Source: Lytechinus pictus
Lineage: Eukaryota
Length of the DNA: 64,000 nt
Assembly (NCBI RefSeq): GCF_037042905.1
Contig: NC_087251.1
Span: 31,374,001 to 31,438,000, forward strand
Direction: 5' to 3'
Part shown: positions 1 through 64,000 of the stretch, one piece after another
Layout: each line of letters opens with the position of its first letter
Position numbering within the stretch: position 1 is the stretch's first letter
Notes under the pieces: model-generated
What the model was told of the DNA's origin: nothing
The model's input: only the letters and a program-made list of their open reading frames with translations
Databases searched by the model: none
Translations under genes and position numbers: made by a program

Positions 1-321
1 AAATATAATTAAATCAATATAATCATATATCATGAGAAGAATGGAGGGGTCCACTGAAAAGCAAAGCTTGTAAAATGTGAACCCCTCAAAAAGTTAGGAT
101 AGAAAGAATATTGAAATCTTAGTAAAACAGCTGGGGTAATATAATAATATCCAAGTCCTTTGGAAGCGCATAGAGACCCCGGGATAGAGACATTATTCAT
201 AATATTGTGATATGCGCTATACAAGAACTGTTTATTATTATTATTATTATTTTCAGGCTCTTTTTGGAGATTAATCTTCGATGGAAACGCACATTGACAA
301 AGTACACAAATACTCTCTATA

Positions 322-1281
322 CAGTGCGTATAAAAAATCGGGACAGTTTTGAAAAGTCTGTAAAAAAATTGTTTCATAATATTATATCTATATTTTGATG
401 TTAATAGATGCTCTGAGACCTTATGTGAAACAAATTATGTTATGGTACCTATATAAAAGACATGAATCCTATTTTCAAGGGGTTATTGAATCCTTCACCA
501 AGTTTAATTATGTGCTTGACAGGACAAACAGGAGAGGGTTCATGTCTTTCAATGGCAATGGTGTATTGAGTCAATTTTGAAGGGGCAGATCGGGTAAAAT
601 GTATTAAAAAGTTGTGAAGCGAGCAAGCAAAAATTTCCACTTTTTATTAAAATATCAAATTTTGTGATTTTATAATATTCAGAAAATAATATCATATTTC
701 CCTTTTTATGTTTTCTGTTATTTTCCTTTTCACTTTTTTTTCTTGTTCATGATTTTTTTTATTTGGGGGCGGGGGGGGGGGGAGTAACCCGAGCCCCCAC
801 CCATCAGTATGCCACTGTTCAAAGGCATCATAACCTTTGTAGCACACAATGAAAGGATTTGAAAAAAACACGCTCTCCCATACTTCGGTTAAAAAAAATT
901 GTTCTTGCCTAATAAAGGAATATTCAAAGCTAAAAGAGAACATATTAAAAAGAAACAACAACAACAGAAATATTCAAGCAGATAAGTAGATTTAGAAATC
1001 AATTTTCACCGAATAATTCGAAAATTATGGCAAAGATAATGAATAGGTTAAGAGGATATATGCTGATTAGCAAGAAGTCTGACCATCATTTTATGCCATT
1101 TTGGCGCAAGCCTCCTTTTTAACCCCAGACAAAAACATTCCGTGTTCGCTGAAGCATGAACGAAACTAAATTATTTTAATGGCATTTGAAGGATAAGACT
1201 TCAGAGCACCTATTGACACTAAAATATAGAGATAAAAATTATAGACTTTTCAAATCTGTCCCGTTTTTTTTATACGCACTG
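322..1281. mobile_element. Tc1/mariner-type MITE
   Basis: TIRs CAGTGCGTATAAAAAA.CGGGACAG.TTTGAAAAGTCT and its reverse complement; TA on both flanks (320-321, 1282-1283); no transposase ORF; a second repeat (~577-815, ending GCCACTG) sits inside. Confidence 0.85.
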
Positions 1282-1560
1282 TATAGGCCTACCCCCGCTC
1301 TCCCAAAAGTGATTTGTTTTAACATGCACCGATTTCCCGGCAAACACATATAGGCCTATTTCTCTCATTATTGTTGTTAAAATAAAAAAAAATTCTTCTC
1401 AGCTTAAAGAGTTAATATTCATAAATATACTCAACACTCTCCATGCAGTGCCTCCGTATTGATAGGGCCAATGACAGGTTTTGAGCTATTGAGCTCCTGT
1501 TATACTACAAAGTCCATTTGCGCATTTTCACGGTAACTGACGTTACAAGGCACAATTTTA

Positions 1561-3893
1561 CAGGGGCGGAAATCTCTCCCAAAAGGTAGGGGGGACACAG
1601 GGGCGGATCCAGCCTTCGCCAATAGGGGGGGGGGCGGAAATTTGTTTCAGCCAAATTTTCCCCGATCAGCAGCTCGAAGATGAGTTTTGTTTGTTTCTTT
1701 GAAGGGGTAGTCCTCATTAGTCACTTCTTAGCTTTATTCTTATACATTAATATATAATATCATCATCCTTATTCCATGTATTTATATGATTCGAGCGCGA
1801 AGCGCGAGCTAATTTTTTTGGAATTTTTTTGTATTTTTTCATAAAATTTGAACTGATTCTGGGCAATGTTTATCCTGAAAAAGATGTGTATGCAACTTAA
1901 TAATTACTACAAACGCAAAGCGCGAACAGAAATGAACTGATGGAAAAGATACCTGTTAAAGTAGCATTTAACAATCAAATAATGCGAGCGCGAAGGGCGA
2001 GCTGAATTTTTTTTGACATTTTCACCTAAAGAATGGAAATTCTAAGCACTTTTTGTAACTTAAGCAGAAAAGGCATATAAGTAAACAATTATTACGAGCG
2101 CGAAGCGCGAGCGGAAAATTTCGAGATTTAGTCCTTTAATATTTACTGAACGAGACACTCTATGTTTTGTAAATCCTGAAAAGGATGAGTATTAATAATG
2201 CGAGCGCAAAGCGCGAGCAGAAAATTTTTATATACGTTTTGAACTGGTACCTGTTGAAAAGGTACCTGTTAAGGACTGCTTACACTTAGCCATGAAGGCG
2301 TTACATATTTCAACAATAAAAAAAATGCGAGCGTGAAGCGCGAGCTGAAAATTTTTGAACTTTCTAAAGATAGAATGGAAAAACAGGATAGCTATATATT
2401 TTAACGATTGATGCGAGCGCTAAGCGCGAGCAGAAAAAAATATCGAGATTTAGACCTAAAAATGGGCCAGTCTGTTCATGTTTTGTAAATCATCAAAAGG
2501 ATGAGTAATATGGGGTCTTCTTACATTAATAATGCGAGCACAAAGCGCGAGCAGAAAAATGTTGATATTGTGATCTGAAACTGGATAATGATTTAAATTA
2601 GAGGACAAGTTGAGTATCTGAATAAACATGCGCGAGCGTGTTTCATATTTAGACCTAGAATCTAGGCATTCTAAATATAACTTTAATCATGAAAATCATG
2701 AAAAATTTGATATTCCGATCTGAAAAAAGAGCAAATTTTAGCTTTATATTTCAAGCACTTTGTAGAAAAATTATAAGGTGGATATGGATCGCATTTAAAA
2801 AAGAGCTGATATTATTATTACTTTGAGTTTTGACATAGGACAGGGACATCCTTACATGTCATATGAAAATCTTCCTATTCCTCTTGCTAAGCGCGAGATG
2901 AAACAAAAGGGACAATTTAATTATTAAATTAATATCATATTTATTAATGTCTAATGAGGGCGCGAAATCTGATGATATCATGGCATAAAAACTAGACATT
3001 TCACTTTTGTGATTATGAATAGGATGCATCAGTTAATATATTTTTAACCATTAATGCGAGCGCAAATCGCGAGCTAAAATTTTTGGTAAACTGTCATGAA
3101 AAGGGGATTTTAAGTAGTTTGTTGTATAATCAATATTGAAACATTTATATAACTCGCCATTCAAAATGCAAGCGCGCAGCGCGCTAGCTGATACGTCTTG
3201 ACAATCAGACCTGAAAAGGGATATTTTGAAAACTTTATGGAATACACGAAAATAATAGGTACCTGATAAATGAAAATTTGCGAGCGCGCAGCGCAAGCAA
3301 CATGTTAACATTCAGACCATAAAACTGACATTTTTACAGAGCACTTTTTAAAAACCAATTTGTAAATTACACAAAATAATGAAAGATCGATTTCCGAGGT
3401 GAAATATGTTTTATATATTGACTTCCAAACTTGATATTCGAACTCCATATTGAACAAGATATGTAAATCTTTATATTTTATTTTATTTCAGTGGCACGAA
3501 AGATTCTCTTTATTTTCCAAGTCTTCCCCTCATCTTATTTTATGCAGTCGCCGTCCTTCTCTTCTTTTTTCCTCTCTTTTCCCTCCCTTTTTACTTCTTT
3601 CTTTCCCTTTTTTCTTTTTTTTGCTCCGCCAAGAGGGGGGGGGGGGCGGGCCCCTCGGCCCCCTGGATCCGCCTATGGGGACAAGGGGCGGGAAAATTTG
3701 ACAAGCAAATAAAAAGGTTATCATCGTCAAAGTAAGGTCATCTCGTCCCAAAATATATGTTTTATTTCGATTTAGAATGATGTATTTCTTACCATCATAA
3801 AAGACCAAAAATAGTAGGGGGGACATTTGATATTGTGTCCCCCCTACTATTTTGAGTAGGGGGGACACGTCCCCCCTGGGATTTCCGCCCATG
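1561..3893. mobile_element. hAT-type non-autonomous element (outer)
   Basis: TIRs CAGGGGCGGAAATC / GATTTCCGCCCATG; perfect 8-bp TSD CAATTTTA (1553-1560, 3894-3901); an 8-bp TSD and CA..TG ends are typical of hAT. Confidence 0.85.
1598..3677. mobile_element. hAT-type non-autonomous element (inner) carrying a ~90-130-bp tandem array
   Basis: TIRs CAGGGGCGGATCCAG / CTGGATCCGCCTATG; flanks GGGGGACA / GGGACA (TSD with a G-run length difference); about a dozen GCGAGCGCGAAGCGCGAGC-type motifs between 1790 and 3300. Confidence 0.8.
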
Positions 3894-4221
3894 CAATTTT
3901 ACACACTTTTCATTGTATGTACATATATGATTATCTCTAAAACAGCAAATGATGGGAGTTTGTTTATGGGAGTTTGCTTAAAAGCAAACTCCCATCATTT
4001 GTTGTTTTAGAGATAATCATACACACAATGAAAACTGTGTAAAATTGTGCCGTGTAACGTCAGTTATCGTGAAAATGCCCATTTAGGAAAATATAATAAT
4101 GGAATAGAACATCGATCGCTTGCTCAAGACAATTTTTGGAAAGGTCCCAAACTGTGGAATTCTGTTACAAATGTTAATGCATGTAAACAAAGATCCCCTG
4201 AATAGTTCTAGGCCTATACTA

Positions 4222-5045
4222 CAGTGCGTCCCACAAAAAAAAAACGAAACCGAGATTTATCGATGAATTATCATAACTTAATCACAAATACAATAGACAA
4301 ATGACCTACCATTGTAAAGCTTAGAATCTCCTCTTTCATATGAAATTACTTAGATTATTTCTCATTCACGCATGAGTGAGCAAAAACAATTTGAAGAGGG
4401 GATACCAAAAAGTCATTTGGCGGGCTGTATCTGGGTTTCAAAAAGAAAACCACATTTTAAAAAAGTTCAATATCTGCTCTTTAATTTGATACCTCAATTA
4501 CAGAAAATGGTCAAGAAGTAACAAAGTTCTGGTTATTTGAAATAAGGCTTGAATTTCAATAATTTCATAAAATGAAGAGGTTTTACAGGCTAGCGTTCAA
4601 ACTCACTCGACACTCCGTTTTGTTGACGATCAGCCATGCATTAAGTCTTTTGTTAACCATATGCGATAGCTTCTGTGGGAAACCGGTGAAAACACGTTTA
4701 TTAATGAAATTATGGAAATACAAGCATTGTTTCGGGGGAACATAACTTTTTTACTTCTTGACCATTTTTTGTGATTAAGGTATCAAATAAAAGAGCAGAT
4801 ATTGATCCTTTTAGGCATGTGATTTTCTTTTTGAAATTCAGATACCCCCGCCAAATGAGTTTTTGGTATCCTTTCTTCAAATTGTTTTTGCTCACTCATG
4901 CGTGAATGAAGAATAATTTAAGTAATATCAGATGAAAGAGGAGATTCTAAGCTTTACAATGGTAGGTCATTTGTCTATTGTATTTGTGACTAAGTTATGA
5001 TAAATCATCGCTTAATCTCGGTTTCGTTTTTTCTGGGACGCACTG
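4222..5045. mobile_element. Tc1/mariner-type foldback MITE with ~300-bp inverted arms
   Basis: CAGTGCGTCCCA...TGGGACGCACTG termini, TA flanks (4220-4221, 5046-5047), long inverted arms (~4222-4545 vs ~4730-5045). Confidence 0.88.
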
Positions 5046-5329
5046 TATAATATTGCATTGAATGCAATATTATAAACCAAGATACATTCCCCAGTGGCGC
5101 AATGAGCCTAAGTTTTGCTGATGTGGCCAGATGTGGCGGATGCCACTTCAAGTTCTAAGAAGATGTAAGAGAGTGAAGCGAGCAAGCAAGGTTCGACCTC
5201 TTCAATCCAAAAATTATTAATTTTGGATAGATTTTGACATGATACTCAGAAAATTATATAATATTTCAACCTAGGCTTTCTTTCTCTTTCATTTTCTCTT
5301 TTTAATTCGTGGTAGTGAAAGTTTTGTTT

Positions 5330-5545
5330 TAATTTTTATTTCTATTTATATATAGTTAGATATTAATTGTTATTTATTTATGTATTCGTTTTATTTATTT
5401 ATTTATTTGTTTATTTATTTATCTATTTTTTTTAAAATTCATTCATTCATTCATTCATAATTTGTATTTACTTTTTATTCTTTTCTATTTCGTTTATTTT
5501 TATCATAATTTATTTTCTATTTATTTATTTATTATTATTATCATT
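5330..5545. repeat. (ATTT)n/(ATTC)n low-complexity microsatellite
   Basis: Directly visible degenerate tetranucleotide repeats. Confidence 0.85.
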
Positions 5546-6459
5546 TTTTTTTGGGGGGGGGGGGCATAGCCCTGCAAGCCCATCATGATGGTCTATACGG
5601 CAGTGCCGGTGTTTCCCAGTCAAATATGAAATGTACCAGGGACTATAGGCCCTTTTTATTGTGAGACTGTTTTTATATACATGTATACAGATCTACCGTA
5701 CTTCTTTTATATCAAAACGGGCCCTGATTTGCTTTTAGTCATGATGCCCGGGTGCATGCATGGTGATGATGATCCGCCTCTGCTGGGCGCTCATGGTGCT
5801 TAATTGCTAAAATATAGGAAATGTCTCACAAATTTCAATGTCTTCAAATGGTGATTAGAATCATGGATCCTACGTATAATGGATCATTTAGTTCAAATAC
5901 TGTCCTCGTAGTGCTACAATAGTGAGTGGGGAACAGAAAGTTCTTTCAACAGGGAAAACTCAAAACTTGATTTGGGTCTCTGTAGCTGCTTTCTTGATAA
6001 TTTGGGGAAGGCTGTGATACCATTTTTTTTTCTCTCTCTCTATTTTTACTGTTTTCTTTTCTCATTAAATAACAACCCTACACAGAGTGGTACCATGGGG
6101 GGGGGGTACATATATCCCGTATTGACCTACGTGCCCCCCCCCCTGATCAGAGACAAATGTCGGACACACGCAATGAAGACCCCCCTCCACTTAATTTTTC
6201 TTTTGTTTTTCGTGACATGAAACGTCACCTCCATTTGGGAATGAAGACCTTATTTGCATGTTTTGCTCAACAGATATTTTCTCAACAAAAATGCTCTCCC
6301 TCCCCCTTTTAATTTCATGCTTTAAAATAGTATGCGCATGTCGATCTATACTAGGGATATATGGTAGTATTATGTAATCTACAAAGTTGTAAATATTACA
6401 AATTAACGGTGGAAAAATAAGCACAGACCAAGCACTGTCCTAAATCGATCCTCGAATGA

Positions 6460-6559
6460 GAAATGATGTCATTTATCACGTGATTGTAAACGCCAATCAA
6501 AGTTCAAGCAACGCTTATCCGGTAATCGCAACCTTCACAAAACCCAGGAATTGGTGAGT
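6460..6559 (+). promoter_or_regulatory. PPM1A: Probable PPM1A promoter and non-coding exon 1
   Basis: Palindromic E-box ATCACGTGAT 6475-6484, CCAAT 6493-6497, strong donor TTG/GTGAGT after 6553, CpG-richer sequence and a YY1-like AAAATGGCG (~7027) downstream; linkage to PPM1A is inferred. Confidence 0.5.
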
Positions 6560-7208
6560 AAAATGCGTATTAAGTATAAATTTGAAGAGTGTGAAAGTTT
6601 CAAGTGTACGTGGAGTTACTGCACAATGAATATGCATTTTTATTTGGATCTTCCTTTAGACATAATGAAAATAGAGGTAGCTCAACGAAATTAAAATGGT
6701 TGAGTCTTGACCGTTCAGTTCGCTGTCGATTCACTGCCCCTGCACTGTGTCTGTGCCCCTGTGCTGGAGATAGGAGCTGGACTGGCTGCACGGGACTCGC
6801 GCGGAGGAGGACGGCAGGGCAAGGGAGAAATTCGGAAAACCACCCGCTAGCCGCGCCGCTGAATTGTAGATCTAACTTAAACTGCACAAAATTTGATGCG
6901 CAATAATTCGATATCACATTGTGATGATCATTAGTGAGCAATAATCTGATATTTGGCATTATCGTGAAATAAGTCACTAGACAGGCTGTCTCCAATTAAT
7001 TTCGTCGGTGCATGCTGGTGAAAAAAAAAATGGCGCGCAGCAGGATGTATGCTGACATTTGTAAGAAAGAAGAGACTTCATGACATATTCATGATGAGGC
7101 CAATTTAATGTGTGATTCAGTCTGCCTTTATCAACATGGAGATTTGTGCAAACTCTACACGTGTGTGTGTGCAGCTCTGCAATTTGAATAATATGTCGCG
7201 TATACGGT

Positions 7209-7622
7209 ACTACCCCTTATCGACTACCTTATTTTCTAAATCTAAGCATCGTATCTGCGAAAGTATTTATCACTTTTACCTATATTTCGTCTAATTTGTG
7301 CAGAAAATTGAGCAGATCAGATTCCGACATTTTGATCGACGACTGATTTTATTCGCGTATACCGGTAATGGTATATCGGCGAACAACGAATGCGACAATT
7401 TTACATTTGCTCATTTGCACCCTTCTTTTTAAACCGACCACCGGCCGCGATACACTAAGTTTACGGCCGATTCTTGTCATGTTGGCGAAATATTTTGACT
7501 CTTCCAAATCAGTTCTATGATGTTAAGGCCAAGTAAAAAAAGAAAGTAGTTGATCGTCCTCGCGCGCATCTATTTTGGCCGCCGCATGAAAATTTTTACT
7601 ATTTACTATTTTCAAAAACTTG

Positions 7623-7655
<33 letters not shown>

Positions 7656-8121
7656 GTGATGTTTCTCCTCCGTGCCTGCTTTCCTTTTTTATTGCAGCAT
7701 CAATTTTCTTGATATTTACTATTTTTATGGCTGCTGAATAGCGAAAAAAATTCACTAGATTGGCGAGTGATTTGCTCTCATGTGCTCTGGGATCTCTCTC
7801 GCAACTTCAAAAACAATTGCTAAGTCCGATATCGCCGTAACTGCAAGAAGGAAAAAAATTCTGATTTGGTTTTTTATTGGAATTTTGAAGATACCATCAT
7901 AAATTAGCGAGAAAATAAAGATCGAAACGTTTTAGTAAGGAGTGATGACCTACTATTCTTATATTGTATTGTCTATAAGAAATATGAAAGGATATGCTTG
8001 TACAAGTCTAATGTGAATAAGAAAAAAATATATATATAATGTATGATATAATATACAAAATGATATGTTCTGCACATATAACTAACAAAGCCCACAAGTG
8101 TTTTCGCCTTGTTGTTGTTGT

Positions 8122-8155
<34 letters not shown>

Positions 8156-9746
8156 ATTTTAATGTTTAACCCATCTGTAAGCACAGGTACACTAGCGCCC
8201 CCTCGTCTATGCATGGGTGACCTAGGCATTTATGTCCGAAAAATCGGCACAATGTACCGTGCTGACCGGTATGATTGCATCTTTGAAAGGGCAGGGCAAG
8301 CGCAACTAGTTGGAACTGAGCTGAAGATAGTGGTTTGTTTTTGGTGAAGATTTGTTTATATACCAATTTGACAAGAGTTACGACAAACTTTTGTACATAC
8401 CATAATTATCCTTTTTCATATTAGAAGGATACACAAGAATAATATTTCATATATGTATACATCATATTGGTAATAATATCATTATGTGAGAAGTGAGATT
8501 TTTTATTAATAGAGTCAATGGCGACAATAGTCAAATATGACTAATCGCCACTCAAACCAATATAAGAAGAAGAAGAAGTTTGCAAACTCGGAAAAGATCA
8601 CGGATTTCTTCATTTTTTAGTGCATTTTCGGGGACCCCGCTTCCTGAATCTGAACTAATCCGTCGCGTGCTTTGAAAATATGGCGCAGAAAAATCAATTT
8701 TAATGATGTAATTTGTATTTTAGCGGGGTATTTTGGTGAGTGATAGCGCCAGTACTTCGATGTGTGTTACGGTGAATGAGCTGTGCTTGTGACTCTGTAC
8801 TGTTGGGTGAATGCATGTGTGCTGGGATGATGTGATTGACTGTGCTGGCGCGACATGTGAATTTGTGAAATGAATTGAATTTTCTGGCAAGTTTTCTTAC
8901 ATCAGCAGGCAATGCATTGAATATTCAAAAAATAATTTCAAGTGGGTTATTCATTATCAATATTGAAAATCATTAATGGGATTCCAGTAAGTGCCAATTC
9001 TGTTCAAATTTGATAAACTTCATTCTTCCTCGAGCTATTCAATTTGATGGACAATTGTAAAAATTAGTAAATAGATCTAACACTAACAGTTACAAATATT
9101 GAAATCATAAACATTATGTGAACAATTAACAATTATAATCATTTAGCATTTGATATCAATTAAAAAAATGAATAAAAATTGAACAGTATTAAACATTATG
9201 TAAACGAATATACAAGCAGCTGGAAACTGCGATGCGAAACCATGCCCAGAGCTAAAAAAGAGATTGGCTCTGGAAAACTGAACATGGCTCCATGGTAATA
9301 AAAATGACCCCCCCCCCAATGCATGTTTTACCCTTACATATATATATATCAGTATAATACTTCAATAGATTTTTATCGCATATAATACATTTTCCATATA
9401 GATTTCCAATCAATTGTTTACATGTATATATATTACGCATATATATATATATCTATTTCTACTCATTTATTATTAATATTGAGTATGCATCGATCACATA
9501 ATTCGAGCTTGACATGGCCTGACAATCATTTGAATAAAAAATAGCAAAAAAAAAAGTAAATAGTAAGGACCTCCCTCATCACTGATGTCAAAAAACGGCC
9601 GAGAAAATGCCTCCTTGTTTTTAAAAAAAATAGCAAGATAGCAAATAGTAAGGACCTCCCTCATCACTGCTCTCAGAAAACCCAGACGATCAACTACTAT
9701 CTTTTTTTACTTGGCCTAACATGCTAAATGATCGTCTCACTACTTC
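7209..9746 (+). mobile_element. MITE-like repeat (copy 1; own sequence 7209-7526 and 9720-9746), interrupted by a Harbinger-like element
   Basis: Reverse complement aligns with 52450-52721 plus 56790-56850; begins ACTACCCCTTATCGAC. Confidence 0.75.
7527..9716. mobile_element. PIF/Harbinger-type non-autonomous element, 2190 bp
   Basis: 32-bp TIRs GGCCAAGTAAAAAAAGA(A/T)AGTAGTTGATCGTC with 1 mismatch; TAA TSD (7524-7526, 9717-9719); the empty site is visible in the paralogous repeat at ~52470-52490. Confidence 0.88.
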
Positions 9747-9928
9747 TAGGTGTGTGACGAAAAAAAAAAAAATCATCAAATATCAATAAATTTTGTATCA
9801 TTTGAAAGCTCTTAAAAGGACCTTTCAAATGATACCAAGAACTCTAAATTTCATCAAGAAATTATAATAAAGTTATTCCAGTCGCGCATATACATCCAAA
9901 TTTGTGGTCATTGTCTTAATGTAAAGTT

Positions 9929-9964
9929 AGTATACTAATACTAACCTCGCAATACGTGTGAGTG
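9929..9964. mobile_element. 36-bp micro-insertion with TSD
   Basis: AGTATACTAATACTAACCTCGCAATACGTGTGAGTG flanked by GTAAAGTT (9921-9928, 9965-9972); near-identical copy at 36518-36553. Confidence 0.75.
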
Positions 9965-11352
9965 GTAAAGTTAATGGAATACAGAACCGATTTTTGTGAA
10001 CATTTTGAACCCAAGTCTTCAACAGGCTCTAACTTCTTTGTTTTTTAGCCCTTTGAAGTAATTTAGGTATCAATGGAAAGGTGAAAGAAAGCTCAATTGA
10101 TGTGTAATCATTTCACTTTGTAATTTTTCTTCTTAATATGTGTAAAATAATTTCTTCTAATTAATTTTAATTAATTTTGCAAATTACGCAAAATCACAAT
10201 TACTCGCCTCTTTTTTTGCCAAATGAAGGTGATCATGGTAGCTAATTTATATAATTTAGTTGGCATCAAAACAGCATCATGTAGATAATTTCCTAAATGA
10301 ATTTGTGTAAAGTACTGGTATTGTTTTTGTAATTTCTAATGTATTTCTCTGTAAATTGTTGATATAAATTACAAGCTCTTTTTCAACTTTAGTATTGTAT
10401 ACATGTATGTACGGGGGTATTTTTTTACATATGAAAATCATCATTCCTTTTGTACTTTGTATAACCAAATAAAAATACAAGTGTGCTATTTTCTGATGTA
10501 TTTGATTGTTTCTCCAATTCCTTATGTATTCTATTTCAACAATTGTTATACAGTATAATATGTAGCTTTTGATTTGAGAGAAAATGGACATTTGATTACA
10601 ATTTTTTTTGGAGGGATGAGCAACTGAGTGTAAAATATGTATGTAGCATTGTATGCAATTTATTACAAGTATCAAGGAGGATAAAAGTTAAGCTTTAATA
10701 TATTCTATCAGTTTTCAATGCATTTCTTGTATACATACATTGTATTACAAAGGCCAGGCCTGTTTGAGCTCTCTTTTTTTAGAAAAATAAATAAATTCAG
10801 ATTCTAGAGTGAAATCACTGCACATAATTTTTTACACATATTACTACCATACTATTATGAAACAAAACAAAAAATTAGCAAGATTTTGTGGAAAAGAACT
10901 TAACAATCCAAATTTACCAATCTCCTCATGGATAGACTTGAAAGGCACCTGTGATGTCACATATGAACAACTTTCCCTTTGGTAGACTATAAAATACCCC
11001 CCAAATCTCTCATTTTGCTCTTTCTATGGTGATACAAACTCTATCCATAATGTATTCTTTGAAAATTTGTATATGCCCAGAAAGAATACATGATCTACTG
11101 ATAGATGTGATAAAAGAGGCAGCTTATTAAAGTGAATATACAAAAGTACTGGGAAAGTTGTTCACAAGTGACATCACACATGTTTGTCGTATTGCCAATA
11201 AGGAGGATCTCCATCTAGTGATCGCAATATTCAAATGCTCATAACTTATTATTTACCCGATTATTTCAAACTTTTGTTGATCTGTTTCTTTGATTTTTCT
11301 GTTTTCACACAAGCTACATGCATCTTGTTCCAAAGGTTGTATTTTCCTTTGA

Positions 11353-11932
11353 AGGAAACCCAAACCAAAGGAGAGGAGCAATTCTATTGGAAAGAGTAAA
11401 ATGAGAGGAACAATTTAAAACAAGTTTCATCAAAATCGGTTGTGAAATAACCAAGTTTTTTATGTTTAAAAAGTGTTGTTGTACTTTCTATTGGATCCTC
11501 AAATTCGCCACTGTGCTTCAGAATCACAGATTTTGTGGTCAACTCTCCATTTGTTTTGTACACAATTTTCAGATTTTCCCCATTATCTTTCAAATTGCAT
11601 CTTGCCTCCTTTTGAGCAAAACATATGTCATGGCCCGATGGGGAAAATATAATTCACATTACATTTGTCAAGGTCAGGAGGAGAAAATGTGAAATATGTA
11701 AAATAAAGGGGGAAATCTGAAAATTTGTTTACAAAACAAAAGGAGAGTTATCCTCAAAATCAGCCATTTTGAAGCCTGTTTGCAAATTTGAGGATCCCAT
11801 AGAAAGTATAACAAGACTTTCAAACTTCCACAACTCGCTTATTCTATATTAAACTGATTTTGATGAAACAAGTTTCAGATTGCTCTTCTTCTTTCAGGTA
11901 AGATGAATTCTCTCCTTGTATTTTGGTTTCCT
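11353..11932. mobile_element. Palindromic MITE, possibly Kolobok-like
   Basis: AGGAAACC..AA / TTTTGGTTTCCT termini next to TTAA-like flanks; degenerate inverted arms (e.g. GTTTCATCAAAATC / GATTTTGATGAAAC). Confidence 0.5.
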
Positions 11933-11989
11933 TAATCATACCTTGGAAGTAGGCATAAAGTTATACAAACTTATTTGCCTCTTGGTGTC

Positions 11990-12664
11990 TAAAGATCAGC
12001 AATAATCGCTTAGAATAAGCGCTGTGTTGTTGTGGAAGTGCATGGACAATTGAATATTTCAACAGGGTTAAACTTGTCCTTCTGTGACCAGAATTTGTCA
12101 AGGTTTGATTTGAAAGAGTTCAACGACCGATTTTCTGCAACATAGGATGGAACTGGAAGGCTGTTCCACTCTGTTACAACTCTTTGTGAAAATGAGCACT
12201 GTCTCAGCTTGGATCTTACATGCTTTTTTTTATACGCCTGTCATAGACGGGATGGTTTATGGTATCACGCTCGGTGTCCGTCCGTTAACTTTTCCTTGTA
12301 AACGCGATAACTTCAGTTTAACTTAAATCTAGGCTCATATGATTTGATGTGTATGATACTAGCATGGATCCCAGGAAGCCTACTGATTATGAGGTTCAAA
12401 GAAGGTCACAGTGACATATTTTCATCTTACCCTTCTGAAGTCCTTGTTAACGCGATAACTTTAGTTGAACTTAACCTAGGCTCATATAATTTGGTGTGTA
12501 TGATACTAGCATAGATCCCAGCAATTCTATAGATTTTGAGGTCAGAAGGTCAAAGGTGAAGTTGCCAGCTTCCACCTTTCTTGCTTGACCTTCAACTCCA
12601 GGCGGGCATATTATGTGCTCGACGTAGCGACACTCTTGTTGGAGTTTAAACAGGTGACCTCTAG
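11990..12664 (-). pseudogene. Degenerate 3' fragment of a CR1-type LINE ORF2, interrupted by a Helentron-like element
   Basis: Minus strand reads approximately RGHLFKL.KKHVRSKLRQCSFSQRVVTEWNSLP...SLNSFKSNLDKFW, matching the CR1 C-terminal RGH..KL..FS.RVV..WN.LP..FK..LD pattern. Confidence 0.7.
12231..12640 (-). mobile_element. Helentron/HINE-like non-autonomous element (short copy)
   Basis: AACAAGAGTGTCGCT start, CCCGTC..GACAGGCGTATA hairpin end, inserted in an A/T run, about two internal ~135-bp units; same family as 47468-48441. Confidence 0.65.
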
Positions 12665-14168
12665 CAGGGTGCTACATAACTTTTTTGAAGCACTTGCCCA
12701 GTCGGGCAAGTAAATTTTCAAATAGTTGGAAAATACTTGCCCGAATATAGATTTCAGTTGCCCGAAAAAATCCTTCAAAACAAAGTTTTATTGCTTCAAA
12801 ACAAGTTATAGCCTTAGAGTTTTACATACCATACCATTGACGGCTTTAAAAATAGATTTTTGAACATGACTACTGATATACCTTGTAGTTGTATTTCTTT
12901 CTTGAACATCATGACAAAATAAATGGTAAATATGCTCTTTAATTAATTTCCTAATCTCCCGAGGCCACCAGAAATTCACCTCGGGCAACCATTATTGAAA
13001 AAAATGTTAAGTTTTGGTGGCCCGAATCGGGCAACCAATAATTTTCAAAGTAGCGCAATTTTTCTCCCGATTTTGCACCCATTTATCAACTTTCTACAGT
13101 TCAAATTGCAAGCCAATTCGTCATGCGCCCTTTTTGTTAATATACACACACACAAAGATTGCATAGTCATGACAGTATGTAGGCCTACCGCTATAGCATA
13201 CAGTAACTATTATCCAGCCGGCCGTGCTGGCCGTCTGGCGTGAGCTTTGCATGCATGAGACCACTGCAGCTAGCTGTGCGCTAGCAGACTATTCAGACTT
13301 CGGGAGCTGCGATACGAAACGTTGCTGCTAAGAAATCTTCCACAGAACTTTGAAAATCTACGTCAAAGTCACATTTTACACCAATGAAATGCCCTTCTAC
13401 AGTCCATATTACTAAAATCTGGTGTAACCTGTTTATTTGCAAGCATTAAAAAGAAGAATTATGACCTCTCTTTTGACTCAAAAAGACCGATTTCCAAATG
13501 CATTAATACACATAAAACACATAGGTGAGTACATCACAGTCCCACGTGTGCATTTGTATGTACATGTATGTTGATACTTGGTTTCTTTTGAAGCTGTGTC
13601 TTTTCTAACCCAGGGAGCTCCCGCCCGCGCAGCAGGCGGGAGCCCAGGGGCTTACCGTGTATTTGACCATACTCACGGGACTAGGGTGATTTATGGTCTA
13701 AATATTTCTCCAAATGCATTGTGAAAACAGAAATTATGCACTTACCACGATTATATGGATGAAGGTCTAACGAGTGGCAGTTTCCTGACATCTGGGCACA
13801 GACTGGAACCTCAAAAAACGAAAAGTTCTCTCCTTCTACCCCCGTCTCGATCGGCCATTTTTGTTATGAATTGTAACAAAATGGCCGATCGAGACTGGGG
13901 TAGAAGGAGAGAACTTTTCGTTTTTTTGAGGTTCCAGTAAAATAACAGCAAACAAGATTTACATACAAGATGTACAAAGTGAAAGTAACTTAGTGGTAGT
14001 GGCTGCAGAATTAATATTTCAGAAGTTTGTTTTATTCATTTTTAATTAATGTTTTTCTTTATATTTTTCGGGCCACCAAACTTAAATATCGGGCCACCCA
14101 AAAAAATTATTTGAAGGTTTTTGTGGCCCGAACGGGCCACCACCAAAAAAAGTTAATGTGGAGCCTTG
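12665..14168. mobile_element. hAT-like non-autonomous element
   Basis: Imperfect TIRs CAGGGTGCTACATAACTTTTTT / AAAAAAGTTAATGTGGAGCCTTG; repeated GCCCGA/TCGGGC subterminal motifs; no clear TSD. Confidence 0.6.
13608..13938 (+). mobile_element. Partial copy of the ACCCAGGG foldback element
   Basis: Aligns with 36556-36785; carries its own central palindrome 13802-13938. Confidence 0.75.
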
Positions 14169-14921
14169 CTTTCGGGTACCAGGATAAACCATGGCCGTGG
14201 ATAAGAAAAGTGGGATATTTCTGGGACAATACCTATTAAGATAACGCTACAGAATCAAAATGAATATTAAAAAATTGCATTTTCTCATACAAAACAAAAA
14301 AAATCAGAATCAATGGTGTTCAAAATTAATAAACATTGGTAGTCCATTATCAAGAGCAGTAGAGTCAGCAACTCCTGCTATGCATTCAGTTGATGCTACA
14401 TCTATATGATGAATGCGCTATGGCTGTAAATGAAGCATGTAGGTCTGTGTGGAGAAATGAAACTACAGTACAATGTAATTGGTGTAAGTCACATTAGTGA
14501 CTTTTGAAAGCTTTTGCATTGTCATACGTGAGGGCATTGAAAATGTTTAGAAACAGGAAACTATACCAATTAGATTTAATTGACGGCTTATTATGATCTC
14601 TTTCTTTTTTTTATGCAGGTAGTCAGTCCCATGTTGATGTGAGACATCTAGTGGGCTGTTCATTGAGTGATCTCATCACAGCAACGGTATGAGTCGTAAG
14701 CGCCTTGTGAGATGAGTAACAGATCAAGAACACAACACTAAAATGACCACAGGAAATACATCACCTGACATTTGAAGGTACCTGGTTTACGTCCTCTTGA
14801 TAACGAACCACTTTCATGTCTGGCTACTGTGATGACAAACTTACTGCAACAGAAGCATTTTTCTATTAGTAAATATACAGTGTAACGTTGTCGGTGGAGT
14901 TCACGGAGGACATTTACAATC

Positions 14922-15767
14922 ATGGGAGCTTTTCTAGAGAAGCCAAATACGGAGAAAGAATTTTCTGAGGGGTCTGGGAATGGACTACGATATGGCCTTA
15001 GTAGCATGCAAGGCTGGAGAGTAGAGATGGAAGATGCCCATTCAGCAGTCACTGGTCTACCACATGGACTTGAAGATTGGTCCTTCTTTGCAGTGTTTGA
15101 TGGTCATGCCGGATCAAAGGTTGCCAAGCATTGCTCGGAGCATATGCTCCATGAAATCACTTCCAATCCCGAGTTTTTAGGATCGCCAAAGATAGATGGT
15201 AAATTGAATCCCTCTACGGATGCAGTTAAAGAGGGCATTAGGACTGGATTTCTGTCAATAGACTCAAAGATGAGAGACGACTTTGCAAGGACAGAAGATA
15301 GAAGTGGGTCAACTGCTGTTGGAGTTATCATATCGCCAAAGCATTTATTTTTTGCCAACTGTGGAGATTCAAGGTCGGTCCTGTCTAGAAAAGGGCAGGA
15401 TAAACCAGCATTTAGCACAGAAGACCACAAACCAGGGAAACCCAATGAATTGAAAAGAATAGAAAAAGCAGGTGGAAGTGTAATGATTGAGCGTGTGAAT
15501 GGCTCTTTGGCAGTTTCAAGAGCCCTGGGTGATTACGACTACAAGAATAATCCAAAAATCCCACCTACAGAACAGCTTGTCTCAGCAGAGCCTGAAGTAA
15601 CAGTTATTGAAAGGACAGATGAAGAAGAGTTCATTGTTTTGGCATGTGATGGAATATGGGATGTGATGTCAAATGAAGAACTCTGCCAGTTTATACGTTC
15701 AAGATTAGCTATTACAGACCACTTGGCAGAGATATGCAATCAAGTCATCGAGACCTGTTTACAGAAG
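14922..15767 (+). CDS. PPM1A: Protein phosphatase 2C (PPM1A/PPM1B orthologue), first coding exon
   Basis: MGAFLEKP N-terminus (myristoylation-type MG), [53 protein letters not shown]; donor AAG/GTATGT; the ORF-track extension past 15767 is intron. Confidence 0.97.
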
Positions 15768-16919
15768 GTATGTAATATCAGGATTTTAGTTATTGGTGTA
15801 CACTTTCTGTACACCAATTTTGAAGAAAAGTGTACATATCGTACACATGCATTTGTTGCATACATTTATGTACTGTACCTGTTTGTAACTTGTGGATGTG
15901 TTGTACACTTGTACACTTATTCACATACTGTACTACAATCATTGTTGCACATGCAGGAGGAGATGTGGCAAGTTATATTATTGCATGAAATATTTACAGG
16001 GCCTACTTGCATTTTGCAAGGGTTAATTAAATTTACAGTACATGTAGGATTCAATCTTATTGATTGAAATATTTTATGCATTTTCGATGTGCTGCAAGTA
16101 TTACCAGTATAAAAAATGTTCAGTGGAATCCAACTGCAATAAAAAAAACACATGGTGATGGAGATTGATCAGAGAATATGTGTCAAATTGCATATTTGGT
16201 GAGCAGATAATGGCAAATGATAATACAGTATATTATACTGGCCTTGTATACATGTATTTTCCCTTGGGAGGTCAGAAAGATTAATGTACCGTACTCGGGG
16301 TACTGTACATGTTCATCTATGTCCTCATGAAAATATCTCTCACCAAGAAATACTTAAGAAAAGAACATGATTTACATGTAGTCATTTTATGTATTGGAGC
16401 AAGTGGAGGAGTTGTACCTGTACCCAGCCTAATGTACATCTTAATGACACTTTCTCTTTGTTGGGTTGGATCTCCCTTTAGATCACCAAAATACTTGTAT
16501 GTACATGTACATGTAGTATGTTTGTCCTGTGTTTTTATAAAATGAATTTACATGTACACCTACATGTACATGTACATCCCACATATCCATATGTACCGGT
16601 AATTGTGTTAAAGATAGTAGAAACCTCCAATTGAATCAATCAGACTGAAGTTAACAGCTACAATATAAATTATGTGAGTTTACATACATGTATGCATGTA
16701 CAGTACATGTATCATGGATCGTAGATGCAAGGTCGGACACTACAGCAGATATAAATGCCAGCTGTGATGAGAATCTCAGATTTGTTTGAACAGCATCCAA
16801 TAAAATGACAACAGCCCATCTGTATAGGCCCTAGCTATGCATGTACATGTATGCCAATTGATTCTGGTAGAAGATATCAATGTTGAGAAATTAGCAAATA
16901 AACATGACTTTGCAGCCAG

Positions 16920-17047
16920 GGCCCCGTAACACAAAGCTTAGCAATCATCGTAGAACATTTTCTACGATTGATTACATTGACTACAGTGTACAATCAATTG
17001 TGAAAATCAAGCGTACGTTTAATCGATAACCTTTGTGCTACGGGACC
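16920..17047. mobile_element. Short Harbinger-like MITE
   Basis: TIRs GGCCCCGTAACACAAAG / CTTTGTGCTACGGGACC; CAG TSD. Confidence 0.7.
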
Positions 17048-18214
17048 CAGGTGAAGGGTCCTTTTCCAAGAAATAAATATACACTGCATTATATACTGTG
17101 TGCTGTGCTTCAGGGGTGATTGATTTTGAGCTCAGACTTCTTGATTCCACAATGTTGGATTAAACTGTACCAGATACCGATCTAGGATGGTATGGTGACT
17201 ACATATTCTAACCTTGATTTTCACAGATCATTATTTGCAGCAACTACATTGGTTGAGCTTTGAAACTGTTTTACCATTGATCAGGTTCTGAGCTTTTTCT
17301 TTGCCAGGATGTCGTCTTGGCTCAGCTCAGATGGCAGATGGATTTGTGAGCATATTGAAGCTGATTGGCATAATGGTTAAGGATGAGTCATTGGTTATAA
17401 ATAGGACAGCAGTAGACTAGCAGGCAAACACTCCCTTGCTTCCGTCCGGCTTGGGAGAAAGCATAACATGCATTGCAAAGTACAGTACTCAGTATGTATA
17501 CATACATTGTACAATGTAAGGTGCTAGCAGGGAGCACATCATTACATGTATGTACAGAACAACTTCACTGCGTATCCATCTCATATGAATGTACGTGTAC
17601 ATGTCATGTACACTCTTATGCCTTGGTACATATATGTAGTTTAAAAATGTTACTTTTTGTGTGTGTAATACTAGTATACAGTACAATAATAGTGGCAGTG
17701 GCGCTGTCAACATCAAAATTTAACCATACAATAAACATATATTTTGAGTTTTTGTAATGTCATCAGACTTCAGACATCGCAACTTGAAATCTTAAAATCC
17801 CCTTTGTCCCCTTTGAAAATCAAGGCATTTACAGGTACTGTCTGTATTCTGTAATAGTGAGTTAAAGAAACATGTATTAAACTGACTAGTAGTGTACATG
17901 TGTCATGGTCATTTGCGGTTGAGGGATGCTAACCATGTGTCAAGTAACATATCATTTTACCTGGTCATTGAATTCAATCACTGTTCTTCATAGAAAGTGC
18001 ACAAAATGTTCTGTTGTAGCAATCTGGTCATCAAAGGAAACATGATTTTACTGCACCGAGGACATTTCAAATTATGGATTTTGTAAACATTGAGATATTT
18101 TTACTAAGGTGAAACAATTATACAGTACTTGCAGTCCCACACTGGAAAACTGTCTAAGGGGCAAATATTTTCTCCCAGTTTAATGTGATTGTATCTCCCC
18201 TTTTCTGTTTGCAG

Positions 18215-18332
18215 GGAAGTCGTGATAACATGAGCATTGTGATCGTGACTTTTCAGAATGCTCCTGAAGTATCACAGGATGCCCTCACAAAAGAAAGGGA
18301 ACTTGATGCGCTACTTGAAGAGAAAATCAAAG
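18215..18332 (+). CDS. PPM1A: PPM1A/B coding exon 2 (GSRDNMSIVIVTFQNAPEVSQDALTKERELDALLEEKIK)
   Basis: Acceptor tttgcag, conserved GSRDNMS motif, donor G/GTGAGA, phase-consistent. Confidence 0.95.
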
Positions 18333-21300
18333 GTGAGATATTACATTGCATGTTTAACAGGGGAGTGTTTCATTAACATTTGTCATCTAGTGTCTGACTG
18401 TTACCATGGTAATTGTCAGATATGTGTCAAACAGACATTGTCCACAAACACTCCCCTGGATAGCTACATGTACAAATACATGTAGTTTGAAGTTGACGGA
18501 TAAACACGATAACCCAGAAAGGTCATGTTTGCTTCCCCTTTGCAATGCAGAATGAAAGTAGACTACCAAAACCTTAATTTTTATGAAAATAAGAATTGAA
18601 ATGTGCATTGCATGAATCAGTGATAATAGAGGATGGTCTTGTACGTACATGTATATTAGAAAAAACATATTTCTTCATATTTGGACACCTGCAAAGTTTG
18701 ATAAAAAATCACTGCCTTCCTGATGGATTGAACAACATATTAGAAAATAATAAACACTCCACTCCGAGAAGTTGATTTACACATTAAGAAAAAAAATCAG
18801 ACAAAGCATAACACTGAAAATTTCATCGAAACCGGCTTTATGTGAAGATTATGGTGTCATAATCTTAATAGCATGTATTCATACAATTATCAGATCCTGG
18901 TCTAAATGTTAACATTTGATGGAGCTGATAATGTAATACCGGTATACACTCACTGAATGAAAAAAAAAAAAAAAAAAAAAAAAAAACTTTTATTACAAGC
19001 CATTATTAATGTACATATGTATGTGCATCTCACTGTTTTGTACAAATAAGTGAAATTTTAAAATATCAGATCATTGTTTACATTCAGTTTCAATTAAATT
19101 TTCTACATTATGCTTGCTTGCTTTTCTCTGTCCATTCAAATCAACTTTGGGTTTAGGTGGACTTGACATTTAACAAGAGAGTATCCTATTGATCAGATTT
19201 TGCAGCTCTAGATAAATGAGTTTAAAGACACTTTGATATTCACATATACGTGTCGTACATGTAGATGTACATCTGCAATATTTTTTCCCCTTTTTTTTCA
19301 AAACACACATGTATACAAGCACACACCAAATGCAAAACAAGTCTTGAGATACACCTTGATAATTAAACTTCCAATTTGCATTTAAACGATTTCTATGTGA
19401 TTAATTCATCAGTGTAAAATTCTCTTGTGATTTAAATGTAAAGTTGTATCACTGATGACTTGTATACTGAACTTTTTTTGGGGTGGATCGTTTTCACTCA
19501 GAGCAGGCTATCAACTGTCTCAGAGTTCAGGAAGAATGGGCATGGCTTTATGAACATCATTCGTTGGCATGGACGCATGGTGTAAATAAACATTTCTGGT
19601 GCACACCTGCTTTCAAACGAATGATCAGCAGGATAATATAAATGCTCTGAAGCTTTTTTTTTTGCATGAGCATGTGTTGATCTTGAGGCGCATACAGTAA
19701 TACATGATAGGCCTTAGCAGGTTTATGGTACTTGTACAGTACAAATCCCTGATTGAAAACTGTCAAAACCTATTGCTGCTACAGTCTATGGTGCATTATT
19801 GAAATTTGATAATACACCATGTACAGTACATACACTGTATTCACACAGTCAGAGGACCCAAAGCGGCAGCAATGCAACACATTTGCACAAACCTTCTTAT
19901 TTTGTAGAAAATACTTTAAAAAACTATCATGATACAAATTTTGTAAGGTACATGTATAACAAGATAAATGTAATCTCAAATACATGTAAATGAAGATTTT
20001 TATTTGATATGTCTGTTTTAGATTCATGAAAACTAGATTTGGATCTTACTTTAATGTATGATAGGGGATTTAACCTGTAGAATGAAATCATTGAATTAAC
20101 CACTAGTACACTACACAATCACCAGTACATGTGGATAAAAATTTGATCATTATGCACAGTTTGGTTGTGAGTGGGCACACATTGAATTAATTTGAATAGA
20201 GTTGATGGGTTTAACCATTGTTTATAAAAAAATTCAGTTATCTCATAATTCATGTTTCTTTGCCATGATTGAAAAATTAGATAGCTATTTTATTTTAATT
20301 TTAAAATCATGGTAAAGGAACATGAATCATGAGATAAGTGTGCATTCAATAAACAATAAGAGGTACATCATACATGTACATGTATACAGCCACATTCCAT
20401 GCAGAAGAACAATCAAATACAGGCTGAGTACATTTTCATATGATTCACTTGACTAAAAGATGCATGAGCTGAATGGGAATGCTAGTATGCTTAGAAGAAA
20501 ATAGGCAATGTACTTGATGCAGAGCTAGAGTTACCCCATTTGCACAAAACAGATCGAATGCAATATCAAATACATGTTGTGAATGTAAAAACGATATGGT
20601 TAATAACGATTTACCTTGCAGTTTGCACTATCATTTTGCTTGTGTGCAACATCCTTCCTTGGGGTTGTCTGCAGAATTTAAAATTTTTGCCAAGCATTTC
20701 ATAATTTTCTCTATTCTTTTCACGATTGCACCCCATTCGCACCATCATATCACTTTCTTTAATAATCGGATTGTTGTTTTTTCCTTCCACACCTGTGTAT
20801 GTATTCAAGTGTTCTCTCATGTGTGTGTCCAGCCAATCCTCCATTTTTCATCTCAAGTTTTACTCGGCATAATTAACTTGAAGTTCAGAATAAGCCAGTT
20901 TGAACCCTTCCCCAAAAGATGTCGAAATTTCACACATTCTTAATGTACATCCAGGAAAATCCATAGATTTGATTTAATTGGAAACTGCTGTACATATTCC
21001 CTTCCTTCTTAGGCGTTCAGTAGATGTTAGACTATTACTTGTATGCCATACTCTGACAAAGTCTGCAGAAATCTGTAATTTTTATAGACCTAAAAACACA
21101 TTTTGAACTTATTTACGCTTTTGGCCTCCCATCAGCTTCAAGATGGATGATTCATAGTTTGTTGACTTGCCTTATAACTTTATCTTGATTGAAGCAGATA
21201 TAATTTTTTTTCAACGATTCTGCCAAAGCAATTACTCCTGTTGAAGAATTTAAAAAAAAATGTACTTCATTATCATAATTAAAATATGTTTTTACTGGAG

Positions 21301-22529
21301 AATAGCCCATATGTGCTTACGGTTGGGAGCCAAGAATGAAGGAATGTCCATATTTCATTTCAAATATACTATAGTTATAAGGCAATATTCACTAAAATAT
21401 ATTATTTCACATAGAATCCACTATACCAATTAGACTACAAGATCCCAGACTAAAAATTACTCAATAACAAAAAATTAATAGGTCAATGGTTCTTGCCAAG
21501 TGCCAACATTGTGATTTAAAAATTCTGTTGTATGCTGAAAAATGTTAGCAGGCAAATGTCAAGCAGAAACGATAATAAGATGGAAGTTAAAATGCTGTAA
21601 AATCAGTTTATACGGGTACATCTCATATTATAAAATGCCTACATATTGTGCACAGCAATTCTACAAACAAGTGGACAATATGCCATAATCCAGTGTGCGT
21701 TTTCCTACAGTGTACACTGTACAGTACATATGTTCACTGTAAATAATTTCCTCTTAATTTCTCAAAATACTGATGTGATGAACATGACTAATAGTGAACC
21801 AATGATGGCACATTAAAATCACACTCACTAATCCTTCACTTTACAGTGAAATATTTAACCTTTTCTCTAATACATGTAAAAAATGTTTTCACCCGTGGTG
21901 GAATGGATAAATCATTATTTAACAATAACATTAACATGATTCATTGGTTGAGCTTCTCGCCAATGAAGTTTGAATTCCCTTTACTTGTACCTTTTTTTAG
22001 AGAATAATAACACACTCGTTAAATAATTTGCAAGCCCCTCTCTTGTCATGTGTTTTTGTATTATTTGAATGGCCCAAATCTCAGGCATAGAAAGTAATAT
22101 TGTGTTGGTTTACTTTGTAAATTTTTGAATGTTGAATTAAATCATGGAGAGAACTATAATAATGATAATATTTGTAATTTGCTGGTAAAGTGACATCCTT
22201 CATGAGTAGATGCTCATGGCACAGTAAAGAAAAGAACTAGATGAAAAAAATAATAAAGAGGGGTAAGAACTATGGCCTGAATATTTTGTGAAAGTTCTAA
22301 ACTTATGCAATTGTCTATCAAGGTCAATAAAATCAAGAAACCCTGCTTTTTGAAAACCTCTTTGTTTTTCTTCACATATTGTATTCTGTCATATGTCATT
22401 ATGTTTTTACTTGTATGTGTCTGTCTATTTCATTGTCATTTATTTTGTTATTAAGTTGATTTGTTTATTCATTTATTTCTATTATTTCGTAACATGAACA
22501 TGCTTGATTGCCTGGGTCTTTTTCTACAG

Positions 22530-22635
22530 AGGTAAAGGAAAACTTTGGAGACCAGACCCAGCTGGACCTCGTGATGCATGTGCTGGGAATGGCAGATATA
22601 CCAGGTCTCCCCCCAGGCGGAGGTCTCTCAGCAAA
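22530..22635 (+). CDS. PPM1A: PPM1A/B coding exon 3 (EVKENFGDQTQLDLVMHVLGMADIPGLPPGGGLSAK)
   Basis: Acceptor ttctacag, IPGLPPGGGL motif of the PP2C C-terminal domain, donor AA/GTGAGT. Confidence 0.93.
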
Positions 22636-23053
22636 GTGAGTTCAGGGTTCAGTCTCCTCCCAAACCTTCCTTTTGACCTAAATGACAGCACAGTGTCATA
22701 AGTATCTCGTGGTTAATATACATATATTATTCTATTATTTGTTCACTACATCAGTATTCATTAAAGAGTTTAACGCCCTACCTTCCTTGGAATCTGTTCA
22801 TGTTTGATACACTTCAAATTCTCTACATTGTGCCTAGCAAAAATAGTGAATTTTCAAAGAAATTCAAAGAGGAGTTATAAAGATGATAAAGAAAGTATAA
22901 TATTTTTTAGTCTTAACATCTTTTGTAATAATTATGACAACTGTATTAGTCCAGTTTATTTAAATGTCAAAAGATAATGCCAGATTTTTTAATGTATCTG
23001 GTTCGAGGGATCTCTTAAAATTCCATTTTAAATTTTCTATCGAATGATACCAG

Positions 23054-23207
23054 GTGGGTGTTTCATAAAGCTGTTTGTAAGATAAGAGCGACTGGTGATC
23101 CTTTCTTGTGGTAAATATACATTGGCGATGGTTTAGCGTGTAAGAAAGGTTCACCAGTCGTTCTTAAAGTCGCTCTTATCTTACAAACAGCTTTATGAAA
23201 CGGTCCC
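23054..23207. mobile_element. Short Harbinger-like MITE
   Basis: Inverted arms GTTTCATAAAGCTGTTTGTAAGATAAGAGCGACT and complement; CAG TSD (23051-23053, 23208-23210). Confidence 0.8.
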
Positions 23208-25174
23208 CAGTTTTTTGAAAAGTGGTCAGTAGCCATTTGGAAGCTAGGGATGGGATGAGAAATGTTAGCACTTTTTTTTTAATATTCCCCGCTTGGCACA
23301 GATGAGTGTACCAAATAAGCACACATTCTGAGAATGTAGGATGTAAACCCCATTTGGTAACGTTTTTCCCCGTTTTTTTTTTTTTTTTTTTTGTTTTGTT
23401 TTTTTTTTGTTTTGTTTTGTTGTTGTTGAAATAAATGAAAATGCCATCTCTTTTGGGTTATACATGTACATGTAGTGTAGGCCCTAAAACTGTTAAAATC
23501 CCTTTTTTAGGACATTGGGAGTTTGATTGTAAAGGAGTTGTATGATTCTGTTTATACCAGAGTTTAAAAAAAACCTGATTGATCTACCCCCATTATCTCC
23601 CATTTCTCATGATTTTTGTTACGTCAAAATTCATTTCGCACTTATCATACTGTATTTTTTTTGTAATCATACTAGAAAGATGTACTTTTAATTAACAGTA
23701 TCATTCATCTATCATACTGCCAAGTAATTAGGATGAAGATCTTGGGAATCATTTCAAACATATTTAGTGTCTATTCATACATGTACATACTATTAAAATG
23801 CTAAATTTGTCATGCCCTTTTGTGAACTGTCTGGGTCACTTTATTAAAATAATTCTTAAACTTTGATACCCTGCTATAAAGAAATACTGTACATGTAAGT
23901 TTCACCTTTTCTGTCCAAGTGTTTGTTAGCTCTATTGATTGTACTTATGTTCTCTTTGAAAAGCTTTTTAGGATAGTTTGGTGCGATGTTATTATTCCCT
24001 TGTGTTACTATCATTATTTAGTGTACAAATTGTACTTGTTTCGTGCTTTCATATTTCATTCATTTCATTATACACTTTTGTATCTATAGCACATTCTTTG
24101 CACATTTATTCTTCTGAAAATCATACGCCATTGCAGTTTAATCCATTTACATTTATCCGTCCCATTTCTGTTCATCACATCTGTCATCAAAAATTGGATG
24201 TGTATACATTCATGTATGATAATCAGTTACTCAATTTAAAGCATGAAGCATTTTAGTGCATGTTGGTATTTATGTTGATGATACATATTGCCATGATCTA
24301 CATTAGAACAAGCTTGATTAAAAAATAAAAGAGCTGGAAAACAGAGACACCTCAACAGAACTGACATTACAGTATTTATGTGAAAACAATGCCAAAAGGG
24401 GTAATCGTCCAACTGATTCAGGAGATGGTGTGTCATGCTGCTTATGCATTGGGAGTGACATTCGGCATAATGTATGAGCATAAAATGCAAAACCTCGGCA
24501 CTCTATGAATAAACTAAATCTGTTACTCAACAAAGTTTGCAAGACTGGCCAAATTTATCATGCCTAGTAGTTGAAAAGGAAATTCTTATGAAATTGTTTT
24601 AAACAAAAAACACAAACTTCATATGTAAAAGGCTAGTTTATCAATTTGTAGACAAGTAGAGAAGGGAGGAACTTTGAAGAAATAAGATGGTCTGGCATAT
24701 CTCTTTTTTCCATATGGATTTTACATAGAATTTCTTATTATTGTGATAAAAAGAAACAGATCTCCATTAAAATGTTTTAGATAGATGGAAATCTCATGAG
24801 GGGTCATTAAGTACTCAGTATACAGATATAGGAAATGATTGACGATTGCATTATATTATATCACAACCAAGTAGTATTGTGAATTGGAATGTATATTGTT
24901 TGTCAAACTGAGCGACAGTGATAAAAAAAGAACATGAATTTACTATTTATTTAATTCATTCTCATATCTTATATTTCTGATCTGATCTGTCAACACTCAT
25001 TTCTGCTGTTCTCCTATTCCCATTTGTTGCCTATTTTTTCTCTTCCTCTGTGCCTCTTCTCTTCCCCTGTTACCACTTCTCTTCCTTTCTTACTGAATCT
25101 CTTCCTATCTTATTTCTTCTCTTTCTCTCTTATTTCTTCTCTTTCTCTTTGTTTTCTGCTTCTCCAACACACAG

Positions 25175-25229
25175 GAAAGGAACCATCGAAGAGATTCTGA
25201 GCAGGTTAATAGACAGGAAACAAGACGAG
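25175..25229 (+). CDS. PPM1A: PPM1A/B coding exon 4 (KGTIEEILSRLIDRKQDE)
   Basis: Long polypyrimidine tract plus cag, phase-consistent, donor GAG/GTAAAG. Confidence 0.88.
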
Positions 25230-25340
25230 GTAAAGAATTCAAATGCCCCTATTAAAAGTCATTCTTCTGCTTCTCACAAACCCCTTTGATTGCTTGCCTG
25301 ATGAGGGGAGTGGGTGTGTAAGCAAAGATGCATGCTGAAA

Positions 25341-25621
25341 GGCTGTCGCACCTTGAGAGGTTTTAGCCAGCGTATGCCGACGTACCTATGGCAAGCCATT
25401 TTCTCATTTCATCTTATTTCCTGATATCTCGAATTGCTTTTTTTAAAACGCAAAATTATTTCTTGATGTATAAAAGAATTTTGACTTTTTATATTTAGAC
25501 AGTTTTTAAAATAAAAAAATGAATGCTTGATAGTCGATATCAAGAAAATGAGATTAAATGAGGAACGACTTGCCATACAGACATCTGCATCCGCTGCTTA
25601 AAACATCAAAGTGTGACAGCC
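25341..25621. mobile_element. Palindromic MITE in the last PPM1A intron
   Basis: GGCTGTCGCAC / GTGTGACAGCC termini with degenerate inverted arms. Confidence 0.6.
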
Positions 25622-26533
25622 AATTTAGGGGCGTGATTGACTTGAATAACTCTTTGGAAATGTCTCTCACCGACCAATGCTATGTATTCACCGATACGTA
25701 CTATGATGGAATCTGGTATTTGACATACATGTATCTAGATTTACATCGTATATATATTATTTGATAGGATCTTTGGAGATATGAAGAGAAGCATACATCA
25801 ATGCCATTTCTACAGGTTGAAAAGGGGATCTTATGAGCTGATTCAAACAAATGAGAATGAGCCAAAGGGTCAAACTTTGCCTTATATGAAAATGGCAATT
25901 TGTTTTACTGAATTTTGTACTTTATGAATACTGGGTAATTATTTGCGCAATTGCCTCTTTATGAATTGAGAAGGATGAAATGTCACAGGTTGGCTTTGTA
26001 TGCATATTGCCTAAAATTCAGACCCCTTGCGAATAGCACATTGATATTATCAATATTTGTATAGAATGAAACTAAGCCCAGCTGTGTTACCCATATTTTT
26101 ATTTCAATGTGAAACCACAGCTCTCAATTATTAAGAAAACAGAAAATAAATTTTTGTAGCTTGGTATAAAGAGGAAATAATGTGTTTTTTTTTTATATCG
26201 AATGGAATAAAAATAAACTTGAATTGACTTGAACTACATTCTAGAAAATAGATTGATAGTGCAACTTTGAAAACAAAGAGTGATTTTTAACCTGTTTAAT
26301 TTTTTTGGTCTATTCTTATTTCTCTATCCTTTGCACCATGAACTTTCACCCTCACATGGCCTATGGGTATGGATATTTACATATATACATACACACATAT
26401 AGAGGCACTAATGTTATTCTCTATTTGGGCTAAAGGTTACCCCCAGACGTCTGCCTGTTTTTCCCTCTGCTTCACCCTTATAATTCTATATACCACTCCC
26501 TCTCTTGCACCCTTCTGCCTATCAATGCATTAG

Positions 26534-26557
26534 GACTCGTCAGATGAAAAATGGTAG
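26534..26557 (+). CDS. PPM1A: PPM1A/B terminal coding exon (DSSDEKW*)
   Basis: Pyrimidine-rich acceptor ..cattag; acidic tail ending in W as in vertebrate PPM1A; total CDS 1149 nt = 382 aa. Confidence 0.8.
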   Translation, partial: DSSDEKW

Positions 26558-29500
26558 CTGTTTCCATGGCAACTGTAATCTAGTCATCTTGCCCGATGCA
26601 CTCTTCTGGTAACCATGTATGATGCATAGACCGTTTGAAAGACAACCATGTGTTAGCTGGTCAAATCCTACTAAGTTCTGGAGCTACATTGCCATTCGAG
26701 ATGTTTTATAGGAATAGGTATCTTTTTTGGGGAACAAGAAAAGTGATGTTAGTTTCATTCTTGAAAGGAAACTCTTTAGTGTGATGTCTTCAAATATTTT
26801 AGAGTTAATGAAATATGGAAAAGACTTGCTTATATCATATCCAGATTTCTTGTTGATCTGTGATATACTGTATACAGATAAAAACGAATTGTAATTGAAG
26901 TTGATAATTCACTGCTTAATTATCTGTTATATGAATTTCATGATTATGACTATAATAGATTTGAGACTCGTAATTAATTAAAAGTAGTGATGTATATGTT
27001 TTAAAAATTATTACTAAATGACAGTAACCATCTTAATGGTTAGAAAAAATATGTGTGTGTAGTATTATCTATGTTAGGGTTAATGTTCATTTAATTGCAA
27101 AGAAAAGTTTGATATCAAGATGCAGTTTCCAATGCAATCCAGACATTTGATATAGCACCTTTAATATCTTAGAAAGAAAATTGACAAGTATAATAAATGA
27201 CCCATGGTTCCTTACATAATGCATACTATAACAGATACAATGAAGTGTAGGATAATATTGTGATGTTTACCATTGGACAGTAGCATGGTGTATTATGCGT
27301 ACATTGTCATACTGTATCATTAAATGGCAGTTGGCTTTTATCCTATCATCTAATAGTTGATTAGCTCTCAGTTTGTCTTGCGAGTTTTCTCCAGACTTTA
27401 AGCAATACAATTATTTAAAAGCATGTAATAATTCATTGCCTGATTGACTATGTGTATGTAACAAATTTAATGAATAGATATATTTATTAGCTTGGGCTCT
27501 TTATATTACCCAAAATTATTTTTAAAGTTAGGCTTTCACTTGTTTTAGCACAGATAGAATGGTACTATGGTGTTTTATTTTTCTTCCTTAGAAGTTAGTG
27601 TTTTTGAGATAAATTATATTTCATTTATTTGAGTTGAAAATTAATACACCAAGTTCAGCTTTTATGCACAATCAGCTTGTATAAATTAGGATGTTTTGTA
27701 CTGTTATATATATAGCTACTTCATGTACATTGAGCATAATATTTTAAAACAACACTGATCTCGTACTCCAAGGCAGTGTATCTATGCATGAAGAGGGCAT
27801 TGCTGGTCAAATGGTATCGTTTGTTTCCTTGCATTTATACTCCAGTTCAGAAAAACCAAACAATTAAAAGCTATTATTTTCAAGTTGAAATGAGAAGAAA
27901 AGGCCTTTATTGTAAAAAAAAAGATATTGTAAAACTGTTTGACTCATTGTCACTTCTGAAATGGGCAAGTCTAGCCCCAGAAAGCAATATCAACTGCATT
28001 CTACAGACATCATTAATATACAAGTCAAAGACTTTAGACTCAGAACAGTTCTACAAATAATGTGCTGTATGTGAATTACACTTACTTGTTATTTTGCAGT
28101 TTCAAACTGTTAATTATAAGGCTTGTGCATTAATTATCTACTTTTAAACATAGATAACATTACTATGTGTACAAATACTCAGGCATGTAAAGTTGGTTTC
28201 AGTTTCATTGTTGTGCACCACTTGAGAAAATGATTTAGTTTTTACAGACCCAATATGTATACATGTGCTCATGTGTTTTTTACATTATGTGCAAATCTCT
28301 CATAAGGTATGGCTTTGTAGAGTCACAGGTCAATGATACTGTAATGAATATAAATTATTGAATACTCAGTCTGATTAATGTTTAATGGAATGTACGCGAC
28401 ATTTAATTTCAATTATATTTTTTCTTCATATAATTTGAATTGTTAGGTATGGTTTAGGGCCCCCTTTCGTTGTGAATTATTATTATCAGGTTTGTTGTAT
28501 GGTACTTAAAATTGTATATAGAGTATTTACATGTGTTATGATTTATTTTTTAAAAGCTTGTTTTGTTTATTTCATTTTCAAAATGCTAAATGAAACAATT
28601 GTTTTGTAGTTAGTTGATTGGCTTATATGTCATGCGTAGGTTACTGAGATTTTCCTTTGCAATTGCATTCATTCTGCTCTTTGAAGAGAGAATTCACTTT
28701 ACAAAAAAAAAAATATCACCTGCAAAGATTATTCTTGGTAATATGAAATGTGTCCTTATGATCGAGACTGAGAAATATATATATATGTGTGTAATATAAT
28801 TGAATGGATATTCTATTTTCTATCTTGTTCATTCAGTAATTATTTACAACCTTGCCAAATACCTCGATACAGGGAGCAAGTGTTTTCTATAGCTTCATTA
28901 TATTCAATGATGGGTCTGAAAATAGCTTCTGCTCTTAATCTCTTTCCATTGCTACATGTATCTCAATCACACAGGTGATGATACAATCACATTACTGCTG
29001 AAATAAATTAACACCAAACTTCTGATTAGATAATGGGCTTCCTGGCTTGACTCGAATAACACCTTGTTTCTTTTCAAATGATCATCTGAAAAAGAATTTT
29101 GCTTTTCCACTCTGACATGTTCCAGGATTATATCCAGCTTATCTTGTCTTTGAAATATTAACAGATTCAAACAAGCTTATTTGTGAAGGCTGGCTGTCAT
29201 TGGCTGAAGCATAAAATGCATTTCTTTTTGTATTCACTTGCTCTTCTGAATGTGTCTGTGAAAAGACATGGAGGAATAGTTGTGCACATTCTGATCTGTA
29301 ACTAAAGCTATGTTAAAGGGATGTTCTTATTTTGTTTTATTTTACATCGATTGCAGTTACTCTTTAATTCACAATTCCTAAAAAAAAAGAAAACAGAAAG
29401 AAAAAAAATCTTGTTAATAAGTGTAAGTGTAACTGTATCCTGTTAACCCATCAACAAGTACTTGCCCATGCTGATTTGCATATGCAGACTGATGATCACA

Positions 29501-31042
29501 AAAAATTTGCTTTTTTGTGTATTAACCAATCGATAAATACTCTTTCAAACCATCAGAATGAAACCATCATCTGGGTTTGAATAGCTATTTTCAGAAATAT
29601 TTGAGGTTCTTAGTCTTGGTTTGTATATTTCTTTCCTCATTTGTGCATTTTTAAATAGTGGTGTTTTTTTTTTTTTTTTTTTTTTTTTTTTAGTGTGGAC
29701 AGATGAATAAAACAGCAAACTTGTATGCAATTTGCTGACCAGTTGCTAATCGTTAATGGCAGGAGCAATATAGTAGGGATTCTCAGCTAGAAGATAATCT
29801 CAGAATGTGTGTGTGTGTTACCAAGATACATCCTTATGTCTTTTGAAGTTAACGTCATGATAACGATGAAAATTTGTATTTCATTTAAGTTGAAGTGCTG
29901 TGTTGGTTAGTGTATTTTTATAAGAAAATTTATCTCTTTTTTTTTCAAAATGGTTCCATTTTTTTCCTTCAGATTAGCATGGTTCATTTGTGCAAGGAAT
30001 GATAGACATTGTAAAAGTCGTTTGAATCTTTTGTAGAAATGAGTGAAGATATTGTATATATTTATGTATAGTAAACAACATCTGTGTACATGTATAACTT
30101 ACAGAAATAAAAAGTATGCATGTGAGAGATGTACGGGAACTACAAAATTGATGTCTACATTCAATTTCGAAAGTAAAACAACAAAATTCTGTACTTGTCA
30201 AGTAGGTATGTATGCAACAAAACACTGGAACTATGTGAATGCTTATTTATATTCCAAATTTTCAGAGGTGTATGTACAAAATTATGGCTCTATCTATATA
30301 AGGTGATAAATTAATGTGAAACGGAGAAAGAGATAAAATGGATAATTATCGTTCAAACTGTGGATTCCTTCCCTAATGTATAAAGCAATGGTATTGATAT
30401 GTAGACTTTCTGGGAATAGCACTGTAAAACAAATGAAACCTAAAATTCAAAGGAAAAATAAATCTTGACATATTATTATACCAGTCAATTCTGCATATTC
30501 TAGTATGTCTGTTTCTGCGAATGATACTGTATCTGTAATGGCAAATGAATTTAATAAATACACTACTTATGTTGATGAAATGCATACAGATTTGTTGTAT
30601 TTATGCATATTAAATGCAGTGTCTTTTGTGTGTGACTGAGATACAATGTATGCAGTCAGACGGCAGGTCCCAAGAAAGTGGCTTCTTTCATCCAAGTGAT
30701 ATTCATGACTAGAGATGTTTTGCATATTTAATGAGCTTGATGCGGACCAAAACACCTCTTTTCATTCGGTCATTGCTGCTCTAATTGTGCATCGAATTTC
30801 ATGATTATGGTATCATTGTAAAGAAGAAGAATCATTCTTTCTGGTCATGTGTATGAAATTATTCAAAGATTTTGTAAATATAGGTTAAAATTTTGATGTA
30901 AAATATGCTACAAAATAATTATTTTCACCTGACAAAAGCTGCTATTTTCACACTTTATTTTAGTTTGAGCCCAAATGATTTTTAGATCATGATAAAGCTG
31001 AATATGTATGCTTTAAAATGGTATAGGTTTCAAAAGAATTGG

Positions 31043-31335
31043 TTTAATCGGGTCAAGATCACACTTTTCATTGGCCAAGTACATAATGCAGCTTGAAAAC
31101 AAGAATACTGCACTCTGATTGGTCAAAGAAACCACACACTGGCAAATTCCAACAGTTCCAGTGCCTGGGTTCATGGGAAGGTCACTCTTCCCATGTGGTA
31201 ATCTCCTCAAATCACCCGCGCCTGTTCTGTGAACCTTATCCGGCCAATCAGAACTCTGGATTTCATGCAAGTACAAAATTTCAGAAATCTCGTCTTGTAC
31301 CTTGGTGGGAAAAGTGTGATCTTGACCCGATTAAA
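31043..31335. mobile_element. MITE with 27-bp perfect inverted repeats
   Basis: TTTAATCGGGTCAAGATCACACTTTTC / GAAAAGTGTGATCTTGACCCGATTAAA; inner TCTGATTGG / CCAATCAGA pair. Confidence 0.8.
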
Positions 31336-32863
31336 AGGTGCCGCATATCAAGAGTGGCATTGTGAGAAAGTACAGAAGTTCAGCTTAATGGTGATATATA
31401 TATCATTGAGGCTCAAAATAAAAAGTTTTGCACAATTTGCAAAAGAAAACAGAGGAAGAAAATTCAGTTTTGTGGCACATTTTCAGGCCAAAAATTTACT
31501 TATTTATCAAAATATTGTATACAAAATAAATGACCAATATGAAAGAATAACATTTACTCTATCTGATGGTGCAATAATATTTCATTTAACTTGAGGTTAA
31601 AACAAGTAAATTCTTAGAGAAAGAAAATCTCACGAATCACGAGATTTTACAAGGAGGATTCAGCCACGAGATGATTTGGATGAATCTGGCCTTTTTGCTC
31701 ATTAGCATAGGGACCTGCGGTCTGACTGTATGGTCATGTTTCATAATACAAATATTCTGTTGGAAAGAATGCCCACCCACTCCCTTTCTATTACTGTGTT
31801 TTATTGAATTGGATAAAAAATTGCATTAACCATGCACAAGTTTGAAGCTCAAGTCTAGTTTTTTAAGAGCCTTAAAAAATGAGTTGTTTGTTTATAAAAA
31901 CTAGTCACGTACAATGAAAAGGAAAGACTAGGATGTTATGACGTTTTTTTTGCATGGCTAGATTAATAATAAATGTCATAATGGAGTTGATAATAAACTT
32001 CCTTTGCCAATAAAATCAGGTCATATAATGCAATGCAAAATGATTCACCTTCATCCCCAGAGCTGCAAAACACTGGGTGATAACTGAATGCCCAATGTAG
32101 GTCGAAATTGGCTGTTACGGTCTACATGTTTCACAAAACTTTCAGAAATTCATTTAAAAAATATTAGTGAAGTTCCAGGTCAGACACATCAGATTATAGG
32201 GGAGACCTGGGTTAGTTGGAACGCGGGGTAAGTTGAAACACTGTAATTTTCTTTAACGTCTTTAAATAAATTTCTGCAATACTGCCCTCAATTTATTGCC
32301 ATTATCAACAGTCGTCCACCAAATTACAGACAACACATGTGCAACAAGCCTGATGAAGTTAGAAAGGAATTTTTGTTTTTTTACCTTCTGAGTAATTTTT
32401 TTCTCTTTCAGATATGTTTTATTATCTCAGAGAAGTTTATATATCAAGTTGGCCAGTTTGGGGGTATAACAGACACTTGTACCAAGCTACAAAATGAGGT
32501 TATATATATGCCATGGTGAAGTCCCTTTTTTGTGCTGTAAGCTTATAAATGTCAAATGGGCCTCCGGGGTTAGGTGGAACAAAATTGAAGGGGCTAGTTG
32601 GAACATGTTACAACTTACCCCGAACATAATTATGAATAAAAACATTGGATTTGAGAAAAAATGTATAAAGTATTTCACACTTTTCTGAACATGTTTTGTA
32701 TACCATGCTTGTTTTGTTTCTCAGTTAGGTCTGAGTTTCATTTAAGGCCTATTGTAGGCCCCTAATGAAATATTAACCCTTATCAAAGTGGGGGGGGGGG
32801 GGTCAATTTGAGCGAATAAAATCTATTTGGATTTTACAGCCATTATTTTCAAAAATGTTCCAA

Positions 32864-33402
32864 CCCGGGGGGGGGGGGGCACTCAGTATATAATGCATAG
32901 TGGGTATGTGCCGCGGAGGGGACCCCCATTTTTACACTCAAATTTCCGTTCCAAGGCATAGCATTTTTGTCCTATTGAGAAAAAGAACAAAGAAAGCCGC
33001 TCCAAAGCATAGCATTTTCTTCTTATCGAGAAAAAAAGAAGAAAGAAATCCGCTCCAAAGCTTCGCATATTTTTCGTTACGCCGTTCCGGTCGCATTGAT
33101 CTGCTACAAGAAGCTGCAATTTTGGTAAAAAGCGGCCGCAGAGCGCTGTCCGACCATCGCCTCTGCGCGAGCGCACCCGGCGGAGGCCGCGCTAGCTGCA
33201 TCATGCACGCATGCCCGTTCCATAGGGATGCATACGCACTCATCACACGCTGACGATCCGTTCCAAAGACCCCCGTTTTCACAAACATTTGTAGTTCCGA
33301 GGACCCTCCTTTTTACAATTAGCCCGCTCCAAGGTTCCCTTTTTTGTCTCGCCTGCGGCACACCCCTACCACTTTTTTGGTTGAGTGCCCCCCCCCCCCG
33401 GG
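32864..33402. mobile_element. CCCGGG-ended MITE (second copy at ~40573-41112)
   Basis: CCCGGGGG..GCACTCA / TGAGTGCCCC..CCCGGG termini; GTTCCAA repeated on both flanks. Confidence 0.75.
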
Positions 33403-33558
33403 GGTTCCAACTAACCCCGGTCTCCCCTACACTTGTCTCATATTCATATGCAGAAATACACTAAATAATTATGAAACATTGTGAGGAAAATCGCAGATGA
33501 CTTCACGCACATATTTCACACAACATCAATTTGATTTTGCGGTGATACTTCCTACTAA

Positions 33559-33740
33559 CAGGGGTGTGAGAGTTCAGATTTTTATCTGATTTCAGATTTT
33601 TTGTTTTGATTTTCAGCTTAATTTCAGCTTATTTTTGGCCTTCCTCTGTACAAAAAGTATGGGAGCTCTTTCTATTTCAGACTTTTCAACACTCTTCAGC
33701 TTTTTTCAGATCTTTTTATTTGTGACCACTCACACCCCTG
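33559..33740. mobile_element. Small MITE (second copy at ~41269-41450)
   Basis: CAGGGGTGTGAG / CTCACACCCCTG TIRs; TACTAA on both flanks. Confidence 0.7.
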
Positions 33741-33864
33741 TACTAAAGAAAATTTAATACATAGACTAGGGGGTATAGCGCACATTCCATCTCAGATGCT
33801 CAAGACACATCCGAGCATTGGAGAGAGAGAATGAAAAAAAACCCTATATATCCCAGGTAACAAG

Positions 33865-35460
33865 CCAACGTTGGCTCCACGTTGGAAACTTGAAAGTCGT
33901 TGGACGTTGGGAAAACTTGATGGATTAACGTTGAATCGACGTTGGAAACTAGTTTGATGGAAAGATGATGGACAATCAACAATGACACGACGTTGGCAAC
34001 GTTGGAAACTTGTTAGTCGGAGAGTTGTTGGACAGTCGACAATGTCACAACGTTGGAAACACGTTTGATTGGATAGTTGTTGAACAGCCAGCAAAGGCAC
34101 AACGTTGGCAACGTTGGAAACTAGTTCGCTGGAAAGTTGTTGAACAACCGACAATGGCACAACGTTGACAAAGTTGGAAACTAGTTTGTTGGAGATTTGT
34201 TGGACGGTCGACAATGGCACAACGTTGGAGACTAGTAAGTTGGAGAGTTGTTGGACAGTCGACAATGTCACAACGTTGGAGACACGTTTGATTGGATAGT
34301 TGTTGACAGCCAGCAAAGACACAACGTTGGCAACGTTGGAAACTAGTTCGCTGGAAAGTTGTTGAACAACCGACAATGGCACAACGTTGACAAAGTTGGA
34401 AACTAGTTTGTTGGAGATTTGTTGGACGGTCGACAATGGCACAACGTTGGAGACTAGTAAGTTGGAGAGTTGTTGGACAGTCGACAATGTCACAACGTTG
34501 GAGACACGTTTGATTGGATAGTTGTTGACAGCCAGCAAAGACACAACGTTGGCAACGTTGGAAACTAGTTCGCTGGAAAGTTGTTGAACAATCAACAATG
34601 ACACGACGTTGGCAACGTTGGAAACTTGTTAGTTGGAGAGTTGTTGGACAGTCGACAATGGCACAACGATGGAAATTAGTAGGTTGGAGATTAGTTGGAT
34701 AGTCAACGATGACACAAGGTTGGCAACGTTGGAAACTAGTTCGATGGAAAGTTGTTGAACAACCAACTATGGCACAACGTTGTCAAAGCTAGAAACTAGT
34801 TCGATGGAGATTTGTTGGATAGTCGACGATGGCACAACGTTGGAAACTGGTAGATTGGAGATTAGTTAGATAGTATACAATGACACAACGTTGATAAAGC
34901 TGGAAACTAGTTAGATGGAAAGTTGTTGAACAACTGACACTGGCACAACGTTGGAAACTGGTAGATTGGAGATCAGTAGGATAGTCGACGATGACACAAC
35001 GTTGGCAACGTTGGAAAGTTGTTGAACAACAGACAATGGCACAACATTGGAAACTAGTGTGTTGGAGATTTGTTGGACAGCCAACAACGTCACAACGTTG
35101 GAAACGCGTGTTTGATTGGATAGGTGTTGAACAGCCAACAAAGGCACAGCGTTGACTACGTCGGAAACTAGTTCGATGGAGAGTTGCTGAACAACCGACA
35201 AAGGAACAACGTTGGAAACTATTTTCTTGGAGATTTGTTGGACAGTCGACAATGGCACAACGTTGACAAAGTTGGAAACTAGTTTGATGGAGAGTTGTTG
35301 AACAACGGACAATGGCACAACGTGGACAGCGTAATTGGAATAGTTTATTGGACAGTTAACATTGACACAATGTTGGAAACTATAGTTTGTTGGATATTTG
35401 TTTGACAGTCAACATAATATCCTGGCATAATATATATACACAGTGTTGAGAACGTTAGAA
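33865..35460. repeat. Minisatellite of 51/60-bp units with a 222-bp higher-order repeat
   Basis: CTAGTTCGCTGGAAAG recurs at 34121, 34343 and 34565 (period 222); units are built on the palindrome CAACGTTG. Confidence 0.92.
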
Positions 35461-36517
35461 ACTGGTTCATTGGAGAATTGATAATTGATAAAGTTGGCGG
35501 AGTACAGCAAGTCTGCATATGCCGACTTAACCCAAGACAAGACAAGACTACTGGCATAATTTCCAATGGGGCCAAGGGGGGGGGGGGGTCGATCAAGTAA
35601 GTTTGCTTGTCTATCCATGTCACCCTTGGTATCCCCCAGCAATAAGGGGAAAAGAAATCGAGAGAGAAGGAAAATAATGGGAAGGGAAAGAGGAACTAAA
35701 ACTAAGTCTAAGGGGAAAACAAAAATAAAGATGGGGTAGAATAGAGAGGCTGCATGCACCTGGGGATGCAAATGTGTCGATTAATATAGAAAATAAAGAA
35801 GAAAAACAAGAAAAAAAATGTAGTTCAAGACCAGAATTTCCAGAAACGCCCTCGTCGATCCTTTGCAGCTGGCAAGGCCTTTCACAGTAAGTACGAGATA
35901 TGTCATAGGCCTACCGTCACATAACTAGAAGAAATTGAAGAAGGAAATACAAGCATCAAATGTGCCTATTTAAAAATACCATACTATTCTGATGCGCAGA
36001 ATTAGTCGCGACGTCGGACTCCTTCTGTCATGTCTGTGTAGTCTGCTTCCTTCAATTTTGAACTTGAAGAATCTGGCAGAATTTGGACTGGATAGTGGAT
36101 ATAGATAAGTAAATTCCAGAATATCTAGTGATCTGGAACAGTACTTATAAGCTGTATATTTAGGACCTACAATCTACAGTTGAATTTTCTTTGCACTTGC
36201 AGATAATCGGTAACTGCAACCATTGATCCCCTCCGAAAGATCCCCCGGAGTCAGCTTCTGTGTGTGTACAGTCCGACGCTAGTATATTCGTGTACTGTAA
36301 GTAGTAGTAAAGTAGTACTTAACACCAGTCACTGCACAGTATAACATACTAACTAACCTCGTAATTAGCTTGTGTGAGTGACTAATACTAACCTCGCAAT
36401 ACGTGTGAGTGGGAACGAGTATGCGATACCAAGGCAATGGCAAGGCAACAGTCATTGGATGATTTTCAAAATTCAAGTACGTACAGTGTTGAAATCTGGT
36501 GTTGGTGTAAGTAACCC

Positions 36518-36553
36518 AGTATACTAATACTAACCTGGCAATACGTGTGAGTG
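36518..36553. mobile_element. 36-bp micro-insertion with TSD (copy 2); degenerate tandem copies at ~36338-36411
   Basis: AGTATACTAATACTAACCTGGCAATACGTGTGAGT(G) flanked by GTAACCC(A) on both sides. Confidence 0.7.
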
Positions 36554-36555
36554 TA

Positions 36556-37024
36556 ACCCAGGGAGCTCCGGCCCGCTGCGCGGGCCGGAGCCCAGGGGCT
36601 TACCGTGTAATTCACCATACCCACGGTAGTAGCGTGAAGTATGGTCTAAATATTAAATAATTATCCGAATAAATAGTTAAAACAGAAATTAAGCACTTAC
36701 CACGATTATATGGATGAAGGTCTAACGAGTGGCAGCTTCCTGACATCGAGGCACAGACTGGAACCTAAAAAAACGAAAAGTTCTGTCGCGGTAGCTCTCC
36801 TTTTTCAGAATTCAAAACAAAATGGCCGATTGAGACCTCGATGTCAGGAAGCTGCCAATCGTTAGACCTTCATCCATATAATCGTGGTAAGTGCTTAATT
36901 TCTGTTTTAACTATTTATCCGGATAATTATTTAGACCATACTTCACGCTACTACCGTGGGTATGGTGAATTACACGGTAAGCCCCTGGGCTCCGGCCCGC
37001 TGAGCGGGCCGGAGCTCCCTGGGT
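36556..37024. mobile_element. Foldback element with ~190-bp inverted arms and subterminal GC hairpins
   Basis: TA|ACCCAGGGAGCTCCGGCCCGC...GCGGGCCGGAGCTCCCTGGGT|TA; the arms are near-perfect inverted copies. Confidence 0.88.
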
Positions 37025-39423
37025 TAGTGTTGGTGTTGTGACAACACCGTACTTGAATCAGGCTGGTGTTAAGATTGACCTCGGAAAATATGGTGTATTT
37101 CCGGCAGTTTGTGTTGAAGGCTGGTGTTGATTGTCATCTGCTGAACCCAACACTGCACTGTGGCTGCATGGTGTTGATGATCTACAAGCAATTTCCCCAT
37201 TCAGCAACACCGACGTACCCCAGGGATTGGGAGAATCGTGATTTAAAGTTCAGTGTTGGTGTTGATGAACTGTAGCTATTACGAACAGGGGGCGAACACG
37301 ACGAACCATCTCCGTAAAATTATCTTTTACATTTAAGATGAGAGCAAATCATTAGAGTTTTAATACATTTCAATGAAAAATAATATTACGCTTGGTGTTG
37401 GAGCTCAGTTCAGCAGCCCTTTCACGCACTCAACACCGTACACCGTACTTGAAATCACCCAAATGACTTGCTACCTGGCATTCCTGCCTTATTTATTATA
37501 CGCTGCCTTGAATTGACTTGGTCGGTCCTGCCTGGCCTAGCCTGGACCGAGTGTTTTCCAACTGCAGTCAAACCTGTAGTTGCTATGTGAGGCATGCTAC
37601 ACTTGACGCTGAAATATCATTTAATAGTTATGGCACGAGCGAGACTAGGCCATGGCCATGCATATTGAGATATCAGTTGACTTCTATCTTAATCAAAAAG
37701 AGGCACTCTTTAGTTACAGTAGGCAGTAGCTACGTTACTCTGAGTGAGGCCAAGTTACGCGACCTCCTTTTTTGATTTTGTAAATACTGAGAGACTGCAA
37801 TTACACATGTGAGTTTTTGTGATGATTACTGACGTTGCAATTGGCATTGCATACCGAGTCATTAAACAATTGTAGACAGAAACAGAGATTGCAACTCGCA
37901 AGAAAATGTAATACATCTTAATTTTTATTACATATGCATATGTTTTTTTGGTATTAGTCTTGTTTGAGAAAAAGAGGATGTCAAAAAAGTTTGAATGCTA
38001 CAAAGGCCTCAATAAATATCACACGTAATTATCTTGATTTCTCTTAATTATGTGAAGAGACTTGTAACAGAAAGAATGAAAAGAAATGAATAGCTGTAAT
38101 AATAGTTGTAATGTTTTTTGATAGAATCATGAACAGATTACAGATGATGATGGCACAGTGTTGAAAACTGTTTGATGGAGATGGCGCATCGTTGGATTTG
38201 TTTAGAATTAGACCAACAAAGAATCAACGTTACAACAACATTTAACCGATATTAGACAAACATTGAATCAACGTTTACGCCAACGTTGGACTAACATTGG
38301 ACTAAAGTTGAATCAACTTTCCATCAACATTGGACCAACATTATACCAACGTTGGATCAACGTCACCCAACGTTGGACCAACATTGGACCAACGCTGCCA
38401 TACCTGCCTCATCTGGACAATGATTATGCACTCATGAATATTCATTACATCAGTAAATGACCAAAATTTTAGGTAATATTGCTATAATAATTAGAGTATT
38501 TATGTTTATTCAATATTTCCACCATGAAAAGTTTCAGAAAAGTATGTGGCTCCATTACCATATCATATATAATCAAAACATATTATTCTAAGTGAAATAT
38601 TCAAGGTTAAGTGTGGAAAATGATATTAACTGTATTCTGCCAAGTATAGCAAAGTTGCTCTATATATAGGAGTCAATGACAGGTTACAGTGGATAGGTGT
38701 AGGATGATAGGAATAGGATATAGGATTAGGATGTAGGATTCTAGGATAGGATAAGACATATGATGATAAAGATTTGAGTGTAGAGTTGTAATGGTGGACT
38801 TCACCTTGAAACCAATTAATGTTTTGTTGATTACTGCCATACGTTGGAATAACGTTGGAGCAATGTTGGAGCAACGTTGTGACAACGTTGTAACAATGTT
38901 GGAGCAATGTTGCCAGACAACGTTGGAGCATTGTTGCTGGACAGCGTTGAACCAACGTTGTAAACATAGTTGGACTGACGATGTATGCAAGTGCACGTCC
39001 ATCGCTGCTTCAACGTTGCCCATCAACGTTGCAGCAACGCTGTTATTGATGACTCAGCCGACATTATACCAACGTTGGAGCATTGATGGTGGACAACGTT
39101 GAACTGACGTTGGAAATGTTGTTGGTCTGACGATGTATGGACGTGCACTTCTATCGATGATACAACGTTGCTTACCAACGTTGTAGCAATGTTGTATTTG
39201 TCTATTTAGCCAACATTGGATCAACGTTGCCAGACAACGTTGAAACATTGTTGCTGGACAACGTTGAACTAACGTTGGAAATGTTGTTGGTCTGACGATG
39301 TATGCGCGTGCACTTCTATCGATGATGCAACGTTGGCCTGCCAACGTTGAGGCAACGTTGGGAAAAAAATTCCCAACGTTGATCCAACGTTGGTCCAACG
39401 CTGTATTGTTACCTGGGATACTA

Positions 39424-40040
39424 CACTGCTTGCTGACTTTTTACTTTCAAGTCTTGCGCATTATTTGAAACTAAATTTGCGATGCCTGGGTGCGAGGTCG
39501 GTTTCGAAATTACACAACATTCTGTACGTGCATGTCGGACCCGAAATTGCTCAAAACCGTGATTCCATGTACAAGGTCAATGCGAATTGTGTTTTTCAAC
39601 CAAAAATCCTAAATGTATGATTATTTTTTATTTTTGTTGGTTCAAATGGATTTATTTTATGCTATTTTAATCACAAAAGAGTCCCGTCAAAGTTCATCGA
39701 AAAAAACAATAAAAAACAAAGGTTAAAAAAAACAATAAAATACATTTTTATAAAAAATTATACATTTTTTGCAATTTTTGGTGGATATTTGTTATAAATG
39801 TGAAAATTGATACTCTCACCAAAAATTAGCATTCTACTAGCTTAATAAATAGAGTTAAAGACAAAAAAGAAAATCATATGCTTATTTGCATAATTAACAA
39901 AATATAAACAATTAATTTTTGTCTTGTAAATTTGATGCAGAATTTACATGAAATTGCTCATAGTACACTTAATTGCATGTAAAGTCAAACGCACACAAAT
40001 AAGCGGAATTCTACTACACAGTCGGCTTGCGTTAGTGGCT
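39424..40040 (+). mobile_element. Internal part of a piggyBac-like MITE whose left end appears at 32777-32810
   Basis: Aligns with 42597-43140 (GCTGACTTTT..TTTCAAGTCTTGCGCA etc.); TTAA|CCCT..GGGG start at 32773-32810. Confidence 0.6.
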
Positions 40041-40521
40041 GTATAATAAAAAACATAAAGTTCAACAAATCCACTTTTAATATTTTGAACTTGAAAAAAA
40101 TAAAGCAAATAGGCTAAAACCATGTAATATCACGGTTGTATTTTTAGTATGATTCTTAATTCGTATAAGAGTAGGGGGAAACCCCGGTGTAGTGGTCCAC
40201 CTGCATTCCCCCCAATCAGTTATATCGGGAGGAGAGACCTGCGGGTCATAGTGATTCAGTTCGCTTTTCTCTTCCCAGGCACAGGTGACGCCAAAACAAA
40301 TAATAATAATAATAATAATAATAATAATTGACCATGCAGTGTTCCAACTTACCCCACTCATACCATGTTTCAACTTACCCCGATATGGGGTAATTTGGAA
40401 CGCTTGCAATGGTCTTGTTCAAGGTGGATTTTTTCAGTAACCATCATAGAGTTCAAAAAAATTATGGGGTACATTTGAAGCCCTTAGATATATGCTTCAA
40501 GCTGATATATTGATTGTTTCT

Positions 40522-41565
40522 CGAATAAAATCTATTTGGATTTTACAGCCATTATTTTCAAAAATGTTCCAACCCGGGGGGGGGGGGGGCACTCAGTATA
40601 TAATGCATAGTGGGTATGTGCCGCGGAGGGGACCCCCATTTTTACACTCAAATTTCCGTTCCAAGGCATAGCATTTTTGTCCTATTGAGAAAAAGAACAA
40701 AGAAAGCCGCTCCAAAGCATAGCATTTTCTTCTTATCGAGAAAAAAGAAGAAAGAAATCCGCTCCAAAGCTTCGCATATTTTTCGTTACGCCGTTCCGGT
40801 CGCATTGATCTGCTACAAGAAGCTGCAATTTTGGTAAAAAGCGGCCGCAGAGCGCTGTCCGACCATCGCCTCTGCGCGAGCGCACCCGGCGGAGGCCGCG
40901 CTAGCTGCATCATGCACGCATGCCCGTTCCATAGGGATGCATACGCACTCATCACACGCTGACGATCCGTTCCAAGGACCCCCGTTTTCACAAACATTTG
41001 TAGTTCCGAGGACCCTCCTTTTTACAATTAGCCCGCTCCAAGGTTCCCTTTTTTGTCTCGCCTGCGGCACACCCCTACCACTTTTTAGGTTGAGTGCCCC
41101 CCCCCCCCCGGGGGTTCCAACTAACCCCGGTCTCCCCTATACTTGTCTCATATTCATATGCAGAAATACACTAAATAATTATGAAACATTGTGAGGAAAA
41201 TCGCAGATGACTTCACGCACATATTTCACACAACATCAATTTGATTTTGCGGTGATACTTCCTACTAACAGGGGTGTGAGAGTTCAGATTTTTATCTGAT
41301 TTCAGATTTTTTTTTTTGATTTTCAGCTTAATTTCAGCTTATTTTTGGCCTTCCTCTGTACAAAAAGTATGGGAGCTCTTTCTATTTCAGACTTTTCAAC
41401 ACTCTTCAGCTTTTTTCAGATCTTTTTATTTGTGACCACTCACACCCCTGTACTAAAGAAAATTTAATACATAGACTAGGGGGTATAGCGCACATTCCAT
41501 CTCAGATGCTCAAGACACATCCGAGCATTGGAGAGAGAGAGAGAAAGAAAAAAAAACCCATATAT
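40522..41565 (+). repeat. ~1.04-kb direct duplication, copy 2 (in native context)
   Basis: Nearly identical to 32813-33851 and continuous with upstream MITE sequence. Confidence 0.95.
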
Positions 41566-42531
41566 CTAATACAGGTTTGAACAATGAAATCAATAAATCA
41601 ATGTTTGTCAAAAAGCACTCCCGTACAGGTGTCTTTTCATACTTTATTGATTTGGGATTGTTATTTCAACTTTTGTTAGTTTTGCCTATGTGTAAGGTTG
41701 ACTAAAACTTGTCAGCAATCCAGTGCATGTATAACAAAAACACACAAAAGAAGGGGAGAGGAGTTCAGCATCGAACATCAGGGGCCCAGATCAGGGGGGG
41801 GGGGTGACTTGCAAGATCAACATCTGAAACCTCCACGTCCTTCAAAGGAACTTGAAGTTTGTACTTTTATTCAGGTTATTTTTTTTGCGTTCAGCAGTAG
41901 TTAGGGAATATGTTATAAAATGAATTATGTTGACTGAAAAGGCCTAAACAAACTGAAATGAATAGAAAATTGTGAAGAATTTGAGTGTTACATGAATATA
42001 CCCAAATAGTATCACCCCAAAAACATTCAATACAAGTCTCTTTATATTGGAATATGTCTACAATTAAAATAGAATATATCACTGTTCTGAAGAAAAGCAA
42101 GACCAAAAATATGCGCCAATTTAATTATATCTTTTCCTAGTAAGAATGCTTCTTTAATTTATCAGTGCATTCATGGGGGGGGGGGGAGGGCTTGTGGCCC
42201 GTGGCCCTGCTAAAAGTTCCACAACCAAGATAAAGGAAAGAAAAAGGTGAAAAAGGATATTGTATTTTGAATATATTTTCAATACTCTCACAAAATGAGC
42301 TTTTCAAATTAAAAATGAAAAAAATATTTGCTTGCTTGCTTTGCTCGCTCACGAATTTGTTGGAATTCTGTACCATACACCATGTGTGGCCATCTCATAA
42401 ATTTGGGGGGTTAATTACGCCCCTCTCTTCTTTCTTTCGCATTATAATTCATATCTATTACTGTTATTTTTTATAAATATGGATGTTCTTGCGTAGAATA
42501 TCCCTTGTTTTTCAACTCCAATTAGCCTTAA

Positions 42532-43277
42532 CCCTATCTAGGCCGGGGGGGGGGGGGGGGGGGGCCATATTTTCGTCGCGCGAAATTTTTTGACCGCGCC
42601 GCTCGCTGACTTTTTATTTTCAAGTCTTGCGCAACTTTTGAGACCAATTTTGCGTAACCCAGGTATATGGTTCCGAAATTAGGCAACGTTATGTAAGTGC
42701 ATGTCAGACCAAAAATTGCTCAAAAAAGTGGTTTTGTGTACAAAGTCAATGCAAATTGTGTTTTCAACCAAAATTCATAAATGTATGATTATTTTTAGTT
42801 TTGCTGGTCTAAATGTATTTATTTTATGCTTTTTATGATCTCAGAAGAGTCCCCAACAAATTCCATTGAAAAAACAATGAAAAACAAAAGGTGAAAAAAC
42901 AGAGAAATACATAAGAAATTGCAAAAAACAATAAAATACATAAGAAAATGATTTGATATCGCAATTTTTTTCATGTACACTTGCTAAGAACACCACAAAG
43001 AGTTTCTATACCAAATATTAGAACATTTGGAGCTTTATTTAGGGAGTTAGAGGAAAAAGTATGATTTCGCATACTAATTACGCATAAATTAGCATTATCA
43101 CTTAATAGCGATTCGCATGAAATAAATTACTATACAATTTTGTAGATTATGACCCAGGCAACCCGCGTGCCAATTTTCGTCGCGATCACGCGGTCGACGG
43201 CCGAGATCTCAAGGGGGGGCCTGGGAGGCCCCCCCCCCGGCCATATGAACTCCCAAAATACCCCGGCCTAGATAGGG
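42532..43277. mobile_element. piggyBac-type MITE
   Basis: TIRs CCCTATCTAGGCCGGGG / CCCCGGCCTAGATAGGG; TTAA TSD (42528-42531, 43278-43281). Confidence 0.9.
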
Positions 43278-43339
43278 TTAAACCATTCAATCCCAGTAAA
43301 GATCATGCATTGATCCTCAGATAATATCACCTGGGCCTG

Positions 43340-43559
43340 GGGGTGTTTCACAAAGAAATAAGTATGACTTACTTATACTTGAGTCACACTTACATGCAGA
43401 CCCGTATGATATGCGACGCGCAATCTCATTAATCAATACACAGTAGTGTGCGTCCTCTTGGCATGATCTGATCAATGTGGCCATGCCTTCTATACCACGT
43501 GCAACTAGACATTTAAGTGCAACTCTAAGTCATTCTTAAATCTTTGTGAAACAACCCCC
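43340..43559. mobile_element. Short Harbinger-like MITE
   Basis: GGGGTGTTTCACAAAGA / TCTTTGTGAAACAACCCC; CTG TSD. Confidence 0.75.
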
Positions 43560-45871
43560 CTGGTCTAGACACATCCACAAAATGTTAATCTATATCTTAT
43601 ACACCTTTGACCATTTATAATAAAAATAATAACACAGTTCTTGTATAGCGCATATCACAGTACAAAATAATGTCCCTATGCGCTTCCAAAGGACCTGGAT
43701 ATTATTACCCTGGCTTTAACCCTGCAGCCTTTGACAGCGCAGAAGCATTCAACATCAAAGTATCATGAACTATTTCAAATATTACATCATCCTCAGACGT
43801 TGTTTCCTTTTGATTTTTTTGTTGTTGCAATATCATAGTTACAGAAACTGGGTAAAAGTAGAGAAATGTCATTTCCACTTACCGTTGACTTTCAGAAAAC
43901 AGGCTTTTTAAAGATGGTTAACACGTCACATGTCAGGCCTAAAAAAACTGCAGCTAAAATTGGTAAATATAGCTGGTTTTCAGCAAAAATAAGCATGAAT
44001 ATCTTCAAAATGATGACATGGCAATCTCCTCTAAAATCTGCACATAATTTGTGTGCTCACAAGTCTGAAAGAGAGGTGTTTTAAAATATTGGGACACACA
44101 CCCTTGCCCGAAAACATCCCAAGCAGCTGGTCAAAATCAATGGATCACTGCATGGGACAAAACAAGGGACCTATTCATTCAAGGCAAGGTACAATCACTG
44201 CCCTGGCCAAACCTTACAATTACCATGTAAATGAATTATTCATTGACAGAAACATTAACTAAAGAGATTCTTCTCATTGCTGCATAACATTAAGTTTCTG
44301 TCTCTTAGTAACCTGGCTGGAGAAGAGGATTGAACAAAAGTTTGATTGTTTGGTTAAAAAGGGGGGAAATTTAAGTGTGACACAGAGACGGATTATTTTG
44401 TCAATGGCAATGCTATGATTTTTGTTATTTTTGTAAATAAAAGTCCACCCCAACAACAGGTTAATTTGAACAAGTAAAAAAAAAAATCAGACAAGCGTAG
44501 CTGACTGAAATTTCACCATAATCAGATGTAAAATAAGAAAGTTATGGCATTTTTAAGACTTACAAATTTTCACAAAACAGTACATATATACACATCCTTT
44601 TATATACACATCCTTGTCAGTATGCAAATGAGAGAAACAATGATGAAACACGCTCTTTATTTCCTTTGAAATTATTTCATGAAATGTCATTTATTAAACT
44701 TTTTCTTATAAATTTGATAATAAAAAGGAAAAATTCCATCAAATCAAGAATTATGATACAGATGATTTTAATTTTTCCACAAGGATTCAAAACAAGTTCT
44801 ACAATAATGGAATAGCATTAAAAAAATCATCAATATATATAAAAAAGATTATTTTTGTTTCCTGCAATAAATATCATTGAAAGGGATAATTACTTCTAGC
44901 ATGTTTCCTCTTACCACTATGATGCAAGAAATCCCTGTTCAAATCACTTATGAGAAAATATAAATACATATATTTCATTTGAGTTGCCTCTTAATAGATC
45001 CATGAAATTAAGCTGCCTTGCATACAAGACTTTCTTGGTGACGAGATCATAAAGAAAGTTTTCAGTAAAAGTACTGTGTGCCAGCAGCTAGGGATCCATA
45101 CATATAATCTAAGATAATCCTAAAATAAGTCCGAATAGGCCAAGATATCAATCTCAGGCCATCACACCCAGTTTACCTTTACATCACTTGATCCACTTGG
45201 ACCAAGGCCTTTTATATGATATCTTTCTTTATTAGGCTTCTCTAATTAGTAAACTATTATGTTCTTCCTCTTCAGTCAAGCTCTCAAAAGTATATACTAT
45301 ATAGTTTATTGGTGTATCCTTTTAACAAGTGTTGTTTCCTCTGCCCATAGCAATATGCATGAATCATACAAATATAAGCCTGCCTATAATAACTGAGTCA
45401 TCTGTATAATAACTTTGGCACATGACACCCTTGGCACATACTATTTCTGACAAAAGCAAATGCCATTTTTATTTTAACCTTCAAGGCCATGAAAAAAAAT
45501 AGAAGCAGTATTTTATCTATCTAAAGCATTAAGTGAACATTTTAAATGCTGCATCTTATTTTAGAACAGTTTAAGATAAATTTTAAGATGAATTATCATT
45601 ATTATTAATTTAAGATTTATCATTTTCATTCAAAAAGATGAACTCTGGGGCATCAGCATCAGCTGGAGCTAAAGCCAGCCTATTAATAATAGCAGTGCAC
45701 ATTGGAATAAAATATTCTGATAGACTGTCTTTATAAATTGTATAAATGCATATGATCATCATCATCATCAGACCTATTATTTAATTGACTTCAATCTCAT
45801 TTATTTTGCCTTCATGAGGAAAAAACAACATACATAAAAAACAATGTATTCAAGTTATCAAAACATACAAT

Positions 45872-46398
45872 AAACAAATATATCAGGCTTTGAGAAAGTA
45901 TAGTGGAATTATTTATCCGAGGTTGGTCTGGCAATTACTATTTTTCCCGAGGGGCGAAGCCCCGAGGGAAATATAGTAGTTTTGTCAGTCCAACCGGGGA
46001 TTAATAATTCCCACTATGCTTTCGAATGAAACGCCTGGTATATTTGTTTTATATCCTACTTTTGATAATTTACAACAAAAATCTAGGTGTTGAGCTTGCA
46101 AAGTCCGGTTACTTGGGTTGAATTACCTACTTTTCTCTGAGCCACCGCGCTCAGCGGAACGCAGATTAGTACCTGCGCCGACGCATCGCTGGACTTGCCC
46201 GGGAGAGAGAGCGCGCTGGCCGGTACGCCCGAGAGTTTAGCTCGATATCCAGTTTTGCGAAATAATGACGTCAGACCTCGATATATCCAAAAATATATCG
46301 AGGTCTGACGTCACGCAACATCATAGTTGAAATATATTAGGTCACATGATGCTACTTGAACCAATCACTATACAGGATTTACTCTATGTAGGATATAA
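45872..46398. mobile_element. Hairpin-rich non-autonomous element, possibly Crypton (tyrosine-recombinase) type
   Basis: Long hairpin centred on CCCGAGGGGCGAAGCCCCGAGGG; TTATATCCTAC / GTAGGATATAA pair; perfect 21-6-21 inverted repeat at 46266-46313; family assignment is tentative. Confidence 0.5.
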
Positions 46399-46946
46399 TG
46401 AAATATATTAGGTGTGGATCCTTTGAAAAGTAAAGTGATGATCAGCATGTGCCCAAACATAGAAAAATATATATATATGTAGATAACATAATTACATTCA
46501 ATGAAAAAGGAATGGCTAATTTAAAAAACAAGTTGCATTATATCAGAAAATAAAACAGTTAAGCAAATAATAAGAAAATTAACAATTAAACACCGAATTG
46601 CAAAGAGACGTAAGGTACAATATTTAGAACTCTTATAGTTTTCTTTTAGTATTCAGATAGGATATTCCACATTTTAAGGCTGCTAAGTCATAGAAATTGC
46701 TACCGGTGCAGTAGTTGTGGGTTCAATCTGTCTTCCTCATAAAGTCTCGTCAAATATGAAGCATTCAATCAAGGGATGGTTGGTTCATCTCATCTTTCCA
46801 AACGTCAGTTTCAATTTCAAAATTCAATTTCAATTTCGAAATGAAGTATTCAGTCGAGGGATGGTTGGTTTATCACCCCTTTCCAAATTTCAATTCCAAA
46901 GTCATATTTCAATTTCAACGTGTTAAGCTAAGGGATGGTCAATTTA

Positions 46947-47231
46947 TCACCTCTTTCCAAACTTAAGTTTGAATTTCAAAGTCTTGGGGAAGTACCTGAT
47001 GGTTAGGGACACCCTACAAGTCCTTTTAATCTCCTGGTCTACTTGGTAGCCAGTGGCACTCAAATTGGCAACACTAGATGTGATGATATCTGTGGTCCTC
47101 TCTGCTATGCCGTGTAGGTGGTCGGTGTACATGGAATCTTGTAGGATCAGGAGGCTACATGGCTCCAGAAGAAGAGAGAAGCATGGTTCACTGAAATCCA
47201 AGTTGTTCTGGATCCCCTCATCCGATGATTG
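46947..47231 (-). CDS. ALKBH6: ALKBH6 exon 7 (terminal)
   Basis: QSSDEG...SLLLEPCSLLILQDSMYTDHLHGI...RVSLTIRYFPKTLKFKLKFGKR*; distal His and RxSxTxR motifs of AlkB-family 2OG-Fe(II) dioxygenases; acceptor cattag. Confidence 0.95.
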   Translation of the reverse strand, partial: QSSDEGIQNNLDFSEPCFSLLLEPCSLLILQDSMYTDHLHGIAERTTDIITSSVANLSATGYQVDQEIKRTCRVSLTIRYFPKTLKFKLKFGKR

Positions 47232-47467
47232 CTAATGATAAAAACATGAATTTAAAAGCACTACAGTGATTATCTAGGCAGAGACTACATTACAACTATC
47301 TCTTGGTTGGCATTTTAATTGATTTATAATAATAATCATGATGAAAATGAAAAAAACATTAATAAAAAAAATAATAATAACACTACTATGACTACTACTA
47401 CTACTACTAATATATAATAATACTACTAGTAATAATAATTATAATAATGAAAATAATGATAATAATG

Positions 47468-48441
47468 ACAAGAGTGTCGCTAAGGCGAGCACATAATACG
47501 CTCGCCTGTAAAACGGAAAATGGAGTTATTGGTCAAGCAAGAAAAGTGGAAGATGGCGACTTCACCTTTGACCTTCTTACCTCAAAATCAATAGAATTCC
47601 TGGGATCTATGCTAGTATCATACACACCAAATTATCTGAGCCTAGGTTAAGTTAAACTAAAGTTATCGCATTTACAAGGACTTCAGAAGGGTAATATGAA
47701 AACATGTCACTGTGATCTTGGCCTTTGACCTTTTGATCTCAAAATCAATAGGCTTCCTGGGATCCATGCTAGTATCATACACACCAAATTATATGAGCCT
47801 AGGTTATGTTAAACTGAAGTTATTGCATTTACAAAGACTTTAGAAGGGTAAGAGGAAAACAGGTCAGTGTGACCTTGACCTTTTGACCTCAAAATCAATA
47901 GGCTTCCTAGGATCCATGCAATTATCATACACACCAAATTATATGACCCTAGGTTAAGTTAAACTAAATTTATTGCGGTTACAAGGACTTCAGAAGGGGA
48001 AGATGAAAATATGTCACTGTGACCTTGACCTTTTGACCTCAAAATCAATATCTGAGCCTAGGTTAAGTTAAACTAAAGTTATCGCATTTACAAGGACTTC
48101 AGAAGGGTACGATGAAAACATGTCAGTGTGACCTTGACCTTTCGACCTCAAAATCAATAGACTTTTTGGGATCCATGCTAGTATCATACACACCAAATTA
48201 TATGAGCCTAGGTTAAGTTTAACTGAAGTTATCCTGTTTACAAGGACTGCAGAAGGGTAAGATGAAAACATGTCACTGTGACCTTGACCTTTGGACCTCA
48301 AAACAATAGGCTAGTATCATACACACCAAATTATATGAGCTTAGGTTAAGTCAAACTGAACTTATCGCGTTTACAAGAAAAAGTTAACGGACGGACATCG
48401 AGCGTGATACCATAATACGTCCCGTCTAGGATGGGCGTATA
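47468..48441 (+). mobile_element. Helentron/HINE-like element with about six ~135-bp tandem units, inserted in a (TAA)n tract of ALKBH6 intron 6
   Basis: ACAAGAGTGTCGCT start, CATAATACG near both ends, CCCGTCTAGGATGGGCGTATA hairpin end, units containing TGACCTTGACCTTTTGACCTCAAAATCAATAG. Confidence 0.75.
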
Positions 48442-48566
48442 ATAATAATAATAGTAATAATAATAATAATAATGATAATAATAATTATTATAATAATAAT
48501 AATAACTAAAATAATACATTTAAATGTTGATGATTTCACTCTACCCCACTGAAAGTAAAAGCATCA

Positions 48567-48680
<114 letters not shown>

Positions 48681-49162
48681 CTAGAAATATACAAATCAAA
48701 AGGAATTTCACTGCATGTTAACACAGATATAAAAAAGAAGAATTCCACATACACACAGCATCAACTCATGGTACCTATGATGGTGATCCAATACTGTCAT
48801 CAGTGGTTTGCTATGAACATTTTTATTTGAAGACAAAAATACAGATTATTTTGATACGGTGGGGAAAAGTTTTCAAAAAATGATTTTGGTTTTATATGAA
48901 AAAAAAGAAGAAAAGGATGAGGTAAGTTTACAATCAACTTCAATGAGTATTTTGGCACAACTACCCTTGTCATGAAGATAAAACCTAGCATTCCATAGAA
49001 GTATGTTCTAAAATTCTTGTTTGTAAGAGTTAAACCTGGCTTTAACTATCAGAAAACAACAACAATGAATGTATATGATCTGTTTCAATTGTATCTTACA
49101 TATCTTTTCCATAACAATCAGTATAACACTCAACTACAAACTTTTTCTCTAACTTTGTTTAC

Positions 49163-49267
49163 CATGATTCCTTGGCCGGACTGGTATTCATTGACAAGGA
49201 CATGGTTTGGTATATGATCTCCAAACACACCTAGTTCTGCAATCTTATTAGCATACACATCCAACCA
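49163..49267 (-). CDS. ALKBH6: ALKBH6 exon 5 ([35 protein letters not shown])
   Basis: [13 protein letters not shown] signature; AG/GT junctions. Confidence 0.95.
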
Positions 49268-49831
49268 CTGAAAAGAAAATACAAAGAAGAAACAAATTAG
49301 ATGAATATAACAAAGGAATCAATTATCAGGAAATCAGATAGAAGAATGAAGTTAGAAGTAAAAAAATACAAAAAAAAAACACAACTTTAGAATAGCCATT
49401 TCATTTTGTACAAAAAATTATTGATACATAATAAGTTATTTTGGTGATGTATCTAACTGGCATTCAAGTATTTTGGAATTAATTCTGCTTCTAATTGAAT
49501 ATTCATTTGACTATCACATTATTAATTAACTTTCATGATATTTCTATATTTTCATATTGAATTTCATAGCATTAACTTTCTTACACAATTTAAATATCAA
49601 TCAAATAAATACAAAAGAGTGACAGAAAAAGAAAGGGAGAGAGTGCAGAATAACGTCAAACCCTGCATTTTCAAAACTTCTTATAAATATAATTCTATTA
49701 TTCCCAACAAAGGACAAAACATCAGTATTGATATCATTGTAAATTACTGAATGAAAGCCAGTATTGTGAAAATATTATGAACCATCAACAATGTCTTTGT
49801 ATCAAACACAAAATCTGCAATATTTTAATAC

Positions 49832-49878
49832 CTTTGGTACTTCCTCTGCAATCATTCCTTTAGGATGAGGTAGGCCAC
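49832..49878 (-). CDS. ALKBH6: ALKBH6 exon 4 (GGLPHPKGMIAEEVPK)
   Basis: GGLPHPKGM signature; phase 1 to phase 0. Confidence 0.95.
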
Positions 49879-50435
49879 CTTGGAAAAATAAGGGATAAGG
49901 AAACTGGTGTAGAGCATTATACATATAATGGCTCAGCAAAACTTATATCTTAGGGCTAAGATATTGGTAATGACAACCCACAAGAAAAAGACAGTAAATA
50001 GAAACATAGTCTCATAGAGATATCTCTTTTAGTAGGAAACCTTTTCTGGCTCATCAATAATGCAGTATACATTTAGATACTACATGTACATCAGAAAAGG
50101 TAAATGAAACAAATGTAAACTAAACAAAAATCTTCATTTAGTTTGAGATTACAGCCCAAACTCATCATTATCATTGTCATTTCGCTTAAAAAAAAAAAAA
50201 AGAGATAAAAAAAAAGAAGAAGTGGCAATGAATAATTTTCTCCTTGCTCTCTCTCTCTCACCCTCTCTCTAAAAATAAAAAATGTTGTTCTTTGAACACA
50301 ATATATCCATATATCCACAAAGATTCATTTTATTAACCACTATCTTTATATCATTCTAAATGTATCTTAAACAAATGAAAACTGGTCATTATTTTCTTTA
50401 TATAGAACAAAAAAAGATTAAAAAAAAAAAGATTA

Positions 50436-50528
<93 letters not shown>

Positions 50529-50812
50529 TCACATTCATAAAAAAATCAAATTGTTAATGATTACCAACCCACAAGTGAAGGTCTCTACAATAAAGCATTT
50601 TGAATTGATGTCAAAATAATGTGAAACCATCCCTTCATAATTCAACAATATCAAATTTTATACAAATATAGTAAGTCAATATGCAATGAATACAACACTT
50701 TCTCCCATTTATTTACAACTGCATAAGTTTTCAACTTTTTAAAAATTTACTGAAAGAAATGACGGTTTGTTCGAAAGATATACACTTTTAAAAGGTTACA
50801 AAAAATGTTCAC

Positions 50813-50881
50813 CTGATTCAATAGATATTTGCCTTCTTCTTCTGTTACAAAGTTTGGGATGTAGTATACCATGTTGGGAGC
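50813..50881 (-). CDS. ALKBH6: ALKBH6 exon 2 (APNMVYYIPNFVTEEEGKYLLNQ)
   Basis: YYIPNF..EEE..LL signature; AG/GT junctions. Confidence 0.93.
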
Positions 50882-53041
50882 CTTCAAAACAATGGAAAAA
50901 TCAAAAATAATTATCAATACAGGGAATGTTTGAAAGAAAGTAAAAATATAGACACTCATGAAGTGAATTTGCAAAATGGATAAAAACAAAAATCACTAGA
51001 TCTATACAAGTTTTTAGTATAAATGAAACAAAAGAATTATTTTAACAAAGTGGCACTGGCATTTTTTATCTAGATTCTATGAAAAATGGACTTACATAAG
51101 AGATTGAAAGTGCAATATTCAAATTACTCTTTTTTGTGTGTTTAATTGGACATGTAGATTGCCATTTCCTTTGTACTTTTTTCATGGAAAAGAACTTGAA
51201 ATCACAAATTGATGGGTTGTTGATCTTCTCGTAGGTGAAAACTTTTTTGTTTTTTAAACTCTTTTAAAAACTCTTTTAACAAAAGTACAATGGCTACCCC
51301 TGCTATTATTGACCCTATCAACCCCAGATCAAGTGGTCCATTTATTAACACCTGAGTTTAACTTCTTAATTAAATAAGGATAGAGTAGGCAAAATGTGTT
51401 TGATTTGAAAATTAAAAAAAATGATTGAATTGACAAGAAATCTGCAATGGCAGACTATCTATATCCTCAGTCATATTCCTCACTTTTATACCCTTATTAA
51501 TATTCCATAGAATCTAAATATTATTTTCATTTTTATACATAGACCTTGTTGAATTGTATGTTTTGATGTCTTAAGATTTAAATCATTTACATTGTGATAT
51601 TTTGATGTTTGAAATGCAAAGTAGAGCTAATAGTTATCATTTTACTTTGAAAACTTCATCACAATAATTGCGGTTTCATCAGATCAGGGTTTTCCTTTTT
51701 AAAAAATAAATGACATTAGATCTACATGATTAAAACAAAATATGGCTACGTGTCTTGTATTCTTTTTGACAACTGTGGTATCTCGCCACGATGAAGCCTT
51801 TACAGTGATAATTTGTGATACTAAACTGCAATAAAAAATAACTAATTTTACTCAAAAAAGTTCAGAACTAAAAAAATAAATAAAGAAAAGCACCAACTTT
51901 AGTCTAACGTTAGATCTAACGTTAGACAATTCTACCCGCTTACAAATCTTGTAAATTAATCAATGTAATCTTTGTGTGCACAGGATGATTTGTGTGTTTA
52001 AACTGCAGGTGTCGTCAAGTTTCTACAATTGCTCCACCCTGTATGAGCACTGTTGTCGCCTATGAGGTCAATACTGTTATGGTTTTACCTCAGTCATTCG
52101 TAGTAGGAGCAGGAGTGCTAGTGGGTCTGCGCAGTGATTGCTAAAATGCCCCATTATGAGAGTATAGTGAGACCACTACATATCGACCACCTCTTTTGAA
52201 ACCGACCACCTTGCGCGCATTAAAATTATTGCGTATTACAAACGATACGCGCGGGAGAGTAGGCGCAGTGTCCATAGGAACGGTAAGAATCAATTTTACG
52301 AGAGAAAAAGAAGGAGAAAAAATAAAAATTTAGTAGAATTTATCAAATTGTTTTTACTAGACCAGAACCCGCCCCGTTGCCGATAGGAAACGGCTTTAGA
52401 ACAAATATCCATTGTCAATGGTCGAATCATATGTGCCGGAGCTCGCAGTGGAAGTAGTGAGACGATCATTTAGCATGTTGACATCACAGAAATGATTTGG
52501 AAGAGTTAAAATATTTCCCCACCGCGACAAGAATCGGCCGTAAACTCTGTATCGCGGGTGGTCGGTTTCAAAAGAAGGTTGCAAATCAAATGAGCAAATG
52601 TAAAAGTAAAACCGTTGTATTCGTTGTTCGCCGATATATACGCGAATTGAACGGAGTCGCCGATCGAAACATGGGAATATGATTAGCTCAATTTTCTGCA
52701 CAAATGAGACGAAAATTAGGTCAGAGGGCGCTCTGACGAGGGTGGACGTATTTTTAGATCGCTGCGTCGGCCCACTTTTTAATCTTAGAATATCACTTTT
52801 TTACTTGCACATCTTGTTTGATTTTTACGATTATCTTGCCTATTAAATACCTATTATTGGAAATCGCACAGTTTTGACGACATATTTTTATCGAGAAGGA
52901 GAGTTTTAACCGTTTTATATCACCCTGCATCGGTCATTTTTAACTGCGTCATCACCATATACTATACAACGCACAACGCATACTCTACACAGCGGGAAAT
53001 TCAACTTTGCATTCAACTCCACATCGCATCGGATTTCCAAC

Positions 53042-54667
53042 ATGGCGAAAACAACATTATTGAGATCGAGTCTACATGCCTTTTTAGGACTGTTTCTACT
53101 TGCTACACGTATATCTAGTGGAGATTTGAGAGTGAATGAGTCAGCCAGCTTTCACGGTAGGAACTTTCCATTTTATACTGATTATCGTGATTTTAACTTT
53201 GGACTGTTTGGTGAGTTTGATCCCGTATCAAATTACATTACCCGAATTGACATGCCCATTACACGATTATATATCCAATATTACATATCGTATAACTGTG
53301 TAACCCATAATGAATTTGGGAAAGGACTGCAAACCACAGTGGTCAGCTCAAAACTACCAAAAGGCTTATATGCCATTATCCAGATTGTTAACTTACTCGC
53401 AGGTGACATTGAACCAAACCCTGGCCCCACCCTAAACTTTAAGCCTGGAGCCGGACTGAAGCTCAAGAGAAAGAGAGGGAGGAAGCCCAAATATCCATGT
53501 ACTCTTTGTAACTATGCTGTGAAGATTGACGACAAAGGCATGCTTTGTTCAAACTGTAATAAATGGTCACACAATAGTTGTACAGGTGTAACCGATGAAT
53601 TGTATGAATACCATAAGAAAAACTCCAATGCCATTTGGTATTGCCCGGAATGTGATCATGTAAACATTGTCACATCAAATGCTGGTGGCGATGAATCATA
53701 TTGTAGCACACTTCAATTTGATGTTCTTGACCCAGACCTGAATGATGATCTAAATACTTCAGAATTTATCCAAGTAACTACATCAAGTCCTAAACGAACT
53801 ATTAAACAAAGAAAAGCTGAGAAGAAACAAGAGAGTAGATCTATTAGATCTAAAGTTAGACAAACCTTGAACGATACAAGTTCATGTAAACTTAAGAAAA
53901 ACAACATCAAAATAGCCATAGCTAACTTCCAGAGTATTAGAAATAAAGTAACTGAATTTCAGGCCTTCCACACAGTAACCAAACCAGACATCATATTGGG
54001 ATCAGAATCCTGGCTCGATGAAAATACAACATCAGCTGAAATTTTTCCAACCAACTTGCAAGTCATCCGGAAAGACCGTAAGAACATAAAGGGAGGAGGA
54101 GTCTTCATTGCCCTCGACCAAACAATCCCTATAATAGAGAGACCTGATCTCGCTGAAGAAGACAGTGAGTCAGCATGGTGCCAACTTCTTGTAAATGATG
54201 GGAGCAGTATCTATATCGGCTCCTACTATAGGCCCCCAACGAATAGTAATGACTTAGAAAATCTTAGCAAAAGCCTTGAAAAAATCCAACAGGAAACTAA
54301 CACACCCTACATCATACTTGGAGGGGATTTTAATATACCGAATATGTCATGGACTCCAACCGAGGCCACAACCCCACTTCAACGAGACATACTAGGAATT
54401 ATTGACGAACACAGCTTAGAACAACTCGTCAATTTCACAACACGTCGAGATGCTAGTGGAACCGAAAATATCCTAGACTTGTTTTTCACTACGCACCCAT
54501 CTCTTGTGAAGAACATCCACCCATACCCAGGATTTTCTGACCACAGCGTAGTAATGGTGGAAATTAACATTAAAGCACCCTGCCTACTAGGCCGCCAAGA
54601 GAGATCCACCAATGGAAAAAGATGGATGAAAACAAAATCAAAACAGACGCAGATAATTTTTGCGTGA
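53042..54667 (+). CDS. LINE polyprotein N-terminal part: signal-peptide-like leader, 2A-like motif, basic stretch, PHD finger, APE endonuclease (true frame probably shifts near 54575-54600)
   Basis: LHAFLGLFLLA hydrophobic core; LLAGDIEPNPGP; KLKRKRGRKPK; CTLC..CSNCNKWSHNSC..WYCPEC (C4HC3); NFQSIRNK, SESWL, GGGVFI, YYRPP, GGDFN, LDLFF, SDH. Confidence 0.92.
   Translation: MAKTTLLRSSLHAFLGLFLLATRISSGDLRVNESASFHGRNFPFYTDYRDFNFGLFGEFDPVSNYITRIDMPITRLYIQYYISYNCVTHNEFGKGLQTTVVSSKLPKGLYAIIQIVNLLAGDIEPNPGPTLNFKPGAGLKLKRKRGRKPKYPCTLCNYAVKIDDKGMLCSNCNKWSHNSCTGVTDELYEYHKKNSNAIWYCPECDHVNIVTSNAGGDESYCSTLQFDVLDPDLNDDLNTSEFIQVTTSSPKRTIKQRKAEKKQESRSIRSKVRQTLNDTSSCKLKKNNIKIAIANFQSIRNKVTEFQAFHTVTKPDIILGSESWLDENTTSAEIFPTNLQVIRKDRKNIKGGGVFIALDQTIPIIERPDLAEEDSESAWCQLLVNDGSSIYIGSYYRPPTNSNDLENLSKSLEKIQQETNTPYIILGGDFNIPNMSWTPTEATTPLQRDILGIIDEHSLEQLVNFTTRRDASGTENILDLFFTTHPSLVKNIHPYPGFSDHSVVMVEINIKAPCLLGRQERSTNGKRWMKTKSKQTQIIFA
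53372..53428 (+). other. 2A-like (StopGo) ribosome-skipping sequence
   Basis: ...AIIQIVNLLAG-DIEPNPG/P matches the D(V/I)ExNPG/P consensus; the skip would fall between G128 (53423-53425) and P129 (53426-53428). Confidence 0.8.
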
Positions 54668-56703
54668 ACTTTTTGGACTCAAATCCTGGTAGTAAATCAG
54701 TCGAAGAGAATTGGTGCAACTTTAGAGACAAAATGCACGACCTTGTCAACCAACACGTACCGTCAAAAACAGTGTCAGGAAAACCAAGAGTACCCTGGTT
54801 AACCCCCAAACTCCAGAAACTTTGCCGCAAGAAGGAGAGGTACTATTCAAAGGCAAAGCAACTCGGAGGACAAGATAGATGGGACAAATACAAACAAATA
54901 AAAAGAGTAGTCAATAAAGAACTTAGAAAAGCCCAACGGACATTCATAGCAACTCTTTCAGAAGCCGGTAATAAACAGTTCTGGAAATATATCAAAACCA
55001 GGCGAAAGGACAACGTAGGGATCCAGAGCCTTAAGAAGGGAAACGACATCATTACTGATGACAAAGGGAAAGCAGACGCACTGGCCGAACAGTTCCAGAG
55101 CGTCTTCTCCAGGGACGAAACCCAAATCCCCAACCTTCCAACAAGAAACATCCCTGATATGCCAGATATCAACATCACAGTTAGTGGCATCCTCAAGCTA
55201 TTGAACAAGTTAGATGTCTCAAAGGCCGCAGGACCAGATAGCATACCAAACCGTATTCTTAAACTTACAGCTGAAGAAATAGCCCCCGTCCTTCAATTCA
55301 TATTTAAACAGTCATACGACCAAGGGATCCTTCCCGAGGATTGGCGTAAAGCGAACATCGCTGCTATCTACAAGAAGGGTCCTAAAAATGATCCAGCTAA
55401 TTATCGCCCTATATCCTTGACCAGTGTATGCTGCAAACTTATGGAACATATAGTAGACAGCCATCTAATGACACACCTTACTTCAAACTCAATCCTTTCT
55501 GACTACCAGCATGCCTTCAGACGGGGTAGATCATGTGACACACAATTAGTTGCCACAATCCATGATCTTGCTACTCATCACAACAACAAGGAGACATGTG
55601 ACATCGCAATACTCGACTTTAGTAAAGCATTCGATGTCGTCCCCCACAAGAAATTGTTGCAGAAACTTCAATTGTATGGCATCCGTAGCAAGACCCTTGA
55701 GTGGATAAGATCATTCCTGACCCAGAGATATCAAAGAACAGTAGTGAATGGTAAAACATCAAAGTGGTTACCAGTCCTAAGCGGTATTCCGCAGGGAACA
55801 GTCCTCGGGCCCCATCTCTTCATCTCATATATAAACGACCTCTCAGAAGCAGTTCACAGCACGGCAAGACTGTTCGCAGATGACTGCATACTCTACCGAG
55901 CAATATCCAACCCCTCTGATGAAGAATCACTACAAAAAGACTTGGATAATTTGGTCACATGGGGAAACACATGGGGGATGAAATTCAACGCTTCCAAATG
56001 CACTGTCATGAGGATCTCCAGAAAGCGAGTACCAGGACATAGCAATTACTTACTCCTTGGTCAACAACTTCAGGAAGTAAATAGCCATCAATACCTAGGA
56101 ATACATATAGAAAACAGCCTAAAATGGGATAAGCAGTCACAACAGGCAACCGCCAAAGGTACGAGGGCGTTAAACTTCATCAGAAGGAACTTCTATCACT
56201 GCTCTAAAACAGTGAAGGAACGTTTATACCATTCACTTATTAGACCCCACCTAGAATACGCTTCGATAGCATGGCACCCAGGCACAGTCAAGAACACCAA
56301 ATTGCTGGAAATGGTTCAGAGACGAGCCGCCCGGTTCGTCACAGGAAACTACACACGGGGATCCAGTGTTACTAACATAATGACAACACTTGGCTGGATG
56401 TCTCTCGAAGAAAGGAGGCGAAATCACCGAATCATCAACTTATATAAGATCATCCATGGAGAAACTCAACTTGACTTAAATAAATATGCCACAAGAAAAA
56501 TAACAAGACTAAGAAGATCCCATGATGAACTGTATGACGTCACTTCAAAGTTCATCACAACTACTCAACTGGCTAATTCCTTCTTCCCTGAAGCAATCTC
56601 CCACTGGAATAACCTCACAGCTGATATGGTATCCTCCAAAAGCACTGACATACTTAAAGCAAAACTAAACATGCAAAACCTGCAACAAAACAAAACAGAG
56701 TAA
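54622..56703 (+). CDS. LINE polyprotein C-terminal part: reverse transcriptase
   Basis: KAAGPDSI, NYRPISLTS, QHAFRRGRSC, LDFSKAFD, GIPQGTVLGP, LFADD, YLGI, VQRRAARF, SFFP..I..WNNL; the frame is open upstream to 54573. Confidence 0.96.
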   Translation: MDENKIKTDADNFCVNFLDSNPGSKSVEENWCNFRDKMHDLVNQHVPSKTVSGKPRVPWLTPKLQKLCRKKERYYSKAKQLGGQDRWDKYKQIKRVVNKELRKAQRTFIATLSEAGNKQFWKYIKTRRKDNVGIQSLKKGNDIITDDKGKADALAEQFQSVFSRDETQIPNLPTRNIPDMPDINITVSGILKLLNKLDVSKAAGPDSIPNRILKLTAEEIAPVLQFIFKQSYDQGILPEDWRKANIAAIYKKGPKNDPANYRPISLTSVCCKLMEHIVDSHLMTHLTSNSILSDYQHAFRRGRSCDTQLVATIHDLATHHNNKETCDIAILDFSKAFDVVPHKKLLQKLQLYGIRSKTLEWIRSFLTQRYQRTVVNGKTSKWLPVLSGIPQGTVLGPHLFISYINDLSEAVHSTARLFADDCILYRAISNPSDEESLQKDLDNLVTWGNTWGMKFNASKCTVMRISRKRVPGHSNYLLLGQQLQEVNSHQYLGIHIENSLKWDKQSQQATAKGTRALNFIRRNFYHCSKTVKERLYHSLIRPHLEYASIAWHPGTVKNTKLLEMVQRRAARFVTGNYTRGSSVTNIMTTLGWMSLEERRRNHRIINLYKIIHGETQLDLNKYATRKITRLRRSHDELYDVTSKFITTTQLANSFFPEAISHWNNLTADMVSSKSTDILKAKLNMQNLQQNKTE

Positions 56704-56994
56704 TAATACTCCCACTCTCGTCAGCCCTGAGTTACCCTTCCTGGTGGAGGACTTCAGGGATTGAAACTACAAGGTACAAGGTACAAGGTATCTGATAGAT
56801 ATTTTCGCAGATACGATGCTTAGAAAATTAGGTGGTCGATAAGGGGTAGTTCCAACCATACACTACGCAAAACCCCGTGCATGGGACTTGGCAGTATTAC
56901 TTTTACATGGTGTACGGGATATTGTTGGTCGAATATCTATTTTGGGTGGTGTCAATAGACCAATATGATTAAATTTTGATTAAATGATACATAC

Positions 56995-57054
56995 ATTCTT
57001 TACTCTGTATTCGTTCAGTGACATCCCCCCTTCAGATGCTGATGAAATATCCAT
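56995..57054 (-). CDS. ALKBH6: ALKBH6 exon 1 (MDISSASEGGMSLNEYRVKN)
   Basis: Good start context aaaATGG; donor AAT/GTATGT in phase 0; the spliced LNEYRVKN-APNMVYY resembles the ALKBH6 N-terminus; total 245 aa. Confidence 0.82.
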
Positions 57055-57219
57055 TTTGAAGATAGAATATTTCGTCTGCTCCCCGTCGGCTCCCACTTCT
57101 TTTTGTGTGTGTCTTGTCTACTCACGTTGCGTTGTATTTATTATCTGCCGATCCTGCACTCAGATCACGTCAATTTCAAGAACTATTTTGCAATCATTAT
57201 TTTGAGGGTGTCGTTTGGA

Positions 57220-57460
57220 CCGGGCGTCGGGATCCTTCTTATGGCGGAAGAATCTTTAATTCTAATAATTCAATGATTTAAATCTTTATTTGATACTTGA
57301 ATAAATTACTATTCTTTTCCACATTTTCTCGACCCTTTTATTGAACGTGATTGGATGAAACACGAGCGCGAGCTGAGCCACTTACGCTAACGGGAGTAAT
57401 CATTGGTCAAAAGTTTATTAGCTCCCCCTCGATACCGCACTCGAAGCGGACCAATGTAGG
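57220..57460 (-). promoter_or_regulatory. ALKBH6: Probable ALKBH6 promoter
   Basis: CpG-richer patch upstream of exon 1 with three CCAAT boxes (~57349, ~57402, 57451) and an ATGGCGGAAG YY1/ETS-like motif at 57241. Confidence 0.5.
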
Positions 57461-57624
57461 AAGAAAAACAATGTCCTAAATCTTAGATAAACTCAGAAAC
57501 AAGACGGGTAACTTAGAAACCTACCCTTCCCTGTTTGGTTTTGTTGTTGTGTTTTTTTTAATGTTTTCTTTGTATTTTATGTATTCTTTTTTTAATGTTT
57601 GTTTTGCCTTTTTATTTCAATTAC

Positions 57625-57940
57625 CATTTATTTATCTTTATTGTTCATTCGATCATTCATTCATTCATCCATTCACTCACTCACTCACTCATTCACTCAT
57701 TCATTCATTCATTCATTCATAATTTATCCATCTATCCATTTTATTTTTTTATATATTTATTTATTTTATTTATTTATTTTATTTATTCATTTATTTATTC
57801 ATTCATTCATTTATTCATTCATTTATTTATTATTTTTATTTATTTATTAATTCATTCATTTACTTATTCATTCATTTATTTATTCATTTATTTATTTATT
57901 CATTTCTTTCTTTATTTATCATTTATTTATTATCTTTTTA
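57625..57940. repeat. (ATTC)n/(ATTT)n microsatellite
   Basis: Directly visible; explains the spurious ORFs 57595-57993 and 57599-57850. Confidence 0.92.
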
Positions 57941-60900
57941 GGGGGAATTTTTTATTAGACTACTCTTCTTTACTTGTACATGCAGCAATATAAGCACTGG
58001 TCCCCCCCCCATTGTCATAGTCTTCGTAGAGAGGAGAAGAATGAAGAAAAGAAAATGGGGGAGGGGAGGAGAGAATGACAGAGAGCAGGAGAAGAGAAAG
58101 GGGTTGGGCAAGGATTTAATTACTAGTAATAGCAATTAAATCATTAATATATCATAAAACACATCAAAATGGTCATCCTCAAGATCACATATCTTCCTCA
58201 GAATAAACAACACACAACCAAATATATTAACAATATGGTCATCAGCATGGTTACATAATATGTATACATACAAAATCATAACCTTATCACCTACAATATT
58301 ACTAATATCATTGCTTTTCCTTATGGAATTCATTTGTAGTGTCAAACTACAAATTGGCGAAGGCTGGATCCGCCCCTGTTATAGGTAGTTTAAGTATTGT
58401 ATAAACGTCGAAAGCAAGTGATTTTTCAAATGACTTGCTTACTACGGAGGGATTTAATGTAGTGTCAAACTACCATTTTTGAGGATACTCTAGACCCGGG
58501 CTCTAAATGCGGATTAATTAAATTGAATAAATTAAATAAAAATTGTCATTGGAATCCAACCGTAATGAGTTATAATTTCTGCTTAAATATAATAATGGAA
58601 ATTATTGCATTAGGACCAGTATTAATGAAATTGTAGAGTCCTTCATTCGCAACTGTTATATCTGATCAATTCCACAGAATTGTTAATTATTATGTTTTTT
58701 ATTTGAAAGTGGAACTATATTGTTAGAGGAATGCACGAATACCAGTGTTAGTTATTTTTAGTGATACGTCGGGCAACACCCACTTTATATGTCCATTGAC
58801 ACACTTGTAATAGCAGCCGACAAGGCCGTTTGCCAGTGGGCGCTATACGTGTTGGCGTTGGCATAGCCACGTTTAAGACGGCTTAGATATGGTACGTAGC
58901 AATTAATTATAACTCGCATTATAGCACTATTGTATCGAAAATTAGGTAATCAATTAAAATATACAGTAAATCAAATTTTGTGCAATTTTCCTCCTGATTA
59001 TGTACAATGTTGGAACAGATTAGATTTTGGGCGTGGCGTTAAATTTTGCCGCGGTATTGATCATGTGACTTTAATTCTTGATGAAAAGTTAATCATAGAT
59101 GAATGTTTACCTTGTGCGAGAAAAGCATGATTTATACTTATCAAGTTGAGGTTTTCAGGAATTTAATCTGATCAACTGATATTTTGATGCTTCTAGACAT
59201 TTGAAGGGGTTACTATTGTTTCGATATCCAACCGAACACATTTGAAGGTTGATAATCTTTAATCGTAGCTTAAATAATTTTGGGGCTATGTTTATCGAGT
59301 TTGTTCTTTTTAAAATCGTATATTAGAGGATTTATGTATTCATGTATTTTTGTCCAAATAAGGCATGCTGACGTGGCTTTGTAAACGACGCCATGTTTAG
59401 GGCGTGGCTTATATAATGGAGATGTCTAAGCTTATATACACCACCAAGGGTGAGTTAATATTAATATAGCTACATGTTAGTTAATTATATCACATATATA
59501 CCTTTGTTCCCTTTTTGATGTGAATTTATATATTGGTGTTGTCTATCTACAGGATTTACTTTAACAGTTTTACGTGCCGTGTAGGTGTTATTCCAGACGG
59601 TTATGGATTTATTATATACAGTTTCTATTCTTTGATTCTGCAATATATACGATATATTGATGTTATTATTAAAACATTATCCCTGAATATATACGACAAT
59701 ATGAAACACATTTATATATCATCTTTTTACTACTATGTGTATTCTAAATTTGATGCTTTAGTAGTTATTAGTAGTTATTTACAATTCAATCAAGTGCATA
59801 GAAAATTAACCTAACTTCACAATTATAATCAACAAAATATCAGGCGATAAATAATGTGACTATTGCATTGTATCATTTATATTTGTGCTCTGTAATACTG
59901 ATTTTTACTTATGATACTACTGTATGTTTATTCAATGCAGGGATCTGTTGTATACGAATAAAGAAATACATTCAACGCTAGTCACCGTCTCCCGACTAAG
60001 ATTTATTGGCTCAAAAGGGGTGTCGGATCCCGACATCCAAACATTTTAATCACAAACACTATGTTTGCATAAAGTCAGAAGCATCTGCATCAACATCATT
60101 TTCTTATACAACAAAGCAAAACAATCTCCAACCATCCATTCAAATTTTTTTTCATGAATGCTCACAATAGAAATAGAAAGAAAATGAAGTCAAACACTAA
60201 ACTGGATGAGCGACACATTCTACTTTTAATAGCAAGATATCATTCACCAAAGCATGCTAGCAAACTACATTCGCATTTTAGAATAATTCCAGTATCCATG
60301 ATAATATTCAATTTTCAACAAGATTTTTCTTATAGAGAAATGTAATGAATCATACATTCAGGTAACATGGTAAAGTAGATTGTTGAATTGTTTCAAGTTA
60401 AAGTGGTACCTGACAGTATTTGTCTTGTGAGCATAGGTCTATTTGATTCTGAACTTGACATAAAATTCATATCAATGATAATAAATCATTAAAAGTTTGA
60501 TATCAAATTTGGGACATCAAAATTAAAGCAAGCAGCCCTTTCAGAACTTGCTATTAAATTTCAATTCATTATTGATTTGTTGCTATAAAAGATACACATT
60601 CATATGTCTACATAAATATCACCAAACACAATGCTCAAACTGATGCTTTGATTAAATGATTGAATTACAAGTAGGTACCTTGCTTCATTCATAATCAGAA
60701 GCAATGTAGTATCATCTTAAAGTATAGATATCATGTTTTAAACTTCCCATTTTACTTGAAGCGAACAATAGAACAACACGCTTCTACACACTACAAACAA
60801 AAATGTGTAAGATTACAACTACAATACACAGTCCTGTTCGACACAGATAAGACCAAAATCACATGCACAATCTCAATATATCCATTGAAATCATAAATCT

Positions 60901-61974
60901 TCTGCAATTTACAGAATTACAACAGTCTGTAACAGCAACACTCTTCTCTTCAAATATCTTACATTTTGCTCATATAATGAATGGAAATCACATCACTAAT
61001 GCATCTTCAAGATAAATTTGAACAACACCTATGTGCAACCCACAACATACGGTACACAAACCTCAGAATTTCAAGCTGCATTATGCTCTTATAACTCTAA
61101 ACAAAATCTACAATTACTACCTTGTATTCTTTATACTGAAATACAATTTTTACCTATGTATCTTTCGCATAAGTTTTCAACAATATTTATTCGTAATGGT
61201 GTACCGGTATGATAAACAGACAGATGATTTAATAGACTTATCAAATACGTTAATAAGACTGATTCTAGATCACCAACTGAAGAGTGTTAACTACAAAGTC
61301 ACAATGGAAATCAGACAGTGAATACCAATGTGTCTTGATATATGTTATTAGCACTTCAGATAAAATGACATATCAGAGTTGGATTCCAAACTGTACTATC
61401 TGTTGAATGCAAACCTTTACCAATTTAACTCTGATTCAAGTTTTTCTAAACCCAGATGATGAAAATAACATATTGTATGAAATTTAGATTTCAAATTGTG
61501 CATTCTGATAAATGCAAATCTTTAAACAAGGGGAATATCACCAATGAGACTCTAACATACGTTTTCCAAATTTATTTTGTATTTGATATACATACATGTA
61601 AATGAAAAGAAATACAACATATATGTACTTGTATGTGATTCTGATTGTTAGCTACAACATTTAATCTAATAAGTGTATCACTTTCCTAATCTATAGGCCG
61701 AGAAAACAAGGATTAATATATATTCATTGTCATTAGGAATCTGAGATTCTTGAATTGTCTTCATCATCAGCAAGTCAATGATTAAAATCATAAATGCCAC
61801 TTACACAGCAATCAAATTTGTCATATTGTGACAATCATGTTACTCAGAAATCTTTTCTTCTTTCAAATAAATTTTTTTCAATTGGTGCAGTACAGAGTCA
61901 AAGAAAGTGATAAAATAAATGCACATAGACACACACAAAAAAAGAGGAAATGTTCGCTGGATATTTAAGTTTCT

Positions 61975-62067
61975 ATAAGCAGAGAGGCCAGAGTAGACAA
62001 GGGCCACGCCCCTCTCATAAAAAGTGAGATTACTGGTAGAATCTCCGCCTATGGTCATATCAAAGGT
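61975..62067 (-). repeat. Diverged tandem copy of the last 31 codons of dynein heavy chain
   Basis: TFDMTIGGDSTSNLTFYERGVALVYSGLSAY versus coding TLDMTMGGDSKNELTFYERGVALLCSGLSA*; period 98 bp. Confidence 0.92.
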
Positions 62068-62072
62068 CTCTT

Positions 62073-62213
62073 CTAAGCAGAGAGACCAGAGCAGAGAAGG
62101 GCCACGCCCCTCTCGTAGAAGGTGAGTTCATTCTTAGAATCTCCACCCATGGTCATATCAAGGGTGAACAGGAGATCAGCTCGAGTCTGGTTCAAGTAGA
62201 CTGGCAGCCTCAC
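62073..62213 (-). CDS. DYNC1H1: Cytoplasmic dynein 1 heavy chain, terminal coding exon
   Basis: VRLPVYLNQTRADLLFTLD...FYERGVALLC matches the dynein-1 HC C-terminus (LPVYLN.TRADL.FT.D...FYERGVA); acceptor ttttcag. Confidence 0.95.
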   Translation of the reverse strand: MRLPVYLNQTRADLLFTLDMTMGGDSKNELTFYERGVALLCSGLSA

Positions 62214-62625
62214 CTGAAAATTACAAAACAAAGAAAGACAATGTACATTATTGCCCAGATCATAAGTATTTTCTCGACATTATTACAAAGTAAGCAATAT
62301 ATTAGGGGCATGCGTAGGCTTGTGGTTTGAGCATTGGTCTCACGATTGTGTGATTGAGAGTTCAAATCCCTGCTCGCTCATTATCTACACCTTAACCCAA
62401 AAGGTCACAGAGTCATTTCTGTTATCTACAAGGTCAGCCACTATGACTGATTAGCTTGGATGTAAATTGTTACCTATGTAATTGGTCATACCACCTTGAA
62501 GCTAATGTGGCGGAAATGTGCTGCAGAGTTCCTCTACGAGTCATTTCAACAGAAACAGAAATAATATGTTGTGTTTTTCGATTTTTTATTGTGATAGCTT
62601 TTAAGAAAGGAAAATGTAAGCTTAC

Positions 62626-62759
62626 CATCCCTGATAGGTTGGGGGTACTACCACTCTCGACATGTATCCATCTCAGACTGGTCTGGGGTAGATCCGAGGA
62701 AATGGTGGTGGTCAGATGGATCTTGTTCTCCTTGCATATTGCTCCTTGCAGTTTCAAAC
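62626..62759 (-). CDS. DYNC1H1: Cytoplasmic dynein 1 heavy chain, penultimate exon
   Basis: GLKLQGAICKENKIHLTTTISSDLPQTSLRW; AG/GT junctions, phase 1 to phase 0. Confidence 0.93.
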
Positions 62760-63352
62760 CTAAAATAAAAACAATGATTGTTTTGTAAGATATTAAAGAC
62801 TAACTATTTTGGGACAAAGAATGATTTCATGAAAAGTCTTTTATATCAAGGTTACATTTCATCACCAGATCATTGTAAAACTGGTACATTTACACAAAAA
62901 CTTTGTAAAATCATGAAATCTAAGCTGAATTATTATCAAGTGCTACATCAATATTGCATACTTACTTCTATTGTCAAACACAGGTAAGCACATGTGGGAC
63001 TATGTACTATTATTGCTTGGAAAAAGACACATCAGTTGCCAGGATGGCACTCGGGGTCTGCCTCGTCAAGACCTTTTGGTCTTTTGCAGTCTCCAAAATT
63101 TCATTTTGTATTTATGTATGTTTAATTGCTTTGTTACCAATTATGTATTTCTCTGATATTGTAACTTGTGGTTTTATTGAATGGAATTTGAATAAATTGA
63201 ATTGACTTCCATCCTGCATAAATCATTTGGCAAATAACTTTTTTAATCTATACATACAAACAATTGTGTTAATTTTATTATCATTATTCTATTCAAACTA
63301 ATTTTGAGGTCATTATCACGACTTACATTGACATTAAAAAACAATGACTTAC

Positions 63353-63413
63353 CTGAAACAGCAAAGCTGCAGTCATCAAGTTTCAACTGAGATCCTGGAT
63401 CTGATACAGTCAC
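63353..63413 (-). CDS. DYNC1H1: Cytoplasmic dynein 1 heavy chain, third-last exon (gene continues beyond the window)
   Basis: VTVSDPGSQLKLDDCSFAVS(G), resembling LDACSFGVTG; acceptor acag, donor G/GTAAGT. Confidence 0.88.
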
Positions 63414-63736
63414 CTGTGTAATAAGAGATGAAACCATTTCAAATTATAAGAAAAACAAATGATAATAATGTATTCTTCTTTTTGAAGATTTACTATGGAG
63501 TCATTACATTATATCTTTCAAACATACATTTGTAAATTGGAATCTGATGTAATTCATTTATTCATCACTACCCAATGCCAACCTTGCCTTGCTAATTAAT
63601 TACATCACTCATTACAGGTATGTCTATACTACGTCACTTAAACTGACCAGTATCAAATAATTCATTTTATAATGGATGGATAATGGATGATCATAATCAT
63701 ACTTGAGAAATATATTGTTTAAATATTGTTTAACGT

Positions 63737-64000
63737 GGAGCGTTGTGGCCCAGTGGATTAGTCTCCGGACTTTGAAACAGAGGGTCGTGGGTTCGAATCC
63801 CAGCCATGGCGTAATTTCCTTCAGCAAGAAACTGATCCACAATGTGCTGCACTCAACCCAGGTGAGGTAAATGGGTACCGGTAGGAAGTAATTCCTTAAA
63901 AAGCTGTGTGCGCTATGAACGCCTAGCTTAGCCGGGTAATATAGGAGCGCCTTGAGCACCTAACAAGGTGGATATGTGCGCAATATAAATACCCCCCTAT
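63737..64000 (+). mobile_element. tRNA-derived SINE in a dynein intron
   Basis: A box TGGCCCAGTGG, B box GGTTCGAATCC, central CACTCAACCCAGGTG..AAATGGGTACC domain, AGCGCCTTGAG..GCGCAATATAAAT LINE-like tail. Confidence 0.88.

Follow-up and report, generated by a model that had tools for sequence, protein, structure and literature searches.

LINEs with a StopGo/2A motif at the start of their coding sequence have been described before, and the closest to the element studied here are those of Odon 2013 (PMC3708506), in which a PHD finger lies between the 2A and the APE (STR-24/25/34/35_SP, Crack-17_BF, and CR1-1/17/26_BF). In these elements the 2A is found about 40–80 aa from the N-terminus, and its presence correlates with the loss of ORF1; the authors suggested dose control or an unknown discrete product. 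The trypanosome LINEs L1Tc and Ingi (Heras 2006) also have an N-terminal 2A in a single APE-RT ORF, directly upstream of APE according to Odon 2013, and enzyme dose control was proposed for it; the citing literature, as far as its available text goes, reports no signal-like leader for them. The pairing of a signal sequence with StopGo is known from sea-urchin NLRs, host immune-receptor genes in which one 26-aa peptide is both signal and 2A: the product from downstream stays in the cytoplasm and the unskipped product is ER-targeted, entering the exocytic pathway (Roulston 2016, PMC4981915, whose available text reports SignalP for NLRs only). Finally, binding to phospholipids and liposomes is on record for the esterase ORF1p of L2-type elements (ZfL2-1; Schneider 2013, PMC3905857). 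The reason for the missing ORF1 in 2A-bearing LINEs and the role of the pre-2A peptide have been open questions since 2013.

The window, a stretch of 64,000 nt from Lytechinus pictus (NC_087251.1, positions 31,374,001 to 31,438,000), holds a copy of an element of this kind (Table 1). It shares with the elements of Odon 2013 a single ORF without ORF1, an N-terminal D(V/I)ExNPGP, the order 2A-PHD-APE-RT, and short tandem units with no poly(A) at the 3' end; judged by its APE and RT polyprotein, 2A core and lack of ORF1, it would be classed with them. Unlike in that description, its pre-2A part is 128 aa long and represents a selected protein family with a signal-peptide-like start. This signal-like leader is what is new, since both the 2A, which the earlier note had already called known, and the 2A-PHD-APE layout are in print (Odon 2013). 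The words signal, hydrophobic, membrane, endoplasmic and secret- are all absent from the main text of that paper, and a full-text literature search found no report of a signal-like pre-2A leader. Every feature listed in the earlier note (leader, sequon, 2A, basic stretch, PHD, APE, and RT) was found in its place; what the note had overlooked is a broken frame, which leaves the window copy without one intact ORF.

Table 1. Features of the retrotransposon copy, in window coordinates.
Feature	Position	Strand	Evidence or remarks
Whole non-LTR retrotransposon copy, single-ORF type, ~4.07 kb	52723..56790	+	blastn against three other genomic copies
5'UTR without any ATG, 319 nt	52723..53041	+	start context: A at -3, G at +4
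Signal-peptide-like segment, codons 1-27	53042..53122	+	n-region MAKTTLLR; hydrophobic run SSLHAFLGLFLLAT; c-region RISSG, small residues at -3/-1
Leader body, codons 28-108	53123..53365	+	aromatic-rich, no known family
StopGo/2A element, codons 109-129	53366..53428	+	LYAIIQIVNLLAGDIEPNPG/P; expected skip at G128/P129
Basic stretch KLKRKRGRKPK, residues 140-150, NLS-like	53459..53491	+	start of downstream product
PHD finger, residues 153-204	53498..53653	+	Pfam PF00628, E 9.6e-6, 26.0 bits, cut-off 24
APE-type endonuclease, residues 314-504	53981..54553	+	Pfam PF14529 (Exo_endo_phos_2, 390-504), E 4.9e-19
Reading-frame break, window copy	54577..54580	+	short C run, one base different in length from two sister copies
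Reverse transcriptase domain, residues 254-496 of the second frame	55381..56109	+	Pfam PF00078 (RVT_1), E 4.3e-39
3'UTR	56704..56790	+	three terminal copies of ACAAGGT (7 nt); poly(A) absent

The LINE of the window is young. Identity by blastn was 99.80% over 4063 nt and 99.58% over 4071 nt with two sister copies, and 94.84% over 3915 nt with a third, degraded copy; homology with these three copies places the start of the element at 52722/52723 and its end at 56784–56791. Both sister copies, located on another contig, carry an uninterrupted 1220-aa ORF. The window copy has a single frame break, between APE and RT, giving 53042–54667 (541 aa) and 54622–56703 (693 aa). The longer, in-frame form of the C run is also present in contigs of runs X1 and X15 (runs X1–X4 and X15–X18, of unknown kind, served solely for sequence-variant comparison), and the break could reflect either a genuine mutation or an assembly error at the homopolymer. 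Named protein matches to the element were generic only (‘jockey-like’, ‘uncharacterized’), with echinoderm relatives among them. The absence of a separate ORF1, proposed in the earlier note, is borne out by the distance between the start of the element (52723) and that of the ORF (53042), occupied by an ATG-free 5'UTR. As a counterpart, the same genome contains a leaderless PHD-APE-RT family whose ORF1 is separate (313 aa), in line with the published link of 2A presence to ORF1 loss (Odon 2013).

The first AUG of the transcript is that of the leader, preceded by an in-frame stop and by no other ATG, which indicates indirectly that translation starts at the leader. The 318 nt scored (52724–53041) contain 0 ATG, compared to a mean of 4.76 in 2000 shuffles (P(0)=0.0095). 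Transcription was followed in raw reads of stranded, rRNA-depleted RNA-seq, about 6% of each run: reads in sense orientation covered the 5'UTR at a depth of 0.5–2.1 and the 3' part at a depth of 10–16, and their variants agree with those of the sister copies. In these 6% of the runs the leader-coding bins were nearly devoid of RNA reads, an observation that we count against the ER-docking reading set out below.

The ORF begins with MAKTTLLRSSLHAFLGLFLLATRISSG, and the start of its leader shows traits of a signal peptide: a positive n-region (net +2, a charge that varies among relatives) and an h-region within about 7–15 residues. The uncharged run covers residues 9–22 (14 aa), with Kyte-Doolittle means of 1.99 for the 12-mer and 2.33 for the 10-mer. 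S25 and G27, before D28, fit the permissive −3/−1 rule by eye, and P0002 has A-S-G; the alignment contained no cleavage site conserved across the leader family. Further on, an N-E-S sequon occupies residues 32–34, and the family (alignment A2, 20 sequences) shares the motifs (Y/H)GR-x-(F/V)PF, Y-x-IS-x-x-C and G-(K/R)-GL, with a single conserved Cys in the leader body.

This leader is a real, conserved coding segment under purifying selection, with a constraint as strong as that of the RT. It is open in 4/4 genomic copies, and the 95% copy has kept it through in-frame indels (−9 and +6 nt) although its downstream frame is broken. Comparing a sister copy to the 95% copy (Nei-Gojobori), dN/dS was 0.10 for the whole leader (13 synonymous against 5 non-synonymous; binomial p=1.2e-5), 0.07 for codons 1–27 (8 synonymous and 2 non-synonymous), and 0.16 for codons 28–128, with 0.12 for the RT and 0.20 for the remaining ORF. 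In a paralogous copy (L025) the leader is frameshifted and stopped, yet a 1161-aa frame is open downstream, which again counts against the ER-docking reading.

A profile search with the leader in a library of 1.84 billion proteins gave 18 homologues at E<=0.001, and for 15 the match reached E<=1e-10. All those of enough length run on into NPGP, RGRKPK-PC, PHD and APE, and none was found outside LINE ORFs. The clusters of 10 homologues carried neither names nor taxa. A word-indexed search with residues 1–135 against proteins of 671–2135 aa had returned nothing at E<=1 because of its length and word limits. The hydrophobic start is a family trait: a 12-mer with KD >=1.9 lies 10–20 aa before the YGR motif in 16 of the 17 leaders whose N-terminus is complete (that of the window, L012, and 15 library sequences). 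Within this family the uncharged runs measure 12–24 aa and a 19-mer reaches KD >=1.6 in 7/17, so that a cleaved signal and a signal anchor look alike by these measures. A further point against the ER-docking reading is the N-terminus of the paralogous family L012, which is weaker (KD12 1.55) and lacks a basic n-region.

Structure and domain searches matched the leader to no known family. Pfam gave no family for the leader at E<=1 in six leaders and homologues, a PDB profile search gave 0 matches at E<=1, and an RRM, coiled-coil or SGNH esterase was found in neither of these nor in the ESM Atlas. Two candidates were set aside: a LEAP-2 precursor match to residues 1–46 of L012 was not significant (E 0.14), and the best ESM Atlas score, 0.90 to unnamed plant clusters with recognition below the usual level, offered no convincing neighbour. 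AlphaFold2, run on the 20-sequence alignment, predicted an isolated N-terminal helix at 3–25 (block pLDDT 71–91) and another helix at 107–119; mean pLDDT over the leader was 59.5 and pTM 0.25, with no confident fold beyond the N-terminal helix and residues 36–70 below 50.

Taken alone, the hydropathy of the window leader is weak evidence: of 97 arbitrary ORFs drawn from the window and loci, 22% have a 12-mer at least as hydrophobic. We therefore looked at its recurrence among relatives, 120 of them full-length among the matches listed, out of 188 at E<=1e-20. NPGP occurs within the first 260 aa in 55 of these 120 listed relatives, and in 42 the leader is of at least 60 aa. The most hydrophobic 12-mer starts in residues 1–26 in 38/42 of these long leaders, with the last 25 aa of the 2A excluded; uniform placement predicts 17.2, and 38 was reached in 0 of 20000 simulations. 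A KD of at least 2.0 is reached by 36/42 long leaders vs 4/65 listed relatives without 2A. Pooling 60 long leaders, BLASTP sorted them into 35 families that are mutually unrelated in sequence, with bodies not conserved between them, and the hydrophobic N-terminus is present in 32/35. The signal-like start claimed in the earlier note extends well beyond this one element. With a median of 12 aa (IQR 10–15; 49 leaders), the hydrophobic run resembles signal peptides in length, and only 3/49 reach 19 aa. In 49/49 leaders measured, 44 aa or more (median 93) separate this run from the 2A glycine. Leader bodies show no enrichment in N-glycosylation sequons (41 seen vs 34.7 expected, P=0.13). From these hydropathy heuristics we infer that the leader may target the ER, and the layout shared by unrelated leaders hints at translation at the cell's internal membranes.

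At the other end of the leader, LLAGDIEPNPG/P ends at residues 128/129 (GDIEPNPGP, residues 121–129), with a canonical core and a Leu-rich upstream context. N117, L119, A120, G121, D122, I123, N126, P127, G128 and P129 are near-invariant in alignment A2, and NPGP is retained in 19/19 family members that reach that position. By its sequence, this site should release the leader from the enzyme part. Most members of the leader family have DI(N/S)xNPGP and not DIExNPGP, which counts against the ER-docking reading: in other 2A contexts E->N is weakly active and E->S inactive (Odon 2013), and in these members the enzyme would be pulled into the ER by an ER signal if StopGo failed. The product downstream of the 2A has the basic start that the earlier note had described, a conserved stretch followed by the PHD finger, and RGRKPK(Y/W)PC is common to most homologues. 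On the APE region PF03372 gave E 2.4e-4, with a score below its cut-off.

We moderately favour the following reading. The ORF opens with a leader cassette made of a signal-like segment, a family-conserved spacer of ~80 aa in which no fold was detected, and a canonical StopGo/2A, and this cassette probably sites translation at the ER and limits ORF2 protein. Scanning ribosomes would initiate at the leader AUG, given its good context and the lack of an upstream ATG. Judging from geometry, the hydrophobic segment would be out of the exit tunnel well before codon 128, so that SRP could dock the ribosome, together with the LINE mRNA, on the ER. StopGo would then free the leader into the ER membrane or lumen, where cleavage after SSG is plausible in the sub-family of the window element. 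By analogy with published 2A and signal-sequence constructs, the same ribosome would continue from Pro129 with a signal-free PHD-APE-RT on the cytosolic side, and the basic stretch would take it to the nucleus or to nucleic acid. Unskipped chains would enter the ER and be lost, capping enzyme dose. The position of ORF1 is taken by the cassette in these ORF1-less elements, its most likely role being to place translation of LINE mRNA at the ER and nuclear envelope and to keep ORF2 protein low. A broader version is possible though doubtful: across a whole marine-invertebrate LINE clade, ORF1 would have been replaced by a ‘signal peptide - spacer - StopGo’ cassette that docks the mRNA on the ER before enzyme synthesis, so that PHD-APE-RT is made at the ER and nuclear envelope, beside its own RNA.

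Other explanations have to account for the same data. The leader might be a cytosolic substitute for ORF1 that uses its hydrophobic helix to self-associate or to bind lipids or, peripherally, membranes, instead of for SRP-dependent entry into the ER, with StopGo yielding it in excess over the enzyme. It does occupy the position of ORF1 in leaderless relatives, its body lacks secretory hallmarks (fold, Cys, sequons), members with non-canonical 2A cores would be viable, and functions N-terminal of the 2A as a discrete product have been proposed (Odon 2013). We nevertheless hold this to be unlikely: the body is not basic (net charge about −2 over residues 28–128) and in this differs from RNA-binding ORF1 proteins, no RRM, coiled-coil or esterase matched it, and the hydrophobic stretch shared by 32/35 unrelated families sits at the N-terminus, with a position and length (median 12 aa) that signal peptides typically show. 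Quite improbable, in turn, is a purely translational device, in which the leader provides 2A context or length and tunes the enzyme down while the peptide is functionless and its hydrophobic start incidental. Low fold confidence and leader bodies unrelated between the 35 families would suit such a device, and in the argument of Luke 2013 the 2A takes over from ORF1 the down-regulation of ORF2. A 2A requires a context of about 30 aa, and leaders of 72–181 aa go beyond it; dN/dS is low in both parts of the leader (0.07 and 0.16), family motifs are conserved far from the 2A, and the hydrophobic segment is N-terminal in 38/42 leaders vs 17.2 expected.

If the mature ~100-aa peptide were a secreted or surface effector acting outside the cell, in host interaction or intercellular spread, it would need the same signal-like N-terminus, and conservation of the body within the leader family also speaks for this. 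Such a role is less likely than siting translation at the ER and nuclear envelope, and indeed very improbable: there is no disulfide pattern, fold or sequon enrichment, bodies differ between families that share the cassette, and homologues all lie within LINE ORFs. The cell-to-cell and host-interaction options of the earlier note are left without support, and a soluble, secreted peptide that acts independently stays hypothetical, with no folded domain in AlphaFold2, sequons at P=0.13 and one conserved Cys. As for chance or artefact, in which the hydrophobic start would stem from T-rich codons of AT-rich DNA or from a misassigned start codon, the genome is indeed AT-rich (GC 0.29–0.43) and 22% of arbitrary ORFs are as hydrophobic. 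Purifying selection, the lack of an upstream ATG, 18 homologues and position-specific recurrence in 32/35 families leave this a practically negligible probability, and it looks refuted by the selection and clade-wide placement data.

The LINE leader differs from two known parallels. In the NLRs signal and 2A are one peptide and consequently only unskipped chains can be targeted (Roulston 2016), whereas in the window leader the hydrophobic run (9–22) and the 2A (109–128) are ~85 aa apart and the ribosome could dock before the skip. Some relatives with short leaders (e.g. 27–38 aa) may be of the NLR type. The esterase ORF1p of CR1/L2-like elements is, like the leader, a LINE product from upstream of APE-RT with a proposed membrane or lipid association; it is encoded by a separate ORF, is several hundred aa long and has a coiled coil and an SGNH esterase, in contrast to a StopGo-released leader of 128 aa, with which it has no sequence or domain similarity.

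The signal-like N-terminus of 32/35 unrelated leaders gives the pre-2A peptide a concrete and cheaply testable property. It would tie LINE translation to the ER, a compartment that, to our knowledge, has not been considered for LINE ribonucleoprotein assembly except through the lipid-binding esterase ORF1p. If the clade-wide version were true, the cassette would give cis-preference and dose control by a route independent of ORF1, in which a spacer of at least 44 aa lets the signal emerge before release. Should the ER signal function not apply, what is left is an N-terminal helix, hydrophobic and conserved, in an element of a known kind. The leaders are natural ‘signal + spacer + 2A’ cassettes in which the fate of translocon-docked ribosomes after StopGo can be studied, and they may indicate the source of the 2A-like signal sequences of sea-urchin NLRs. 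At the insertion itself, an 11-nt repeat, a candidate target-site duplication, flanks the element, with 32 nt between the 3' tail and the second repeat copy, and a third copy of the repeat is present in the window.

Homology between genomic copies set the 5' boundary of the LINE at 52722/52723, where it reads AGAGGGCGC..., and its 3' boundary at about 56790, within three copies of a 7-nt unit. The element is thus about 4.07 kb long and its short 5'UTR leaves no space for a separate ORF1, as the earlier note had maintained. The other elements of that description were recovered too: direct reading of the first ORF returned the leader start, the sequon, the 2A motif and the basic stretch, and Pfam matched PHD, APE and RT. 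The exception was a single intact ORF: at a short C run near 54577-54580 the window copy differs in length by one base, which splits its frame, while two sister copies each carry a single uninterrupted ORF of 1220 aa. Either a mutation or an error in assembling the homopolymer could account for this break; contigs of sequencing runs X1 and X15, used for variant comparison only, carry the in-frame form. With this one correction the observation is confirmed. Its interpretation is partly supported: the leader part holds, and ER targeting and skipping by the leader cassette are putative, judging from sequence.

Features of the element in the window (nucleotides in window coordinates, plus strand; residues in ORF numbering)
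Feature	Position	Length or match	Source
5'UTR	upstream of leader ORF	319 nt	
ORF, first part	53042-54667	541 aa	ORF list
Leader start MAKTTLLRSSLHAFLGLFLLATRISSG	residue 1 on, ORF from 53042		direct reading
N-E-S sequon	residues 32-34		direct reading
LLAGDIEPNPG/P	ends at residue 128/129		direct reading
Basic stretch KLKRKRGRKPK	residues 140-150		direct reading
PHD	residues 153-204	E 9.6e-6, above cut-off	Pfam
Exo_endo_phos_2 (APE)	residues 390-504	E 4.9e-19	Pfam
ORF, second part, different frame	54622-56703	693 aa	ORF list
RVT_1 (RT)	second frame	E 4.3e-39	Pfam

The L. pictus assembly (811.7 Mb, 368 contigs) holds four copies of the 619-nt segment singled out by the earlier note. Both sister copies lie on another contig; one matches the window copy at 99.80% identity over 4063 nt, the other at 99.58% over 4071 nt. 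The fourth shows 94.84% identity and 51 gap positions over the whole element; it is degraded, its frame being broken by several indels and its 3' end having diverged. The leader (codons 1-128) is nevertheless open in 4/4 copies; indels within the leader of the degraded copy are all in frame (-9 and +6 nt), its frame being lost further downstream. Comparing a sister with the degraded copy (Nei-Gojobori), we obtained a dN/dS of 0.10 for the leader (13 synonymous and 5 non-synonymous differences; p=1.2e-5), with 0.07 for codons 1-27 and 0.16 for codons 28-128, against 0.12 for RT and 0.20 for the rest of the ORF. The leader is therefore a selected coding part, and it starts at the first AUG: no ATG was found in the 318-nt 5'UTR (shuffles: mean 4.76, P(0)=0.0095), and A at -3 and G at +4 flank the leader start codon. 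The next in-frame methionine past the 2A, M166, lies inside the PHD finger, making a translation start downstream of the 2A unlikely. Between the degraded copy and the sisters, divergence in 150-nt bins of the shared coding part peaks at 53024-53173, which spans codons 1-27 and flanking sequence (9.3%, compared to 1.3-6.0% in the remaining bins as far as 56623; the 3' end at 56624-56773 cannot be aligned and reaches 50%). Its differences are almost all synonymous (dS 0.52 in codons 1-27, 0.08-0.14 elsewhere), which may reflect a mosaic whose 5' end came from another sub-family, or a locally raised mutation rate together with strong constraint on the protein.

Taken on its own, the hydropathy of the window leader is weak evidence for the signal peptide proposed earlier. 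An n-region MAKTTLLR (charge +2) precedes an uncharged run at residues 9-22 (14 aa; Kyte-Doolittle mean, KD, of 2.33 for the best 10-mer and 1.99 for the 12-mer), and RISSG before D28 agrees by eye with the -3/-1 rule, but such hydropathy is reached by 22% of 97 arbitrary ORFs. Comparative evidence is much stronger. Within the leader family, 16/17 complete N-termini have a 12-mer KD of at least 1.9 at the same alignment position, 10-20 aa ahead of YGR, the position of the segment being kept and its residues not conserved; L012, from a divergent paralogous family in the same genome, has a KD of only 1.55, and the segment is absent in three N-terminally cut models. Searching with the full-length protein, we obtained 188 relatives at E<=1e-20, the 120 listed being the basis of what follows; the named ones are echinoderm (Strongylocentrotus purpuratus, Holothuria leucospilota, Amphiura filiformis). 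Among these listed matches, 55/120 carry NPGP in their first 260 aa. Thirteen of the 55 leaders, shorter than 60 aa, were set aside (several are evident truncated gene models, some perhaps of the NLR type). Of the 42 left, 38 have a most hydrophobic 12-mer, scored without the last 25 aa of the 2A, that starts in residues 1-26. Uniform placement expects 17.2, and 38 was reached in 0 of 20000 simulations. A KD of at least 2.0 is found in 36/42 of these listed long leaders and in 4/65 listed relatives without a 2A, most of which start within PHD or APE. That the hydrophobic start arose by chance is hardly credible.

We then pooled 60 long leaders, from the listed matches and the window family, and grouped their bodies by BLASTP (E<=1e-3) into 35 sequence families, 32 of which have a hydrophobic N-terminus. 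A 12-mer KD of at least 1.9 is present in 49/60, with truncated models among the 11 failing. Median length of the hydrophobic run is 12 aa (IQR 10-15), and only 3/49 runs extend to 19 aa or more: this is the length of a signal-peptide h-region rather than of a transmembrane helix. Recurrence of N-terminal hydrophobicity in 32 of 35 unrelated families means that the property is kept, not the sequence, and this is how targeting signals evolve. What stands of the earlier claim, on these comparisons, is a signal-like leader that is real, selected and clade-wide. Under a laxer counting rule the window family has runs of 12-24 aa, and a 19-mer KD of 1.6 is reached in 7/17, so both a cleaved signal and a signal anchor would fit it.

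The leader matches no known family. The profile and structure searches proposed earlier gave no recognition in Pfam, PDB sequences or the ESM Atlas. In L012 the leader measures 125 aa (127 aa in the search, P-E included); it ends VNLLANDINLNPG/P, is 27% identical to the window leader and is followed by RGRKPKYPC, PHD and APE, a build shared with the window element. A profile of these two leaders, run against 1.84 billion representative proteins, returned 18 matches at E<=0.001 (15 at E<=1e-10), all LINEs or LINE fragments, and no homologue beyond LINE ORFs. NPGP is reached in 17/18, the 18th sequence ending earlier; most continue with RGRKPK(Y/W)PC and PHD, the longest extend into APE, and one cluster has full-length members of 1232 and 1221 aa. 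The 20-sequence alignment shows (Y/H)GR-x-(V/F)PF(F/Y)D, Y-x-IS-x-x-CA and G-(K/R)-GL, then PFLGYPRGRLPL-x-II-x-NLLAGDI-x-x-NPGP ahead of and through the 2A. AlphaFold2 with the family alignment (mean pLDDT 59.5, pTM 0.25) placed helices at residues 3-25 (block pLDDT 71-91), 76-88 and 107-119, and nothing confident at 36-70. The surroundings of the hydrophobic run are conserved in this alignment, many members having R-x-N-(S/A/T)-(S/T) directly before it and Arg/His, then Ile, Val or Phe, directly after.

The 2A and the 2A-PHD-APE layout are already published, and the signal-like leader ahead of them appears to be the new part. Sections of Odon 2013 (PMC3708506) describe N-terminal-region 2As in single-ORF APE-type LINEs, tied to ORF1 loss, and the order 2A-PHD-APE in sea-urchin STR and amphioxus CR1/Crack elements. 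Their 2As lie 40-80 aa from the N-terminus, whereas ours ends at residue 128/129. Signal, hydrophobic, membrane, endoplasmic or secret- are nowhere mentioned in that text; Luke 2013 lacks hydrophobic, membrane and endoplasmic, and uses 'signal' in other senses only. Roulston 2016 (PMC4981915), in the portion available, applied SignalP to NLRs only, and the accessible parts of two recent eukaryotic 2A surveys mention LINE ORF2p with variable N-terminal sequence and no signal peptide there. We found no description of a signal-peptide leader ahead of a LINE 2A in full-text searches that covered a minority of subscription journals. One precedent for membrane association of a LINE product, from the abstract of Schneider 2013 (PMC3905857), is a lipid-binding esterase ORF1p. 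The same genome also holds L048 (G000:C3:69506675-69509836; 185-1126, 1498-3162), an abundant leaderless PHD-APE-RT family. Its ORF2 starts right at the PHD finger (MIKYPC...), and upstream lies an ORF1 of its own, 313 aa long and with a stretch resembling a coiled coil. By its layout, L048 is the 'ORF1 instead of 2A' counterpart and confirms the link between 2A and ORF1 loss.

The leader thus combines a hydrophobic N-terminus of signal length with a canonical 2A core whose upstream part is Leu-rich and helical. Pooled leaders are 72-181 aa long (median 111 aa). The 2A glycine lies a median of 93 aa, and at least 44 aa, beyond the hydrophobic run, and in every leader the spacer is long enough for the hydrophobic segment to exit the ribosome tunnel before codon 128. 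The downstream part opens with a basic stretch and a PHD finger. We infer that SRP would dock the translating complex on the ER, where StopGo would free the leader into the lumen or the membrane itself. That ribosome would continue with PHD-APE-RT, made without a signal, cytosolic and then nuclear, and unskipped chains would be pulled into the ER and lost. Exactly such a split of fates, by a signal followed by StopGo, is described for sea-urchin NLRs in part of Roulston 2016 (PMC4981915).

Leader bodies vary between families while signal, spacer length and 2A are kept, which argues that the leader more likely serves the siting of translation and dose control than a secreted effector. A secreted functional peptide is less likely, and an effector role is very improbable: sequons in leader bodies are not significantly enriched (41 seen vs 34.7, P=0.13), one Cys is conserved in the family and there is no confident fold. 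That the leader substitutes for ORF1 in the cytosol is possible if doubtful, in an element that has no ORF1 and whose leader starts with a signal-like segment. A mere translational spacer is unlikely for a leader with a dN/dS close to that of RT.

Two points weigh against siting and dose control by the leader. Most members of the leader family replace the E of DIExNPGP by N or S; in other contexts E->N is weakly active and E->S inactive, according to sections of Odon 2013 (PMC3708506), and the available part of a 2026 study shows that uncommon cores can retain full activity in their native context. In L025 (G000:C3:26568834-26572070, minus strand), a copy of a paralogous family, the leader is frameshifted with stops and an open frame of 1161 aa runs on from the 2A, suggesting either very recent damage or an enzyme part able to persist without the leader.

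Several relatives were observed alongside. Another 2A-PHD-APE-RT family of this genome (L027, L028 and L029; G000:C13:19094492, C31:269542 and C3:40007861), with open frames of 1213 and 1216 aa, has an apparently unrelated 103-aa leader (MSYLKSSSCSFLVATFICIGL...LLMLAGDINPNPGP) with a hydrophobic start (12-mer KD 2.40). The LINE relatives P0099 (S. purpuratus LOC105443737), P0063 and P0119 carry the 2A form ...LLLLSGQ(V/I)E(T/S/M)NPGP, in P0099 only 27 aa from the protein start. The '2A-like signal sequence' of sea-urchin NLRs is given with a -VETNPG- core in the portion seen of Roulston 2016 (PMC4981915), and NLR signals might therefore stem from captured LINE 5' ends. Two LINE proteins of this clade, P0095 and P0146, are filed under bacterial metagenome-assembled genomes (Candidatus Thiodiazotropha taylori and a gammaproteobacterium), most likely host animal DNA binned with the symbiont.

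To assess expression we used about 6% of the raw reads from each of two paired RNA-seq runs, X19 and X20, which are rRNA-depleted and carry the label of this species. In the usual stranded library a first mate on the minus strand denotes plus-strand RNA. Reads with this orientation are present over the 5'UTR bins, at depths of 2.07 and 0.92 in X19 and of 1.45 and 0.51 in X20, and are more frequent over the 3' part (depth 10-16), with almost none over leader-coding bins; variants, e.g. at 52864, 56042 and 56239, match the sister copies and not the window copy. Orientation and variants show that the LINE family is transcribed in sense at a low level, a result that bears on RNA alone, not on translation.

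The element is inserted in a repeat of high copy number, as seen from contig word depth: 88-108 to its left (52400-52553) and 368-611 to its right (56712-56865), compared to 2-30 over most of the element, with values up to about 105 where it ends on the 3' side. Reads as well as contigs link 52715 to 56799 with 17 other letters between, the empty form of the host repeat. An 11-nt direct repeat, GAAAATTAGGT, adjoins the 5' end (52711-52721) and recurs 32 nt beyond the 3' tail (56823-56833), a possible target-site duplication, and a third time at 58937-58947.
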